The translations under genes were made by a program, and so were the position numbers. Below the pieces are notes generated by a model, which saw only the letters and a list, made by a program, of their open reading frames with translations, searched no databases and was not told where the DNA came from. Of a stretch of DNA of 44,686 nt, positions 1-44,686 are shown one piece after another. Positions within the stretch are counted from its first letter, which is position 1. Each line of letters opens with the position of its first letter. This stretch comes from an uncultured Methanosarcinales archaeon (GTDB lineage: Archaea; Nanobdellota; Nanobdellia; Woesearchaeales; CAZYIM01), in assembly GCA_964647565.1 (NCBI GenBank), contig CAZYIM010000022.1, positions 1 through 44,686 of the forward strand. The letters are read 5' to 3'.

Positions 1-3000
1 CGCATGTTGGTTGGTTGTCTTCACATGAACAGTTTCCAAAGCATGCATTATCTGCAGAATCATTAACTGTAATTGAATCAAATACATCATTGTTATTATA
101 ATCAATTAGCTTTAAATCTTGGCAACTATCCAAGAATTCTTCTGAACACTCATTAGGTCCACAATCATCATCACTATCACACTGCGCATCACAGATGCCT
201 GCAACACAATAGGTTTCTGAAGGTGGCTGTTCACAATTCACATCGCAATCTGAACAAGCACAGCTCTCAGTTCCGCAAGTATTATCGCAACTGTCATTGA
301 CTTCAATATCATTCAATAAAAAGTCCGCATTGAAATCTACAAGCTTAAAACCTTCACATGAATCATTGTAAGTTTCTGAACATTCATTTCCAGGACAGTC
401 AAGATCTTCATCGCATTGTGCGCCACATTCTCCTTCAACACATTGATAGTCATATGGATCTTCAACACAACCGCAGAAACTATTACAGTCGCCCAGACTG
501 TCTCTGGTTCCATATTGGTTGCCGTCGCAATGGCCGTTTTGTGTCTCTTGTGGACAATATATGTTATTGGTTGTTCCTGGTAGCTCACATTCTTCGCCAA
601 GACTAATCACTCCATTTCCACAGATTGGATCATTATGGCACTGGCAATCATCTCCACAATAATCTATTGTATTAGGATTTCTGTCACCACATTGTGAATC
701 TGCAGTACATTCAGCACCACAGAAGCTTTCAACACATTGATAATCAAATGGATCATAGATACAACCACAATCTCCATCACAATCACCAAATCCATCTCTG
801 GTTCCTAATTTACCACCAGAGCACATAATTGTTGGATACTGGCTACAATCATCATCATTCGGAGTATTTGGAAGTTCACAGTCCTCACCTGTACCAATAA
901 ATGTGTCTCCGCAAACTGCTTCATTATTACATACACAGTCTGAACAAGTGTCAACTGTTGTTGGATCCTGATCATCACAGTCTGAATCAATAGCACATTC
1001 TGCTCCGCATATATCTGCTACACAGTAAACATCTGGTTCTGGTATAGTGCAGTTGGTATCGCAGTCAGTACACAAGCAGTCTCTCTCACAAGTGTTATTG
1101 CATTCGTCTGAGACTGTGATATTATTCAAAAGCTTGTCTCCATTATAATCAACAAGCTCTTTGCCTTGGCACGAATCATATTCAACTTCTGAACAGCTGT
1201 TTGGCTCACAATCTAGTTCATCATCACATTCTGCGCCACACTCACCTTCGACACATTCGTATTCAAATGGATCATAGACGCAGCCACAGACATCGTCACA
1301 ATCACCAAATGCGTCTCTTTCAGCGTATTTGTTGCCTGAACAGTCTGAAGTGCTCTGATCACAATATGTGTTGTTAAATGTACTTGGAAGTTCACAATCC
1401 TCACCTAGATCTATGAACTCATTACCGCAAATAAGATCGTGTGAACATGTGCAATTGTCCAGACAAGTATCTATTGTATTACTATCTTGGTCGTCACAGT
1501 CTGCGTCAATTACGCATTCTGCGCCACATTCTCCGACAACACATTCATATTCAAATGGATCATAGACGCAGCCACAGACACCGTCACAATCACCAAATGC
1601 GTCTCTCTGAGCATATCTAGTTCCATTACAATCTTGTGTACTTTGATCACAATTACTGTTGTTAAATGTGCTTGGAAGTTCACAATCCTCACCGATATCT
1701 AGTTGGCCGTCACCGCATGTCAAATCATGGGTGCATGAACAGTTATCCAAACATGTATCGATAGTATTAGGATCAGAATCATCACAGTCAGCATCAATAG
1801 TACATTCAGCATTACACAAGCCGACAACACATTCAATTAATGGTCTTGGAGGTGGACACTCAACATAGCTATCCTCGCATGTACAGTCTCCGAAACATTC
1901 ATTAGGGACTGAGCTGTTGATCTGGACTGAATCATTGATCTGATTTCCATTATAATCCTTGAATTTTTGCCCTACACAACTATCATTGTATGTAGCAGAA
2001 CAAGTGCTAGGTTCACAATCATCGTCGCTATCACACTCAGCATCACAAACACCCTCGACACATTCAGGATGTGCAGGTGGTGGTGGACATTCAACATAGT
2101 TATCTTCACAAAGACACGAACCTAGGCAGTCATTACCTCTGGAACTGTTGACTGTCTTAAAATCCTTTATCCCGTTATTATTGTAATCCATTAATTTAAA
2201 ATCAACACATGTATCGTTGTATTGTGCAGAACAAGTACTTGCATTACAATCATCATTACTGTCACATTCTGCGCCACATACACCTGGTACACAATACTCA
2301 TTGGTTTGAGGCGGTGGGCAAGTTGGAGTGCAGTTTTCACAAGCACAATCCCGACCATCAGTACAGATGTTTTGACAACTATCATTAACAGTGGTATTAT
2401 CCAGGATCCTATTATCGTCATATTCAACTAGAGCCCAATGATGGCAAAAGTCTGAATAAGTCTCAGAACAGCCTGATGTGCCACAGTCTTGGTCATCATT
2501 ACATTCAGCACCGCAGATGGGTGGTACACATCCAGTTTGAGGCGTTGGCGGATCACACTGTGCTTGGTTATCTGTACAGTCACAATCGCCTTCACAAAAG
2601 TTATCTGCGCTATCATTGACCCACATTGTATCATATATAGAGTTATTGTTATAATCAGTAAATATAGCATGATAGCAATAATCATCATATTGTTGTGAAC
2701 AGCTATCTGCAGCACAATCTCCATCATCATCACATTCTGCTCCACATCTATCTTTAACGCAATTATATTCGAAAGGATCGTAGATGCAACCGCAAACAGC
2801 ATCGCAGTCGCCAAACGCATCCCTCACACCTAGCTTTTTTCCCGAGCATTCTTCTTCTGATTGGGGACAATATGAGTTGTAAATTGTATTAGGTAATTCA
2901 CAAGTCTCTCCAAGTGCAATCTCAACAATATTATCGCCACAATGGGGCAAATCGTCGTGATTACATACACAGGAGTTTAAGTCGCACCAGTCTGTGGTGT

Positions 3001-4168
3001 ATGCATTAGAATCGTCACAGTCGTCGTCTGAATCACATTCAGCTAAGCATTTGTCTTTTACGCAGGTTGGATTTTCCCAAGGATCATATGTGCATCCGCA
3101 GACATCATCACAGTCACCAAAACTATCCCTTGTCTTTAACTTCTTGCCTTCGCAAGCTTCACTGGATTGAGGACAGTCACTAGAATCATCATCATTAGGA
3201 GGCTCACAATCCTCCCCAGAATCAATAGTACCATCACCACAATAAGTAATATCCTCATGTTCACACAAGCATGTTTCTAAGTTGCAAGTATCTGTAGTAT
3301 GAGAATTAGAATCATCACAATCATCATCACTATCACATTCAGCATTACAACTGTCTTTCACACATACAGGGTTGCTCCAGGGATCATATGTACAGCCGCA
3401 CTCTGAATCACAGTCACCAAAACTATCCCTATATCTCGTTTTCTTGCCCACACAATCTTCAGAAGATTGAGGACAATAAGAAGATTCATCATCATTAGGA
3501 GGTTCACACTCTTCAAATGTATCTACTGTACCATCTCCACACCATAACCAGGGTTTCCATTCACATTCAAAAGAACATCCTTCTGTGTTGGGTGGGATTC
3601 CTTCACATTGCCAGTCTGCTGAACAACGTTCTTTACATATATCTACGTGAACATATGTACAGGTTGTAGGATCACAATAAGCATAAGTATCTTGTGGAAA
3701 AGAAGGTGCATCTTCGCAGGCATATTCATATTGATAGCTTCTTGGCCAGGCACCTGGCGATGGACCCCATCCTGAATAGGTTCCAGATGTCTCACACTCC
3801 TCTAGGCCTTCAACAGCGCCATCTCCACAAACAGGAGCATTTGGATCTTCAATACAGGCTCCAGTGTCACAAACATAGCCTATTGGGCATTCAACCCAAT
3901 TATCCTCTATAGGAAAAGGTTTACCACAATAGAACTCATTTACGTGGGTATTTGTAGGATTACAATATTCTTCCCTTGTAAAGCCTGCATATAATGTACT
4001 GCCCCGGACATAGATGTTATTTCCGCCGTCAGTATAATCTATACAGACTATATCTCCGGGCGAAGCATCTGTAGACGAGGTTATGAATGCGCTGATTAAA
4101 AATGTAAATACTACTGCTATTAGAAATATAGGTAATCTGGTTTTCGAGTTAATTTTAATATCCCCCAT
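1..4168 (-). CDS. Giant secreted Cys/Asp-rich repeat surface protein (>1389 aa, runs off the left window edge)
   Basis: Not in the ORF track because it has no stop in the window. Hand translation from ATG 4168 gives MGDIKINSKTRLPIFLIAVVFTFLISAFITSSTDA (signal peptide), then CGDG..GEDCELP, RDAFGDCDxxCGCxYDPF and CxAECxxDxDC repeats. The same frame holds at base 1. Confidence 0.9.
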   Translation of the reverse strand, partial: MGDIKINSKTRLPIFLIAVVFTFLISAFITSSTDASPGDIVCIDYTDGGNNIYVRGSTLYAGFTREEYCNPTNTHVNEFYCGKPFPIEDNWVECPIGYVCDTGACIEDPNAPVCGDGAVEGLEECETSGTYSGWGPSPGAWPRSYQYEYACEDAPSFPQDTYAYCDPTTCTYVHVDICKERCSADWQCEGIPPNTEGCSFECEWKPWLWCGDGTVDTFEECEPPNDDESSYCPQSSEDCVGKKTRYRDSFGDCDSECGCTYDPWSNPVCVKDSCNAECDSDDDCDDSNSHTTDTCNLETCLCEHEDITYCGDGTIDSGEDCEPPNDDDSSDCPQSSEACEGKKLKTRDSFGDCDDVCGCTYDPWENPTCVKDKCLAECDSDDDCDDSNAYTTDWCDLNSCVCNHDDLPHCGDNIVEIALGETCELPNTIYNSYCPQSEEECSGKKLGVRDAFGDCDAVCGCIYDPFEYNCVKDRCGAECDDDGDCAADSCSQQYDDYCYHAIFTDYNNNSIYDTMWVNDSADNFCEGDCDCTDNQAQCDPPTPQTGCVPPICGAECNDDQDCGTSGCSETYSDFCHHWALVEYDDNRILDNTTVNDSCQNICTDGRDCACENCTPTCPPPQTNEYCVPGVCGAECDSNDDCNASTCSAQYNDTCVDFKLMDYNNNGIKDFKTVNSSRGNDCLGSCLCEDNYVECPPPPAHPECVEGVCDAECDSDDDCEPSTCSATYNDSCVGQKFKDYNGNQINDSVQINSSVPNECFGDCTCEDSYVECPPPRPLIECVVGLCNAECTIDADCDDSDPNTIDTCLDNCSCTHDLTCGDGQLDIGEDCELPSTFNNSNCDQSTQDCNGTRYAQRDAFGDCDGVCGCVYDPFEYECVVGECGAECVIDADCDDQDSNTIDTCLDNCTCSHDLICGNEFIDLGEDCELPSTFNNTYCDQSTSDCSGNKYAERDAFGDCDDVCGCVYDPFEYECVEGECGAECDDELDCEPNSCSEVEYDSCQGKELVDYNGDKLLNNITVSDECNNTCERDCLCTDCDTNCTIPEPDVYCVADICGAECAIDSDCDDQDPTTVDTCSDCVCNNEAVCGDTFIGTGEDCELPNTPNDDDCSQYPTIMCSGGKLGTRDGFGDCDGDCGCIYDPFDYQCVESFCGAECTADSQCGDRNPNTIDYCGDDCQCHNDPICGNGVISLGEECELPGTTNNIYCPQETQNGHCDGNQYGTRDSLGDCNSFCGCVEDPYDYQCVEGECGAQCDEDLDCPGNECSETYNDSCEGFKLVDFNADFLLNDIEVNDSCDNTCGTESCACSDCDVNCEQPPSETYCVAGICDAQCDSDDDCGPNECSEEFLDSCQDLKLIDYNNNDVFDSITVNDSADNACFGNCSCEDNQPTC

Positions 4169-4236
4169 TTTACTAACGCCCCCATTATTATTACTCACCT
4201 CCATTCGAATAATAACAAAGCTTGTTTGCTCTTGTT

Positions 4237-5133
4237 TTAATCTTTGAATATTTTATCTTTGAATATAAACAGTAGGATCACAAGTCCTATTAGTACTAAG
4301 ATGCCAATGCCGATTACAACGTTTCCGCTGAGATCTCCAAATACAGCAGCGCCTGTAATCATATTATCATCTTCTGCGCCAAGCATATCGTTGTTACCTT
4401 CATCAAATGGAGTGTTTTCATCTTCTCCAGCAGCTCCATTTGGATTATCTGAAAGATCACAATCTCTTTGTTCTTCAGGTTTATCTGTTTCTGAATCGCA
4501 ATCATTTGCTTGTGTGCATACCCTGTCCTGCTTACCGCCGATGCATGGCAACCAGTCTGAGCATTCCCAGACCGCTACGCAATCAGCTGTTGTGTTAGTT
4601 GTATTTGTTGTATTAGTTTGATTATCATCAATTGTTGTGGTGCCGCCAAAGCCGCCTCCACCGCCGCCAGAGCCGCCATTACCTCCAGCAGGAGGTGGGC
4701 ATTCTCCGCAGTCAGCTACGCAATCAGAGCAACTTTCTCCTGCTCCGCAAAGGTTATCTCCACAGAATAGATCTCCTTCAAGATCCAAATCAATCCTAGT
4801 CTGTGCAGAATCAACGCTTGAATAGATGGTTTCTTCCTCAGTATCGTGATCTTTGATAAAGAAATTGACAGTTTTACCAGTCCGGTCTCCAAGTGGATCG
4901 CTAACAACAAATCGACCATCCTTTCCAAAGTAACCACTTCCTTGGGTTTCTCCTGCTTCTACATCTTCTCCATTGATTTTAGCGGTTACAAGGAGTCCAT
5001 CTTGTGCAGGTTGTCCATTTATGGTTACTGTTCCATAGAATTTATGTGGTGGTTGTAAGGATGGTACTGCTGCTACAATTGCAATTGAAAATAGAAATGT
5101 CAATATGAGCAATATTGCTAGAGTCAATTTCAT
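4237..5133 (-). CDS. Membrane-anchored cell-surface protein (signal peptide, PPHKFYGTVTING domain, Cys modules, Gly/Thr linkers, C-terminal TM)
   Basis: N-terminal hydrophobic signal; CGDxxC module; GGNGGSGGGGGG linker; WECSDWxxC module; ITGAAV followed by a TM helix and basic tail. Confidence 0.85.
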   Translation of the reverse strand: MKLTLAILLILTFLFSIAIVAAVPSLQPPHKFYGTVTINGQPAQDGLLVTAKINGEDVEAGETQGSGYFGKDGRFVVSDPLGDRTGKTVNFFIKDHDTEEETIYSSVDSAQTRIDLDLEGDLFCGDNLCGAGESCSDCVADCGECPPPAGGNGGSGGGGGGFGGTTTIDDNQTNTTNTTNTTADCVAVWECSDWLPCIGGKQDRVCTQANDCDSETDKPEEQRDCDLSDNPNGAAGEDENTPFDEGNNDMLGAEDDNMITGAAVFGDLSGNVVIGIGILVLIGLVILLFIFKDKIFKD

Positions 5134-5225
5134 TTTGTTTTTTACCCCCGATTAATGATAAAATAAAAAAAAAGAAAACAAAAAGTATATTTAAATCTTT
5201 GTATTTCGGGTTCGCTGTCGTCGGT

Positions 5226-7496
5226 TTATATTATTCCGAAGCCACCACCCCAAAAGCACATGCTTGTTGGAGCATAGATGTCTTGCTGATCAAGTTCTAG
5301 CCAATAGCCTCTTCCTGCATACATACGGTTGAACTGTCCAAATAGATCATGGCCAATCCATCCAGCTACGTGATCTCCGCAGTTGAAATAACTCCACAAG
5401 GATGAATATCTTGGGAAGCCTAGATTGGTGTCTATCAAAGATGATAGTGAACAGTAGATATTATCTCCATACACATACATCTCTGGGAAATCCCAGTCTT
5501 CTCCGCACATAACCTCAGCATCTTCCATGTTTTCGAACTGTTGCCATCCTGTTCCATAATATCCAATCAGGTTCCAGCCAGGATATAAATCCCTTGATGC
5601 TGCTGTTACAGGTCCTGCGCTAAACAAGCTACCACCAAGCACCAGAATCTCTTGTTCAAGAGTCTCAAATGCCCAGTATCCCCAACCCGGCAGAATCTCT
5701 GTTAGGGTATCTTCTGTCTCATTATCTGGGAACCAAGATAACCATTCCCCTGTTGCAGGGTCATAGGTCCAGACAGAGTCAACACCTTCAAGATCCTTAA
5801 AGACAGTATCCGGATCATTGTTGAACAAGACAAATGGCACAGAGATCAAGTTCCATTTCTTATACAATGGTATCTTGAAGCTTGTACCTTCAACCTTGAA
5901 CTTCTCGTCGTCGATAGGTCCTTTGTTGCCAAGAGCATCGATACAGTAGTATTGTAGATTGTGTTCACATTCTTCATGGAAGAGGAAATCATCAATCTCG
6001 CTTTCCAGACAGCAGAAGCCGTCTTCGTTTGTATCAAAGTCTCCACCATAATAGCTACAGTAGTCTTCTGTCATGTCTACAGCGTCCAGTTCAACATAGA
6101 AGCAAACGCTCTCATGATTTACTGGATGTGGATCCTGGTCAGCACACTCCAATGCAATAGGGGTTGTCATGGTGACTTTCCAGCAAGCATTTTCTTCCTG
6201 GCAAAACTCATCCAGGTCATAGAAAACAGCGCTTAGGCCATCCCATGGTGAGGCAGGCTCACCAACCTCTTTACTTGGTATTGGTGGTGTGTTGTCCACA
6301 AACACGCACTGTTTCTTGACATCTTCAACCTTTTCAACATTGTCTATGCTATAATATTCTATTAAATGGCATGACTCTTCTGGTATGTTAAAAGACTGAC
6401 TGTATGTCATGAAATCTCCGATTCCGACTGCATCATCACAGGATGGTCCCAGATCTTCATATTCACAGAATGCATCATCAACCAATGTCACTCTATAAAA
6501 GGTCTCGTCCACTCCTGATGGATGTGGTTCCTGATCAACAGGATTTAAGGAAATCACTGTCTCTGAGCTAATCCATTTAGGATATGAACTTGCGTCAGGG
6601 AATAGTGGTCCTTCATACGACTTGGTTGTCTCTGGTGCAGTATGGTCAGCGAAGAAGCACATATAGTTTAGTTCTTCAGCATTTTCCAGGTTATCCACTG
6701 AGTAATATTCAAGTATATGACATGACTCTTCAGGTTTATTGAAAGGTCCATCATATGCAATGAAAGGCTCATCTGGATTGTCTACAAACTGCGTGTAGTA
6801 ATCTGGATTACAGTAAACTTCTGGTGCCAAACAGGCCATATAACCTGAAGGATCTGTAGTTACCATGTTTCTCCAATAGGTCTCATATAAACCACTTGGA
6901 TGCGGTTCTGGATCTTCTGCTTCTAGATATACCATTGTCTGTAAGTCTATGTAAGTCACTTCATAGCATTCTGGATCAACAGGATCTCCTTCTGTTCCGC
7001 CTGTACAGAACATTTCTGTATAGATAGGACCAGTAAACCACTGTTCAGTCTCAGGTGGTACTGTCTCAACTGCAAAGTATTCCAGATCAATCTGGTTCCT
7101 GTTGCCTAAGGCATCCTCACAGTAAAATTCAAGGTCGTGTAAGCTGTCTTCTTGGAAGTTAAATGCAAAGAAACTCCCAAAATCAGGGAATTCATTCAGA
7201 CTCACATTTTCACAGCACCAGCCTTCATCATTTGGGGTACAGTATTGGTCTGTGATATCCTGGTAACCAAAATCGTCGTAAGACACCTTATAACAAAGCC
7301 ATTCCCAGTGTACAGGATGATCTCCTTCATCAAGACAGGTTAAATTTACAACCGTATTTTGAGTTACCATCCAGTCAATTCCAGATGTACACTCTGAAGG
7401 TACGGTTATCTGAACATCTTGTGTTGCAATTATTGAACCATCTCCCAATACCTTAACGAGGAAATTATAGATTCCTCCAGGTGTTCCTGCTGGCAC
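5226..7496 (-). CDS. C-terminal segment of the large acidic surface protein (ESCHxxEYYSxD repeats; WNLISVP/GWNLIG C-terminal domain)
   Basis: ORF track. The GTG start lies within continuous in-frame coding sequence reaching back to the TGA at 7569. Confidence 0.75.
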   Translation of the reverse strand: MPAGTPGGIYNFLVKVLGDGSIIATQDVQITVPSECTSGIDWMVTQNTVVNLTCLDEGDHPVHWEWLCYKVSYDDFGYQDITDQYCTPNDEGWCCENVSLNEFPDFGSFFAFNFQEDSLHDLEFYCEDALGNRNQIDLEYFAVETVPPETEQWFTGPIYTEMFCTGGTEGDPVDPECYEVTYIDLQTMVYLEAEDPEPHPSGLYETYWRNMVTTDPSGYMACLAPEVYCNPDYYTQFVDNPDEPFIAYDGPFNKPEESCHILEYYSVDNLENAEELNYMCFFADHTAPETTKSYEGPLFPDASSYPKWISSETVISLNPVDQEPHPSGVDETFYRVTLVDDAFCEYEDLGPSCDDAVGIGDFMTYSQSFNIPEESCHLIEYYSIDNVEKVEDVKKQCVFVDNTPPIPSKEVGEPASPWDGLSAVFYDLDEFCQEENACWKVTMTTPIALECADQDPHPVNHESVCFYVELDAVDMTEDYCSYYGGDFDTNEDGFCCLESEIDDFLFHEECEHNLQYYCIDALGNKGPIDDEKFKVEGTSFKIPLYKKWNLISVPFVLFNNDPDTVFKDLEGVDSVWTYDPATGEWLSWFPDNETEDTLTEILPGWGYWAFETLEQEILVLGGSLFSAGPVTAASRDLYPGWNLIGYYGTGWQQFENMEDAEVMCGEDWDFPEMYVYGDNIYCSLSSLIDTNLGFPRYSSLWSYFNCGDHVAGWIGHDLFGQFNRMYAGRGYWLELDQQDIYAPTSMCFWGGGFGII

Positions 7497-7568
7497 TGTA
7501 AAGGTGATGTCAAATGCAACGACTTCTCCTCCGCCAACATCTGTATGGGATAATGGTGTCCAGTCAAC

Positions 7569-9878
7569 TCAACTCTCAAAGCCAACTGAAGGCTCTAGGG
7601 TTAAGACACCAATCTGTGTAGTCACAGTCTCTATAAGTCCAACAATCTGGTCAGGTAAGTTTGCTGAATCAGTAAGCTCTGAAAGGATTCCTCCTGTCTC
7701 AGTTACAGCATATTCCCATGGACCAGTACAACCAAGACCAAGGCTTGAATCAACAGCAACAACTGTTATTCCTGCAGCAGTTAGGTCTGCAACAACATCT
7801 GCCCAAGCAAGGTCATCTGCTGTTCCAGCAATGCCGTCAGGGCCGGGATCAACACCAGAGGTACTCATATCACAATTGTCACCAGGGTAGTTGCCTACGT
7901 TACAATCATGAGGTATATTGTCCTCAAATATGATTACAACTCTCCTTGAGCCTGTTCTCCATCCCATTGATAGAGATTCAGACAGAGCCCTTGAATAAGC
8001 TTCTGGACCGTCTGAGCCAGATCCAAGGGTTAGGCCATTAATTGCAGTGCTTACTGCATTGTTGTCCTGTGTTATATCCTGGTCAAGACTCCACGGATAA
8101 TCAGGGCTAACTCCATATAAGTCTAAATAACCGCAGTAGTCATATATATCTGTATAATCCATGAATGAGCCAACTCCAAAGGCAGCGTTTGCAACCTCTG
8201 CGTTGATATCAGTCATTATATCAATTGCATTAGTCTTAGCCTCATTTAGCACTCCGCCCATGCTTCCTGTCAAATCAAACAAGAAGACAACGTCAAGGTT
8301 CTGTATGGGGACCTCTGCAGTTGTGATGACTTTATGCTCTTGGACTGATTCCTCAGGTCCAAGGGTTACAACCAAGGAAGCTGGATCAACAGTTGCACCA
8401 GTTCCTTCTGGAATTGATTCCGAAGCAGTAAATTCTACCTGAGGTGTTTCCACGCAATCTCCGCCTTCTCCGATGAAGATACTTGGTTCGCCCACATCTT
8501 TATTTCCAGTAGGAGGCGTATTATCTACAAAGACACACTGCCTGTTTGTCACTTCTGTATTGCCTAGCAGATCTACACTATAAAATTCTATCAGATGGCA
8601 GGACTCTTCAGGAATTGAGGTGCTCACATGATCACCATCAATTACAGTCCAGTCACCTGTCCCTTCGAATTGGCATGTAGGCATACATTCCGAATCATTC
8701 ACATCAAGTAACGTGATTCTATAATTAAGTGTATCAACTCCAACCTTAACATCAGAGGCAGTGAACGTTATTGGTGTTGAAGATGTTATCCAATGTGGAT
8801 ATAATCCCCAACCTATTTCATGAGCCCATCTCATTATGAAAGGCAAGCCATATTCTTTTACAGTTACAGGAGGTAATGAGTCAACCTTGAACTCTTCAAG
8901 ATCATCAACCCAATTTCCGAGCCAGTCAACACAATATACATATATCTCGTGTGTTGAATCCTCTGTGAAAAGAACATCTGCATAATCTGTGAATTGGCCG
9001 CTATCAACCAGTTCGCTGGTATCATCATGGTACCAGATAACTTCGTAATAACAGTAGTCGATTCCTACAGCGCAGATTGGACCTTCATCATGAGCCTCTA
9101 TATGGACTCCGCTGTTACCATTGTCAGCTACAAAACACTCGTCAGCTGTACCTGGAACAGGTGGGCATTCATCTAAAGGATAGTAGTTTCCGATCATGGT
9201 CTTTGTTATGACTGGTTCTGTTGTGTCTACCTTATATGTTCTGAATTCATGATCAGATTCCTTTTCAACAGCATCCTTACACCAAACTTCAAGTTCATGC
9301 ATTGAATCCTCTGGGAAGAACAGTTCATAGTAGGTACCCTGATAGCTTCCAGTTACTGCTGGTCCGCCGTCAACTGTGTAGCTCCAGAAGATAGTCACAT
9401 CGTCGCTTGGATGAGGTCCTTCATCAACACACTCAAGATAGATAGGAGTATCTTGTTTGATCCATTCAAATCCAGAATCAGGAATTGATAGCTGTCCTGT
9501 CTGAACAGATAGAGTTGGAGGTGTATGGTCTGCGAAAACACACTGCCATTTCAAATCTTCCTGATTTCCAACCAGGTCAACAGAGTAGTACTCTATAATA
9601 TGACATGATTCTTCAGGGATTAAGAATGGTTCTGTATATGTCTCCCAAGATCCTGGGAATTCTCCAGGAGTCCACACATCGCATAATTCAGGCACATAAC
9701 AGTAGTCCCAATAGATTGGGTCTTCTAGCCAGATAACCCTGTAGAATGTGTCCTCGATTCCACCTGGATGTGGTTCTTGGTCTATAGGAGTCAAGACGAT
9801 TTCTGTGATACCATCAATCCATTTTGCACCTGTTGTAGGACAAATCTTCATAGGTCCTTCATAGGTTTTGGTGGTCAA
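7569..9878 (-). CDS. Middle segment of the large surface protein: beta-rich repeats plus von Willebrand A domain
   Basis: Repeats EESCHIIEYYSVD; VWA MIDAS-like DVVFLFDLTGSM, GSDGPEAY and WRTGSRRVVIIFED. Confidence 0.8.
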   Translation of the reverse strand: MTTKTYEGPMKICPTTGAKWIDGITEIVLTPIDQEPHPGGIEDTFYRVIWLEDPIYWDYCYVPELCDVWTPGEFPGSWETYTEPFLIPEESCHIIEYYSVDLVGNQEDLKWQCVFADHTPPTLSVQTGQLSIPDSGFEWIKQDTPIYLECVDEGPHPSDDVTIFWSYTVDGGPAVTGSYQGTYYELFFPEDSMHELEVWCKDAVEKESDHEFRTYKVDTTEPVITKTMIGNYYPLDECPPVPGTADECFVADNGNSGVHIEAHDEGPICAVGIDYCYYEVIWYHDDTSELVDSGQFTDYADVLFTEDSTHEIYVYCVDWLGNWVDDLEEFKVDSLPPVTVKEYGLPFIMRWAHEIGWGLYPHWITSSTPITFTASDVKVGVDTLNYRITLLDVNDSECMPTCQFEGTGDWTVIDGDHVSTSIPEESCHLIEFYSVDLLGNTEVTNRQCVFVDNTPPTGNKDVGEPSIFIGEGGDCVETPQVEFTASESIPEGTGATVDPASLVVTLGPEESVQEHKVITTAEVPIQNLDVVFLFDLTGSMGGVLNEAKTNAIDIMTDINAEVANAAFGVGSFMDYTDIYDYCGYLDLYGVSPDYPWSLDQDITQDNNAVSTAINGLTLGSGSDGPEAYSRALSESLSMGWRTGSRRVVIIFEDNIPHDCNVGNYPGDNCDMSTSGVDPGPDGIAGTADDLAWADVVADLTAAGITVVAVDSSLGLGCTGPWEYAVTETGGILSELTDSANLPDQIVGLIETVTTQIGVLTLEPSVGFES

Positions 9879-9881
9879 TGG

Positions 9882-10382
9882 TCAAGAAGTATCGATGCAT
9901 ATGTCAAGATTGACAAACTGCCAGAATTCATTTACATCTCGCGTCTCCATTCGCCAAGGTCTGCAGCATTCACCAGGAGGTGTATCGGCAGTGAATGTGA
10001 AGAATTCAGATGTTCCTGGTAGAATCTCAGAACCAGGTTCAGCATTCCACTGACAATAGTTGCCGAAGATAGTAGTTCCAGTAAATGGGCCCCACCATCC
10101 AGGTTTTACATCACATTGCAAGTTCGTGAACTCATTATGCTCGTAGATCCTGAATTCGTGAATAGAATCCGCAGAACCAGGTTCATTCGTTACTGTGACT
10201 GTAAAATCAACAGGAGCACCGCCTGTAACCACATAAGGATCGACCGACAATGTTGCAACGTGTGTCTCGATCACGGCTTTGTTATCGTCTTGTGCTTCTG
10301 CAGTTGCAAATACGGCAACAACTAAAGCCAAGACAACCAAAATAGAAATAGCACTTAGGCTAATTATTTTTTGTTTGTTCAT
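9882..10382 (-). CDS. N-terminal segment of the large surface protein (signal peptide plus Ig-like domain)
   Basis: MNKQKIISLSAISILVVLALVVAVFATAEA signal peptide; RBS GGGGTGG 8 nt upstream of ATG 10382. Confidence 0.8.
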   Translation of the reverse strand: MNKQKIISLSAISILVVLALVVAVFATAEAQDDNKAVIETHVATLSVDPYVVTGGAPVDFTVTVTNEPGSADSIHEFRIYEHNEFTNLQCDVKPGWWGPFTGTTIFGNYCQWNAEPGSEILPGTSEFFTFTADTPPGECCRPWRMETRDVNEFWQFVNLDICIDTS

Positions 10383-10568
10383 TTTCTTATCCACCCCACA
10401 ATTACGTCTCCTATTGGTGACGAAGTTGTGTAAAAATGTTTCTCCTCTATAATACTAACAATTACAAAATAGTATGTTGAGATATATATATAAATTTTTT
10501 GCTAAAACCACTAAAATCAAGAACGAAAATTTTTAAAACCTTTCGGTAGCAAAAAACTTAAAAAATAG

Positions 10569-11024
10569 TCATCCTAACAATATTCCGGCGCCAACACCTG
10601 CGGCTTCTATTGCAAGATTTTTTAATGTGTCATACCTTTCATTTGATTGATACATCAATTCTATCTTTCTGGAAATGTCCTTTCTAAATCGTGTAATATA
10701 ATGTTGGATTGTATGATCTTTTGCTTTTTTTGCATCAGACTCAAGTCTCAAAAGTTTTTTTTCAAGGCCCTCAAGATTAGCAAGAGCTTCTAAACGATTT
10801 TGTTCTATTGACTGATAATCTGAAATGTATTCATCGAGTTCATTGATCAGTTTTGTTTTTTTCTTACAGCATCCTTTGCTCTCGATTAAATCTGAAGGTT
10901 GAATATTTGTGAAATGTTCTTTTGAATAACCTGCATCCTCAAACAGTTTTTCAATCTCAAGATTGTTTTTGTTTTGGGTGATTCTTGATTGAATAAGATT
11001 CTTATCATAATGGTTGAGTTCCAT
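10569..11024 (-). CDS. Hypothetical coiled-coil protein with hydrophobic Gly/Ala-rich C-terminus
   Basis: 151-aa ORF starting 1 nt after the upstream stop; heptad-like charged helix; ends AAGVGAGILLG. Confidence 0.7.
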   Translation of the reverse strand: MELNHYDKNLIQSRITQNKNNLEIEKLFEDAGYSKEHFTNIQPSDLIESKGCCKKKTKLINELDEYISDYQSIEQNRLEALANLEGLEKKLLRLESDAKKAKDHTIQHYITRFRKDISRKIELMYQSNERYDTLKNLAIEAAGVGAGILLG

Positions 11025-11025
11025 T

Positions 11026-11850
11026 TTAGCTCACCATTTGATGGTACCTGGTCTCTAGAAAATTTGAAGTCTTTTTATCAGGAGAATTATTTATTCCGGG
11101 TCTAGATGCCAATCTGATTAACTGTCCAAGTTTCTCAGCTTGTTTTTGCTCATTCTTTAGGACCCTATACCATGCAGATCTTTCTCGTGAATTTTGCATT
11201 CCATTATTTAGACAAAAAATTCTGGGATTTTCTTTTTTTACCCTGTTTCTTGAAAGCTGGAAATTATAGTTTCTTAAGTTGCTCTCAATGTTATATATTG
11301 CGGACTTTAGATTTTTAACATCTGTCTTTGCAAAAGATTGGAAATCATCTGCTTGATTTAATTCTTCATTTAAATTTTCAATAGTATCCATATCATATTC
11401 AAGACTTTTTGTTAAGTTCTGATAGTCATCATTGTAGTTTCTAATCTGTTGATCAAGCTCCTTTGTCTTAATTATATTCTTTGCTGCTGTATATTCTATT
11501 TTGCGTTGCTCAAGTTGTTTTATCTCTTTTTCAACTCTATTAATTAAGATAAGATTTGAATCAACTTTTGTAGCCAGATAATCAACTTTCTTTTTTATGT
11601 TAATATAACAGGCTTCATAGTTATAGTATATACTTTCTGCCTGGTATCGGCTCTTCTGACTCTTTTGAAGAACCTTTCTCAACTTCTTGGACCTTTTTTT
11701 AAGTTGGTTTTCGTAAAGTTTTTTTTCAAGCCAGCCTTTTGGTTGTTTACATGACCTTTGTTTATTTCCAACTATGTGTTTTTTTTCATTTAAGATATTT
11801 TTATTTTCTTTTTCATATTCCAAAACAATGTTTGTTATGTGCTCATCCAT
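11026..11850 (-). CDS. Hypothetical long coiled-coil protein
   Basis: K/E/N/L-rich helical ORF; AGGTG RBS before ATG 11850. Confidence 0.7.
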   Translation of the reverse strand: MDEHITNIVLEYEKENKNILNEKKHIVGNKQRSCKQPKGWLEKKLYENQLKKRSKKLRKVLQKSQKSRYQAESIYYNYEACYINIKKKVDYLATKVDSNLILINRVEKEIKQLEQRKIEYTAAKNIIKTKELDQQIRNYNDDYQNLTKSLEYDMDTIENLNEELNQADDFQSFAKTDVKNLKSAIYNIESNLRNYNFQLSRNRVKKENPRIFCLNNGMQNSRERSAWYRVLKNEQKQAEKLGQLIRLASRPGINNSPDKKTSNFLETRYHQMVS

Positions 11851-12038
11851 GTTTAACACCTTTAATTTTTTTTAAATTTAAGATGCCAATAACTTGTTAT
11901 TAAGCACCTCAGAATGTATTAATAATATTGTTTTAAAATGAGTTTTTACGAAAAAACTGAAGGATTTTTATGAAGTCCGTAATAATTAATAGAAAGTTCG
12001 AAAATATTTTAGTAAAATTAGAAGAATTACTACAAAAC

Positions 12039-12455
12039 CTAGATGAGAAATCGTTCATAATCTAATTCATCAATGATCTCAAATTTTTTTGTCGTCGGAA
12101 ATCCCCTGTCTTCAAGAAAAAGAACCAACTCATGGAATTCTTTCATAGAAGGCGTAATTATTTCGGCCATTAGTTGGTCTTGTTTAAGCCGATAAATATT
12201 GTTGACAAACGGGTGAGCTAACAAGTTCCACAACACCTCAGAATCATCCTCTAAGATGATTATATTCCTACAGTGAAAACCAAGACGCCTATAATCCAGG
12301 ACAGAAGAATGACGATTAATATAGTTCTTCCTTAACTCAAAATAATGATCAAAAAGAGTTGTTACAGGAATATCTGTTGATCTGTTAATCTGGGTCAATG
12401 TTGTCCTTGCGTTCTTTCTTAGGGCATTTAGTAGCTGTTTGGATTTTTGTTTCAT
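12039..12455 (-). CDS. Lrp/AsnC-family transcriptional regulator
   Basis: LLNALRKNARTTLTQINRSTDIPVTT helix-turn-helix and LDYRRLGF linker. Start taken at MKQKS (12455). Confidence 0.85.
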   Translation of the reverse strand: MKQKSKQLLNALRKNARTTLTQINRSTDIPVTTLFDHYFELRKNYINRHSSVLDYRRLGFHCRNIIILEDDSEVLWNLLAHPFVNNIYRLKQDQLMAEIITPSMKEFHELVLFLEDRGFPTTKKFEIIDELDYERFLI

Positions 12456-12528
12456 GGAAATAATAGGAGAACATATCTTAATAAAGCTTATTGAGAAAAA
12501 TTCGGAAAGAATTTGGAGAAAAGGAAAC

Positions 12529-14295
12529 TTATTTGCCGACAAATATATGCTTTACAACCTTGCTCCAGCCACTTACACCGCCTTGGTTGGTGGTTTTTGC
12601 CTGATAATACTTAGTTGCGGCCTTCTCGCAAGTCAAATTAAACCGACCATCCAAACTGTAATATCCACCTTTTGTAGTTTTTATTACTTTTGCACCACGC
12701 ATATCAGATCGATCGCTTTCGTACAGTTCAAGCAGTTTAATACCATACTTACCAACAGCTCTTAATGGATTATTTCTATCAGTTTCATGAACACTATAGT
12801 TTAGTTGAAATTGGGTTTGTGTCTTGCGAAGTTCAGACCATAGCCCTCCGTTTTCATATATAGGGCCATGAACCTTAAATATCTGTTTAGATGGTTTCTT
12901 TTTGTTGTAAGGAATCGTAATTCTGCTGACATTGCCCACATCATCAAATAAAAGGCCGTATAGAGTCTTTTTACTATGCATATCTTTCCACCCCTTAAGA
13001 TGGATAAAGCCGTCGATATGTTTGCTGGAACTTGTTTCAATTTCTCTAGTAAATGTACTATGATTCCAATATCCTCCACGACCGGGATTTCCTTTCCTGT
13101 CTATTAAAGGCGGGCAATCTGATATATAGATACGGGTGATGTTTGTTTTATTTGCTCTTGCTTCATATACCAAAATATTCTCATCCCTTTTAAACTGAAA
13201 GCGGACCCAATCAGCATGGCCTTCTTTGAGTTCTCTTTGCGGCATTTTTATTGACTGCATAACAATTGGTCCGTCCCAATAATAAGCATAAACTTTGAGA
13301 GGAACACTTTTAAACCAGTATCTTACGGAATCACCAGGTATAGTGCCACGAACTCTTGAAAGAGTGCTATCATGTGTTATATTCAGCCAGTGTTCATCGA
13401 GCCATTTCAATACTTGCTTATCTGCCATCAAGTTGCTTCTGTTAGTCTTCTTGAAATATTTTTTATTATTTTCAATATTATTAATATGATGATTTCCCAT
13501 CACAAACAATAGCTGCTTCATTGTGTTATTTGGATCATTTATATCGTATCTTACCACATTATTTACAGAATCAAACTCCAAGACATTAAACTCAGGAACG
13601 TTTGAGGGAATTTCTAACGGCGGAAGTTTGACTGTACTACTAGCTCCCCAATAATAATTAGAATTTTCTTTATTGTCTTCCACCCTTATCCTAATATCAA
13701 TTGAATCAACCCACGCCTTATGTGTATTAACTTGAAGGGAATCTTCTAAATAATCACAAAAGTCTTTATAGCTATTTTTTAGAATGGTTGCTCCGTTCTC
13801 AACTTGTATTTGTAGATTCTTAATATCTCCATTTCTATCTTTTGCAATATACTTCAAAAAACCAGTTTCTTCATTATATTCTAAGGCCGCAGATGGAGAA
13901 TAAGGATAATTCCTAATCACTTTGTAGGTTACCTGACCGCTTTTATCAGTGACTTTTATTGTATATTTTTTCTTAGGATCACAATCTTTGGCTTCAATCC
14001 AGAAGGTGTTATGCCCCCAGTTATTTTCATCTTTTCCAATAGATACGCCGTTTTCAAAGACCTCTGCGCTTGCAACACCCGCATTATCGCCAATATCATC
14101 TGTTTTAATATAAAATTGTTTATTATTGAATCTAACTTCTTTGATAATAGGTTTCTTGTCCCAGGGACTGAGTGTCTGTTGTGCAGTTTGCTCTTGTTTT
14201 TTAGTATCCTGGAGTATTTTAGCTTCTAAGCAGGGTATCTTTGTTAAACCAATACCTAAGAAAAGCCCGAGGGTTGTGAGTAATTTGCTGTTCAT
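12529..14295 (-). CDS. Secreted Lys-rich protein with repeated beta-sandwich-like segments
   Basis: 588 aa; N-terminal hydrophobic segment; recurring 'I.V.D..G' strands (IKVTDKSGQ, IRVEDNKEN, LFDDVGN). Confidence 0.65.
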   Translation of the reverse strand: MNSKLLTTLGLFLGIGLTKIPCLEAKILQDTKKQEQTAQQTLSPWDKKPIIKEVRFNNKQFYIKTDDIGDNAGVASAEVFENGVSIGKDENNWGHNTFWIEAKDCDPKKKYTIKVTDKSGQVTYKVIRNYPYSPSAALEYNEETGFLKYIAKDRNGDIKNLQIQVENGATILKNSYKDFCDYLEDSLQVNTHKAWVDSIDIRIRVEDNKENSNYYWGASSTVKLPPLEIPSNVPEFNVLEFDSVNNVVRYDINDPNNTMKQLLFVMGNHHINNIENNKKYFKKTNRSNLMADKQVLKWLDEHWLNITHDSTLSRVRGTIPGDSVRYWFKSVPLKVYAYYWDGPIVMQSIKMPQRELKEGHADWVRFQFKRDENILVYEARANKTNITRIYISDCPPLIDRKGNPGRGGYWNHSTFTREIETSSSKHIDGFIHLKGWKDMHSKKTLYGLLFDDVGNVSRITIPYNKKKPSKQIFKVHGPIYENGGLWSELRKTQTQFQLNYSVHETDRNNPLRAVGKYGIKLLELYESDRSDMRGAKVIKTTKGGYYSLDGRFNLTCEKAATKYYQAKTTNQGGVSGWSKVVKHIFVGK

Positions 14296-14429
14296 TTTAT
14301 AGTTATGGTAATTTAAGAATGTTAGTTTAGTATAAATAATTTACTACTGTTAATCACTATTAAGTGAGTATTCTACGAAAAGTATAAATAAGAAACCCTA
14401 TTAACTAAATCAAATTATTAGTTTTTACA

Positions 14430-17400
14430 ATGTTTCGGGCAAACCATAAGCATCCAATTGATAACATTATAGAATCTGGAATTGAACAATTTCTTGACAT
14501 CTCAAATTATTATTCTCTTGCAACTAAAACAGCTCTTCAGATGACTGGAAAAGATATTGCACACTCATATCCTTCAAAAATCGCAAAATCCGCATATACA
14601 AAGTCCATTGATAACTTCTGGGCAAATCAAAACCTTGAAACACAGCTAAAAAAGGGAATATTGCCTAATCTTGATCTTTATTTAGTTGATGATGTTGAAA
14701 TTTTACATAATCTACAAAGAACAAGAAATCAAAAGAGTTTCATGGCAATGCATGCGCCTGACCTGTTTAATGGTAAGGAAGCAACATATAATCATCCAAC
14801 TGTAGGAGATTTCAAGGCAATTCATGTACCAGGAAAAGACATTCTTGGCATGATGGCCCAGCTCTATAAAGGAGAACTGATCACAAACAAGACAGTTAAA
14901 GACTCACTTAAATCTCTCGAGAAAAATATTGATGCCTCTTTGCAATCAAAGACAGAAAATCTCACTAAACTAAAGGCACTTGGCGAAAGCCTTCAATTGG
15001 ATTCATCTCCCGAATCAAATGAAATGATCAAGGAATATGCCAGAGATTTGATGATGAATATGTTCGAATGCATAGAACATCTTTTAAGAGAAGGCGTTCA
15101 AAACGCAGACGGCTCATGGAAAAATAAGGAAGAAAACAAGATCAATATTTCATTAGATAAGATAAATCGCACTATTAAAATAGAGGATTATGGTTGTGGA
15201 ATGGATAAGAAAACCTTAGAAAAGGTTTTTTTTAACATCCATGCATCGCTTTATGAAGCACTTGACCATGCAGCTGGAAAGTTCGGAATAGGGGCAATAA
15301 GTTTTTTTGGAGCTGGACATGAATATGTCAAAGTGGACAGCAGGACTGTTAATGGAAAAGGAGGCTCTTATATCATAGACGAACATCTTGACCGTAGCAA
15401 GCATCAACCTCCCCAAAGGCAAAACCATGGAACTACAATAGAAATCAAGCTTAAGCCAGATTCTACATTTAATTTCGACTTGGCTGAAACTTTAGTAAAA
15501 AGAGATTGTTGCTATGTTAAAACTCCAACTTTTTTGAATGTCAATGGCAAGACAGAGATAATTAATAAGGACCTGACACCAGAATCGACCAAAACACTAA
15601 AATCTTTTACAGAAAAATCTGTTCAAGGTCATGTTAAGAAAGTACCTGGTAAAGGCAAACTTGATCTGCTTGACCATGATTTAAGACTCGATTCTGTTGA
15701 AACTGAAGGTTTTTCTGGTGCCATAAATTGTTCTGGCCTTGAAACTACCTTTTCTAGAGACAGCGTTAGGGAAGATCCTGTCTTAAAAGATGTAATTGAA
15801 CATGCATATCTGATGAGAGAAGAGCTGGATTTAGATATTGTTGAAAAGCAAAAAATATCTCGAAAACAAAGATTAAAAGGCTTTTTGAAATTTTCTCGAG
15901 AATCTTTGTTCAATGAAGACGGTTTGTTAAGAGAAAAATGGATACGTGATAATATTCTTTCTAGTCTGGATAATTATAAAGAAGCAGATGCTTTAGATCT
16001 AACCCAATTTAATAACACTAAACATAACACATCTTTAACCTTAGGAATATCAACAATTTCTGAATTTTTAAATATAAATCCTTTGAACGGCTCATATAGG
16101 CTTTTTAAGAGCCGAAAACGAGGGCGAAAAAGGAAAGTTACTCTTAATGATAAGATATTCAAGACAAAATATCTGAAAAAGTTCATAACTTCAGACATGT
16201 GGAAACCACTAAATCTGGCATATACAGGATTCAACGCATTTATCAGCTATTATACACTGGATTTTACCACCAAGCTGCTCCAGGATTTTAATATTGATAC
16301 AAAATTGGTTGTTCCGGGCTTACTTTCACTATATCCCATATCTATGGGTATAAAATCCCTGAAGAATAAAATAATCCGAAAAACTGTCAATAAACAGGCA
16401 ACTAGTCATCTAGAAGACAGTTTAGCAGATTCAGAAGAAGAAAATACCATCAGACGCATTAACAGAGATCCAATATATAAGAAAATTCCAAGATATATTC
16501 TTAAGGGTGCGTATGCACCTTTGAAGTTCACTTTTTATACAATGCCCAAATTTGTTGGTTCTAAAGTGTATAGCGGAGTTACTAATACCTATAAATTTGC
16601 CAAAAAAACAATCAACAAAATTATCCATTATGATTATTCAAGAATTCCAAAAGCAATTGCAAATGCGTATCTAGCGGCGGTAACTTGGGTAAAAGAGCAT
16701 TTCACCTTAAAAAACATCATTAAATATGGAACCCGGGCAGCCATTGGTGCAGCTTTTCTTGTTGCTGCAGTGGGTATAACCCAGTATGGTGCTTCTAAAA
16801 TCAAGACATCTACTAAAGCAAGATATGACAGGTTTGAGATACCTTCCAAAACTGTTGAGAAAATGCCCAATTTCATAAAAAAGATGATTCCAGAAGGAAA
16901 AATAGCTCATACAACCAGAACAAATTGGAATGAAGAGAAGCTAGCAGATTATTTATTAGATAATCCCGCATTTATGGACCCTTTATCCAGTTCTTCAACG
17001 TATATAAAAGATGATGGTCTTGAATTATTTGAAGAAGGAGACCATTCGATGCCAACTCTTGACAAGCTTAAGAAGAATCCTGAGTATGATCCTTATGGAT
17101 TTTTTAATCAGTTGGCAAGAAATATCAGAAAAAGATCGAACAAAAGGCATAAAGAAAAAGTGAAACCTGAAGCTGAAAAGGAGATTTATTCCCCAATTGA
17201 TGATCTTGCTCTTCTTGAATTACTCGGCAGGAATGTTGAAAATGGCCACGAGGTTAGTTCAACTGCAGATTATCTTTCAATAGTCAATGGCAAGCCATTC
17301 TGGACTAACACAGGGAAAAATGTTTTGACCATTTCAGGTATAGATGACCTTTTTTCAGATGGCCTTAAACTTAATAAGGATGTATCTAGGTATGATCTTC

Positions 17401-18680
17401 TCTCAGCTGTTGCAAGACACGTAAAAGGTATGAGATACGGTCCTATAAGTGATCAGGAGTTTAATGAACATGGAAGTGTGTTAAAAGCTATTCATAACAC
17501 CCGCCATGGATTATGCTTGGGCATTAATTCTTATGCAGCAGCCCTTTTGTATGAATTGGGCGAGGATGATTTAAGAATGGCTTTTAATGATAAGAATCCT
17601 CACGGCTGGCTTCAAGTGAACCATGGGACTATAGAGAATCCTGATTGGACTGATTATGACTGTACACCAAGCAAGTTAACAAATTCTTTTGCCAGGGCAA
17701 TGAAACGTGCTAATCAAAGATATGCTGATAAAAAAAAGAGGATGGAAAGCTTTCCATATAAGACAATAAAATCAGCTAAAAAAACAATAACAGACTTGCT
17801 TAAGAAGAAGGAAGAAACATTAAAGACTAAAGAAGATTCTTTAGAAACAAGTTTCCCCCATCCTGCTGACCTAACAGAACTTGGAAAAGGTATTGATAAG
17901 CAACAGCCTCCTGAAGAAGGAACGAGAGTAATTGAAATAATTAATGGAGATACCTTGATATTGATACATTCTTCAGAAACAACCTACAAGGGAGCTGCAA
18001 AAACGCCATCGAAAGAGAAGTTCAAACTAGTCCCTTCCCCAACGCCAGGTATTAAAACAAAACAAAAAAAGGCTGTGACTAAGTCTAAAACAGTTACTGA
18101 CACCAAAAAGAAAGAAACTGTCTATACAGATACTACAAAGGTCGACTCTAGCTTAACAGCAGTGGTTGGCTCTGATTCTTTAAAACAAGAAGAACATCCA
18201 ACTATGTCCGAAGATTCATTAAGAATCAAAACACAATACCAGGAACCAACTAAAGATCCTTTCGACCTTATCATCCCGCTTTCTGCGGTAGGATTAGGCA
18301 TTCTTGGGACAGCAGGATACCTGGTTTACAGGAAGAGAAGGAATGGGATTGAAGAGATCCTTGAACAAAAGATTATTGAACCAATTGAACCTCCTCAGCC
18401 TGTAATAATAATTGATGAACACACACTTTATGTGGATGAGATAAAAAAGCTGGCAGAGATTTACCTGCCAGAGAGTGTAGAGTTTAAATTAAACAGAGAA
18501 CTAGAAAGCAGTCAACCAAGATATACTTTAACAAAGGATATGGTTGTTATCAATGCACACAGGGAAAAACTACATCCTTTACTTGTGACTTTGGATTATG
18601 CAGCACATATCCTCAAGGATGAAAAGATTGCTAAGACCTTGATTACGCAATATGAAACTCTAAAAGAGGTGCGGACATAA
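14430..18680 (+). CDS. HSP90-like GHKL ATPase - transmembrane - transglutaminase-like fusion protein
   Basis: GHKL motifs REGVQNAD, IEDYGCGM, GKFGIG, HGTTIEI. Transglutaminase-type triad GLC...HGW...DCTP. TM helices AAIGAAFLVAAVGI and LIIPLSAVGLGILGTAGYLVY-RKRR. Confidence 0.75.
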   Translation: MFRANHKHPIDNIIESGIEQFLDISNYYSLATKTALQMTGKDIAHSYPSKIAKSAYTKSIDNFWANQNLETQLKKGILPNLDLYLVDDVEILHNLQRTRNQKSFMAMHAPDLFNGKEATYNHPTVGDFKAIHVPGKDILGMMAQLYKGELITNKTVKDSLKSLEKNIDASLQSKTENLTKLKALGESLQLDSSPESNEMIKEYARDLMMNMFECIEHLLREGVQNADGSWKNKEENKINISLDKINRTIKIEDYGCGMDKKTLEKVFFNIHASLYEALDHAAGKFGIGAISFFGAGHEYVKVDSRTVNGKGGSYIIDEHLDRSKHQPPQRQNHGTTIEIKLKPDSTFNFDLAETLVKRDCCYVKTPTFLNVNGKTEIINKDLTPESTKTLKSFTEKSVQGHVKKVPGKGKLDLLDHDLRLDSVETEGFSGAINCSGLETTFSRDSVREDPVLKDVIEHAYLMREELDLDIVEKQKISRKQRLKGFLKFSRESLFNEDGLLREKWIRDNILSSLDNYKEADALDLTQFNNTKHNTSLTLGISTISEFLNINPLNGSYRLFKSRKRGRKRKVTLNDKIFKTKYLKKFITSDMWKPLNLAYTGFNAFISYYTLDFTTKLLQDFNIDTKLVVPGLLSLYPISMGIKSLKNKIIRKTVNKQATSHLEDSLADSEEENTIRRINRDPIYKKIPRYILKGAYAPLKFTFYTMPKFVGSKVYSGVTNTYKFAKKTINKIIHYDYSRIPKAIANAYLAAVTWVKEHFTLKNIIKYGTRAAIGAAFLVAAVGITQYGASKIKTSTKARYDRFEIPSKTVEKMPNFIKKMIPEGKIAHTTRTNWNEEKLADYLLDNPAFMDPLSSSSTYIKDDGLELFEEGDHSMPTLDKLKKNPEYDPYGFFNQLARNIRKRSNKRHKEKVKPEAEKEIYSPIDDLALLELLGRNVENGHEVSSTADYLSIVNGKPFWTNTGKNVLTISGIDDLFSDGLKLNKDVSRYDLLSAVARHVKGMRYGPISDQEFNEHGSVLKAIHNTRHGLCLGINSYAAALLYELGEDDLRMAFNDKNPHGWLQVNHGTIENPDWTDYDCTPSKLTNSFARAMKRANQRYADKKKRMESFPYKTIKSAKKTITDLLKKKEETLKTKEDSLETSFPHPADLTELGKGIDKQQPPEEGTRVIEIINGDTLILIHSSETTYKGAAKTPSKEKFKLVPSPTPGIKTKQKKAVTKSKTVTDTKKKETVYTDTTKVDSSLTAVVGSDSLKQEEHPTMSEDSLRIKTQYQEPTKDPFDLIIPLSAVGLGILGTAGYLVYRKRRNGIEEILEQKIIEPIEPPQPVIIIDEHTLYVDEIKKLAEIYLPESVEFKLNRELESSQPRYTLTKDMVVINAHREKLHPLLVTLDYAAHILKDEKIAKTLITQYETLKEVRT

Positions 18681-19936
18681 TGGTCTTTGCCTTTGATATC
18701 TCAGTTCCAGACCTGATAAAGAAGCTTTTCTACAGATATGAGTATGATATAGATTTCATTGATAACTTTGTCAGTAGGGTATATCAACCTGGTAGAAAAA
18801 TAGATATCGAGCTTGATAAGAACTCTATTAAAATTAAGGCCGATGAAAGTCTTAATCATGGATTCTTTGATAAAATAAATAATAAAGAAATTTTTACGAT
18901 TGCTTCAATTATACCACCTGTTCTTGATTTCAAAAGCATGAATGTTCATTATGAAAATAAGAAAATAACAGTAGATTCAGAAAGAATACCTAGAACCGAG
19001 CTTACAGATAAGATTATTGAAGGATCGACCATATCTTTAGATAGGATTAAAGCAAATATTGGTCGTGAAAAGTCCCGATTAATAGAACTTTATGGCTTAA
19101 CTGACATGATAGTCAGCATTAATGATGAAATGGTCTCGGCTGACCAAAATAAAAGATTTGAATTCAAAGAAGGCAACTTTAGAGGAACCATATCATACAA
19201 TCCAAAAAGTATAGGAGGTATTAATTATTTTGTTAATGGAAGATATATATCGAATGAACGATTGATCAAAGGAATTGACATCTGCTTATTCGAACACCCT
19301 TTCAAGACAACTATCACTAAATCAAAGACAATAACGCGCGGTGATGATAACCATGCACTTTTAATTTCAATGATGCCTGAATTATTGAGATCTTATATTG
19401 TTTCAGATAAGGCTAGGAATCTTAATAACAATAATGGCAATGGAACATCTTATCAGACCTTACTTAGGTTGGCGTACGGTCAATTTCCTGACGATGCAGG
19501 AATAAAAGACGCAGTAAAAGATAATATATGTTTTTATGACAAAAACGGAAAGCTTGGCCAGAATTATTCAATAGACAATGTTTTTGAGAATCCGAGTATT
19601 GAACTTGCAGTGAATGAGGAAATACTCTATTTTAAACTTATAGAGGAGCCAAGAATCACTGAATATGTATCAGGAGATGTTGAATGTTCTGATGATCTTA
19701 AGAAACTACAAGCCTCTTTTGGTCTTAAATACCTGTTTTCTTTTGATAAGATACAATATACTGACAAATCTATTACAACATTTAATAATCGTAAGAACTT
19801 TTTATCCATATCCCAACAAGAAGTAACTAATGCTAAAAATCTTTATGAGATAGTTCTAAATGTACTGCCTAAAGTACAGATCAATGAAGACAAGAAACTG
19901 GGATTATATAAAAGAGTTTTAAATGCATTGAGATAA
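18680..19936 (+). CDS. Hypothetical protein, probable degenerate GHKL/HSP90-like fold
   Basis: Translationally coupled to the upstream gene (TAATG overlap). The N-terminal pattern resembles an HSP90-type N-domain but lacks ExxxN, DxGxG and GxxG. Confidence 0.55.
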   Translation: MVFAFDISVPDLIKKLFYRYEYDIDFIDNFVSRVYQPGRKIDIELDKNSIKIKADESLNHGFFDKINNKEIFTIASIIPPVLDFKSMNVHYENKKITVDSERIPRTELTDKIIEGSTISLDRIKANIGREKSRLIELYGLTDMIVSINDEMVSADQNKRFEFKEGNFRGTISYNPKSIGGINYFVNGRYISNERLIKGIDICLFEHPFKTTITKSKTITRGDDNHALLISMMPELLRSYIVSDKARNLNNNNGNGTSYQTLLRLAYGQFPDDAGIKDAVKDNICFYDKNGKLGQNYSIDNVFENPSIELAVNEEILYFKLIEEPRITEYVSGDVECSDDLKKLQASFGLKYLFSFDKIQYTDKSITTFNNRKNFLSISQQEVTNAKNLYEIVLNVLPKVQINEDKKLGLYKRVLNALR

Positions 19937-20044
19937 ATACTACTTAACAGCTCTGTCACTAACGTTCCTCGACTTTTGATTTGTTATGACTCAAAAGGAG
20001 TAAAAAACGAAAAATATATAAACCTGGAAATAAATTAAACATAT

Positions 20045-20758
20045 ATGAAAATCTTTAGAGCTGCTGTTTTTGACATTGACGGAGTGCTTGCAAAAAGCGA
20101 GATCTTCCAGTATAAGGCCTGGAAACAACTTATGAATGAAGCTTTTGCATATGATCTTTCTATGGATGAATACATAAAGAAGTATTGCGGTACCTCTTCT
20201 GCAAAGATCGCAGAAAAATTAGCAAAAAGATTCAAGATCGGATTTACAGCCGAAGATATTCTGGATGTACGTGAAAATATGGTTAACAAAATAGTTGAGC
20301 AATCCGAGGTTGAACAGATGCCATACGCTGTTGAAGCTATCGAATTTTTTGGCGAGCGAGGAGTTCCAAATGCTTTTGCTACAGGCGCAGGAACCACTGA
20401 AAGCATAATGAAACTTGAAAAATCAGGATTAGATAAGCTTGTACAAAAATATGAAATACCTGTGGTCTGTAGAGATCAGGTAGAAAACGGAAAACCTGCA
20501 CCTGATAGTTATAATGAAGCTATAAGTCGGCTGGAACAAAAGAACAATATCATATTATTTCATGAAGACGTGCTTTCTTTTGAGGACACACTCCCAGGCG
20601 TAAGATCTGCCCAGGCTGCAGGAACAACCTGTTTTCCTGTAGTAAACATGTGGACCAAGCCTAAATTCAAGAGAATAAAACCAATATATGAAAATCTTGA
20701 ACAAGTTATTACAGAAATTAAATCGCATTATAGCTTTGTCCAGCCCAACCGATTATAG
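20045..20758 (+). CDS. HAD-superfamily phosphatase (beta-PGM/CbbY-like)
   Basis: FDIDGVL motif I, GKPAPD motif III, FEDTLPG motif IV. Confidence 0.9.
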   Translation: MKIFRAAVFDIDGVLAKSEIFQYKAWKQLMNEAFAYDLSMDEYIKKYCGTSSAKIAEKLAKRFKIGFTAEDILDVRENMVNKIVEQSEVEQMPYAVEAIEFFGERGVPNAFATGAGTTESIMKLEKSGLDKLVQKYEIPVVCRDQVENGKPAPDSYNEAISRLEQKNNIILFHEDVLSFEDTLPGVRSAQAAGTTCFPVVNMWTKPKFKRIKPIYENLEQVITEIKSHYSFVQPNRL

Positions 20759-21600
20759 ACATCTTCTAAACTAGCTGAAAAAGGGCCTTTTTTCTCAATG
20801 CTGATCGTTGCGACCATAGCGGCAAATTCACCCCATTTTAAAGGTTCATCAAAGAGTTCTGTTGCTCGAATAAAACCAGCCATATAACAATCTCCGGACC
20901 CTGTAGGATCTGTCAATTGCTTAGGTGGGAATGCAGGAATATTAAATTCTTGTTCCTCAATAAAGATTGTTGAGCCATTAGAGCCTTTTGTCACAACAAT
21001 GTTCTTAATATGCTTCTGAAGTGATTTGACAGCGTCTTGAACACTATTTTTACCAGAAACAAACTTGATCTCTTCTTCATCAAGGAAAAGGTAGTCAAGA
21101 TGCTCTAACACTTCGATAAGTTTCTCAGGATGCTTTTTTACCATCTTTTGGCCTTCTGAATAGGTGAACATGCCAAAGTTGCCTAAGAAAAGAGTCTTAT
21201 GCGATAGATGCTCAAAGAGTTCTTTTGTGGTGTTGCCATGGAAAAGCGGACCAAAGATGATATAATCTGCAGTCTCGAGTTTGTTTTCTACATGTTCTGG
21301 ATTGATTGAATTAGTTACAAAAGTCGAGGTATGATCCCTCATATCAGGATTCCTACTGGCATATTTGCATATAAATTTTAATGTTCCATCTGCAGGCACA
21401 TGTACTACCTCCATATCTGGAAAACTGCTCTTTGCCCACTTTTCATCTTCTTTTGCACAGCTGACAACCACAGTAACTTTCACACCAAGAGCTTTCAATG
21501 TATTGCCAATATAGAATGGGATGCCGCCTGGCTGGCTATGGACCTTATCATCGATTATGACTTCGTCCTTCACAACAGGGCCTATGACTGCGATATGCAT
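20728..21600 (-). CDS. PfkB/ribokinase-family carbohydrate kinase
   Basis: VIGPVVKD, PGG, VVTKGSNGS, and the DPTGSGDCYMAGF signature. Confidence 0.92.
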   Translation of the reverse strand: MHIAVIGPVVKDEVIIDDKVHSQPGGIPFYIGNTLKALGVKVTVVVSCAKEDEKWAKSSFPDMEVVHVPADGTLKFICKYASRNPDMRDHTSTFVTNSINPEHVENKLETADYIIFGPLFHGNTTKELFEHLSHKTLFLGNFGMFTYSEGQKMVKKHPEKLIEVLEHLDYLFLDEEEIKFVSGKNSVQDAVKSLQKHIKNIVVTKGSNGSTIFIEEQEFNIPAFPPKQLTDPTGSGDCYMAGFIRATELFDEPLKWGEFAAMVATISIEKKGPFSASLEDVYNRLGWTKL

Positions 21601-21783
21601 AGAAACAGAATGATTGAATTGATATAAATAGTTTATGATACTAGTTAGATTAGATGAATCCTATAAAAAAACATTCATTCTTGGCACAGACGTCCTCCTT
21701 TCAGGAGTACTACTCGGCTACTGCCTCGCCTGGCCATGAATGTTTATTTTATTGATAATCAAAGTTCAGAAAAAAGAATCATA

Positions 21784-21987
21784 AAGCCTCCGGCGAGAAT
21801 TGAACGTTCAAAACTTGTTTTTGAACTTCAGCATGACCAAAGGGAATGCTGTAATCGCGAAGCGAGTTAATTCTAAGCCTCCGGCGAGAATTGAACGTTC
21901 AAAACTTGTTTTTGAACTTCAGCATGACCAAAGGGAATGCTGTAATCGCGAAGCGAGTTAATTCTAAGCCTCCGGCGAGAATTGAAC
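21784..21987 (-). repeat. Tandem 91-bp direct repeats, each ending in the 22-nt 3' end of tRNA-Thr
   Basis: AAGCCTCCGGCGAGAATTGAAC at 21784, 21875 and 21966 (period 91); the two 69-nt spacers are identical. Confidence 0.95.
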
Positions 21988-22050
21988 TCGCGACCTCGTG
22001 CTTTTTGTTTTTAATACCAAGCACGCGCTCTACCGCTGAGCTACGGAGGC
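21967..22050 (-). tRNA. tRNA-Thr(GGT) with 12-nt intron at 37/38
   Basis: Acceptor GCCTCCG/CGGAGGC; anticodon stem CGTGC/GCACG; loop TT-GGT-A; intron 22003-22014; T-arm GCGAG-TTCAATT-CTCGC; no encoded CCA. Confidence 0.92.
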
Positions 22051-22125
22051 TTAGTAGAAAAAGATTAAGCTGGTGTTTTTAAAGATTTCTCTAAAAATTA
22101 AAAAAAAAATAAAAAATTAAAAAGT

Positions 22126-22698
22126 TTAGACGCATGCTCCATTGACACAGGTCTGAGACATATTAGCCATACATTCCACTGTGGAATTCGCAGGATTGAC
22201 TCCGCTGCACCAATATTCAACAACATTCATTGAATCCAGGCAAAAATCTGTATTTGAATATGGAGCATTGTCATCATATCCAGAAATAGTACCCTGGGTA
22301 TTAGGGTTCCATCCATCAGTATCAGAACATGAATCACAAATTCCACAATCAGCTACACAAGCATCACAGGCTTCAGTTCCTTCACAGACACCATCACCGC
22401 AATCACTCTCATCGTTATCTGTTGGGCTTGAACAGCCATTGTCATTGTAATCAATTGCACTGTCTCCATCATTGTCTGCGCCGTCGTCGCACTCAACATT
22501 AGGGTCAAGTTCACTATTATCCCTTTTATTTGCACAACCCGGATCATTCAGATCTATATATCCGTCACCATCATTATCAATCCCATCGTTGCATGCCTTT
22601 CTCGCTTTTCCACCTGGTTTTGCAAAAGCCAAGCCTATCACTAAAATAGCTACGAGAACAACTGCAGTCATTAAAGCTATCTTTCCTTTTTTATCCAT
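22126..22698 (-). CDS. Secreted Cys-rich protein with CxDGxDNDGDGxID Ca-binding-type repeats
   Basis: Signal peptide; two CNDGIDNDGDGYID-like repeats; CGDGVC and DTDG modules; GAGGTG RBS. Confidence 0.85.
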   Translation of the reverse strand: MDKKGKIALMTAVVLVAILVIGLAFAKPGGKARKACNDGIDNDGDGYIDLNDPGCANKRDNSELDPNVECDDGADNDGDSAIDYNDNGCSSPTDNDESDCGDGVCEGTEACDACVADCGICDSCSDTDGWNPNTQGTISGYDDNAPYSNTDFCLDSMNVVEYWCSGVNPANSTVECMANMSQTCVNGACV

Positions 22699-22840
22699 AT
22701 TAACACCTCACTGTGTTTTTATCGAGAATCTGTTTTCTTGGTTATTAATAATTGTTATATTCATTAATATTAATCAATATGATTAAACAACAAACCTCAA
22801 TAAAATAAACTATTTAAATTTTGGAAAATTCCCTTTTATA

Positions 22841-24298
22841 ATGCCATTTGTCACAAAGGAAAAAGTGTATAAAACCAAGCGGGAAAACCTGGATAAATTA
22901 ATCAACAAAATCTTGAATTTTGTAATGGGATCCATGGAAAGTAAAAATTATGATTGTAAATTGTCTGTTCTTTCGAACAGCAGAAATCCAGACAAAGAGT
23001 ATGCGATCCTGGGCGGATTACAAAATTTTTTAATTCTATATACAACTAATTATAAAAAAGTTATAGAGCATGACGGTTTCCTACATAATTATAATAAAAA
23101 TTTCTTTAAATTATCTCCCAATATCATTTTTTTGGACCAAAAGAACTCTTCTGATATTGATATCAAAATTAAAGGCAATATGGCAGTTCCATTTTATCAT
23201 TTAACACTTGAAAGAATAATCCTGGACTATGCTGTTGATACCAAATTCGATCCTATTATAAAAAGACTTCTCATGGTTGATTATCCATGGCAGGAATCTA
23301 AAAAACTTGGACACTTGTTATTGCGGATTGAGGAAACCTTATCTTTTTATAATGAGTTAACAAATCATGGCATCACTTTTTGTTCCCAACTTAAAGAGAA
23401 CAATAAAGACATAACTGTCTGGTTTAAGTTCAACAATGAGGCAGGTGCATTAAAAAAAGAAGCCCAATATATGCTTGATAGTTGGAAAGAACCCTTATTG
23501 ATGCCGATCACATTGAAACTTTTTGACTTTATTGAAAAAGATGGCTTTCAAACTCTACTCAGCTATGATTCCAAGACACCTGGATTAGTTCCAGAAGAAA
23601 TCATGACTGATTATAAACAGTTTAGGGAAGAGGTATTTAATGATGTTCAAAAGAATATGCAGTTGGAAATTGACGATAAAAAAAACATAGATCTTTTCAA
23701 TAGGGTGCTGGCCCATACGCTGATGAGGAAGTATGCTGAGAATAGTGCATATCAAAACGGACAAAGACCACTCATAATGCCCTTTAAAGATCTGCTTAAA
23801 CGTGCATCAAAAAAATCAGGACAAAAAGATAAAGCACTCGATTATTTAAGAAAAGAAGAGAAACATTATATTGATGCTGAAAGACAGTTTAATAAACTAA
23901 AGCCTTGTGGAACCAAGACCATTGTTCATTTCGACAACAAAGAAGGTAATGTTTTCAAGACTCCTGAAGGAGACTTGAGATTGATTGGTGATTATTCCAG
24001 TGCTATGCCAGGCTACCCGGAATATGATCTTGCCAGGCTTGAAACCGGCCACAATCATGACTTTGTTCAGGGATATTTTCAATTGTGCAACACAGTTGAA
24101 GACATGCTAGAGTTATCAAGCAGCCTAAATTCAAATGAAATGCATAATATGATTAAAAGAGTGAAGCTATTGAGCTATCTCACAACTGTAAGAACGATTT
24201 CATCAGAATATTCAAGAAATGCACCAACAACTAAAATAAGAAAATATGAGGCGCTGATAAAAAGCAATCGCAACCATCTTCAGGATTTGCTCAGATAA
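22841..24298 (+). CDS. APH/choline-kinase-like phosphotransferase
   Basis: C-terminal VHFDNKEGNV (HxDxxxxN) and LIGDY...YDLARL motifs. Confidence 0.7.
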   Translation: MPFVTKEKVYKTKRENLDKLINKILNFVMGSMESKNYDCKLSVLSNSRNPDKEYAILGGLQNFLILYTTNYKKVIEHDGFLHNYNKNFFKLSPNIIFLDQKNSSDIDIKIKGNMAVPFYHLTLERIILDYAVDTKFDPIIKRLLMVDYPWQESKKLGHLLLRIEETLSFYNELTNHGITFCSQLKENNKDITVWFKFNNEAGALKKEAQYMLDSWKEPLLMPITLKLFDFIEKDGFQTLLSYDSKTPGLVPEEIMTDYKQFREEVFNDVQKNMQLEIDDKKNIDLFNRVLAHTLMRKYAENSAYQNGQRPLIMPFKDLLKRASKKSGQKDKALDYLRKEEKHYIDAERQFNKLKPCGTKTIVHFDNKEGNVFKTPEGDLRLIGDYSSAMPGYPEYDLARLETGHNHDFVQGYFQLCNTVEDMLELSSSLNSNEMHNMIKRVKLLSYLTTVRTISSEYSRNAPTTKIRKYEALIKSNRNHLQDLLR

Positions 24299-25146
24299 CC
24301 GATCAATGGACTACATCCAAGGTAAATAGTCCTGGTCAGAATGTTTAAATGATAGTTTATTTCAGGGCTAAATTTCTCAGGGATTGATTTATCTTTCTGG
24401 ATGGCCCAATATATTTCATGGACCTTATGTAGGTTAATTAGATCATTTTTCAGATATGTTTGTTTTGTAATCTCTATCATTTCATTTAGCTTTTTTAGGA
24501 TCATACCCAATTTCTTCTTATCCAGGTTTTTTTCTTGGTTAAGTTGTTTCTTGAAATGAAATGCTGTACGGGCTATATGGGACATATTTGATAAAAACTG
24601 CCAAATTAGAGGCTGGCTGTTTGGCTTGAAAACCTTTTTTGAAAGGCATCGTTTAAGAAAATTATCGTATTTTTGTATTTTATGAACGTCTTGTTCAATC
24701 TCTTTATCCAGGATATTCTCAAGTATTTGTGACATTATGAAAAAAAGCCTTTGTATAATAGACTCACATTTTTCAAAACTGGGCTCACTGATAGATTCAA
24801 TAATGTAATTAGAGGAATCTATTTTGTTTATCTCAAAACCAATCAGGAAAGTTTCTACGACATTATTGATTATTGATTCAGGACCTAAATAATTGACAGA
24901 TATGCTGTCATAACCCACTCTATATGTATTTAGAATATAAGTCCGAACATAGCTTTCTTCAGTATCAGGAATTTCTATTGAAATTTTCTTTTTTTTATGC
25001 GGTTCATTGATAGTTAATACTAGGTTATCCTGGCCACCTTCTATATCAAGTTCATCACCAGGTTTTAACTCATTTTTTCTAATCCATTCTATGGGTAAAG
25101 AAATAGTCCTGCCCCCACCACCTTGGGCTATGATCTTGCGCCTCAC
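24280..25146 (-). CDS. AbrB/MazE-domain phosphate-uptake regulator (PhoU-like)
   Basis: RKIIAQGGGGRTISLPIEWIRKNELKPGDEL AbrB domain; YRVGYDSI and GFEI motifs of archaeal AbrB-PhoU proteins. Confidence 0.8.
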   Translation of the reverse strand: MRRKIIAQGGGGRTISLPIEWIRKNELKPGDELDIEGGQDNLVLTINEPHKKKKISIEIPDTEESYVRTYILNTYRVGYDSISVNYLGPESIINNVVETFLIGFEINKIDSSNYIIESISEPSFEKCESIIQRLFFIMSQILENILDKEIEQDVHKIQKYDNFLKRCLSKKVFKPNSQPLIWQFLSNMSHIARTAFHFKKQLNQEKNLDKKKLGMILKKLNEMIEITKQTYLKNDLINLHKVHEIYWAIQKDKSIPEKFSPEINYHLNILTRTIYLGCSPLIGYLSKS

Positions 25147-25207
25147 AGAATATCGAATAATTTCAAATAATATAAATCTGTCGTTTTAATATTAGTTATA
25201 TTAATTA

Positions 25208-25597
25208 CTATTTGGTTGTTATTTCGTGTCGTTTCCTACAATCTCTGTTATTAAATCCTTCAGGATATCTGTTATATATAACCTGGTAATTATCCCCAAA
25301 TTCACAATAGTTGAACCTATCCCTCTTACCTATTCTTGCTTCAGTAAGTATTACCTTCACAAGGCCTAAATGATTCTGATCAAAGAAGTTGATAAACCAA
25401 TCAGGTTGCGCTTCCATAGAAGATAGTTCTCCACCTTTATTGTCATCAGTCCAATAGTGCTTCAATAAGCCTTTTCCTCGCACCATATAATAAATTATGT
25501 GCTGACGATCGAGCACTTTCTGGAAGGTCACCAGATACTCCAAATCTCCTTTTAAAAGCTCATTGATCTGTTCACATAATCGATCCCTGCAATCCAT
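25208..25597 (-). CDS. Hypothetical protein
   Basis: 129-aa ATG ORF filling the gap between neighbouring genes. Confidence 0.55.
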   Translation of the reverse strand: MDCRDRLCEQINELLKGDLEYLVTFQKVLDRQHIIYYMVRGKGLLKHYWTDDNKGGELSSMEAQPDWFINFFDQNHLGLVKVILTEARIGKRDRFNYCEFGDNYQVIYNRYPEGFNNRDCRKRHEITTK

Positions 25598-25648
25598 ATT
25601 TAATAATTTATAATAACTAAACCATATTAATTTAATTTAGCACTCTCA

Positions 25649-25676
25649 AGTAGTCAATTAGCGAAAGATTTATATA
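25649..25676 (+). promoter_or_regulatory. BRE/TATA promoter with upstream AGTAGTCAA box
   Basis: AGTAGTCAATTAG-CGAAAG-ATTTATATA ~25 nt before ATG 25700. Confidence 0.6.
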
Positions 25677-25699
25677 GTGTGTTACCCATAATAACAACT

Positions 25700-26479
25700 A
25701 TGAACAAACAACCGTTAATCAGGGCGCTATTCCTCTTTTGCGAGCACGAAGGAATGGATCATGCAGATAGTGTTATTGATTTCTATGAAAGGTTTAAGCC
25801 AGATATCATCATACCTGAGCTTGCATTCCCGTTTGCTCCTGAATTCCCAGACAGACATGCGGTGAACAAAGATATACCAAAATATGTTGAGTTGTCTACA
25901 CGAGACGGACCCAAACCGTTCTTAAAGAAGATTATTGAGTATGCAACCAGGAATAATATAGAGATGAGGTGCCTTGAAGAACAGTTCAACCAGGAAGAAA
26001 AGATGACAGTCCTTAAGATTACCCAATACGATATGAGTCTACTGGACACTATCCCTGCAAAAGAAAGGCAGAAACATATAGAAGATGTCTTCCATATGGC
26101 GATGATACTTTCTCCATACAAGACTTGTGCAGACCTTTGTGCTTATTTCAACTGGGCGAGGGAGAGCAAGATCGTAGCTAATTTCTTCAGCCAGGAGTTC
26201 AAGGAACTCATTGGAGAGAAACTCGAAGCCAAGAACCAAGATGAGATCAGAATAGGCTTTACTTACGGAAACTGGCACGAGCAAATGTCTATTGATTTTG
26301 CAAAGAGGAGCAGACAAGAAAAAGGTTTTTTTGGTAATGTCGAGACCCATAAGATAATCTTCCACAACAGCAGATTATATGCAAACATGAAATTAAGGCA
26401 GCTTATTGATCTGGATTCAACTAAATCATATAGGTTCCAACACCCCTTATTGAGACAGGAAAGAATAAAGTTTTGCTGA
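25700..26479 (+). CDS. Hypothetical protein
   Basis: ~260-aa ORF; ATG positioned for leaderless translation downstream of the TATA box. Confidence 0.7.
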   Translation: MNKQPLIRALFLFCEHEGMDHADSVIDFYERFKPDIIIPELAFPFAPEFPDRHAVNKDIPKYVELSTRDGPKPFLKKIIEYATRNNIEMRCLEEQFNQEEKMTVLKITQYDMSLLDTIPAKERQKHIEDVFHMAMILSPYKTCADLCAYFNWARESKIVANFFSQEFKELIGEKLEAKNQDEIRIGFTYGNWHEQMSIDFAKRSRQEKGFFGNVETHKIIFHNSRLYANMKLRQLIDLDSTKSYRFQHPLLRQERIKFC

Positions 26480-26501
26480 ATTCTACATTTTACTACTTAT
26501 T

Positions 26502-26530
26502 AGTAGTCAAATAAACGAAAGATTTATAAA
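26502..26530 (+). promoter_or_regulatory. BRE/TATA promoter with upstream AGTAGTCAA box
   Basis: AGTAGTCAAATAAA-CGAAAG-ATTTATAAA, near-identical to 25649-25676. Confidence 0.6.
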
Positions 26531-26662
26531 GATCAAAATCAATATAATAGTATATTTGGGGAAAATCCTATTAATATTCAAAAAAAGATGCTGAAAAATT
26601 TTAAAAACAAATTTTTGGCATCCACGAAAATCACAATGTGATTTTCTTAGGAGGTGAAATTT

Positions 26663-28468
26663 ATGGAAGACCCGCTAGAAAACGTATTTAAAAAACAAAA
26701 CAAGATCGCTAAAGATCCTGAAAAAACAGTTAAGGTCAACTTGATTGATTCTTCACATAAATATAATATTCCAGGCAAATTCTTTCTGAATGCAAATGAT
26801 CAGATTGTAAATGCAGTAACCATTCTATCAAGAGGATATCAGCTCTTAAAAAACAATGGCACAAGCAAATTAGGCCATAATATAACACATGTTGCTATGA
26901 AGAGCATGATTGCACAGTATAAAAATGCCCAAAATGAAGCCAGCAAGGCATTCGAAGGGGAGTTGTTGGATATTACAAAAATGACTTCTGAAGAAACTCT
27001 GCCTAAATTTAACTTCTCAGAAATACAATCCTTTGCAGATGGCAATCTAGTAAGACAATACCTGTCAGATCTTGATGTTAAACGCCAAAAAGACAGGCAA
27101 CCATACGATAACTCTTTTACAAAGACTCAAACAATGATAGAGGCAACTGAAAAAGCATTGGAATATGCAACCAGGACGTTTGAAAATATGGGCAATATGC
27201 CTGAGCAAACAATTAAAAATCTGCCTAAAAAAGAAAAGAAAGAATTCAGAAAAAAACAATCAGAATTAAGTGAAGAAATCAAAAAAGGAGAAAATGAACG
27301 CGAAAAACTCCTTAAAAACAAGGAAATCTTTAGTAAAAACGTCGCTGAATTTGACGCCTTAAGGACGCCTTCAGAACAAGAGACCGCCGAACACTTCTAT
27401 ACACCACTTCTTGATGTCCAGGGGGACAGACAGGCTGCTCAAGAGCTTGTAAGGGCGAAGCTTAAGGGTAAGTTCAATGGATTTGATCTAGAGGGTTATA
27501 ACTATGCAAGGCTTCAGCTTGCAAAAGCAGTGCCTGAAATTGTAAAAGGAGGAAGCAGATTAGACCTTCTTAAGGTTACAGATCTCCTAGGCAGAAAGCA
27601 AAAGAGCTATGAGATCGCAACTATAATCAAGGTTCGTGATAATCAAAGGAAAAACAATGCTTTTGGACAAAATAATGGAGTTGACATGCTCCAATGGGGT
27701 AATTTCACGACTCTTATGAATATCTATAGAGCAGAATTAAAGGAAGACATGGCAAATGGTGCTCAGATAAGCCCATATACATTCAATGGACGGCCTAATA
27801 GCGTCCATGAAGCCTATGTAAAAGCAGCAGATGTTCTTACTGATATGATCAAGAGGAATATCCAGTCTGGAAACAAACAGGTTGCATCAGAGCTTATCAA
27901 TGAATTTGCCAATGATGAGGTCCTTGCAGAGGGAGTAACAGGAGCATTCAACGCTAGACAACTATATGATATGATCTGCACCTGTAAATCAACAGGTTGG
28001 GAAGATGTCGAGCTTGGAAGTGATAAGAGAGCTCAATCTGGCTGGAATGATATTGCTTCTTGTTTATTTACAATAATGGCTGAAAACTTGGATTATTATC
28101 AGGGTAATGACCGGACTACCTATTTTAGAGCTGCTAGAAATGCACTCAAGAGAGGACTTAGCCAAGTAGAGAAGGATTATCTGAGCGGCAAGGTCGATGG
28201 TGATGCATTGCCTGCTGATACATCATTGATGCAAGACCAGTATTCTGAGCCTCTTTTTAAAAAATTAGGAGCCCGTCTGGAGAAGAAAATGGCTATAATC
28301 GGCCAAGATGCATCACAGATAAAGAATGCTGAAGAAGCTGATTTTGAAGTAGTTGAAAACCATAAGCCAGAATATACTGTTGCTCAATCAACTGTAGATG
28401 ATGCTAGTGTAGCGAAGAAGAACTACGACGCGGGCTACGACAAGATCAACTGGAATAGCAGTAAATAA
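26663..28468 (+). CDS. Hypothetical helical protein (~600 aa)
   Basis: Strong RBS AGGAGGTGA before ATG 26663; central coiled coil; T-rich tract after the stop. Confidence 0.8.
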   Translation: MEDPLENVFKKQNKIAKDPEKTVKVNLIDSSHKYNIPGKFFLNANDQIVNAVTILSRGYQLLKNNGTSKLGHNITHVAMKSMIAQYKNAQNEASKAFEGELLDITKMTSEETLPKFNFSEIQSFADGNLVRQYLSDLDVKRQKDRQPYDNSFTKTQTMIEATEKALEYATRTFENMGNMPEQTIKNLPKKEKKEFRKKQSELSEEIKKGENEREKLLKNKEIFSKNVAEFDALRTPSEQETAEHFYTPLLDVQGDRQAAQELVRAKLKGKFNGFDLEGYNYARLQLAKAVPEIVKGGSRLDLLKVTDLLGRKQKSYEIATIIKVRDNQRKNNAFGQNNGVDMLQWGNFTTLMNIYRAELKEDMANGAQISPYTFNGRPNSVHEAYVKAADVLTDMIKRNIQSGNKQVASELINEFANDEVLAEGVTGAFNARQLYDMICTCKSTGWEDVELGSDKRAQSGWNDIASCLFTIMAENLDYYQGNDRTTYFRAARNALKRGLSQVEKDYLSGKVDGDALPADTSLMQDQYSEPLFKKLGARLEKKMAIIGQDASQIKNAEEADFEVVENHKPEYTVAQSTVDDASVAKKNYDAGYDKINWNSSK

Positions 28469-28546
28469 TTGTTATTATTCTTTCTTTTTTCCTTTTTTCT
28501 TCAGAACAGTAAACTTTAATAATGGTTCCTTATTTACTTTTTTAGT

Positions 28547-29347
28547 ATGAAAGACAAATGTGAAGACTATCTTAAGACTAATTTAAAGAAAAGATACGTG
28601 TTTTTCACTCCCCGGGGTAATATTTCTATTAGAAAGGCCTTAAAACTAGCTAAAAGCCTAAATAAGAGGAAGGTACTGATATCTGACCAGGGAGGTTGGA
28701 TGGTTTATCATCAAGCTGCAACTAAATTAAGATTAAAAGAGATCACTGTGAAGACAGATTATGGCCTTATGGATGTAGACGGGTTAAAAGAGCATAAGAA
28801 CTGTGTTCTAATCCACAACTCCATGCCTGCTTATTCTTATCTAGAAGATATGGGTAATATCAATAAGGTCTGCAAAAAGAACAATATATTCCTTATCAAC
28901 GATGTCTCAGGAAGTATTGGTTATGAAGAAGCACAAGTTGGAGATATAATCATTGGCAGTTTTGGAGAGAATAAGCCAGTCAATCTGGGTAAGGGGGGTT
29001 TTATTGCGACAAGCAAAAAAGAGATTGCACTGCTGCTTGAAAAAGAGATATCTGCAGCAGATCTTGATTATACTGCTTTGTTCAAAAAGCTGCGAGCTGT
29101 CAAGACAAGACACAAGTTCTTCAGAGATGTCAACAAAAAGATAAAGAGAGACATGGATGGCTTTAAGATTGTGCATCAACACAAGAAAAACGGCTTGAAT
29201 GTTATAATCAAGCACAATGATTTTGTTGAAAAAGAAGCAATCACCATGTATTGCGAATCCAATGGTTATGAATTTACAGAATGTCCTAGATATATAAGGA
29301 TCATAGAACCTGCAATAAGTATAGAGGTAAAACGATTAGAAAACTAA
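28547..29347 (+). CDS. DegT/DnrJ-like PLP-dependent aminotransferase-fold protein (short archaeal type)
   Basis: LINDVSGSIG and GSFGENKPVNLGKGGFI (SFxxxK..GG) motifs. Confidence 0.75.
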   Translation: MKDKCEDYLKTNLKKRYVFFTPRGNISIRKALKLAKSLNKRKVLISDQGGWMVYHQAATKLRLKEITVKTDYGLMDVDGLKEHKNCVLIHNSMPAYSYLEDMGNINKVCKKNNIFLINDVSGSIGYEEAQVGDIIIGSFGENKPVNLGKGGFIATSKKEIALLLEKEISAADLDYTALFKKLRAVKTRHKFFRDVNKKIKRDMDGFKIVHQHKKNGLNVIIKHNDFVEKEAITMYCESNGYEFTECPRYIRIIEPAISIEVKRLEN

Positions 29348-29365
29348 ATTCTGGAGGTGGGATGA

Positions 29366-29767
29366 ATGGTTGAGTTAAAATATCCTGAAGACATGGGAGA
29401 ACTGATTTATTTTACTAGAAGAGTGATTGGAGATGGCAAGGCAATGGCCTGGGTGTTCAAGGAGGAATGCCCAGTATGTCACAAGGCTAAGATGGGCAAG
29501 CCTGTCGAAAAAGGCAAGGTCAAGATACGGGCAACTGAATATATCTGTCCTGAATGTGGTCATTCGGTCGAGAAAGCCGAGTATGAAGATACCTTGACCG
29601 CTAATATAGATTATGTCTGCCCTAAATGCAAACATGCAGGCCAAATCCAGATCCCCTATAAAAGAAAAAGCTTTCAAGGTACAAAAGCACTGGTCTTTCA
29701 ATGTGAAAAATGTGGTGAGAAGATCCCTATCACCAAGAAGATGAAAGAGCCTAAGAAAAAGAAGTGA
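29366..29767 (+). CDS. Zinc-ribbon protein with four CxxC pairs
   Basis: CPVC, CPEC, CPKC and CEKC; GGAGGTG RBS; poly-Lys tail. Confidence 0.85.
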   Translation: MVELKYPEDMGELIYFTRRVIGDGKAMAWVFKEECPVCHKAKMGKPVEKGKVKIRATEYICPECGHSVEKAEYEDTLTANIDYVCPKCKHAGQIQIPYKRKSFQGTKALVFQCEKCGEKIPITKKMKEPKKKK

Positions 29768-30697
29768 TCAGTCAAATGCGCCATATATTTCTGGTTGGAT
29801 CACCTGTTGAATAGTTTGAGGAGGCTTTTTGATCAGTGTTTCAAATTTAGTCCCGTGCTTAATTTTGTATAGGATCATATTATATGCCAATTCATCATGA
29901 TTAGGAAGGTCTCCGGGAATTTTTAGAAAATGTTTTATTGCCTCCTGCTCAAACATGAGCGGATTATAGTTGTCATCCGTCCATTCCATCATCTCATCAT
30001 GTTCTGGATCGAGCAACTCTTTTAATGACGGATCTCTGAACATTTCGTCACATTCCTGATTTCTTATCTTTTCAGGATCATCATCCTTAGCATTAAAAAT
30101 AAGGCCTAACTGCACATCCTGGGTGAGTTGTAGCTTCTGTTCATGATCTATCTTTATTCCATATCTTCTCAGATATTTATTGCTTGCCTTCTCCGCGCAT
30201 TCAACAGCCATATACATACTTGCAGCCTGTATAAAGGAGAGATATACATAACCCTGTTCCAAGGTAGGCTCACGATCAATCAAATCATCGATATAAGGCA
30301 TATTCAAGTTCTCATTTTTAGATGCGATGAACAATCTGGCCATCCCACTTAGCATCAGGTATTTTCTGTGAGCTATCAGCTGTCCATCGTGACTAAAATA
30401 CAACTCAGGAACAGTACAGCCAGTCTCATTGATAAACCTGGCCTCCTCTATCAAATCCCAATCCTCAGCAAGGGCTTTTAAGATATATACATCATGATTT
30501 TTCTCATCAGTGAACATAGTCGGTTCGAACTGAAAATTAAGGGCCATTTGAGACCTTAATGCATCTTCTTGATATGATAACCAACCGATCTTAAAATTTG
30601 GTTTATTAAATTTCTCAAATCTTTTCTTAAAAAGGGAAAAACAGTTATCAAATTCTTTTTCTAATGACAATAATACCACCTGTACCATAAGAAACAA
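29768..30697 (-). CDS. Hypothetical protein
   Basis: ~300-aa ORF; start uncertain (AGGTGG RBS suggests a TTG a few codons in). Confidence 0.65.
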   Translation of the reverse strand: MFLMVQVVLLSLEKEFDNCFSLFKKRFEKFNKPNFKIGWLSYQEDALRSQMALNFQFEPTMFTDEKNHDVYILKALAEDWDLIEEARFINETGCTVPELYFSHDGQLIAHRKYLMLSGMARLFIASKNENLNMPYIDDLIDREPTLEQGYVYLSFIQAASMYMAVECAEKASNKYLRRYGIKIDHEQKLQLTQDVQLGLIFNAKDDDPEKIRNQECDEMFRDPSLKELLDPEHDEMMEWTDDNYNPLMFEQEAIKHFLKIPGDLPNHDELAYNMILYKIKHGTKFETLIKKPPQTIQQVIQPEIYGAFD

Positions 30698-30780
30698 TCC
30701 CAGTTATTTAAACATTATGAAAAAAATAAACATATCCTTAGCACTAGCTTTTTATAGAAGCATTGTTTCTAATGTACTAA

Positions 30781-31530
30781 ATGGCCAACTTTTGGATTAT
30801 TGTCAATAAAGTGATTGATGAAGCCGATGTGCTTCTTATTCTATTAGATGCAAGGCTCGTAAACGAAACGAGGAATCTGGAAATTGAAGAAAAAGTTAAA
30901 TCTGCTTCTAAACCTTTGATCTATGTGATTACCAAATCAGACTTGGTTGAAGATAAAAGTGTTGTGGAGAAATTTAAAAAAGAATTGCACCCCTGTGTTT
31001 TTGTATCCTCAAGGAAATATTATGGAACAACAATCCTTAGGGAACGGATATTGATTGAAGCAAAAAAACATAAAATCACATCGATACCTGTTAAAGTCGG
31101 CGTTCTTGGTTATCCTAATGTGGGTAAGTCTTCGTTGATTAATGCCATGAGCGGCGGTAGCGGTGCGCCTACCAGTTCAATGAGCGGCTATACAAAAGCC
31201 ATGAAGAAAATCAAGTCAGATAACCAGATCCTGTTCTTGGACACTCCAGGAGTTATTCCTTATATGGAAAAAGAAGCTGAGAAGCATTCAATAATAGGTT
31301 CAGTTGACTTTACACGAGTTAAGGAGCCAGATTTAGCTGTTATGAAGATTATGGAGCAATTTCCAGGCAAAGTTGAAGCCTATTATGGTGTTCCGGTTAT
31401 AGAAGATCTTCAGGCGTCTCTTGAAAATATTGCAGTCTCAAAACATATAATTAAAAAAGGCAATGAACCCAATGTTGATAAGATGGCCCGAACTATCCTA
31501 AAAGAGTGGCAGAAAGGAAATATAAAATAG
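30781..31530 (+). CDS. Circularly permuted ribosome-biogenesis GTPase (YlqF/RbgA family)
   Basis: LDAR, G4 TKSD, then G1 GYPNVGKS, G2 GYT and G3 DTPG. Confidence 0.92.
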   Translation: MANFWIIVNKVIDEADVLLILLDARLVNETRNLEIEEKVKSASKPLIYVITKSDLVEDKSVVEKFKKELHPCVFVSSRKYYGTTILRERILIEAKKHKITSIPVKVGVLGYPNVGKSSLINAMSGGSGAPTSSMSGYTKAMKKIKSDNQILFLDTPGVIPYMEKEAEKHSIIGSVDFTRVKEPDLAVMKIMEQFPGKVEAYYGVPVIEDLQASLENIAVSKHIIKKGNEPNVDKMARTILKEWQKGNIK

Positions 31531-31533
31531 GTT

Positions 31534-32631
31534 CTATATTGAAATATCTTTAATATCCAGATTGAAAAGCATCTCAATGTTCTCGAATCTTTCAACATCT
31601 TCAGAACAGACAAAAGTGATTGCATGACCATGTTTATCTGTCCTGCCAGTCCTTCCGATCCTGTGGACATAGAATGAAGCCCTTGTAGGCACATCATAAT
31701 TAAGCACCAGATCAACATTGTCAATATGCAGACCTCTGGCAGCGACGTCTGTGGCAACCAACACATTAATTTTACCGCTCTTAAGCAAGTTAAGATGGTT
31801 TATTCGTTCATTCTGGGTAAGATTACGGCTAATTGCTTTAACCTTAAACTTGTTTTCCGCTAGGAAATTGGTGATTTCGTCACACCTGACTTTTTTATTA
31901 CAAAAAATCATCATTCGTTTGAACCTGTTGTCAGATAACAATTCTAGAAGTGTCTTGTTCTTGTCTGGTATCTCGCAAAACAATTTTTCCTGTGAAATAT
32001 TCTTTGGAATCTGTGAGCCAATTGTCAAGAATTCATAATCAACAATCACAGTTTTCATGAAAGCTCTGACCTTTAGTGTAATAGTAGCAGAAGAAAGAAT
32101 CAATTGCGCCTCATTACTGGCTCTTTGCTTCACATAAACGCATTCATCAAAGAAACCGTCGTCAAACATCTGATCGCTCTCATCAAAAACAATAAGTTTT
32201 GTATCTCCGACTTTGATTTGCTTATTGTTGATATGCTGGATCAATCTTCCAGGAGTCCCGACCATTATCTGGTTCTTCCTATTAGTAGTCTTGTAATCTC
32301 CAAAAATCTCTCTGCCGCCATAAAGCATTCCAACTTTCAAGCCCAGAGGATCACAGACTCTCTGTATCTCCTTGCCCACCTGGATGCAAAGCTCCCTTGT
32401 AGGTACAAGAACAATCATTTGAATACCAAATTTCTTGTTAATCTTTCCAAGAAAACCGATTGTGAACGCCAAAGTCTTGCCGCTGCCGCTCCTGGAAGTA
32501 AAAACAATATTCTTGCCCTGGATTGCCAACGGAATGATTTCTTTTTGGACCTCAAAAGCCTCTTTAAGGTCTAGACTATCGAGGGCATGTATTATCTCTT
32601 TTTTCAACTTAAGCTCTGAAAACTTGGTCAT
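31534..32631 (-). CDS. DEAD-box RNA helicase (DESD variant)
   Basis: SGSGKT, PTREL, GG, TPGRL, DESD, SAT, TDVAARG and HRIGRTGR. Confidence 0.95.
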   Translation of the reverse strand: MTKFSELKLKKEIIHALDSLDLKEAFEVQKEIIPLAIQGKNIVFTSRSGSGKTLAFTIGFLGKINKKFGIQMIVLVPTRELCIQVGKEIQRVCDPLGLKVGMLYGGREIFGDYKTTNRKNQIMVGTPGRLIQHINNKQIKVGDTKLIVFDESDQMFDDGFFDECVYVKQRASNEAQLILSSATITLKVRAFMKTVIVDYEFLTIGSQIPKNISQEKLFCEIPDKNKTLLELLSDNRFKRMMIFCNKKVRCDEITNFLAENKFKVKAISRNLTQNERINHLNLLKSGKINVLVATDVAARGLHIDNVDLVLNYDVPTRASFYVHRIGRTGRTDKHGHAITFVCSEDVERFENIEMLFNLDIKDISI

Positions 32632-32671
32632 AGGCAAAAATGAGAATAAGTTGTTTTAAAAGTGTTGTGAA

Positions 32672-32783
32672 AACAATGCGCCGGCCGGGTCGTGTAACCT
32701 TGAAGTTACTGTGCCCCGGCAGGACTACAGTTTCTAACAAAACTAGAACAATCTTATCAAGAAATAACAATGCGCCGGCCGGG
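32672..32783 (-). repeat. 18-bp direct repeat of the tRNA-Gly 3' end flanking a 76-nt hairpin-rich insert
   Basis: AACAATGCGCCGGCCGGG at 32672-32689 and 32766-32783 (offset 94). Confidence 0.9.
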
Positions 32784-32856
32784 AATCGAACCCGAGTCGC
32801 AAGCTCTTTGCATTTGCATATGGCAAGCTTGAATTCTACCGCTAAACCACCGGCGC
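32771..32856 (-). tRNA. tRNA-Gly(GCC) with 15-nt intron at 37/38
   Basis: Acceptor GCGCCGG/CCGGCGC; CAAGC-TT-GCC-A; intron 32806-32820 forms a clean BHB (TTGC/GCAA); T-loop TTCGATT. Confidence 0.95.
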
Positions 32857-32954
32857 ATATAGGTAAAAATTATTGAATTGGAATTTAAAGAAAAAAAAAG
32901 AATTTATAAAGTTTATGAAATGGCTCGACTATTTCAAAACTTCAAAATACAGCT

Positions 32955-33392
32955 TCATAAACCAAATCTTTTGGCCATATCCTTAATTGCAATTTCAGAC
33001 TTTTTCTTTTCGAACATCTCAGTCTGTTGTTTACGTATTTTCACTTCAGTATAAAGTTCTTCTATTTTCGCTTCCCATTCATTGTCGGGAATATATCCAG
33101 TAAATTTAGAATTGACATCACTCTCTCTCATAAGCCGAAATACTTCCTGACCAGCATATACAACTGAAGCAGCTGTTATGTCCAGCCATTCTGTCTTCTC
33201 ATATGTTAAATTTAATCCATCCCTATTCAAGAAATATATATCATGAGCTATCTTGACTCCGCCGTCTAACCAGCCTTTGTCAGTATGAGCTCCTAAATAC
33301 AAGCACACATCTTGTATCTTGCCAAATAGGTTCTTATCTTCAGCCTCAGCCAATCTTTCCTTGATCTTTGCTTCCAACTCTTTTTGTTTCAT
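32955..33392 (-). CDS. Hypothetical protein
   Basis: 145-aa ORF with GGGGTG RBS. Confidence 0.7.
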   Translation of the reverse strand: MKQKELEAKIKERLAEAEDKNLFGKIQDVCLYLGAHTDKGWLDGGVKIAHDIYFLNRDGLNLTYEKTEWLDITAASVVYAGQEVFRLMRESDVNSKFTGYIPDNEWEAKIEELYTEVKIRKQQTEMFEKKKSEIAIKDMAKRFGL

Positions 33393-33456
33393 AATAACAC
33401 CCCATCTACTATTTTAATCTAATAAAGTTCCCCCATCTCTTTTTTTTATAAGAAAA

Positions 33457-34890
33457 TTAAGTGCTTATATTCACATTGTTGGAAAAGATAGATCTCTCTT
33501 TTCCTGAACTGGTCTCAAATGATACTTTGGAGGGAGGTAAAGAGATACCACCAACTATCTGTAGCTTTGATTTAGCTCGATAGGTTATGATGCGTTCTTC
33601 AAAGCCTTCTATTGATTCTACAGACCATTTGAGGACTGTTCCCCTTTTCTCATGCTTAATTACCTTTGAAGGTATTAGGGTTCCAAGATTCTTCTCTTCG
33701 ATCAGATTAGCGATTCTTGGTAGTTTGTCTGTCACGTTTAACTTTGTGACTGCCTTTCTGCTACGGTTCTTGAAGAAAATTTTAATCTTGATCCTGGAAA
33801 CTCCTCCTTCTTCGGATGTGTTCTCTATAATTGCTTCTTTTTGGATTAAAATAGGGCTTCTGAAGGCAAAATATGCAATTATTATCAATAAAAGTATAAC
33901 AGCTATTACGAAAAGTATTGTATAGTCCCGAATAACTGTCACTGTCTTGGCTTCTTTTGGCTCTAGCACGATTTCCCATTTAAGTTTTGAGTCTTCATAC
34001 TTTGCTTTAGGATCAGCTGTTGTAAAAATCCTTTCAAAGTAACTAGTTTCAAAATTGACTTTCTTTTCTCCAGCATCATTACCATCATTGACCAATGTGA
34101 ATGATTTGATGGTCCTTAAGAAAATTCGTTTTTCAGTTTTATTGACTATCTTTATCTTGGGATTGCCTGTTACTGTAAATGTCCTTGATTCTTCTCTTAT
34201 GACATTATCTTCATAAATGAGACTTGCTTTGACATTATATGTCCCAGGAGTCTGGAATGGATCAATATCAAAATAAACAGTATTGGTTTTCTCGCTCAAT
34301 GGAGAAAGTTCAGTCTTGTATTCCTTGCTGAACAGGTCTCCTTGTATAAGTACAGTTAGGTCCTGGATATCAAGGGCATTTCTATTGATCATGTAGACAT
34401 CCATAACATATTGCCCCCCTTCTGGATTAAAGGTCTCATTCATGTTCAAAACAAGCTTGACAGCAGGAACATACTCACCTTGGTAAAGCTCATATGGGGT
34501 GACACGGATGCTCACCCATTGATCAATAACATTCTTAGGATTGTTTCTTGATTGTATAGATAATTGGACTGACCAGAGGCCATATAGCTCAAAAAGCTTG
34601 TCTTTTTTTCGTGGTTTTACATATATTCGAAGAGTCTTGGCTTCAGCAGGATCAAGGAGAGTGCTTCGCGGCTCAGAAATGGTCCAGTCTGCAGCAACAG
34701 TACTGATGGTGAAAAAATCTTGCATGTCTGCAAAATTAGTTATAGTTACATCAACAACAGCGGACTGATCAAGCAGAATAGTAGTGTTGATCGCCTCTAC
34801 ATCAACGTTAAACTCATCTCCTGCTGCATTGCAAAATGACATCAGCAAGACAAAGACAATAGTAAATAAGATTAAATTAGTTAGTTTCAT
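33457..34890 (-). CDS. Single-pass membrane protein with Ig-like extracellular and cytoplasmic domains
   Basis: Signal peptide from ATG 34890 (RBS GGAGAGGG); TM ILFVIAVILLLIIIAYFAF; beta-rich domains on both sides. Confidence 0.8.
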   Translation of the reverse strand: MKLTNLILFTIVFVLLMSFCNAAGDEFNVDVEAINTTILLDQSAVVDVTITNFADMQDFFTISTVAADWTISEPRSTLLDPAEAKTLRIYVKPRKKDKLFELYGLWSVQLSIQSRNNPKNVIDQWVSIRVTPYELYQGEYVPAVKLVLNMNETFNPEGGQYVMDVYMINRNALDIQDLTVLIQGDLFSKEYKTELSPLSEKTNTVYFDIDPFQTPGTYNVKASLIYEDNVIREESRTFTVTGNPKIKIVNKTEKRIFLRTIKSFTLVNDGNDAGEKKVNFETSYFERIFTTADPKAKYEDSKLKWEIVLEPKEAKTVTVIRDYTILFVIAVILLLIIIAYFAFRSPILIQKEAIIENTSEEGGVSRIKIKIFFKNRSRKAVTKLNVTDKLPRIANLIEEKNLGTLIPSKVIKHEKRGTVLKWSVESIEGFEERIITYRAKSKLQIVGGISLPPSKVSFETSSGKERSIFSNNVNIST

Positions 34891-35023
34891 GACCCTCTCC
34901 TCCACATTTTGTTTAAGGAATATCTCATATTTATAACTTTCTATTTTACAATAGGGACATTTATAAGAGATGTTGTTGCGAAATATTAAAAAAGAGGGTA
35001 AAATTCTATCCATTATTGTTTAT

Positions 35024-35202
35024 GGGGCCATAGTGTAGCTTGGAAGAAATGGATATGTATCTTTTCTGAGCCACTATCACTGGAGCTCGGGGTTCGTGAG
35101 AGTAAGGAACGATATGTTCCTGTCGATGACACGGACAGCTTCCAACCGGAGTTCAAAACTAGTAATAGTAGATGATTGCTAGGGACATTCTCCGTGGCCC
35201 CA
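35024..35202 (+). tRNA. tRNA-Pro (anticodon GGG as aligned) with three introns (D-loop, anticodon loop, T-loop)
   Basis: Acceptor GGGGCCA/TGGCCCC-A. Introns ~35044-35073 (BHB GCTT/GAGC), ~35093-35136 and ~35158-35188; removing them leaves a 74-nt cloverleaf. Confidence 0.85.
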
Positions 35203-35223
35203 CTTATTCTTTTATATTATTAA

Positions 35224-35790
35224 TTACTTTGTAGAATTTAGTCTGGGTTGTAAGAATTCTTTCTGGTAAAGATTGCACATTCGCTCGTAGAAACCTGGTT
35301 TTTTAATGAAACGTGACTTGCGCCAAGATTTTTTTGACGGAAAATGAAATTGCACATATTCAGAAACAAAAGACCCGCTCAGGTCCACAGCATCATCAAA
35401 ATCCTGGCCTGGTTTATTATTGGATATATTATCAAGCACACAAGTAACCCTATATTCAGATCCTGATTTCTCAAAACTTTGGAAAACAATATTAGGGTTC
35501 AATTTATGCTTTTTACGTCTAAGTACTTCCGCCCGATAGTCTTCTTGCCACACATCCTGGTCTAACATTGTCGCAACCAATACTACATTATTGCTATCTA
35601 TCAAAGTCTTATATCTGTACTCGTATGATGAATCTGTATACATCTTTCCCGTTTCTTTTTCACCTGTCTTTATTAGGTGCTGCCTTATCCTGCCTTGTAA
35701 AGAATCTTGGTAAGGTATTGTTTTTTGAAATGTAGAACAAGAAAAAAGTGCCAGAGTGATAGTTGTCAATCCCAAAAGAAGTTTCTTCAT
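35224..35790 (-). CDS. Putative lipoprotein
   Basis: MKKLLLGLTTITLALFSC lipobox-like signal. Confidence 0.65.
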   Translation of the reverse strand: MKKLLLGLTTITLALFSCSTFQKTIPYQDSLQGRIRQHLIKTGEKETGKMYTDSSYEYRYKTLIDSNNVVLVATMLDQDVWQEDYRAEVLRRKKHKLNPNIVFQSFEKSGSEYRVTCVLDNISNNKPGQDFDDAVDLSGSFVSEYVQFHFPSKKSWRKSRFIKKPGFYERMCNLYQKEFLQPRLNSTK

Positions 35791-35829
35791 CAGATTAAGA
35801 AAGTAAGTGGTTTATTTAAATTTAACTTT

Positions 35830-36801
35830 CTAATTATCAGAACTCACATATTTAATCAACTTTTCAATAGGAATTTCGTGTGCTGTAAGTTGCCTGTCTG
35901 CAAGATATGTTTTGTTAATTCTAGATTCCTGGAGGATCTCTAAAAGTTTTTTTCTACCACCTTCGCCAGGCGTATTTGTTTGGAATGCTGCTGCAATAAC
36001 ATCATCTACTAATTCTCGAGGTATCTTATAACCCATTTTTTGCAATCCGATTCCCCATTCAGTTAGGTCAGATACGCCATTGCTATCGATTTCAGAGATA
36101 TGATAAGCTTTCCCACTTAGATGTAAATGACCTTTCTCTCCGGATGGTTGAAGATCTTCATCAACAACCTGGACTTTTAATTTATCATCATCTATATTTT
36201 TGTTTACAAAATCAGCCCATGTTTTGAAGGGAATATATATTGTAGCAGCGGTGTCTGCATTCACAGCATAACCAAGTTCTGCATAAAATGAATATCTTTT
36301 TTCATTATCTGAAGCTTCATTAGAATTTATATTAACAAGTTCAAAAGCTTGTTTTCTTATCTGTTTATATTGTTCTCTTGGAAATTTGGGAAATAATTTA
36401 ATTATATTATTATATGGAAACCCGACCTTAATTTGTCTCTCAACTGTTTTCTCAGCATAATAACTCTCTACTGCTGCTGGGCGAAGATTATACTCCTTTA
36501 ATGCATTATTTGTAGCAATTCCACCACGCCATAGTACTGGCAAGATAGCATAGAAAAAAAGATAAGGCCAATTAATTTTAATTTTACGACGAGGTTTTCC
36601 TTTACCACTCTTTCCTTGTTTGGGAACTGTACTTGGTTTTTTTCCTTTAATAGATTTTAGAGGTTTTCCTTGAAGAACTAAATGTCTAAGTTCTTTTTGG
36701 GTATTAACACGATGTGTCTTGCCTGTTTTACGATTTCTATATATCATACCCTTATCATCAGATCCAATATGATCCCAATCACCAGGATTATTTTTACTCA
36801 T
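35830..36801 (-). CDS. Hypothetical membrane-anchored protein with basic N-terminus
   Basis: K/R-rich first 75 aa, then TM WPYLFFYAILPVLW. Confidence 0.7.
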   Translation of the reverse strand: MSKNNPGDWDHIGSDDKGMIYRNRKTGKTHRVNTQKELRHLVLQGKPLKSIKGKKPSTVPKQGKSGKGKPRRKIKINWPYLFFYAILPVLWRGGIATNNALKEYNLRPAAVESYYAEKTVERQIKVGFPYNNIIKLFPKFPREQYKQIRKQAFELVNINSNEASDNEKRYSFYAELGYAVNADTAATIYIPFKTWADFVNKNIDDDKLKVQVVDEDLQPSGEKGHLHLSGKAYHISEIDSNGVSDLTEWGIGLQKMGYKIPRELVDDVIAAAFQTNTPGEGGRKKLLEILQESRINKTYLADRQLTAHEIPIEKLIKYVSSDN

Positions 36802-36845
36802 TTTAAAGTAAGAAACTAATTGAAATATTTAAATTTAACTTAGAA

Positions 36846-38912
36846 TTAACCAAGAACTCTGCTGACATGTTCTTGTTTGGCGATCCTAACAACGTTCTCA
36901 ACGTAAGATTCCATCTTAGGTTCATGACTGACTATTATGGTTTGTTTGGTATTTATGAGCTGTAGAACATCTCTGATCCTATCCAGCTGTTCAGATGAGA
37001 ATCCATCGGTTGGCTCGTCCAGGATGATAAAATCCCTGGTCTTGATGGTTCCTATAAAGTCATTGATGACCTTGTTTAGAGCAAGACGATACGCCAAGGC
37101 AACAGACGTCTTTTCTCCACCTGAAAGATTATGTATGCTGGTTTCATATCCATTTTGTATAATTACAGGCGTAAAGCTCTCATCAAGCCTTACAGATATT
37201 GTCTCTTCCTCGATTATTGAATCAAACCATTCTCTGAATAGTTCATTGAACTCATTATATATTTTGAGAAGAACATTCTTCTCCATTAATTCAATCAGAT
37301 TTGTAAACATTTTATTTAGCCAGTTATCTGTCTCATTGATATAGTCTAACTTCTTCTTTTGATCTGCTTTTTCCTGTAGTTGATTTTCCAGGTCTAAATT
37401 AATCTCTTGAATGTTAAGTATATCTCGTTCGACCGTAGCTTGGGATATTTCAAGATTCTTGTTCTCCTCCATCAATTCATCTTTTAGTTTCCTTTCTTTG
37501 TTATAATCAGTTTCTATATGTGATTCTGATATAATTGATTTTTTAACAATCTTAATTTCTGTTTGGAAATTTTTAATATCAGCGATTATTTGTTCAATTT
37601 CTTTATTTTTATTGATCTGCTCTGATTCCAGCTCTTCAACCCTTTTTTGTTTCAGCCTGCGTATCTCAATTTTCGATAAATCCTCTTTTATCTGTTTATT
37701 CGCTTGTTCCAACTCTTCTTTCTTTTGAACTATTTTAGTCAGGAAATCTGTGATAGTCTTTAGATTATTATCAATTAGTTTTATTTTCTCTTCTTCCCTG
37801 CCAACAACATCTTGTTTATGTTGGGCTGTTACCTGTTGACGACACAAAGGACAATTCTCTAAGGTCTCGATCTGATCAATTATTTTTATTGAACTTGATT
37901 TTATTGTTGCATGTTTAGTCTGCTTAGTCTTACCGGCCTCAATCTTGCCAGTATAGTCTTCCATAAGCTTCGAATTGGCCTCGAATTTGGTTTGCAGTGC
38001 CTTTTCATCAATCATCTTTATGTTTGCCAGATCTTGTTGAAGCTCCTTGATTTTTAGCGTATTATTTTCTATATTTTGTTCGATTTCTTTCAGCCTATGC
38101 TCATTATTTCTAAGATTGTTTTCGAGAAGAGTCTTCTTATTCTTAGAGTTAGTCAACTGTTTGATGCGTTCTTCATATTTTAATAAGGATTCATTTTTCT
38201 CTTTCAATGATTTCGCTGCAGTCTCAATTTTTAATTTCAGCTGTTTAATCTCATCGGATAATAGACCAAGGTTGGCTTGATTCATCTTTTTCTTTTCGTT
38301 AAGCACGTCAATGCCTTCGAGTTTAGTTTCAAACACCTTTTTTTCAGACCTGAGCTCTCTTTGGATAAGAATCAGGTTTTCCTTTATTCTCTTGTATTTG
38401 TCTATATCAAATACCTTTCTTAGGGTATCTAATCGATCATCTATGCTTTCATATAGGATCTGTTTCATCTCTTCTTGGGGTGTATATACTGTATACCGGA
38501 ATATTAAGGATTTTGACTTGGTCAACAGTTCATCAGGATATCCAATCAGGTTCAATATCCGGGCTTTTAGCTCTGTTGCGGTTCCTGAGGATTTCACACC
38601 ATCAACCATGATATACCCACTGTCTTGACCAACCCCTGTCTTAGTTCTTTTAAGACCTCTTTTTATGATAATCTTCTTTTTATCGATATTGAAATCTAGC
38701 TCCACAAAACCTTCCTTTTTACCGTGCCTCAATAAACTGGTTCCTGAAAGCTGTCCTTTCATGATGCCAAAGATGGCAAATTCAATTGCTAATAGGATAG
38801 TGCTTTTTCCGGTTCCAATATCACCGCTCAATAAGATAGATCCTTCTGGAAACTTTATTTCTTCCTCAAGATACGACCTTATGTTCTGGAGCTTCAAAGA
38901 ATTGATTTGCAT
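36846..38912 (-). CDS. rad50: DNA double-strand break repair ATPase Rad50/SbcC
   Basis: Walker A GDIGTGKS, Q-loop YTPQ, coiled coil with central CPLC zinc hook, LSGGE, ILDEPT and SH. Confidence 0.92.
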   Translation of the reverse strand: MQINSLKLQNIRSYLEEEIKFPEGSILLSGDIGTGKSTILLAIEFAIFGIMKGQLSGTSLLRHGKKEGFVELDFNIDKKKIIIKRGLKRTKTGVGQDSGYIMVDGVKSSGTATELKARILNLIGYPDELLTKSKSLIFRYTVYTPQEEMKQILYESIDDRLDTLRKVFDIDKYKRIKENLILIQRELRSEKKVFETKLEGIDVLNEKKKMNQANLGLLSDEIKQLKLKIETAAKSLKEKNESLLKYEERIKQLTNSKNKKTLLENNLRNNEHRLKEIEQNIENNTLKIKELQQDLANIKMIDEKALQTKFEANSKLMEDYTGKIEAGKTKQTKHATIKSSSIKIIDQIETLENCPLCRQQVTAQHKQDVVGREEEKIKLIDNNLKTITDFLTKIVQKKEELEQANKQIKEDLSKIEIRRLKQKRVEELESEQINKNKEIEQIIADIKNFQTEIKIVKKSIISESHIETDYNKERKLKDELMEENKNLEISQATVERDILNIQEINLDLENQLQEKADQKKKLDYINETDNWLNKMFTNLIELMEKNVLLKIYNEFNELFREWFDSIIEEETISVRLDESFTPVIIQNGYETSIHNLSGGEKTSVALAYRLALNKVINDFIGTIKTRDFIILDEPTDGFSSEQLDRIRDVLQLINTKQTIIVSHEPKMESYVENVVRIAKQEHVSRVLG

Positions 38913-39005
38913 TATTTTGGTAAGTCTAAATATGTTTATAAGTCTTTTTGTAAAATGTCAATATTTTTATAATCAGTTAACTTTCTTTTATTTGGTGGTT
39001 GTTTT

Positions 39006-39599
39006 TTGGCTTCGGCTAAAAAGATTAAATCGTTTTTAGAAACTATTCTTCCTGATTATATTAAATTGGAACCTGCCAGATCTGCTTTAAAAAATATTAT
39101 GGATGTATATTCTGGAGATTTATGGATCATTGGCGGATATATCAATCGAATTGTTGTTTCAAAGATTTATGATAAGCCTGAAGCATTATCAGGCGGGGAT
39201 CTTGACATTATGCTTGCTGAAAAATTCGATTTAAAGCTCATCCCAACTATGAAAGATTGGCGAAGGCTAAAAAACAAATATGGTGGTTTAAAATTGCGAA
39301 ATAAGAATCTAAAAGTAGATATCTTTTATATTCAAAATGAAAAACGACTTTCTGAAAGAAATTTAACACCCACAATTGATAATTATCTGGCTACAGCTCC
39401 TTTGACAGCACATTCCATTGCTTATGATGTAAAAAAGAACAGGATTATTGGAGACATAGGTCTTCTGGCACTTGAGTCACAAACCGTAAAGGTTAATGAT
39501 TATGCTGTCGCTGAAAAATTAGCTAAAAATAAAAAAATTTCAATCAAGGATCTGGTACAAAAAAAAGCAGATGATCTAGGATTCAGACCAATTTTTTAG
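39006..39599 (+). CDS. Stand-alone nucleotidyltransferase (class II CCA-enzyme/poly(A)-polymerase head-like)
   Basis: WIIGGYINR...GDLDI, NKYGG, VDIF and SIAYD motifs; TTG start with GGTGG RBS. Confidence 0.7.
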   Translation: MASAKKIKSFLETILPDYIKLEPARSALKNIMDVYSGDLWIIGGYINRIVVSKIYDKPEALSGGDLDIMLAEKFDLKLIPTMKDWRRLKNKYGGLKLRNKNLKVDIFYIQNEKRLSERNLTPTIDNYLATAPLTAHSIAYDVKKNRIIGDIGLLALESQTVKVNDYAVAEKLAKNKKISIKDLVQKKADDLGFRPIF

Positions 39600-39694
39600 A
39601 TTATTGATGTTTTTTCCGAATTGTAATCATTACAAAATAGTTATATTAGTAAGTTTTTTAAATACGATACTATTTCTCAACAAAGAGGGTAAGT

Positions 39695-42145
39695 ATGGCA
39701 AAATCTGTTGACATAACTAAGTTTGAGATACCATTAAATCAAACTGTTTATAATATCCTTGATGAGGATCTAATTTCTACAACCCGAAATGTTGGACCCT
39801 TGGAAGGTTTAGAACGTATTATAGGTCATAAAGAAGCAAAAAAGCAACTTAAAGAAGCTCTTCTTGACCAAACACCTGATTCGCACATTTTTATTTATGG
39901 ACCGACTGGTTCGGGTATTTCTTATTTGATTTCAAACACAATGGATTGGCTGAAAGAGAATATATCCAGGACATACGATGACCAGGTCGCAACATACAAT
40001 TTCCGTAAACATACTGAAGTAAACGCATTGGTCATGCCGTCTCCCCAGGGTTCAAAATTTGTTTCTGATTCAATAAACATGATTGAAGAATTGAAAAAAA
40101 AATATCGAGTGCATTATAATTCACTGAGCAGAGAATCTAAGAAAGACCTTAGAGAGATAGCCTTAGAATCATTCGAAGAAATTTTGAAGCCTCTTGTAAA
40201 TGAACTTAAAAATAATAATTATCAATTTAATGATAGACTTGGAGTATTCCCTAACACCAAAAATGTTGAAGAAGATGGCTATGAATTCATTGTACCTGAA
40301 GATATTCAATTCAAGAAAAAAGAAGATGAAGATGAATTTTATAGGATATTTGAAGCCTTTGTAAGGACTCCTGAAATATTTGAGAAACTAAACAAAAAAG
40401 CACCTGATTTCTTTAAGGTGATTGAAAGAAAACATGGCATTAATACTAAAGCGGCCAGCGAAAAGACAAAGCAAATAGCAGTTGAGGAAGTTCAAAAACT
40501 CAAAGAAAAATACTGTTATCCTGGTGTTCACGAATATCTTGATGATCTTGCTGAAGATATCCAAGAGAATATGATATTCTTTGTCATGGATTATCAACCA
40601 TTTGCAGAAGGCCGGGTAATTGTTGGCAAACCTCCAGCTCATCCATTACTAAAATATGAACCTGTTTTGTTTGTAAATAATGCATCAACCAAAACAATCC
40701 CTATTGTTGAGGTAGAAGAACTTACTGCGACCGCAATTTATGGATGCATTGTTTCAGATAGAGACCGAGAGTTCACGAGTCTACCTGCACACCACCTGAT
40801 AAAACCAGGAGCAGCTCATATAGCTGACCGCGGCTACATTGTTGTTGATTCAGCAATGATTGTGGATATGGAGTTTATGAAAGAAATATTTAAAACACCT
40901 CTTGATCCTGAAACTCTTGGAAAAAAGAAAATAAAGGACAGAAATCCTCTTTATCCATCTGATATAGATACTAAACATTTCAATGCCAATGCTAAGATGT
41001 TGGTCAACATAAGACCTTTATTTATAAAAAATAGTCCTGATTTCTTTATGGAACTTGCTTCTCAGTTTGATTATAAGATAATACTGGGAGGTTTAGAGAT
41101 AGTCAAGGATAAAAAAGCTGAACTGATTAATCCCCTGACACGTTTGATTGCAGAAAGGGTTGAAGAACATAATAAGTTCAATAACGATAATCCAATTCCT
41201 CATTTCAATAAAAGTGGGATTAAAGTTATTATTCAAGAAGCAATGCGGGTTGGTGGTAATGATTACCTAAATGCAGATTACAAGTCTTTGAGAAAACTAG
41301 TCAGCGATGCCGGAAAGATCGCCAGAGTAAATAAAGCAAAATGTACATCAAAAAAGCATGTTGTTGAAGCTATTGTGAATAAAGAAAAGACCATAGCACC
41401 CCATCTTAAAATTAGAGATCATATGTATAAAAATGAAAAGATCCCAATCTCTGTCACAGGAAAAGAAATAGGACAGATGAACATACTTGGAGTCAGTGAA
41501 CAATTCGATCTCAGATATGGATCTGCAAACAGAATACAAGCTATAACATATCCCTCTATTAGCAAGGAACTCATCTTTAACATTGATAAAGCAACAGACC
41601 ACTGTAGTATGAATTTTGGTAAATCATTTGAACTCGCTGTCCAATATCTCAGAGGAACTTACAATGAATTATTTCAGTTGGTGGGTGGCGTGGTAACTCC
41701 ACCACAAACATACATTTATTTAGATGGAGATAGTGCTGGCGCACAGTTTGTATACACTCTTGTGTCATCTATCAGCGGATTACCAATAAATCAGGGTATT
41801 GCAGCAACTGGCGCCATCGATCTAAAGGGTAATATTTTGGGTGTTGGCGGTATTAAAGAAAAGGTAGAATCATTTTATCGATTATGTAAAAATATTAAAC
41901 TCACAGGAGATCAGGGAGTCATAATACCCAAATCCAATAGTGCCGGCCTAAATCTAAGTGATGAAGTTTATCAAGCAGTAAAAAACGAGAAATTTCATAT
42001 TTATTCCCACAGTCATGTCAATGAAGGCTATCAGATCCTGATGGGTAGGAAACCTGAAGATGTAAATAAGACTATGCAGGATAAGCTAAAGGAGAACTTA
42101 TCTAAGTTAAAATCCCTCAGTGATCAATTGAAAACTGAGGCATAA
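39695..42145 (+). CDS. Lon-family (S16) protease, LonC-like, with degenerate AAA+ module
   Basis: Catalytic DGDSAG (Ser) and GGIKEK (Lys); TGAID; IKPGAAHIADRGY; Walker A reads GPTGSGIS. Confidence 0.88.
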   Translation: MAKSVDITKFEIPLNQTVYNILDEDLISTTRNVGPLEGLERIIGHKEAKKQLKEALLDQTPDSHIFIYGPTGSGISYLISNTMDWLKENISRTYDDQVATYNFRKHTEVNALVMPSPQGSKFVSDSINMIEELKKKYRVHYNSLSRESKKDLREIALESFEEILKPLVNELKNNNYQFNDRLGVFPNTKNVEEDGYEFIVPEDIQFKKKEDEDEFYRIFEAFVRTPEIFEKLNKKAPDFFKVIERKHGINTKAASEKTKQIAVEEVQKLKEKYCYPGVHEYLDDLAEDIQENMIFFVMDYQPFAEGRVIVGKPPAHPLLKYEPVLFVNNASTKTIPIVEVEELTATAIYGCIVSDRDREFTSLPAHHLIKPGAAHIADRGYIVVDSAMIVDMEFMKEIFKTPLDPETLGKKKIKDRNPLYPSDIDTKHFNANAKMLVNIRPLFIKNSPDFFMELASQFDYKIILGGLEIVKDKKAELINPLTRLIAERVEEHNKFNNDNPIPHFNKSGIKVIIQEAMRVGGNDYLNADYKSLRKLVSDAGKIARVNKAKCTSKKHVVEAIVNKEKTIAPHLKIRDHMYKNEKIPISVTGKEIGQMNILGVSEQFDLRYGSANRIQAITYPSISKELIFNIDKATDHCSMNFGKSFELAVQYLRGTYNELFQLVGGVVTPPQTYIYLDGDSAGAQFVYTLVSSISGLPINQGIAATGAIDLKGNILGVGGIKEKVESFYRLCKNIKLTGDQGVIIPKSNSAGLNLSDEVYQAVKNEKFHIYSHSHVNEGYQILMGRKPEDVNKTMQDKLKENLSKLKSLSDQLKTEA

Positions 42146-42251
42146 ATTAAATTTCTTGCAATAAATTACTGAAAACTTTCAGTTTTCTGAAGTTAAGAAA
42201 ACCTGCATTTTCATTAACTTTATAAAATACAATTATTCTCTTAAAAACAAC

Positions 42252-42433
42252 AGCCCCGTAGTGTAGCGGCCAATAATCCCTGGCTTGTCCAGGTATTGGT
42301 CATTCATCCGGGATTTTGGTGGCGAAGAAGTAAAACTTGCTAAAAATTAAAGCTTTTCGCTGAAAACGTCCCGGGACTTCGGTTCAAATGTCAAGGGAAA
42401 TTACGCCCTGACTTGAAAGTCCGGGCGGGGCTA
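42252..42433 (+). tRNA. tRNA-Gln(TTG) with three introns (21/22, 37/38, 59/60)
   Basis: Acceptor AGCCCCG/CGGGGCT-A. Introns 42274-42303 (GGCC/GGTC), 42320-42367 (TTTT/GAAA) and 42389-42419 (TTCA/TGAA), each with BHB-like geometry; mature length 73 nt. Confidence 0.92.
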
Positions 42434-42522
42434 TACTTTTCTAAGTTGTTAGCCCCTTGACCAATTTTTGTCCACGCAGCTTAAATTCTAAGCCGTCCTT
42501 ATTGGATTTTAGGAGGACAAAA

Positions 42523-43752
42523 ATGAAAAAAGAAATAGACATATACGATTTCGAGCGAAAGTTCAAATCCGCACTAAAAAACCTTGAACGTGCACCTATT
42601 TCCAACAAAAACAAAGAACTAATTCTACAATTCAGAGACCAATGCAGTCTAGACAACCTAAGCCAAGGAAGAATCATAAGATACATCGTAGTACTAAGAG
42701 ACTGGGCCAAAATCCTAGAAAAAGACTTCGACAAAGCAACCAAACAAGACCTGATGAGCGCAGTCAGAATCATACAAGAAAAACAAAACTACACAGCCTG
42801 GACAAAGGCCACCTATAAGAAGATGCTCAAGAGATTTTATAGATGGCTCAAAAACAATCCTAACCCTGAAGAAATAACATGGATTAAGAGCAATATTAAA
42901 CGTTCAGAGCAAAACTTACCAGCAAATGGAGATTTGCTTACAGAAAATGAAGTTAAAAAACTTATTGAAGTGGCTGAACATCTTAGAGATAAGGCATTAG
43001 TATCAACACTTTATGAAAGTGGTGCAAGGATTGGAGAAATTGCTTCTTTACAAATTGGAAATGTGAAAATAGATGAATATGGCATAATTTTACACGTTAA
43101 GGGAAAGACAGGATCCAGACCTATAAGAATAATTGCCTCAACACCACACTTAATGGCCTGGCTTCAATGCCACCCTTTAAAGGACGATGCTAATGCGCCT
43201 CTCTGGATAAACACAGGAAATGTCAACCATTATAGTATGGCAAAATATGATGCTATTAGGAATATGCTCATAAAGCTATTTGCAAAAGCAGGCATGAAAA
43301 AACGTGCAAACCCCCATATGTTCAGACACTCTCGGGCAACATTCATGGCAGACCACCTGACTGAATTCCAGATGAACCAATATTTTGGCTGGATACAAGG
43401 AAGCAACATGCCAAGCACATACGTGCACATGTCTGGAAAGAGGATAGATAACTCAATACTGGAAATGAATGGTTTGAAAAGGAAAGATAGCTCAAATGAG
43501 AGCAAATTAAAGCCTAAAGTGTGCAATCGATGCAGAACCATAAATGAAGCAGATTCAAAGTTCTGCAGGAATTGCGCAGGAATACTGGACATGGAAACCG
43601 CCTCAGAAATGCAGGCCAAAGAGATGAAAGAGCAGGAAATGAGAAAAAAATCAGATCAGCTGATGAACCTTCTGATGAAAGAACCTAAACTTGGAGAAGT
43701 GATCAGGGATAAGCTCAAGGAATTAGGCCTGGAAGATAAAGGAACTGTCTGA
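42523..43752 (+). CDS. Tyrosine recombinase/integrase with C-terminal zinc ribbon
   Basis: SGARIGE, KGKTG, HMFRH, FGW and TYVH catalytic residues; CNRC...CRNC; AGGAGG RBS before ATG 42523. Confidence 0.93.
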   Translation: MKKEIDIYDFERKFKSALKNLERAPISNKNKELILQFRDQCSLDNLSQGRIIRYIVVLRDWAKILEKDFDKATKQDLMSAVRIIQEKQNYTAWTKATYKKMLKRFYRWLKNNPNPEEITWIKSNIKRSEQNLPANGDLLTENEVKKLIEVAEHLRDKALVSTLYESGARIGEIASLQIGNVKIDEYGIILHVKGKTGSRPIRIIASTPHLMAWLQCHPLKDDANAPLWINTGNVNHYSMAKYDAIRNMLIKLFAKAGMKKRANPHMFRHSRATFMADHLTEFQMNQYFGWIQGSNMPSTYVHMSGKRIDNSILEMNGLKRKDSSNESKLKPKVCNRCRTINEADSKFCRNCAGILDMETASEMQAKEMKEQEMRKKSDQLMNLLMKEPKLGEVIRDKLKELGLEDKGTV

Positions 43753-43796
43753 TCCTCCGAGAACTCTATATAATATAGGATGACCTCTTAATAGGT

Positions 43797-44102
43797 ATGG
43801 TAAGCAACCACATGGTAAAATTCTTAGTGGACGAAGAACAGTTCAGACGGATCAAAGCAAACGCCTCAGCCAAAGGACACCAGACAATATCCTCATACCT
43901 AAGAGACCTGGCCCTGAACAGGGATTTGAGGTTTGAGAACAGGATACTGGAAATGCATGCTGCAGTTGCAGAAATACATGTAGCAGTTGTAAAAAAAGAA
44001 GAAAAACCAAGAGCTGAAAAGATTGAAAAAGACATGAGATTAGAAGTAGAGGTTCCGGAATGGATACAGATACTGAATAAGAAGTTGAAGAAAAAAGAAT
44101 AA
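43797..44102 (+). CDS. Ribbon-helix-helix DNA-binding protein (CopG/MobC-like)
   Basis: VKFLVDEEQFRRIKANASAKGHQTISSYLRDLAL strand-helix-helix pattern. Confidence 0.75.
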   Translation: MVSNHMVKFLVDEEQFRRIKANASAKGHQTISSYLRDLALNRDLRFENRILEMHAAVAEIHVAVVKKEEKPRAEKIEKDMRLEVEVPEWIQILNKKLKKKE

Positions 44103-44117
44103 GAGTCCATAAATCTA

Positions 44118-44686
44118 TTAAGAAGGTGAGGTTTCTTTTTGAAATTCTAATTTTTTAGAAAATTTGGCATCTGTTATCATATTAAGCCAATCTGAAAGAT
44201 TCGGATATTTATCTATTTTAGTGCTAATATTAATAATACATTGATGTAATTGGCTTTGTAATGTGTTAAAATCAATTTCTTTAAATTTTGTTTTTCCTTC
44301 GTGAACTAATTCACTTCTTAAAGTATATAGTTTTTCAACTAACTTATGTACAAAAAGGCGTGCTTCTTTATTTGAATAGTTAATAAAGGCTAATCTTTCG
44401 GCAAGATTTTTCTTTTTTTCTTCATTTTTGTCCTGAATAAGTAAACTTTCTAATGCCGTAAATAATCTAAATAAATTATCTTCATTTTTAGCTCTATGTT
44501 TTAATATTTCAGAAAACCATCTTATAGACACAAGAAGCTTATTTTCTAAATCTGTTCTTTTGGATTTATCCTTTTTTAAGATCAAATTTAAATTTTTTAA
44601 ACCAGCTTCTTCTTTTAATACTTTAAATCTTTCTTTAGTAAAGTGGCAATTTCCAGTCCTATCTTTCCAAACCATAGAGGCATGAA
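44118..44686 (-). CDS. HEPN-domain protein (ApeA-like C-terminal HEPN), 5' truncated by the window edge
   Basis: LFTALESLL...LAERLA...LYTLRSELVHEG (RxxxxH). The frame stays open from ATG 44675 to the window edge. Confidence 0.8.
   Translation of the reverse strand, partial: HASMVWKDRTGNCHFTKERFKVLKEEAGLKNLNLILKKDKSKRTDLENKLLVSIRWFSEILKHRAKNEDNLFRLFTALESLLIQDKNEEKKKNLAERLAFINYSNKEARLFVHKLVEKLYTLRSELVHEGKTKFKEIDFNTLQSQLHQCIINISTKIDKYPNLSDWLNMITDAKFSKKLEFQKETSPS

Follow-up and report, generated by a model that had tools for sequence, protein, structure and literature searches.

Two in-frame TGA codons in a giant surface-protein gene of an uncultured archaeon, probably young nonsense mutations

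The window studied here, a stretch of 44,686 nucleotides from the 2.68-Mb, 87% complete genome of an uncultured archaeon, carries a very long gene (hereafter gene A) whose reading frame is interrupted twice by TGA. This raises the question of whether UGA is recoded or read through in this organism, or whether the gene was simply hit by nonsense mutations.

The interrupted gene and its neighbours

Translation of the minus strand from 5226 to 10382 bore out the original prediction of one 1718-codon frame with two internal stops, both of them TGA, and the peptides quoted in that prediction are present in the translation. The frame ends with a TAA codon at 5226-5228, and under translation table 11 it is cut into the ORFs 9882..10394, 7569..9878 and 5226..7496. 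The first ATG codon is located 10 codons past the first TGA and 66 codons past the second one; the original statement that the downstream pieces lack ribosome-binding sites and signal peptides was checked by visual inspection only. The claim that the frame contains no frameshift also stood, as a single HSP joins it to an intact 1688-aa homolog (P0011) across both stops, starting at residue 163 and extending past residue 1570.

In the gene product, beta modules of the OmpL47 type and an inserted vWA domain lie between a hydrophobic signal or anchor at the N terminus and a conserved C-terminal domain, the latter being common to many other giant proteins of related archaea (Table 1). The NCBIfam model NF047446 matches it in three stretches with an E value of 9.7e-36, and on the vWA region the Pfam models PF24909, PF00362 and PF25106 all score under their cut-offs. 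A putative TATA-like, A+T-rich stretch lies about 100 nt upstream of the start codon. Judging by its sequence, gene A is one gene, predicted to encode a giant secreted surface protein of adhesin type in a DPANN-type archaeon, and its modules, its C-terminal domain and the adjacent small membrane-anchored partner are those of the DPANN family of giant surface proteins with OmpL47 modules. With the OmpL47-type beta-barrel module proteins (NF047446) and this DPANN family it has in common that it is Cys-rich and has repeated modules, a conserved C-terminal domain and a conserved partner gene; it differs in being interrupted and in carrying the vWA domain, which is shared with a subset of homologs, such as P0009 to P0011.

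The partner gene is intact, and its product is 45% identical over 102 residues (E 1e-24) to that of a 250-aa gene adjoining the homologous locus L017 (partners P0002 and P0003). The adjacent giant paralog, gene B, continues on another contig of the genome (C43, from 18165 down to 15595), the join being indicated by the first 55 bases of the window, which are the last 55 bases of that contig. The C-terminal 470 residues encoded by gene B are 60% identical to gene A, and gene B contains the third in-frame TGA codon (C43:17098-17100).

Table 1 Features of the gene A locus, with coordinates in the window
Feature	Position	Strand	Remarks
Gene B, N-terminal 1401 codons	2..4204	-	adjacent giant Cys-rich paralog; runs off the contig
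Partner gene, 298 aa, intact	4237..5133	-	N-terminal signal, Gly/Thr-rich linker, Cys-rich part, C-terminal membrane anchor
Gene A	5226..10382	-	1718 codons; predicted secreted Cys-rich multi-module surface protein (translation, P0011 alignment)
Start codon ATG (10380-10382) and first 30 codons, MNKQKIISLSAISILVVLALVVAVFATAEA	10293..10382	-	predicted hydrophobic signal peptide or membrane anchor, read from the sequence by eye
In-frame TGA no. 1, codon 167	9882-9884	-	inter-module linker motif [IV]-D-x-[TS]-X-P-x-T-x-K
Perfect tandem repeat (TTGACCA)x2	9872..9885	-	encloses TGA no. 1; the only tandem repeat of gene A with a unit of at least 7
vWA-like (integrin-beta-like) domain, residues about 690-930	7593..8315	-	approximate bounds; aligns strongly with the vWA of P0011 and P0009
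In-frame TGA no. 2, codon 938	7569-7571	-	conserved Trp of PGFE-x-W-[VIF]-x-W-[TS]-P, right after the vWA domain
12 bases with period 5 (GAGTT GAGTT = GTTGA GTTGA)	7564..7575	-	encloses TGA no. 2
Conserved C-terminal domain, residues about 1500-1718	5229..5885	-	residues about 1497-1620 have many matches in other genomes

Homologs, stop sites and the nonsense-mutation reading

At E<=1e-10, 324 longer homologs of gene A with lengths of 1,347-3,845 aa were found. The intact homologs are collinear with gene A through both sites and have sense codons at both. Matches to the family are present in 55 of the 401 genomes of the order that were searched, and internal stops occur only in the present genome, with none in the homologs of the 54 other matching genomes or in the 120 intact proteins listed; two homologs with a supposed TAA inside (genomes G083 and G105) proved to end at these codons. 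The one metagenome relative, L017, has itself been disrupted, through a tandem duplication of 16 bases and the loss of a single base, so this surface-protein family does get inactivated. Frequent on/off turnover of giant adhesin-like genes may belong to the way of life of DPANN symbionts.

The first stop falls in a linker position which, in 78 homolog alignments spanning it, is occupied by P (44), A (15), K (6), S (3), E (3), D (2), G (2) and others (3). For the second stop the original guess of Trp was right: W is found in 9 of the 11 spanning homologs and in P0011, the remaining two of the 11 having L and D. The column of the gene B stop contains G in 244 of 347 module alignments, which are not independent, with up to three of them per protein. 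A fourth in-frame TGA was detected in an unlinked radical-SAM gene (C11:7014), where G is found in both of the two solved homologs. The sense codons of relatives are thus one base away from TGA at site 2 (W, TGG) and in gene B and the radical-SAM gene (G, GGA), as are those of the minority residues Ser and Gly at site 1. Since TGA occupies columns of Trp, Gly and Pro/Ala alike, independent one-base hits fit these data and a changed code does not.

It is therefore probable that gene A was struck by two independent single-base nonsense mutations and that TGA keeps its ordinary meaning as a stop. At codon 938 the ancestral TGG (Trp) would have changed to TGA, and at codon 167 the change would have started from a codon one step away, for instance GGA or TCA; gene B would have received a third hit, most likely from GGA (Gly). 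As written, and with TGA as a stop, gene A would yield only a secreted stub of 166 residues, the full-length product presumably being lost.

Both stops of gene A are enclosed in perfect short tandem repeats. Perfect twofold repeats with units of at least 5 contain 34 of the 1718 codons of the gene (2.0%, the focal ones counted), and those with units of at least 7 contain only 4/1718, all in (TTGACCA)x2; with the ancestral TGG at site 2, the period-5 repeat would be imperfect. That both TGA codons complete such repeats is likely due to templated mutation, in which transient strand misalignment on an imperfect repeat may have copied the neighbouring TTGAC, and this copying may be the reason why both stops of gene A are TGA. 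The TGA codons of gene B and of the radical-SAM gene lie outside perfect repeats that would explain the changed base.

Because the nearest relatives are only 39-60% identical at the protein level, so that synonymous sites would be saturated, dN/dS is unsuited here, and the retention of conserved columns downstream of the stops was used in its place. Gene A has kept 18/19, 110/119, 61/64, 47/53 and 142/154 of these columns in its five segments (medians for intact homologs are 0.90-0.93), and gene B has kept 151/163 downstream of its stop. Signs of relaxed selection, namely further stops, frameshifts or loss of conserved residues, were sought in genes A and B and were not found; the two genes, which together span about 3,950 codons, have no TAA, TAG or frameshift inside. 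As nothing else is damaged in either gene, the hits should be evolutionarily young. The original suggestion of two nonsense hits in a decaying gene is thus the better-supported reading as far as the hits are concerned, the homologs having sense codons one base from TGA, while the decay it assumed is not visible, and this is compatible with a nascent pseudogene only if the inactivation is very recent.

The locus resembles nonsense-interrupted surface genes of prokaryotes, which are nascent pseudogenes or truncated alleles, in that the stops stand at sense codons of relatives, the protein is large and fast-evolving, and L017 is broken by frameshift. Unlike in such genes, the lesions of genes A and B are all TGA and are accompanied by neither frameshifts nor detectable loss of conserved residues; therefore, either the mutations are very recent or the genes remain under selection owing to leaky readthrough. 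Against simple hits it also counts that all three stops of the locus are TGA, which has a chance of about 0.034 if each hit gives TGA with a probability of 0.31-0.35, a calculation made post hoc, although a templated route would weaken this argument. That a single locus should take three hits over such a short period is somewhat more than a simple neutral model would lead one to expect.

Leaky termination and the reality of the stops

A possible, though unlikely, alternative is that termination at UGA leaks in this DPANN lineage, so that TGA alone can interrupt long surface-protein genes without abolishing them. In that case a near-cognate tRNA, most plausibly tRNA-Trp, would sometimes read UGA in an unprogrammed manner, and some full-length protein would be made; TGA hits would be only mildly harmful and might persist, TAA, TAG and frameshifts would be purged, and Trp inserted at codon 938 would restore the wild type. 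UGA is the leakiest of the stop codons, with tRNA-Trp as its usual natural suppressor in bacteria and eukaryotes, which favours this explanation. It would also account for the lesions being TGA only (3/3 in the locus, p about 0.03) and for the otherwise intact state of genes A and B with normal conserved-residue retention downstream of the stops, and it agrees with the Trp column at site 2 and with the tolerant linker or turn positions of site 1 and the gene B site.

Several observations argue against it. The hits are concentrated in one locus, while other giant ORFs of the genome are uninterrupted, e.g. a 3875-aa frame on contig C1, and outside the locus there is one in-frame TGA versus one or two TAG. 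A back-up stop within 3 codons seemed to be in excess after TGA (27%, versus 20% after TAA and 14% after TAG), which turned out to be an artefact of abutting ORFs, for the excess is gone when these are removed (26/122, 65/296 and 16/118, respectively, p 0.70). The base following TGA varies from site to site (C, G, G, A), and downstream RNA structure at the four TGA codons is unremarkable, with folding z values of -1.32, -1.67, -1.71 and +0.76 and 13-155 of 200 shuffled sequences folding as well. The release factor aRF1 is canonical, with two successive stops a low yield would shrink multiplicatively, and the tandem repeats supply a mutational reason for TGA.

Programmed UGA readthrough is known in the coat/A1 gene of phage Qbeta, and leaky UGA is known to be suppressed naturally by near-cognate tRNA-Trp. 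Gene A is similar to these cases in having an in-frame UGA followed by a long open and conserved frame, with one of its stops in a Trp column; it differs from them in that its stops are found in no homolog, share no context or structure and are two in series. If termination were indeed leaky here, UGA could act as a coarse brake on the translation of giant surface proteins, which are costly. According to a 2021 review (PMC8211752) and to PMC8037382, stop-codon readthrough in Archaea is established only for selenocysteine and pyrrolysine. Leaky UGA in this lineage would be the first case other than these two.

There is only a small chance that the stops are a consensus or assembly artefact of a low-coverage MAG, or that the consensus recorded a minority allele and the majority of cells have intact genes. 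Both TGA codons of gene A recur unchanged in publicly available assemblies from this marine population: 53 Logan contig pieces from four runs of two studies are at least 99% alike and do not contain a single differing letter. Among the sequencing runs listed for the stretch there was no RNA run. The first TGA is bridged by contig pieces of runs X1, X2 and X3, and thus by independent contigs of two or more samples, X1 and X3 possibly being one data set as the coordinates of their pieces are near-identical; the second TGA is bridged by a listed piece of run X3 only. The lesions are hence real in the DNA as far as a low depth can tell. The depth is only about 1-6x, with parts of gene A uncovered in single runs, so rare alleles in the population would be invisible, which leaves some room for an artefact or a minority allele. 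Elsewhere in the genome, the radical-SAM gene has a TGA and a methyltransferase gene has a TAG, and G-to-T changes are a known signature of library damage, both of which would fit an artefact; the TGG-to-TGA change at site 2 is, however, a transition and not G-to-T.

The meaning of TGA in this genome

True recoding would make UGA a sense codon for Gly (as in code 25), for Trp (as in code 4) or for selenocysteine, whether throughout the genome or only at sites programmed to produce nested isoforms; it is highly improbable and appears to be largely refuted by the mixed residue columns already. It can draw on the Gly columns at two of the four in-frame TGA codons and on the Trp column at one. No single meaning fits the set of W, G, G and P/A, and these four are the only in-frame TGA codons detected in the whole 2.68 Mb. 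The possibility that UGA stands for Gly, raised by the columns of gene B and the radical-SAM gene, was dropped since site 2 is Trp and site 1 is Pro/Ala.

Elsewhere TGA behaves as a true stop, as had been concluded from the sequence TGATCA, with which the ORF ends at 29767 (+) and 29768 (-) agree. It terminates 624 of 1844 long frames, i.e. about one third, and Pfam domains finish just ahead of TGA in neighbouring gene pairs. In a census of 47 stop-joined frames with Pfam or NCBIfam models, a domain crosses one TGA (radical SAM), one TAG (methyltransferase) and, weakly, another TAG outside the locus, so that in-frame TGA is no commoner there than TAG (1 vs 1-2) and there is no genome-wide TGA excess. 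This pattern is unlike that of code 25, in which UGA means Gly (Gracilibacteria and Absconditabacteria), or of code 4, in which it means Trp, despite the two Gly columns and the one Trp column: TGA is a frequent terminator here, the four in-frame cases have differing residues, and the release factor is unchanged. The latter, aRF1, was identified with TIGR03676 (408.5 bits) and is canonical, containing the class I release-factor motifs TASNIKS, Y-R-C-D-K-E-F (YxCxxxF) and GGQ, so that its stop-recognition motifs are unaltered.

Archaeal selenoprotein genes, in which UGA encodes selenocysteine with a SECIS element in the 3'-UTR, share with gene A an in-frame UGA in an archaeon. In genes A and B, unlike in them, the columns are W, G, P and A and never Cys, which no homolog has at any TGA site, and the sites are structural loops or linkers and not redox positions. 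In the 87% complete genome, the best match to the tRNA-Sec model RF01852 has 22.2 bits against a gathering score of 47, and SepSecS and SelD gave no matches at E<=0.01 (PF05889 and TIGR00476). With tRNA-Sec, SepSecS and SelD not found there, and given the residue columns, selenocysteine was rejected.

A tRNA with a UCA anticodon was not found either, in an incomplete inventory where only 10 tRNA genes of the genome pass the Rfam cut-off. ARAGORN reported 8-18 tRNAs with default settings and hundreds of implausible hits at low thresholds; the best low-threshold 'tca' candidate has a poor cloverleaf, and the candidates with tca or cca anticodons in six loci have no match to the Rfam tRNA model at E<=1. 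Ribosomal hopping over the tandem repeats was rejected on reading the codons, since no landing codon matches the one that precedes the stop.

Programmed readthrough or recoding with nested isoforms, put first in the original prediction, thus gained no positive support, the stops being unconserved, the columns mixed, aRF1 canonical, and Sec machinery, RNA structure and TGA excess all lacking in the searches described above. In-frame TGA codons in genomes of uncultured archaea are often flagged as possible new codes, for which gene A provides a worked negative example, and the repeats at both of its stops suggest that mutation by templating can give rise to TGA in particular.

Two interrupted giant genes and their relatives

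Gene A is a single 1718-codon frame with two internal stops, both TGA (TGA1 and TGA2, at sites 1 and 2), and is split under translation table 11 into ORFs of 170, 769 and 756 codons. The encoded protein has a hydrophobic N-terminal signal or anchor and OmpL47-type beta modules (NCBIfam NF047446, E 9.7e-36). Its vWA-like insert gives Pfam matches below the cut-offs and a strong alignment to vWA-bearing homologs, and its C-terminal domain is common to many giant proteins in related genomes. When the middle piece of gene A was used as a database query, 324 longer proteins of 1,347–3,845 aa were retrieved (E ≤ 1e-10), the best of which are 41–51% identical to this piece, several covering 97–100% of it. 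A single HSP, starting at residue 163 and extending past residue 1570, aligns gene A with the intact 1688-aa homolog P0011 across both stops, and therefore gene A has no hidden frameshift. The original prediction of one 1718-codon gene with two in-frame TGA codons and no frameshift is borne out by both the translation and this alignment.

A stretch of 55 bases is shared exactly by the start of the window (1-55) and the end of contig C43 of the same genome (C43:18111-18165), and from this overlap the two contigs probably abut. The 1401-codon frame running off the window start (window 2-4204) can thus be followed on C43 as far as position 15595. This frame is the front of gene B, which is about 2,240 codons long, carries one in-frame TGA and is a paralog of gene A (60% identical over the C-terminal 470 residues). 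Between the two genes there is an intact gene coding for a 298-aa membrane-anchored partner.

Matches to the surface-protein family (E ≤ 1e-5) were found in 55 of the 401 genomes of the order, including the unpublished G131, G205 and G207 with one weak match each, and among these 55 genomes internal stops in the family were found in the source genome only. The apparent internal TAA codons of G083 and G105 proved to be the terminal stops of those genes. The one metagenome relative, L017, is 39% identical and lies on a 527-kb contig. Its homolog is broken differently, by a 16-base tandem duplication (ACATTAACAGCAACT+1; 6553-6584) and a one-base deletion at about 7675, and has beside it an intact paralog and an intact partner, the latter 45% identical to the 298-aa protein. 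The source organism is an archaeon, as aRF1 and ribosomal protein S8e are present, and the named sources of the homologs are DPANN groups.

Positions of gene A and of the in-frame stops in the locus and elsewhere in the source genome (C-numbers are its contigs)
Feature	Position	Strand	Stop	Observation
Gene A	window 5226-10382	minus	TAA	terminal stop
TGA1	codon 167, window 9882-9884	minus	TGA	in-frame stop in translated gene A
TGA2	codon 938, window 7569-7571	minus	TGA	in-frame stop in translated gene A
Third in-frame TGA of the locus	C43:17098-17100		TGA	in gene B
B12-binding radical-SAM gene	C11:7014-7016 (locus L042, 481-483)		TGA	domain runs through stop
Class I methyltransferase	C16:14824-14826 (locus L035)		TAG	PF13489 residues 33-187, X at 161
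PEP-utilizer fragment	C66		TAG	weak, below cut-off

Residues at the stops and their origin

Homologs have sense residues at both TGA sites of gene A. Site 1 sits in the inter-module linker [IV]-D-x-[TS]-X-P-x-T-x-K, in a P/A-rich column (P 44, A 15, K 6, S 3, E 3, D 2, G 2, others 3 in 78 spanning alignments), and site 2 in the motif PGFE-x-W-[VIF]-x-W-[TS]-P, where W is found in 9 of 11 spanning alignments and in P0011, in agreement with the earlier suggestion that Trp fits the second TGA. At the gene B site, 244 of the 347 module alignments have G; these alignments number up to three per protein and hence are not independent. A fourth in-frame TGA, found genome-wide, lies in the radical-SAM gene; it stands at the Gly of a G-[IV]-E-S motif (Gly in 2/2 solved homologs), in a region that Pfam and NCBIfam models cover without a break. 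A single base change separates every stop from a residue present in its own column (TGG to TGA; GGA to TGA; TCA or GGA to TGA); at site 1 this is a minority residue (Ser or Gly).

Probably, each of the three stops of the locus arose as a recent, independent one-base nonsense mutation in a pair of neighbouring giant adhesin-like genes of a standard-code DPANN archaeon. The proposal of two nonsense hits in a decaying gene thus stands as regards the nonsense mutations, favoured by the sense residues in relatives, but not as regards decay: no frameshift or further stop was found in the approximately 3,950 codons of genes A and B, and the columns at least 80% conserved among homologs are retained in gene A (18/19, 110/119, 61/64, 47/53 and 142/154 in five segments, with medians of 0.90–0.93 for intact homologs) and in gene B past its stop (151/163). 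With no further lesions and normal retention, either the TGA mutations are young or selection persists through some readthrough. Leaky UGA decoding that keeps both genes useful is consistent with this integrity and with all three stops of the locus being TGA (p ~0.034, calculated post hoc from a probability of 0.31–0.35, by codon content, that a random nonsense mutation gives TGA), but it is unlikely, and the p value is softened by tandem repeats, which offer another reason for TGA at both gene A sites.

TGA1 lies inside (TTGACCA)x2, the sole tandem repeat of unit ≥7 in gene A, and TGA2 inside a 12-base period-5 stretch (GAGTT GAGTT, equally GTTGA GTTGA). Codons wholly within a perfect two-copy repeat number 34/1718 (2.0%, focal ones included) for units ≥5 and 4/1718 for units ≥7. 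At both sites, the inferred ancestral codon would have left the repeat imperfect by exactly the changed base. Misalignment-templated substitution is a mutational mechanism that leaves a repeat completed by the changed base. Acting at both repeats, it could have produced TGA1 and TGA2, and we propose that such templating would explain why both gene A stops are TGA. No explaining repeat was found at the gene B TGA, and the radical-SAM TGA merely abuts (GAATC)x2.

Reality of the stops and the meaning of TGA

Gene A is one gene and both its stops are real. In the comparison with Logan contigs from four marine runs of two studies, all 53 contig pieces were at least 99% alike and had 0 differing letters, although depth was only ~1–6x. 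Pieces from three runs (X1, X2 and X3) bridge TGA1, and among the pieces listed TGA2 is bridged by one from X3 only; X1 and X3 appear to be duplicate deposits of a single data set. An artefact or a minority allele is very improbable.

Frames of at least 200 codons end in TAA (861), TGA (624) and TAG (359), confirming TGA as a true stop elsewhere. Open stretches of 120 codons or more flank 118 stops on both sides (TAA 72, TGA 32, TAG 14); most of these stops separate adjacent genes, an ATG lying no more than a few codons away. When 34 stop-joined candidates and 13 from laxer flanks were run against Pfam with X in place of the stop (six of the 47 also against NCBIfam), a domain continued through the stop outside the surface-protein locus in three cases only, one TGA, one TAG and one weak TAG. 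These 47 frames thus show no genome-wide excess of in-frame TGA. Because the search depends on long flanks and known domains, its detection is incomplete, and two of the three surface-locus sites did not pass its stricter second filter. A surplus of back-up stops after TGA disappeared once gene ends abutted by other ORFs were left out (within 3 codons: TGA 26/122, TAA 65/296, TAG 16/118, p 0.70).

aRF1 (408.5 bits) carries the TASNIKS, YxCxxxF and GGQ motifs, and the 87% complete genome yielded no tRNA-Sec, SepSecS or SelD. In the search for a UCA anticodon, the low-threshold ARAGORN candidates were of poor quality and did not match Rfam; as so few tRNA genes of this genome pass the Rfam cut-off (10), such a tRNA may have escaped detection. 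Downstream of each of the four TGAs, folding of the first 120 nt is no stronger than that of shuffled sequences (z -1.32, -1.67, -1.71, +0.76), and the next base varies by site. Stop-codon readthrough in Archaea, as far as treated in two publications, is known only for Sec and Pyl (PMC8211752, PMC8037382), and our literature search found no report of stop-codon recoding in DPANN. True recoding of UGA, as originally considered, is extremely unlikely, since no single decoding fits Trp, Gly, Gly and Pro/Ala columns, the aRF1 motifs are intact and in-frame TGA is not in excess among the 47 frames.

Other features of the contig and genome

Only 10 tRNA genes pass the Rfam cut-off in the whole 2.68-Mb genome, and most seem hidden, missing or unusually built. 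Nine of the ten exceed 73 bases in length and so may contain introns. Two tRNA genes in the window have short insertions, and their ARAGORN anticodons depend on the intron mode: Leu(taa) or Phe(aaa) at 21966-22051, and Ala(tgc) or Gly(gcc) at 32770-32857.

Tandem paralogs of ~650–840 aa are joined in frame by TAA at C25:8776, C25:10828, C47:13757 and C6:86233; the junctions are nearly identical (...aaaaactaTAAttttttatattagttcttc...), with the next ATG always 11 codons on. The G+C content is 0.40–0.43 in window 1-10400, the surface-protein locus, versus 0.33–0.39 in 10400-44686, probably owing to the acidic, Gly/Pro/Cys/Trp-rich proteins encoded there. Window 14430-18680 holds a 1416-aa ORF with a weak GHKL/HATPase_c match below cut-off, followed with a one-base overlap by a 418-aa ORF.
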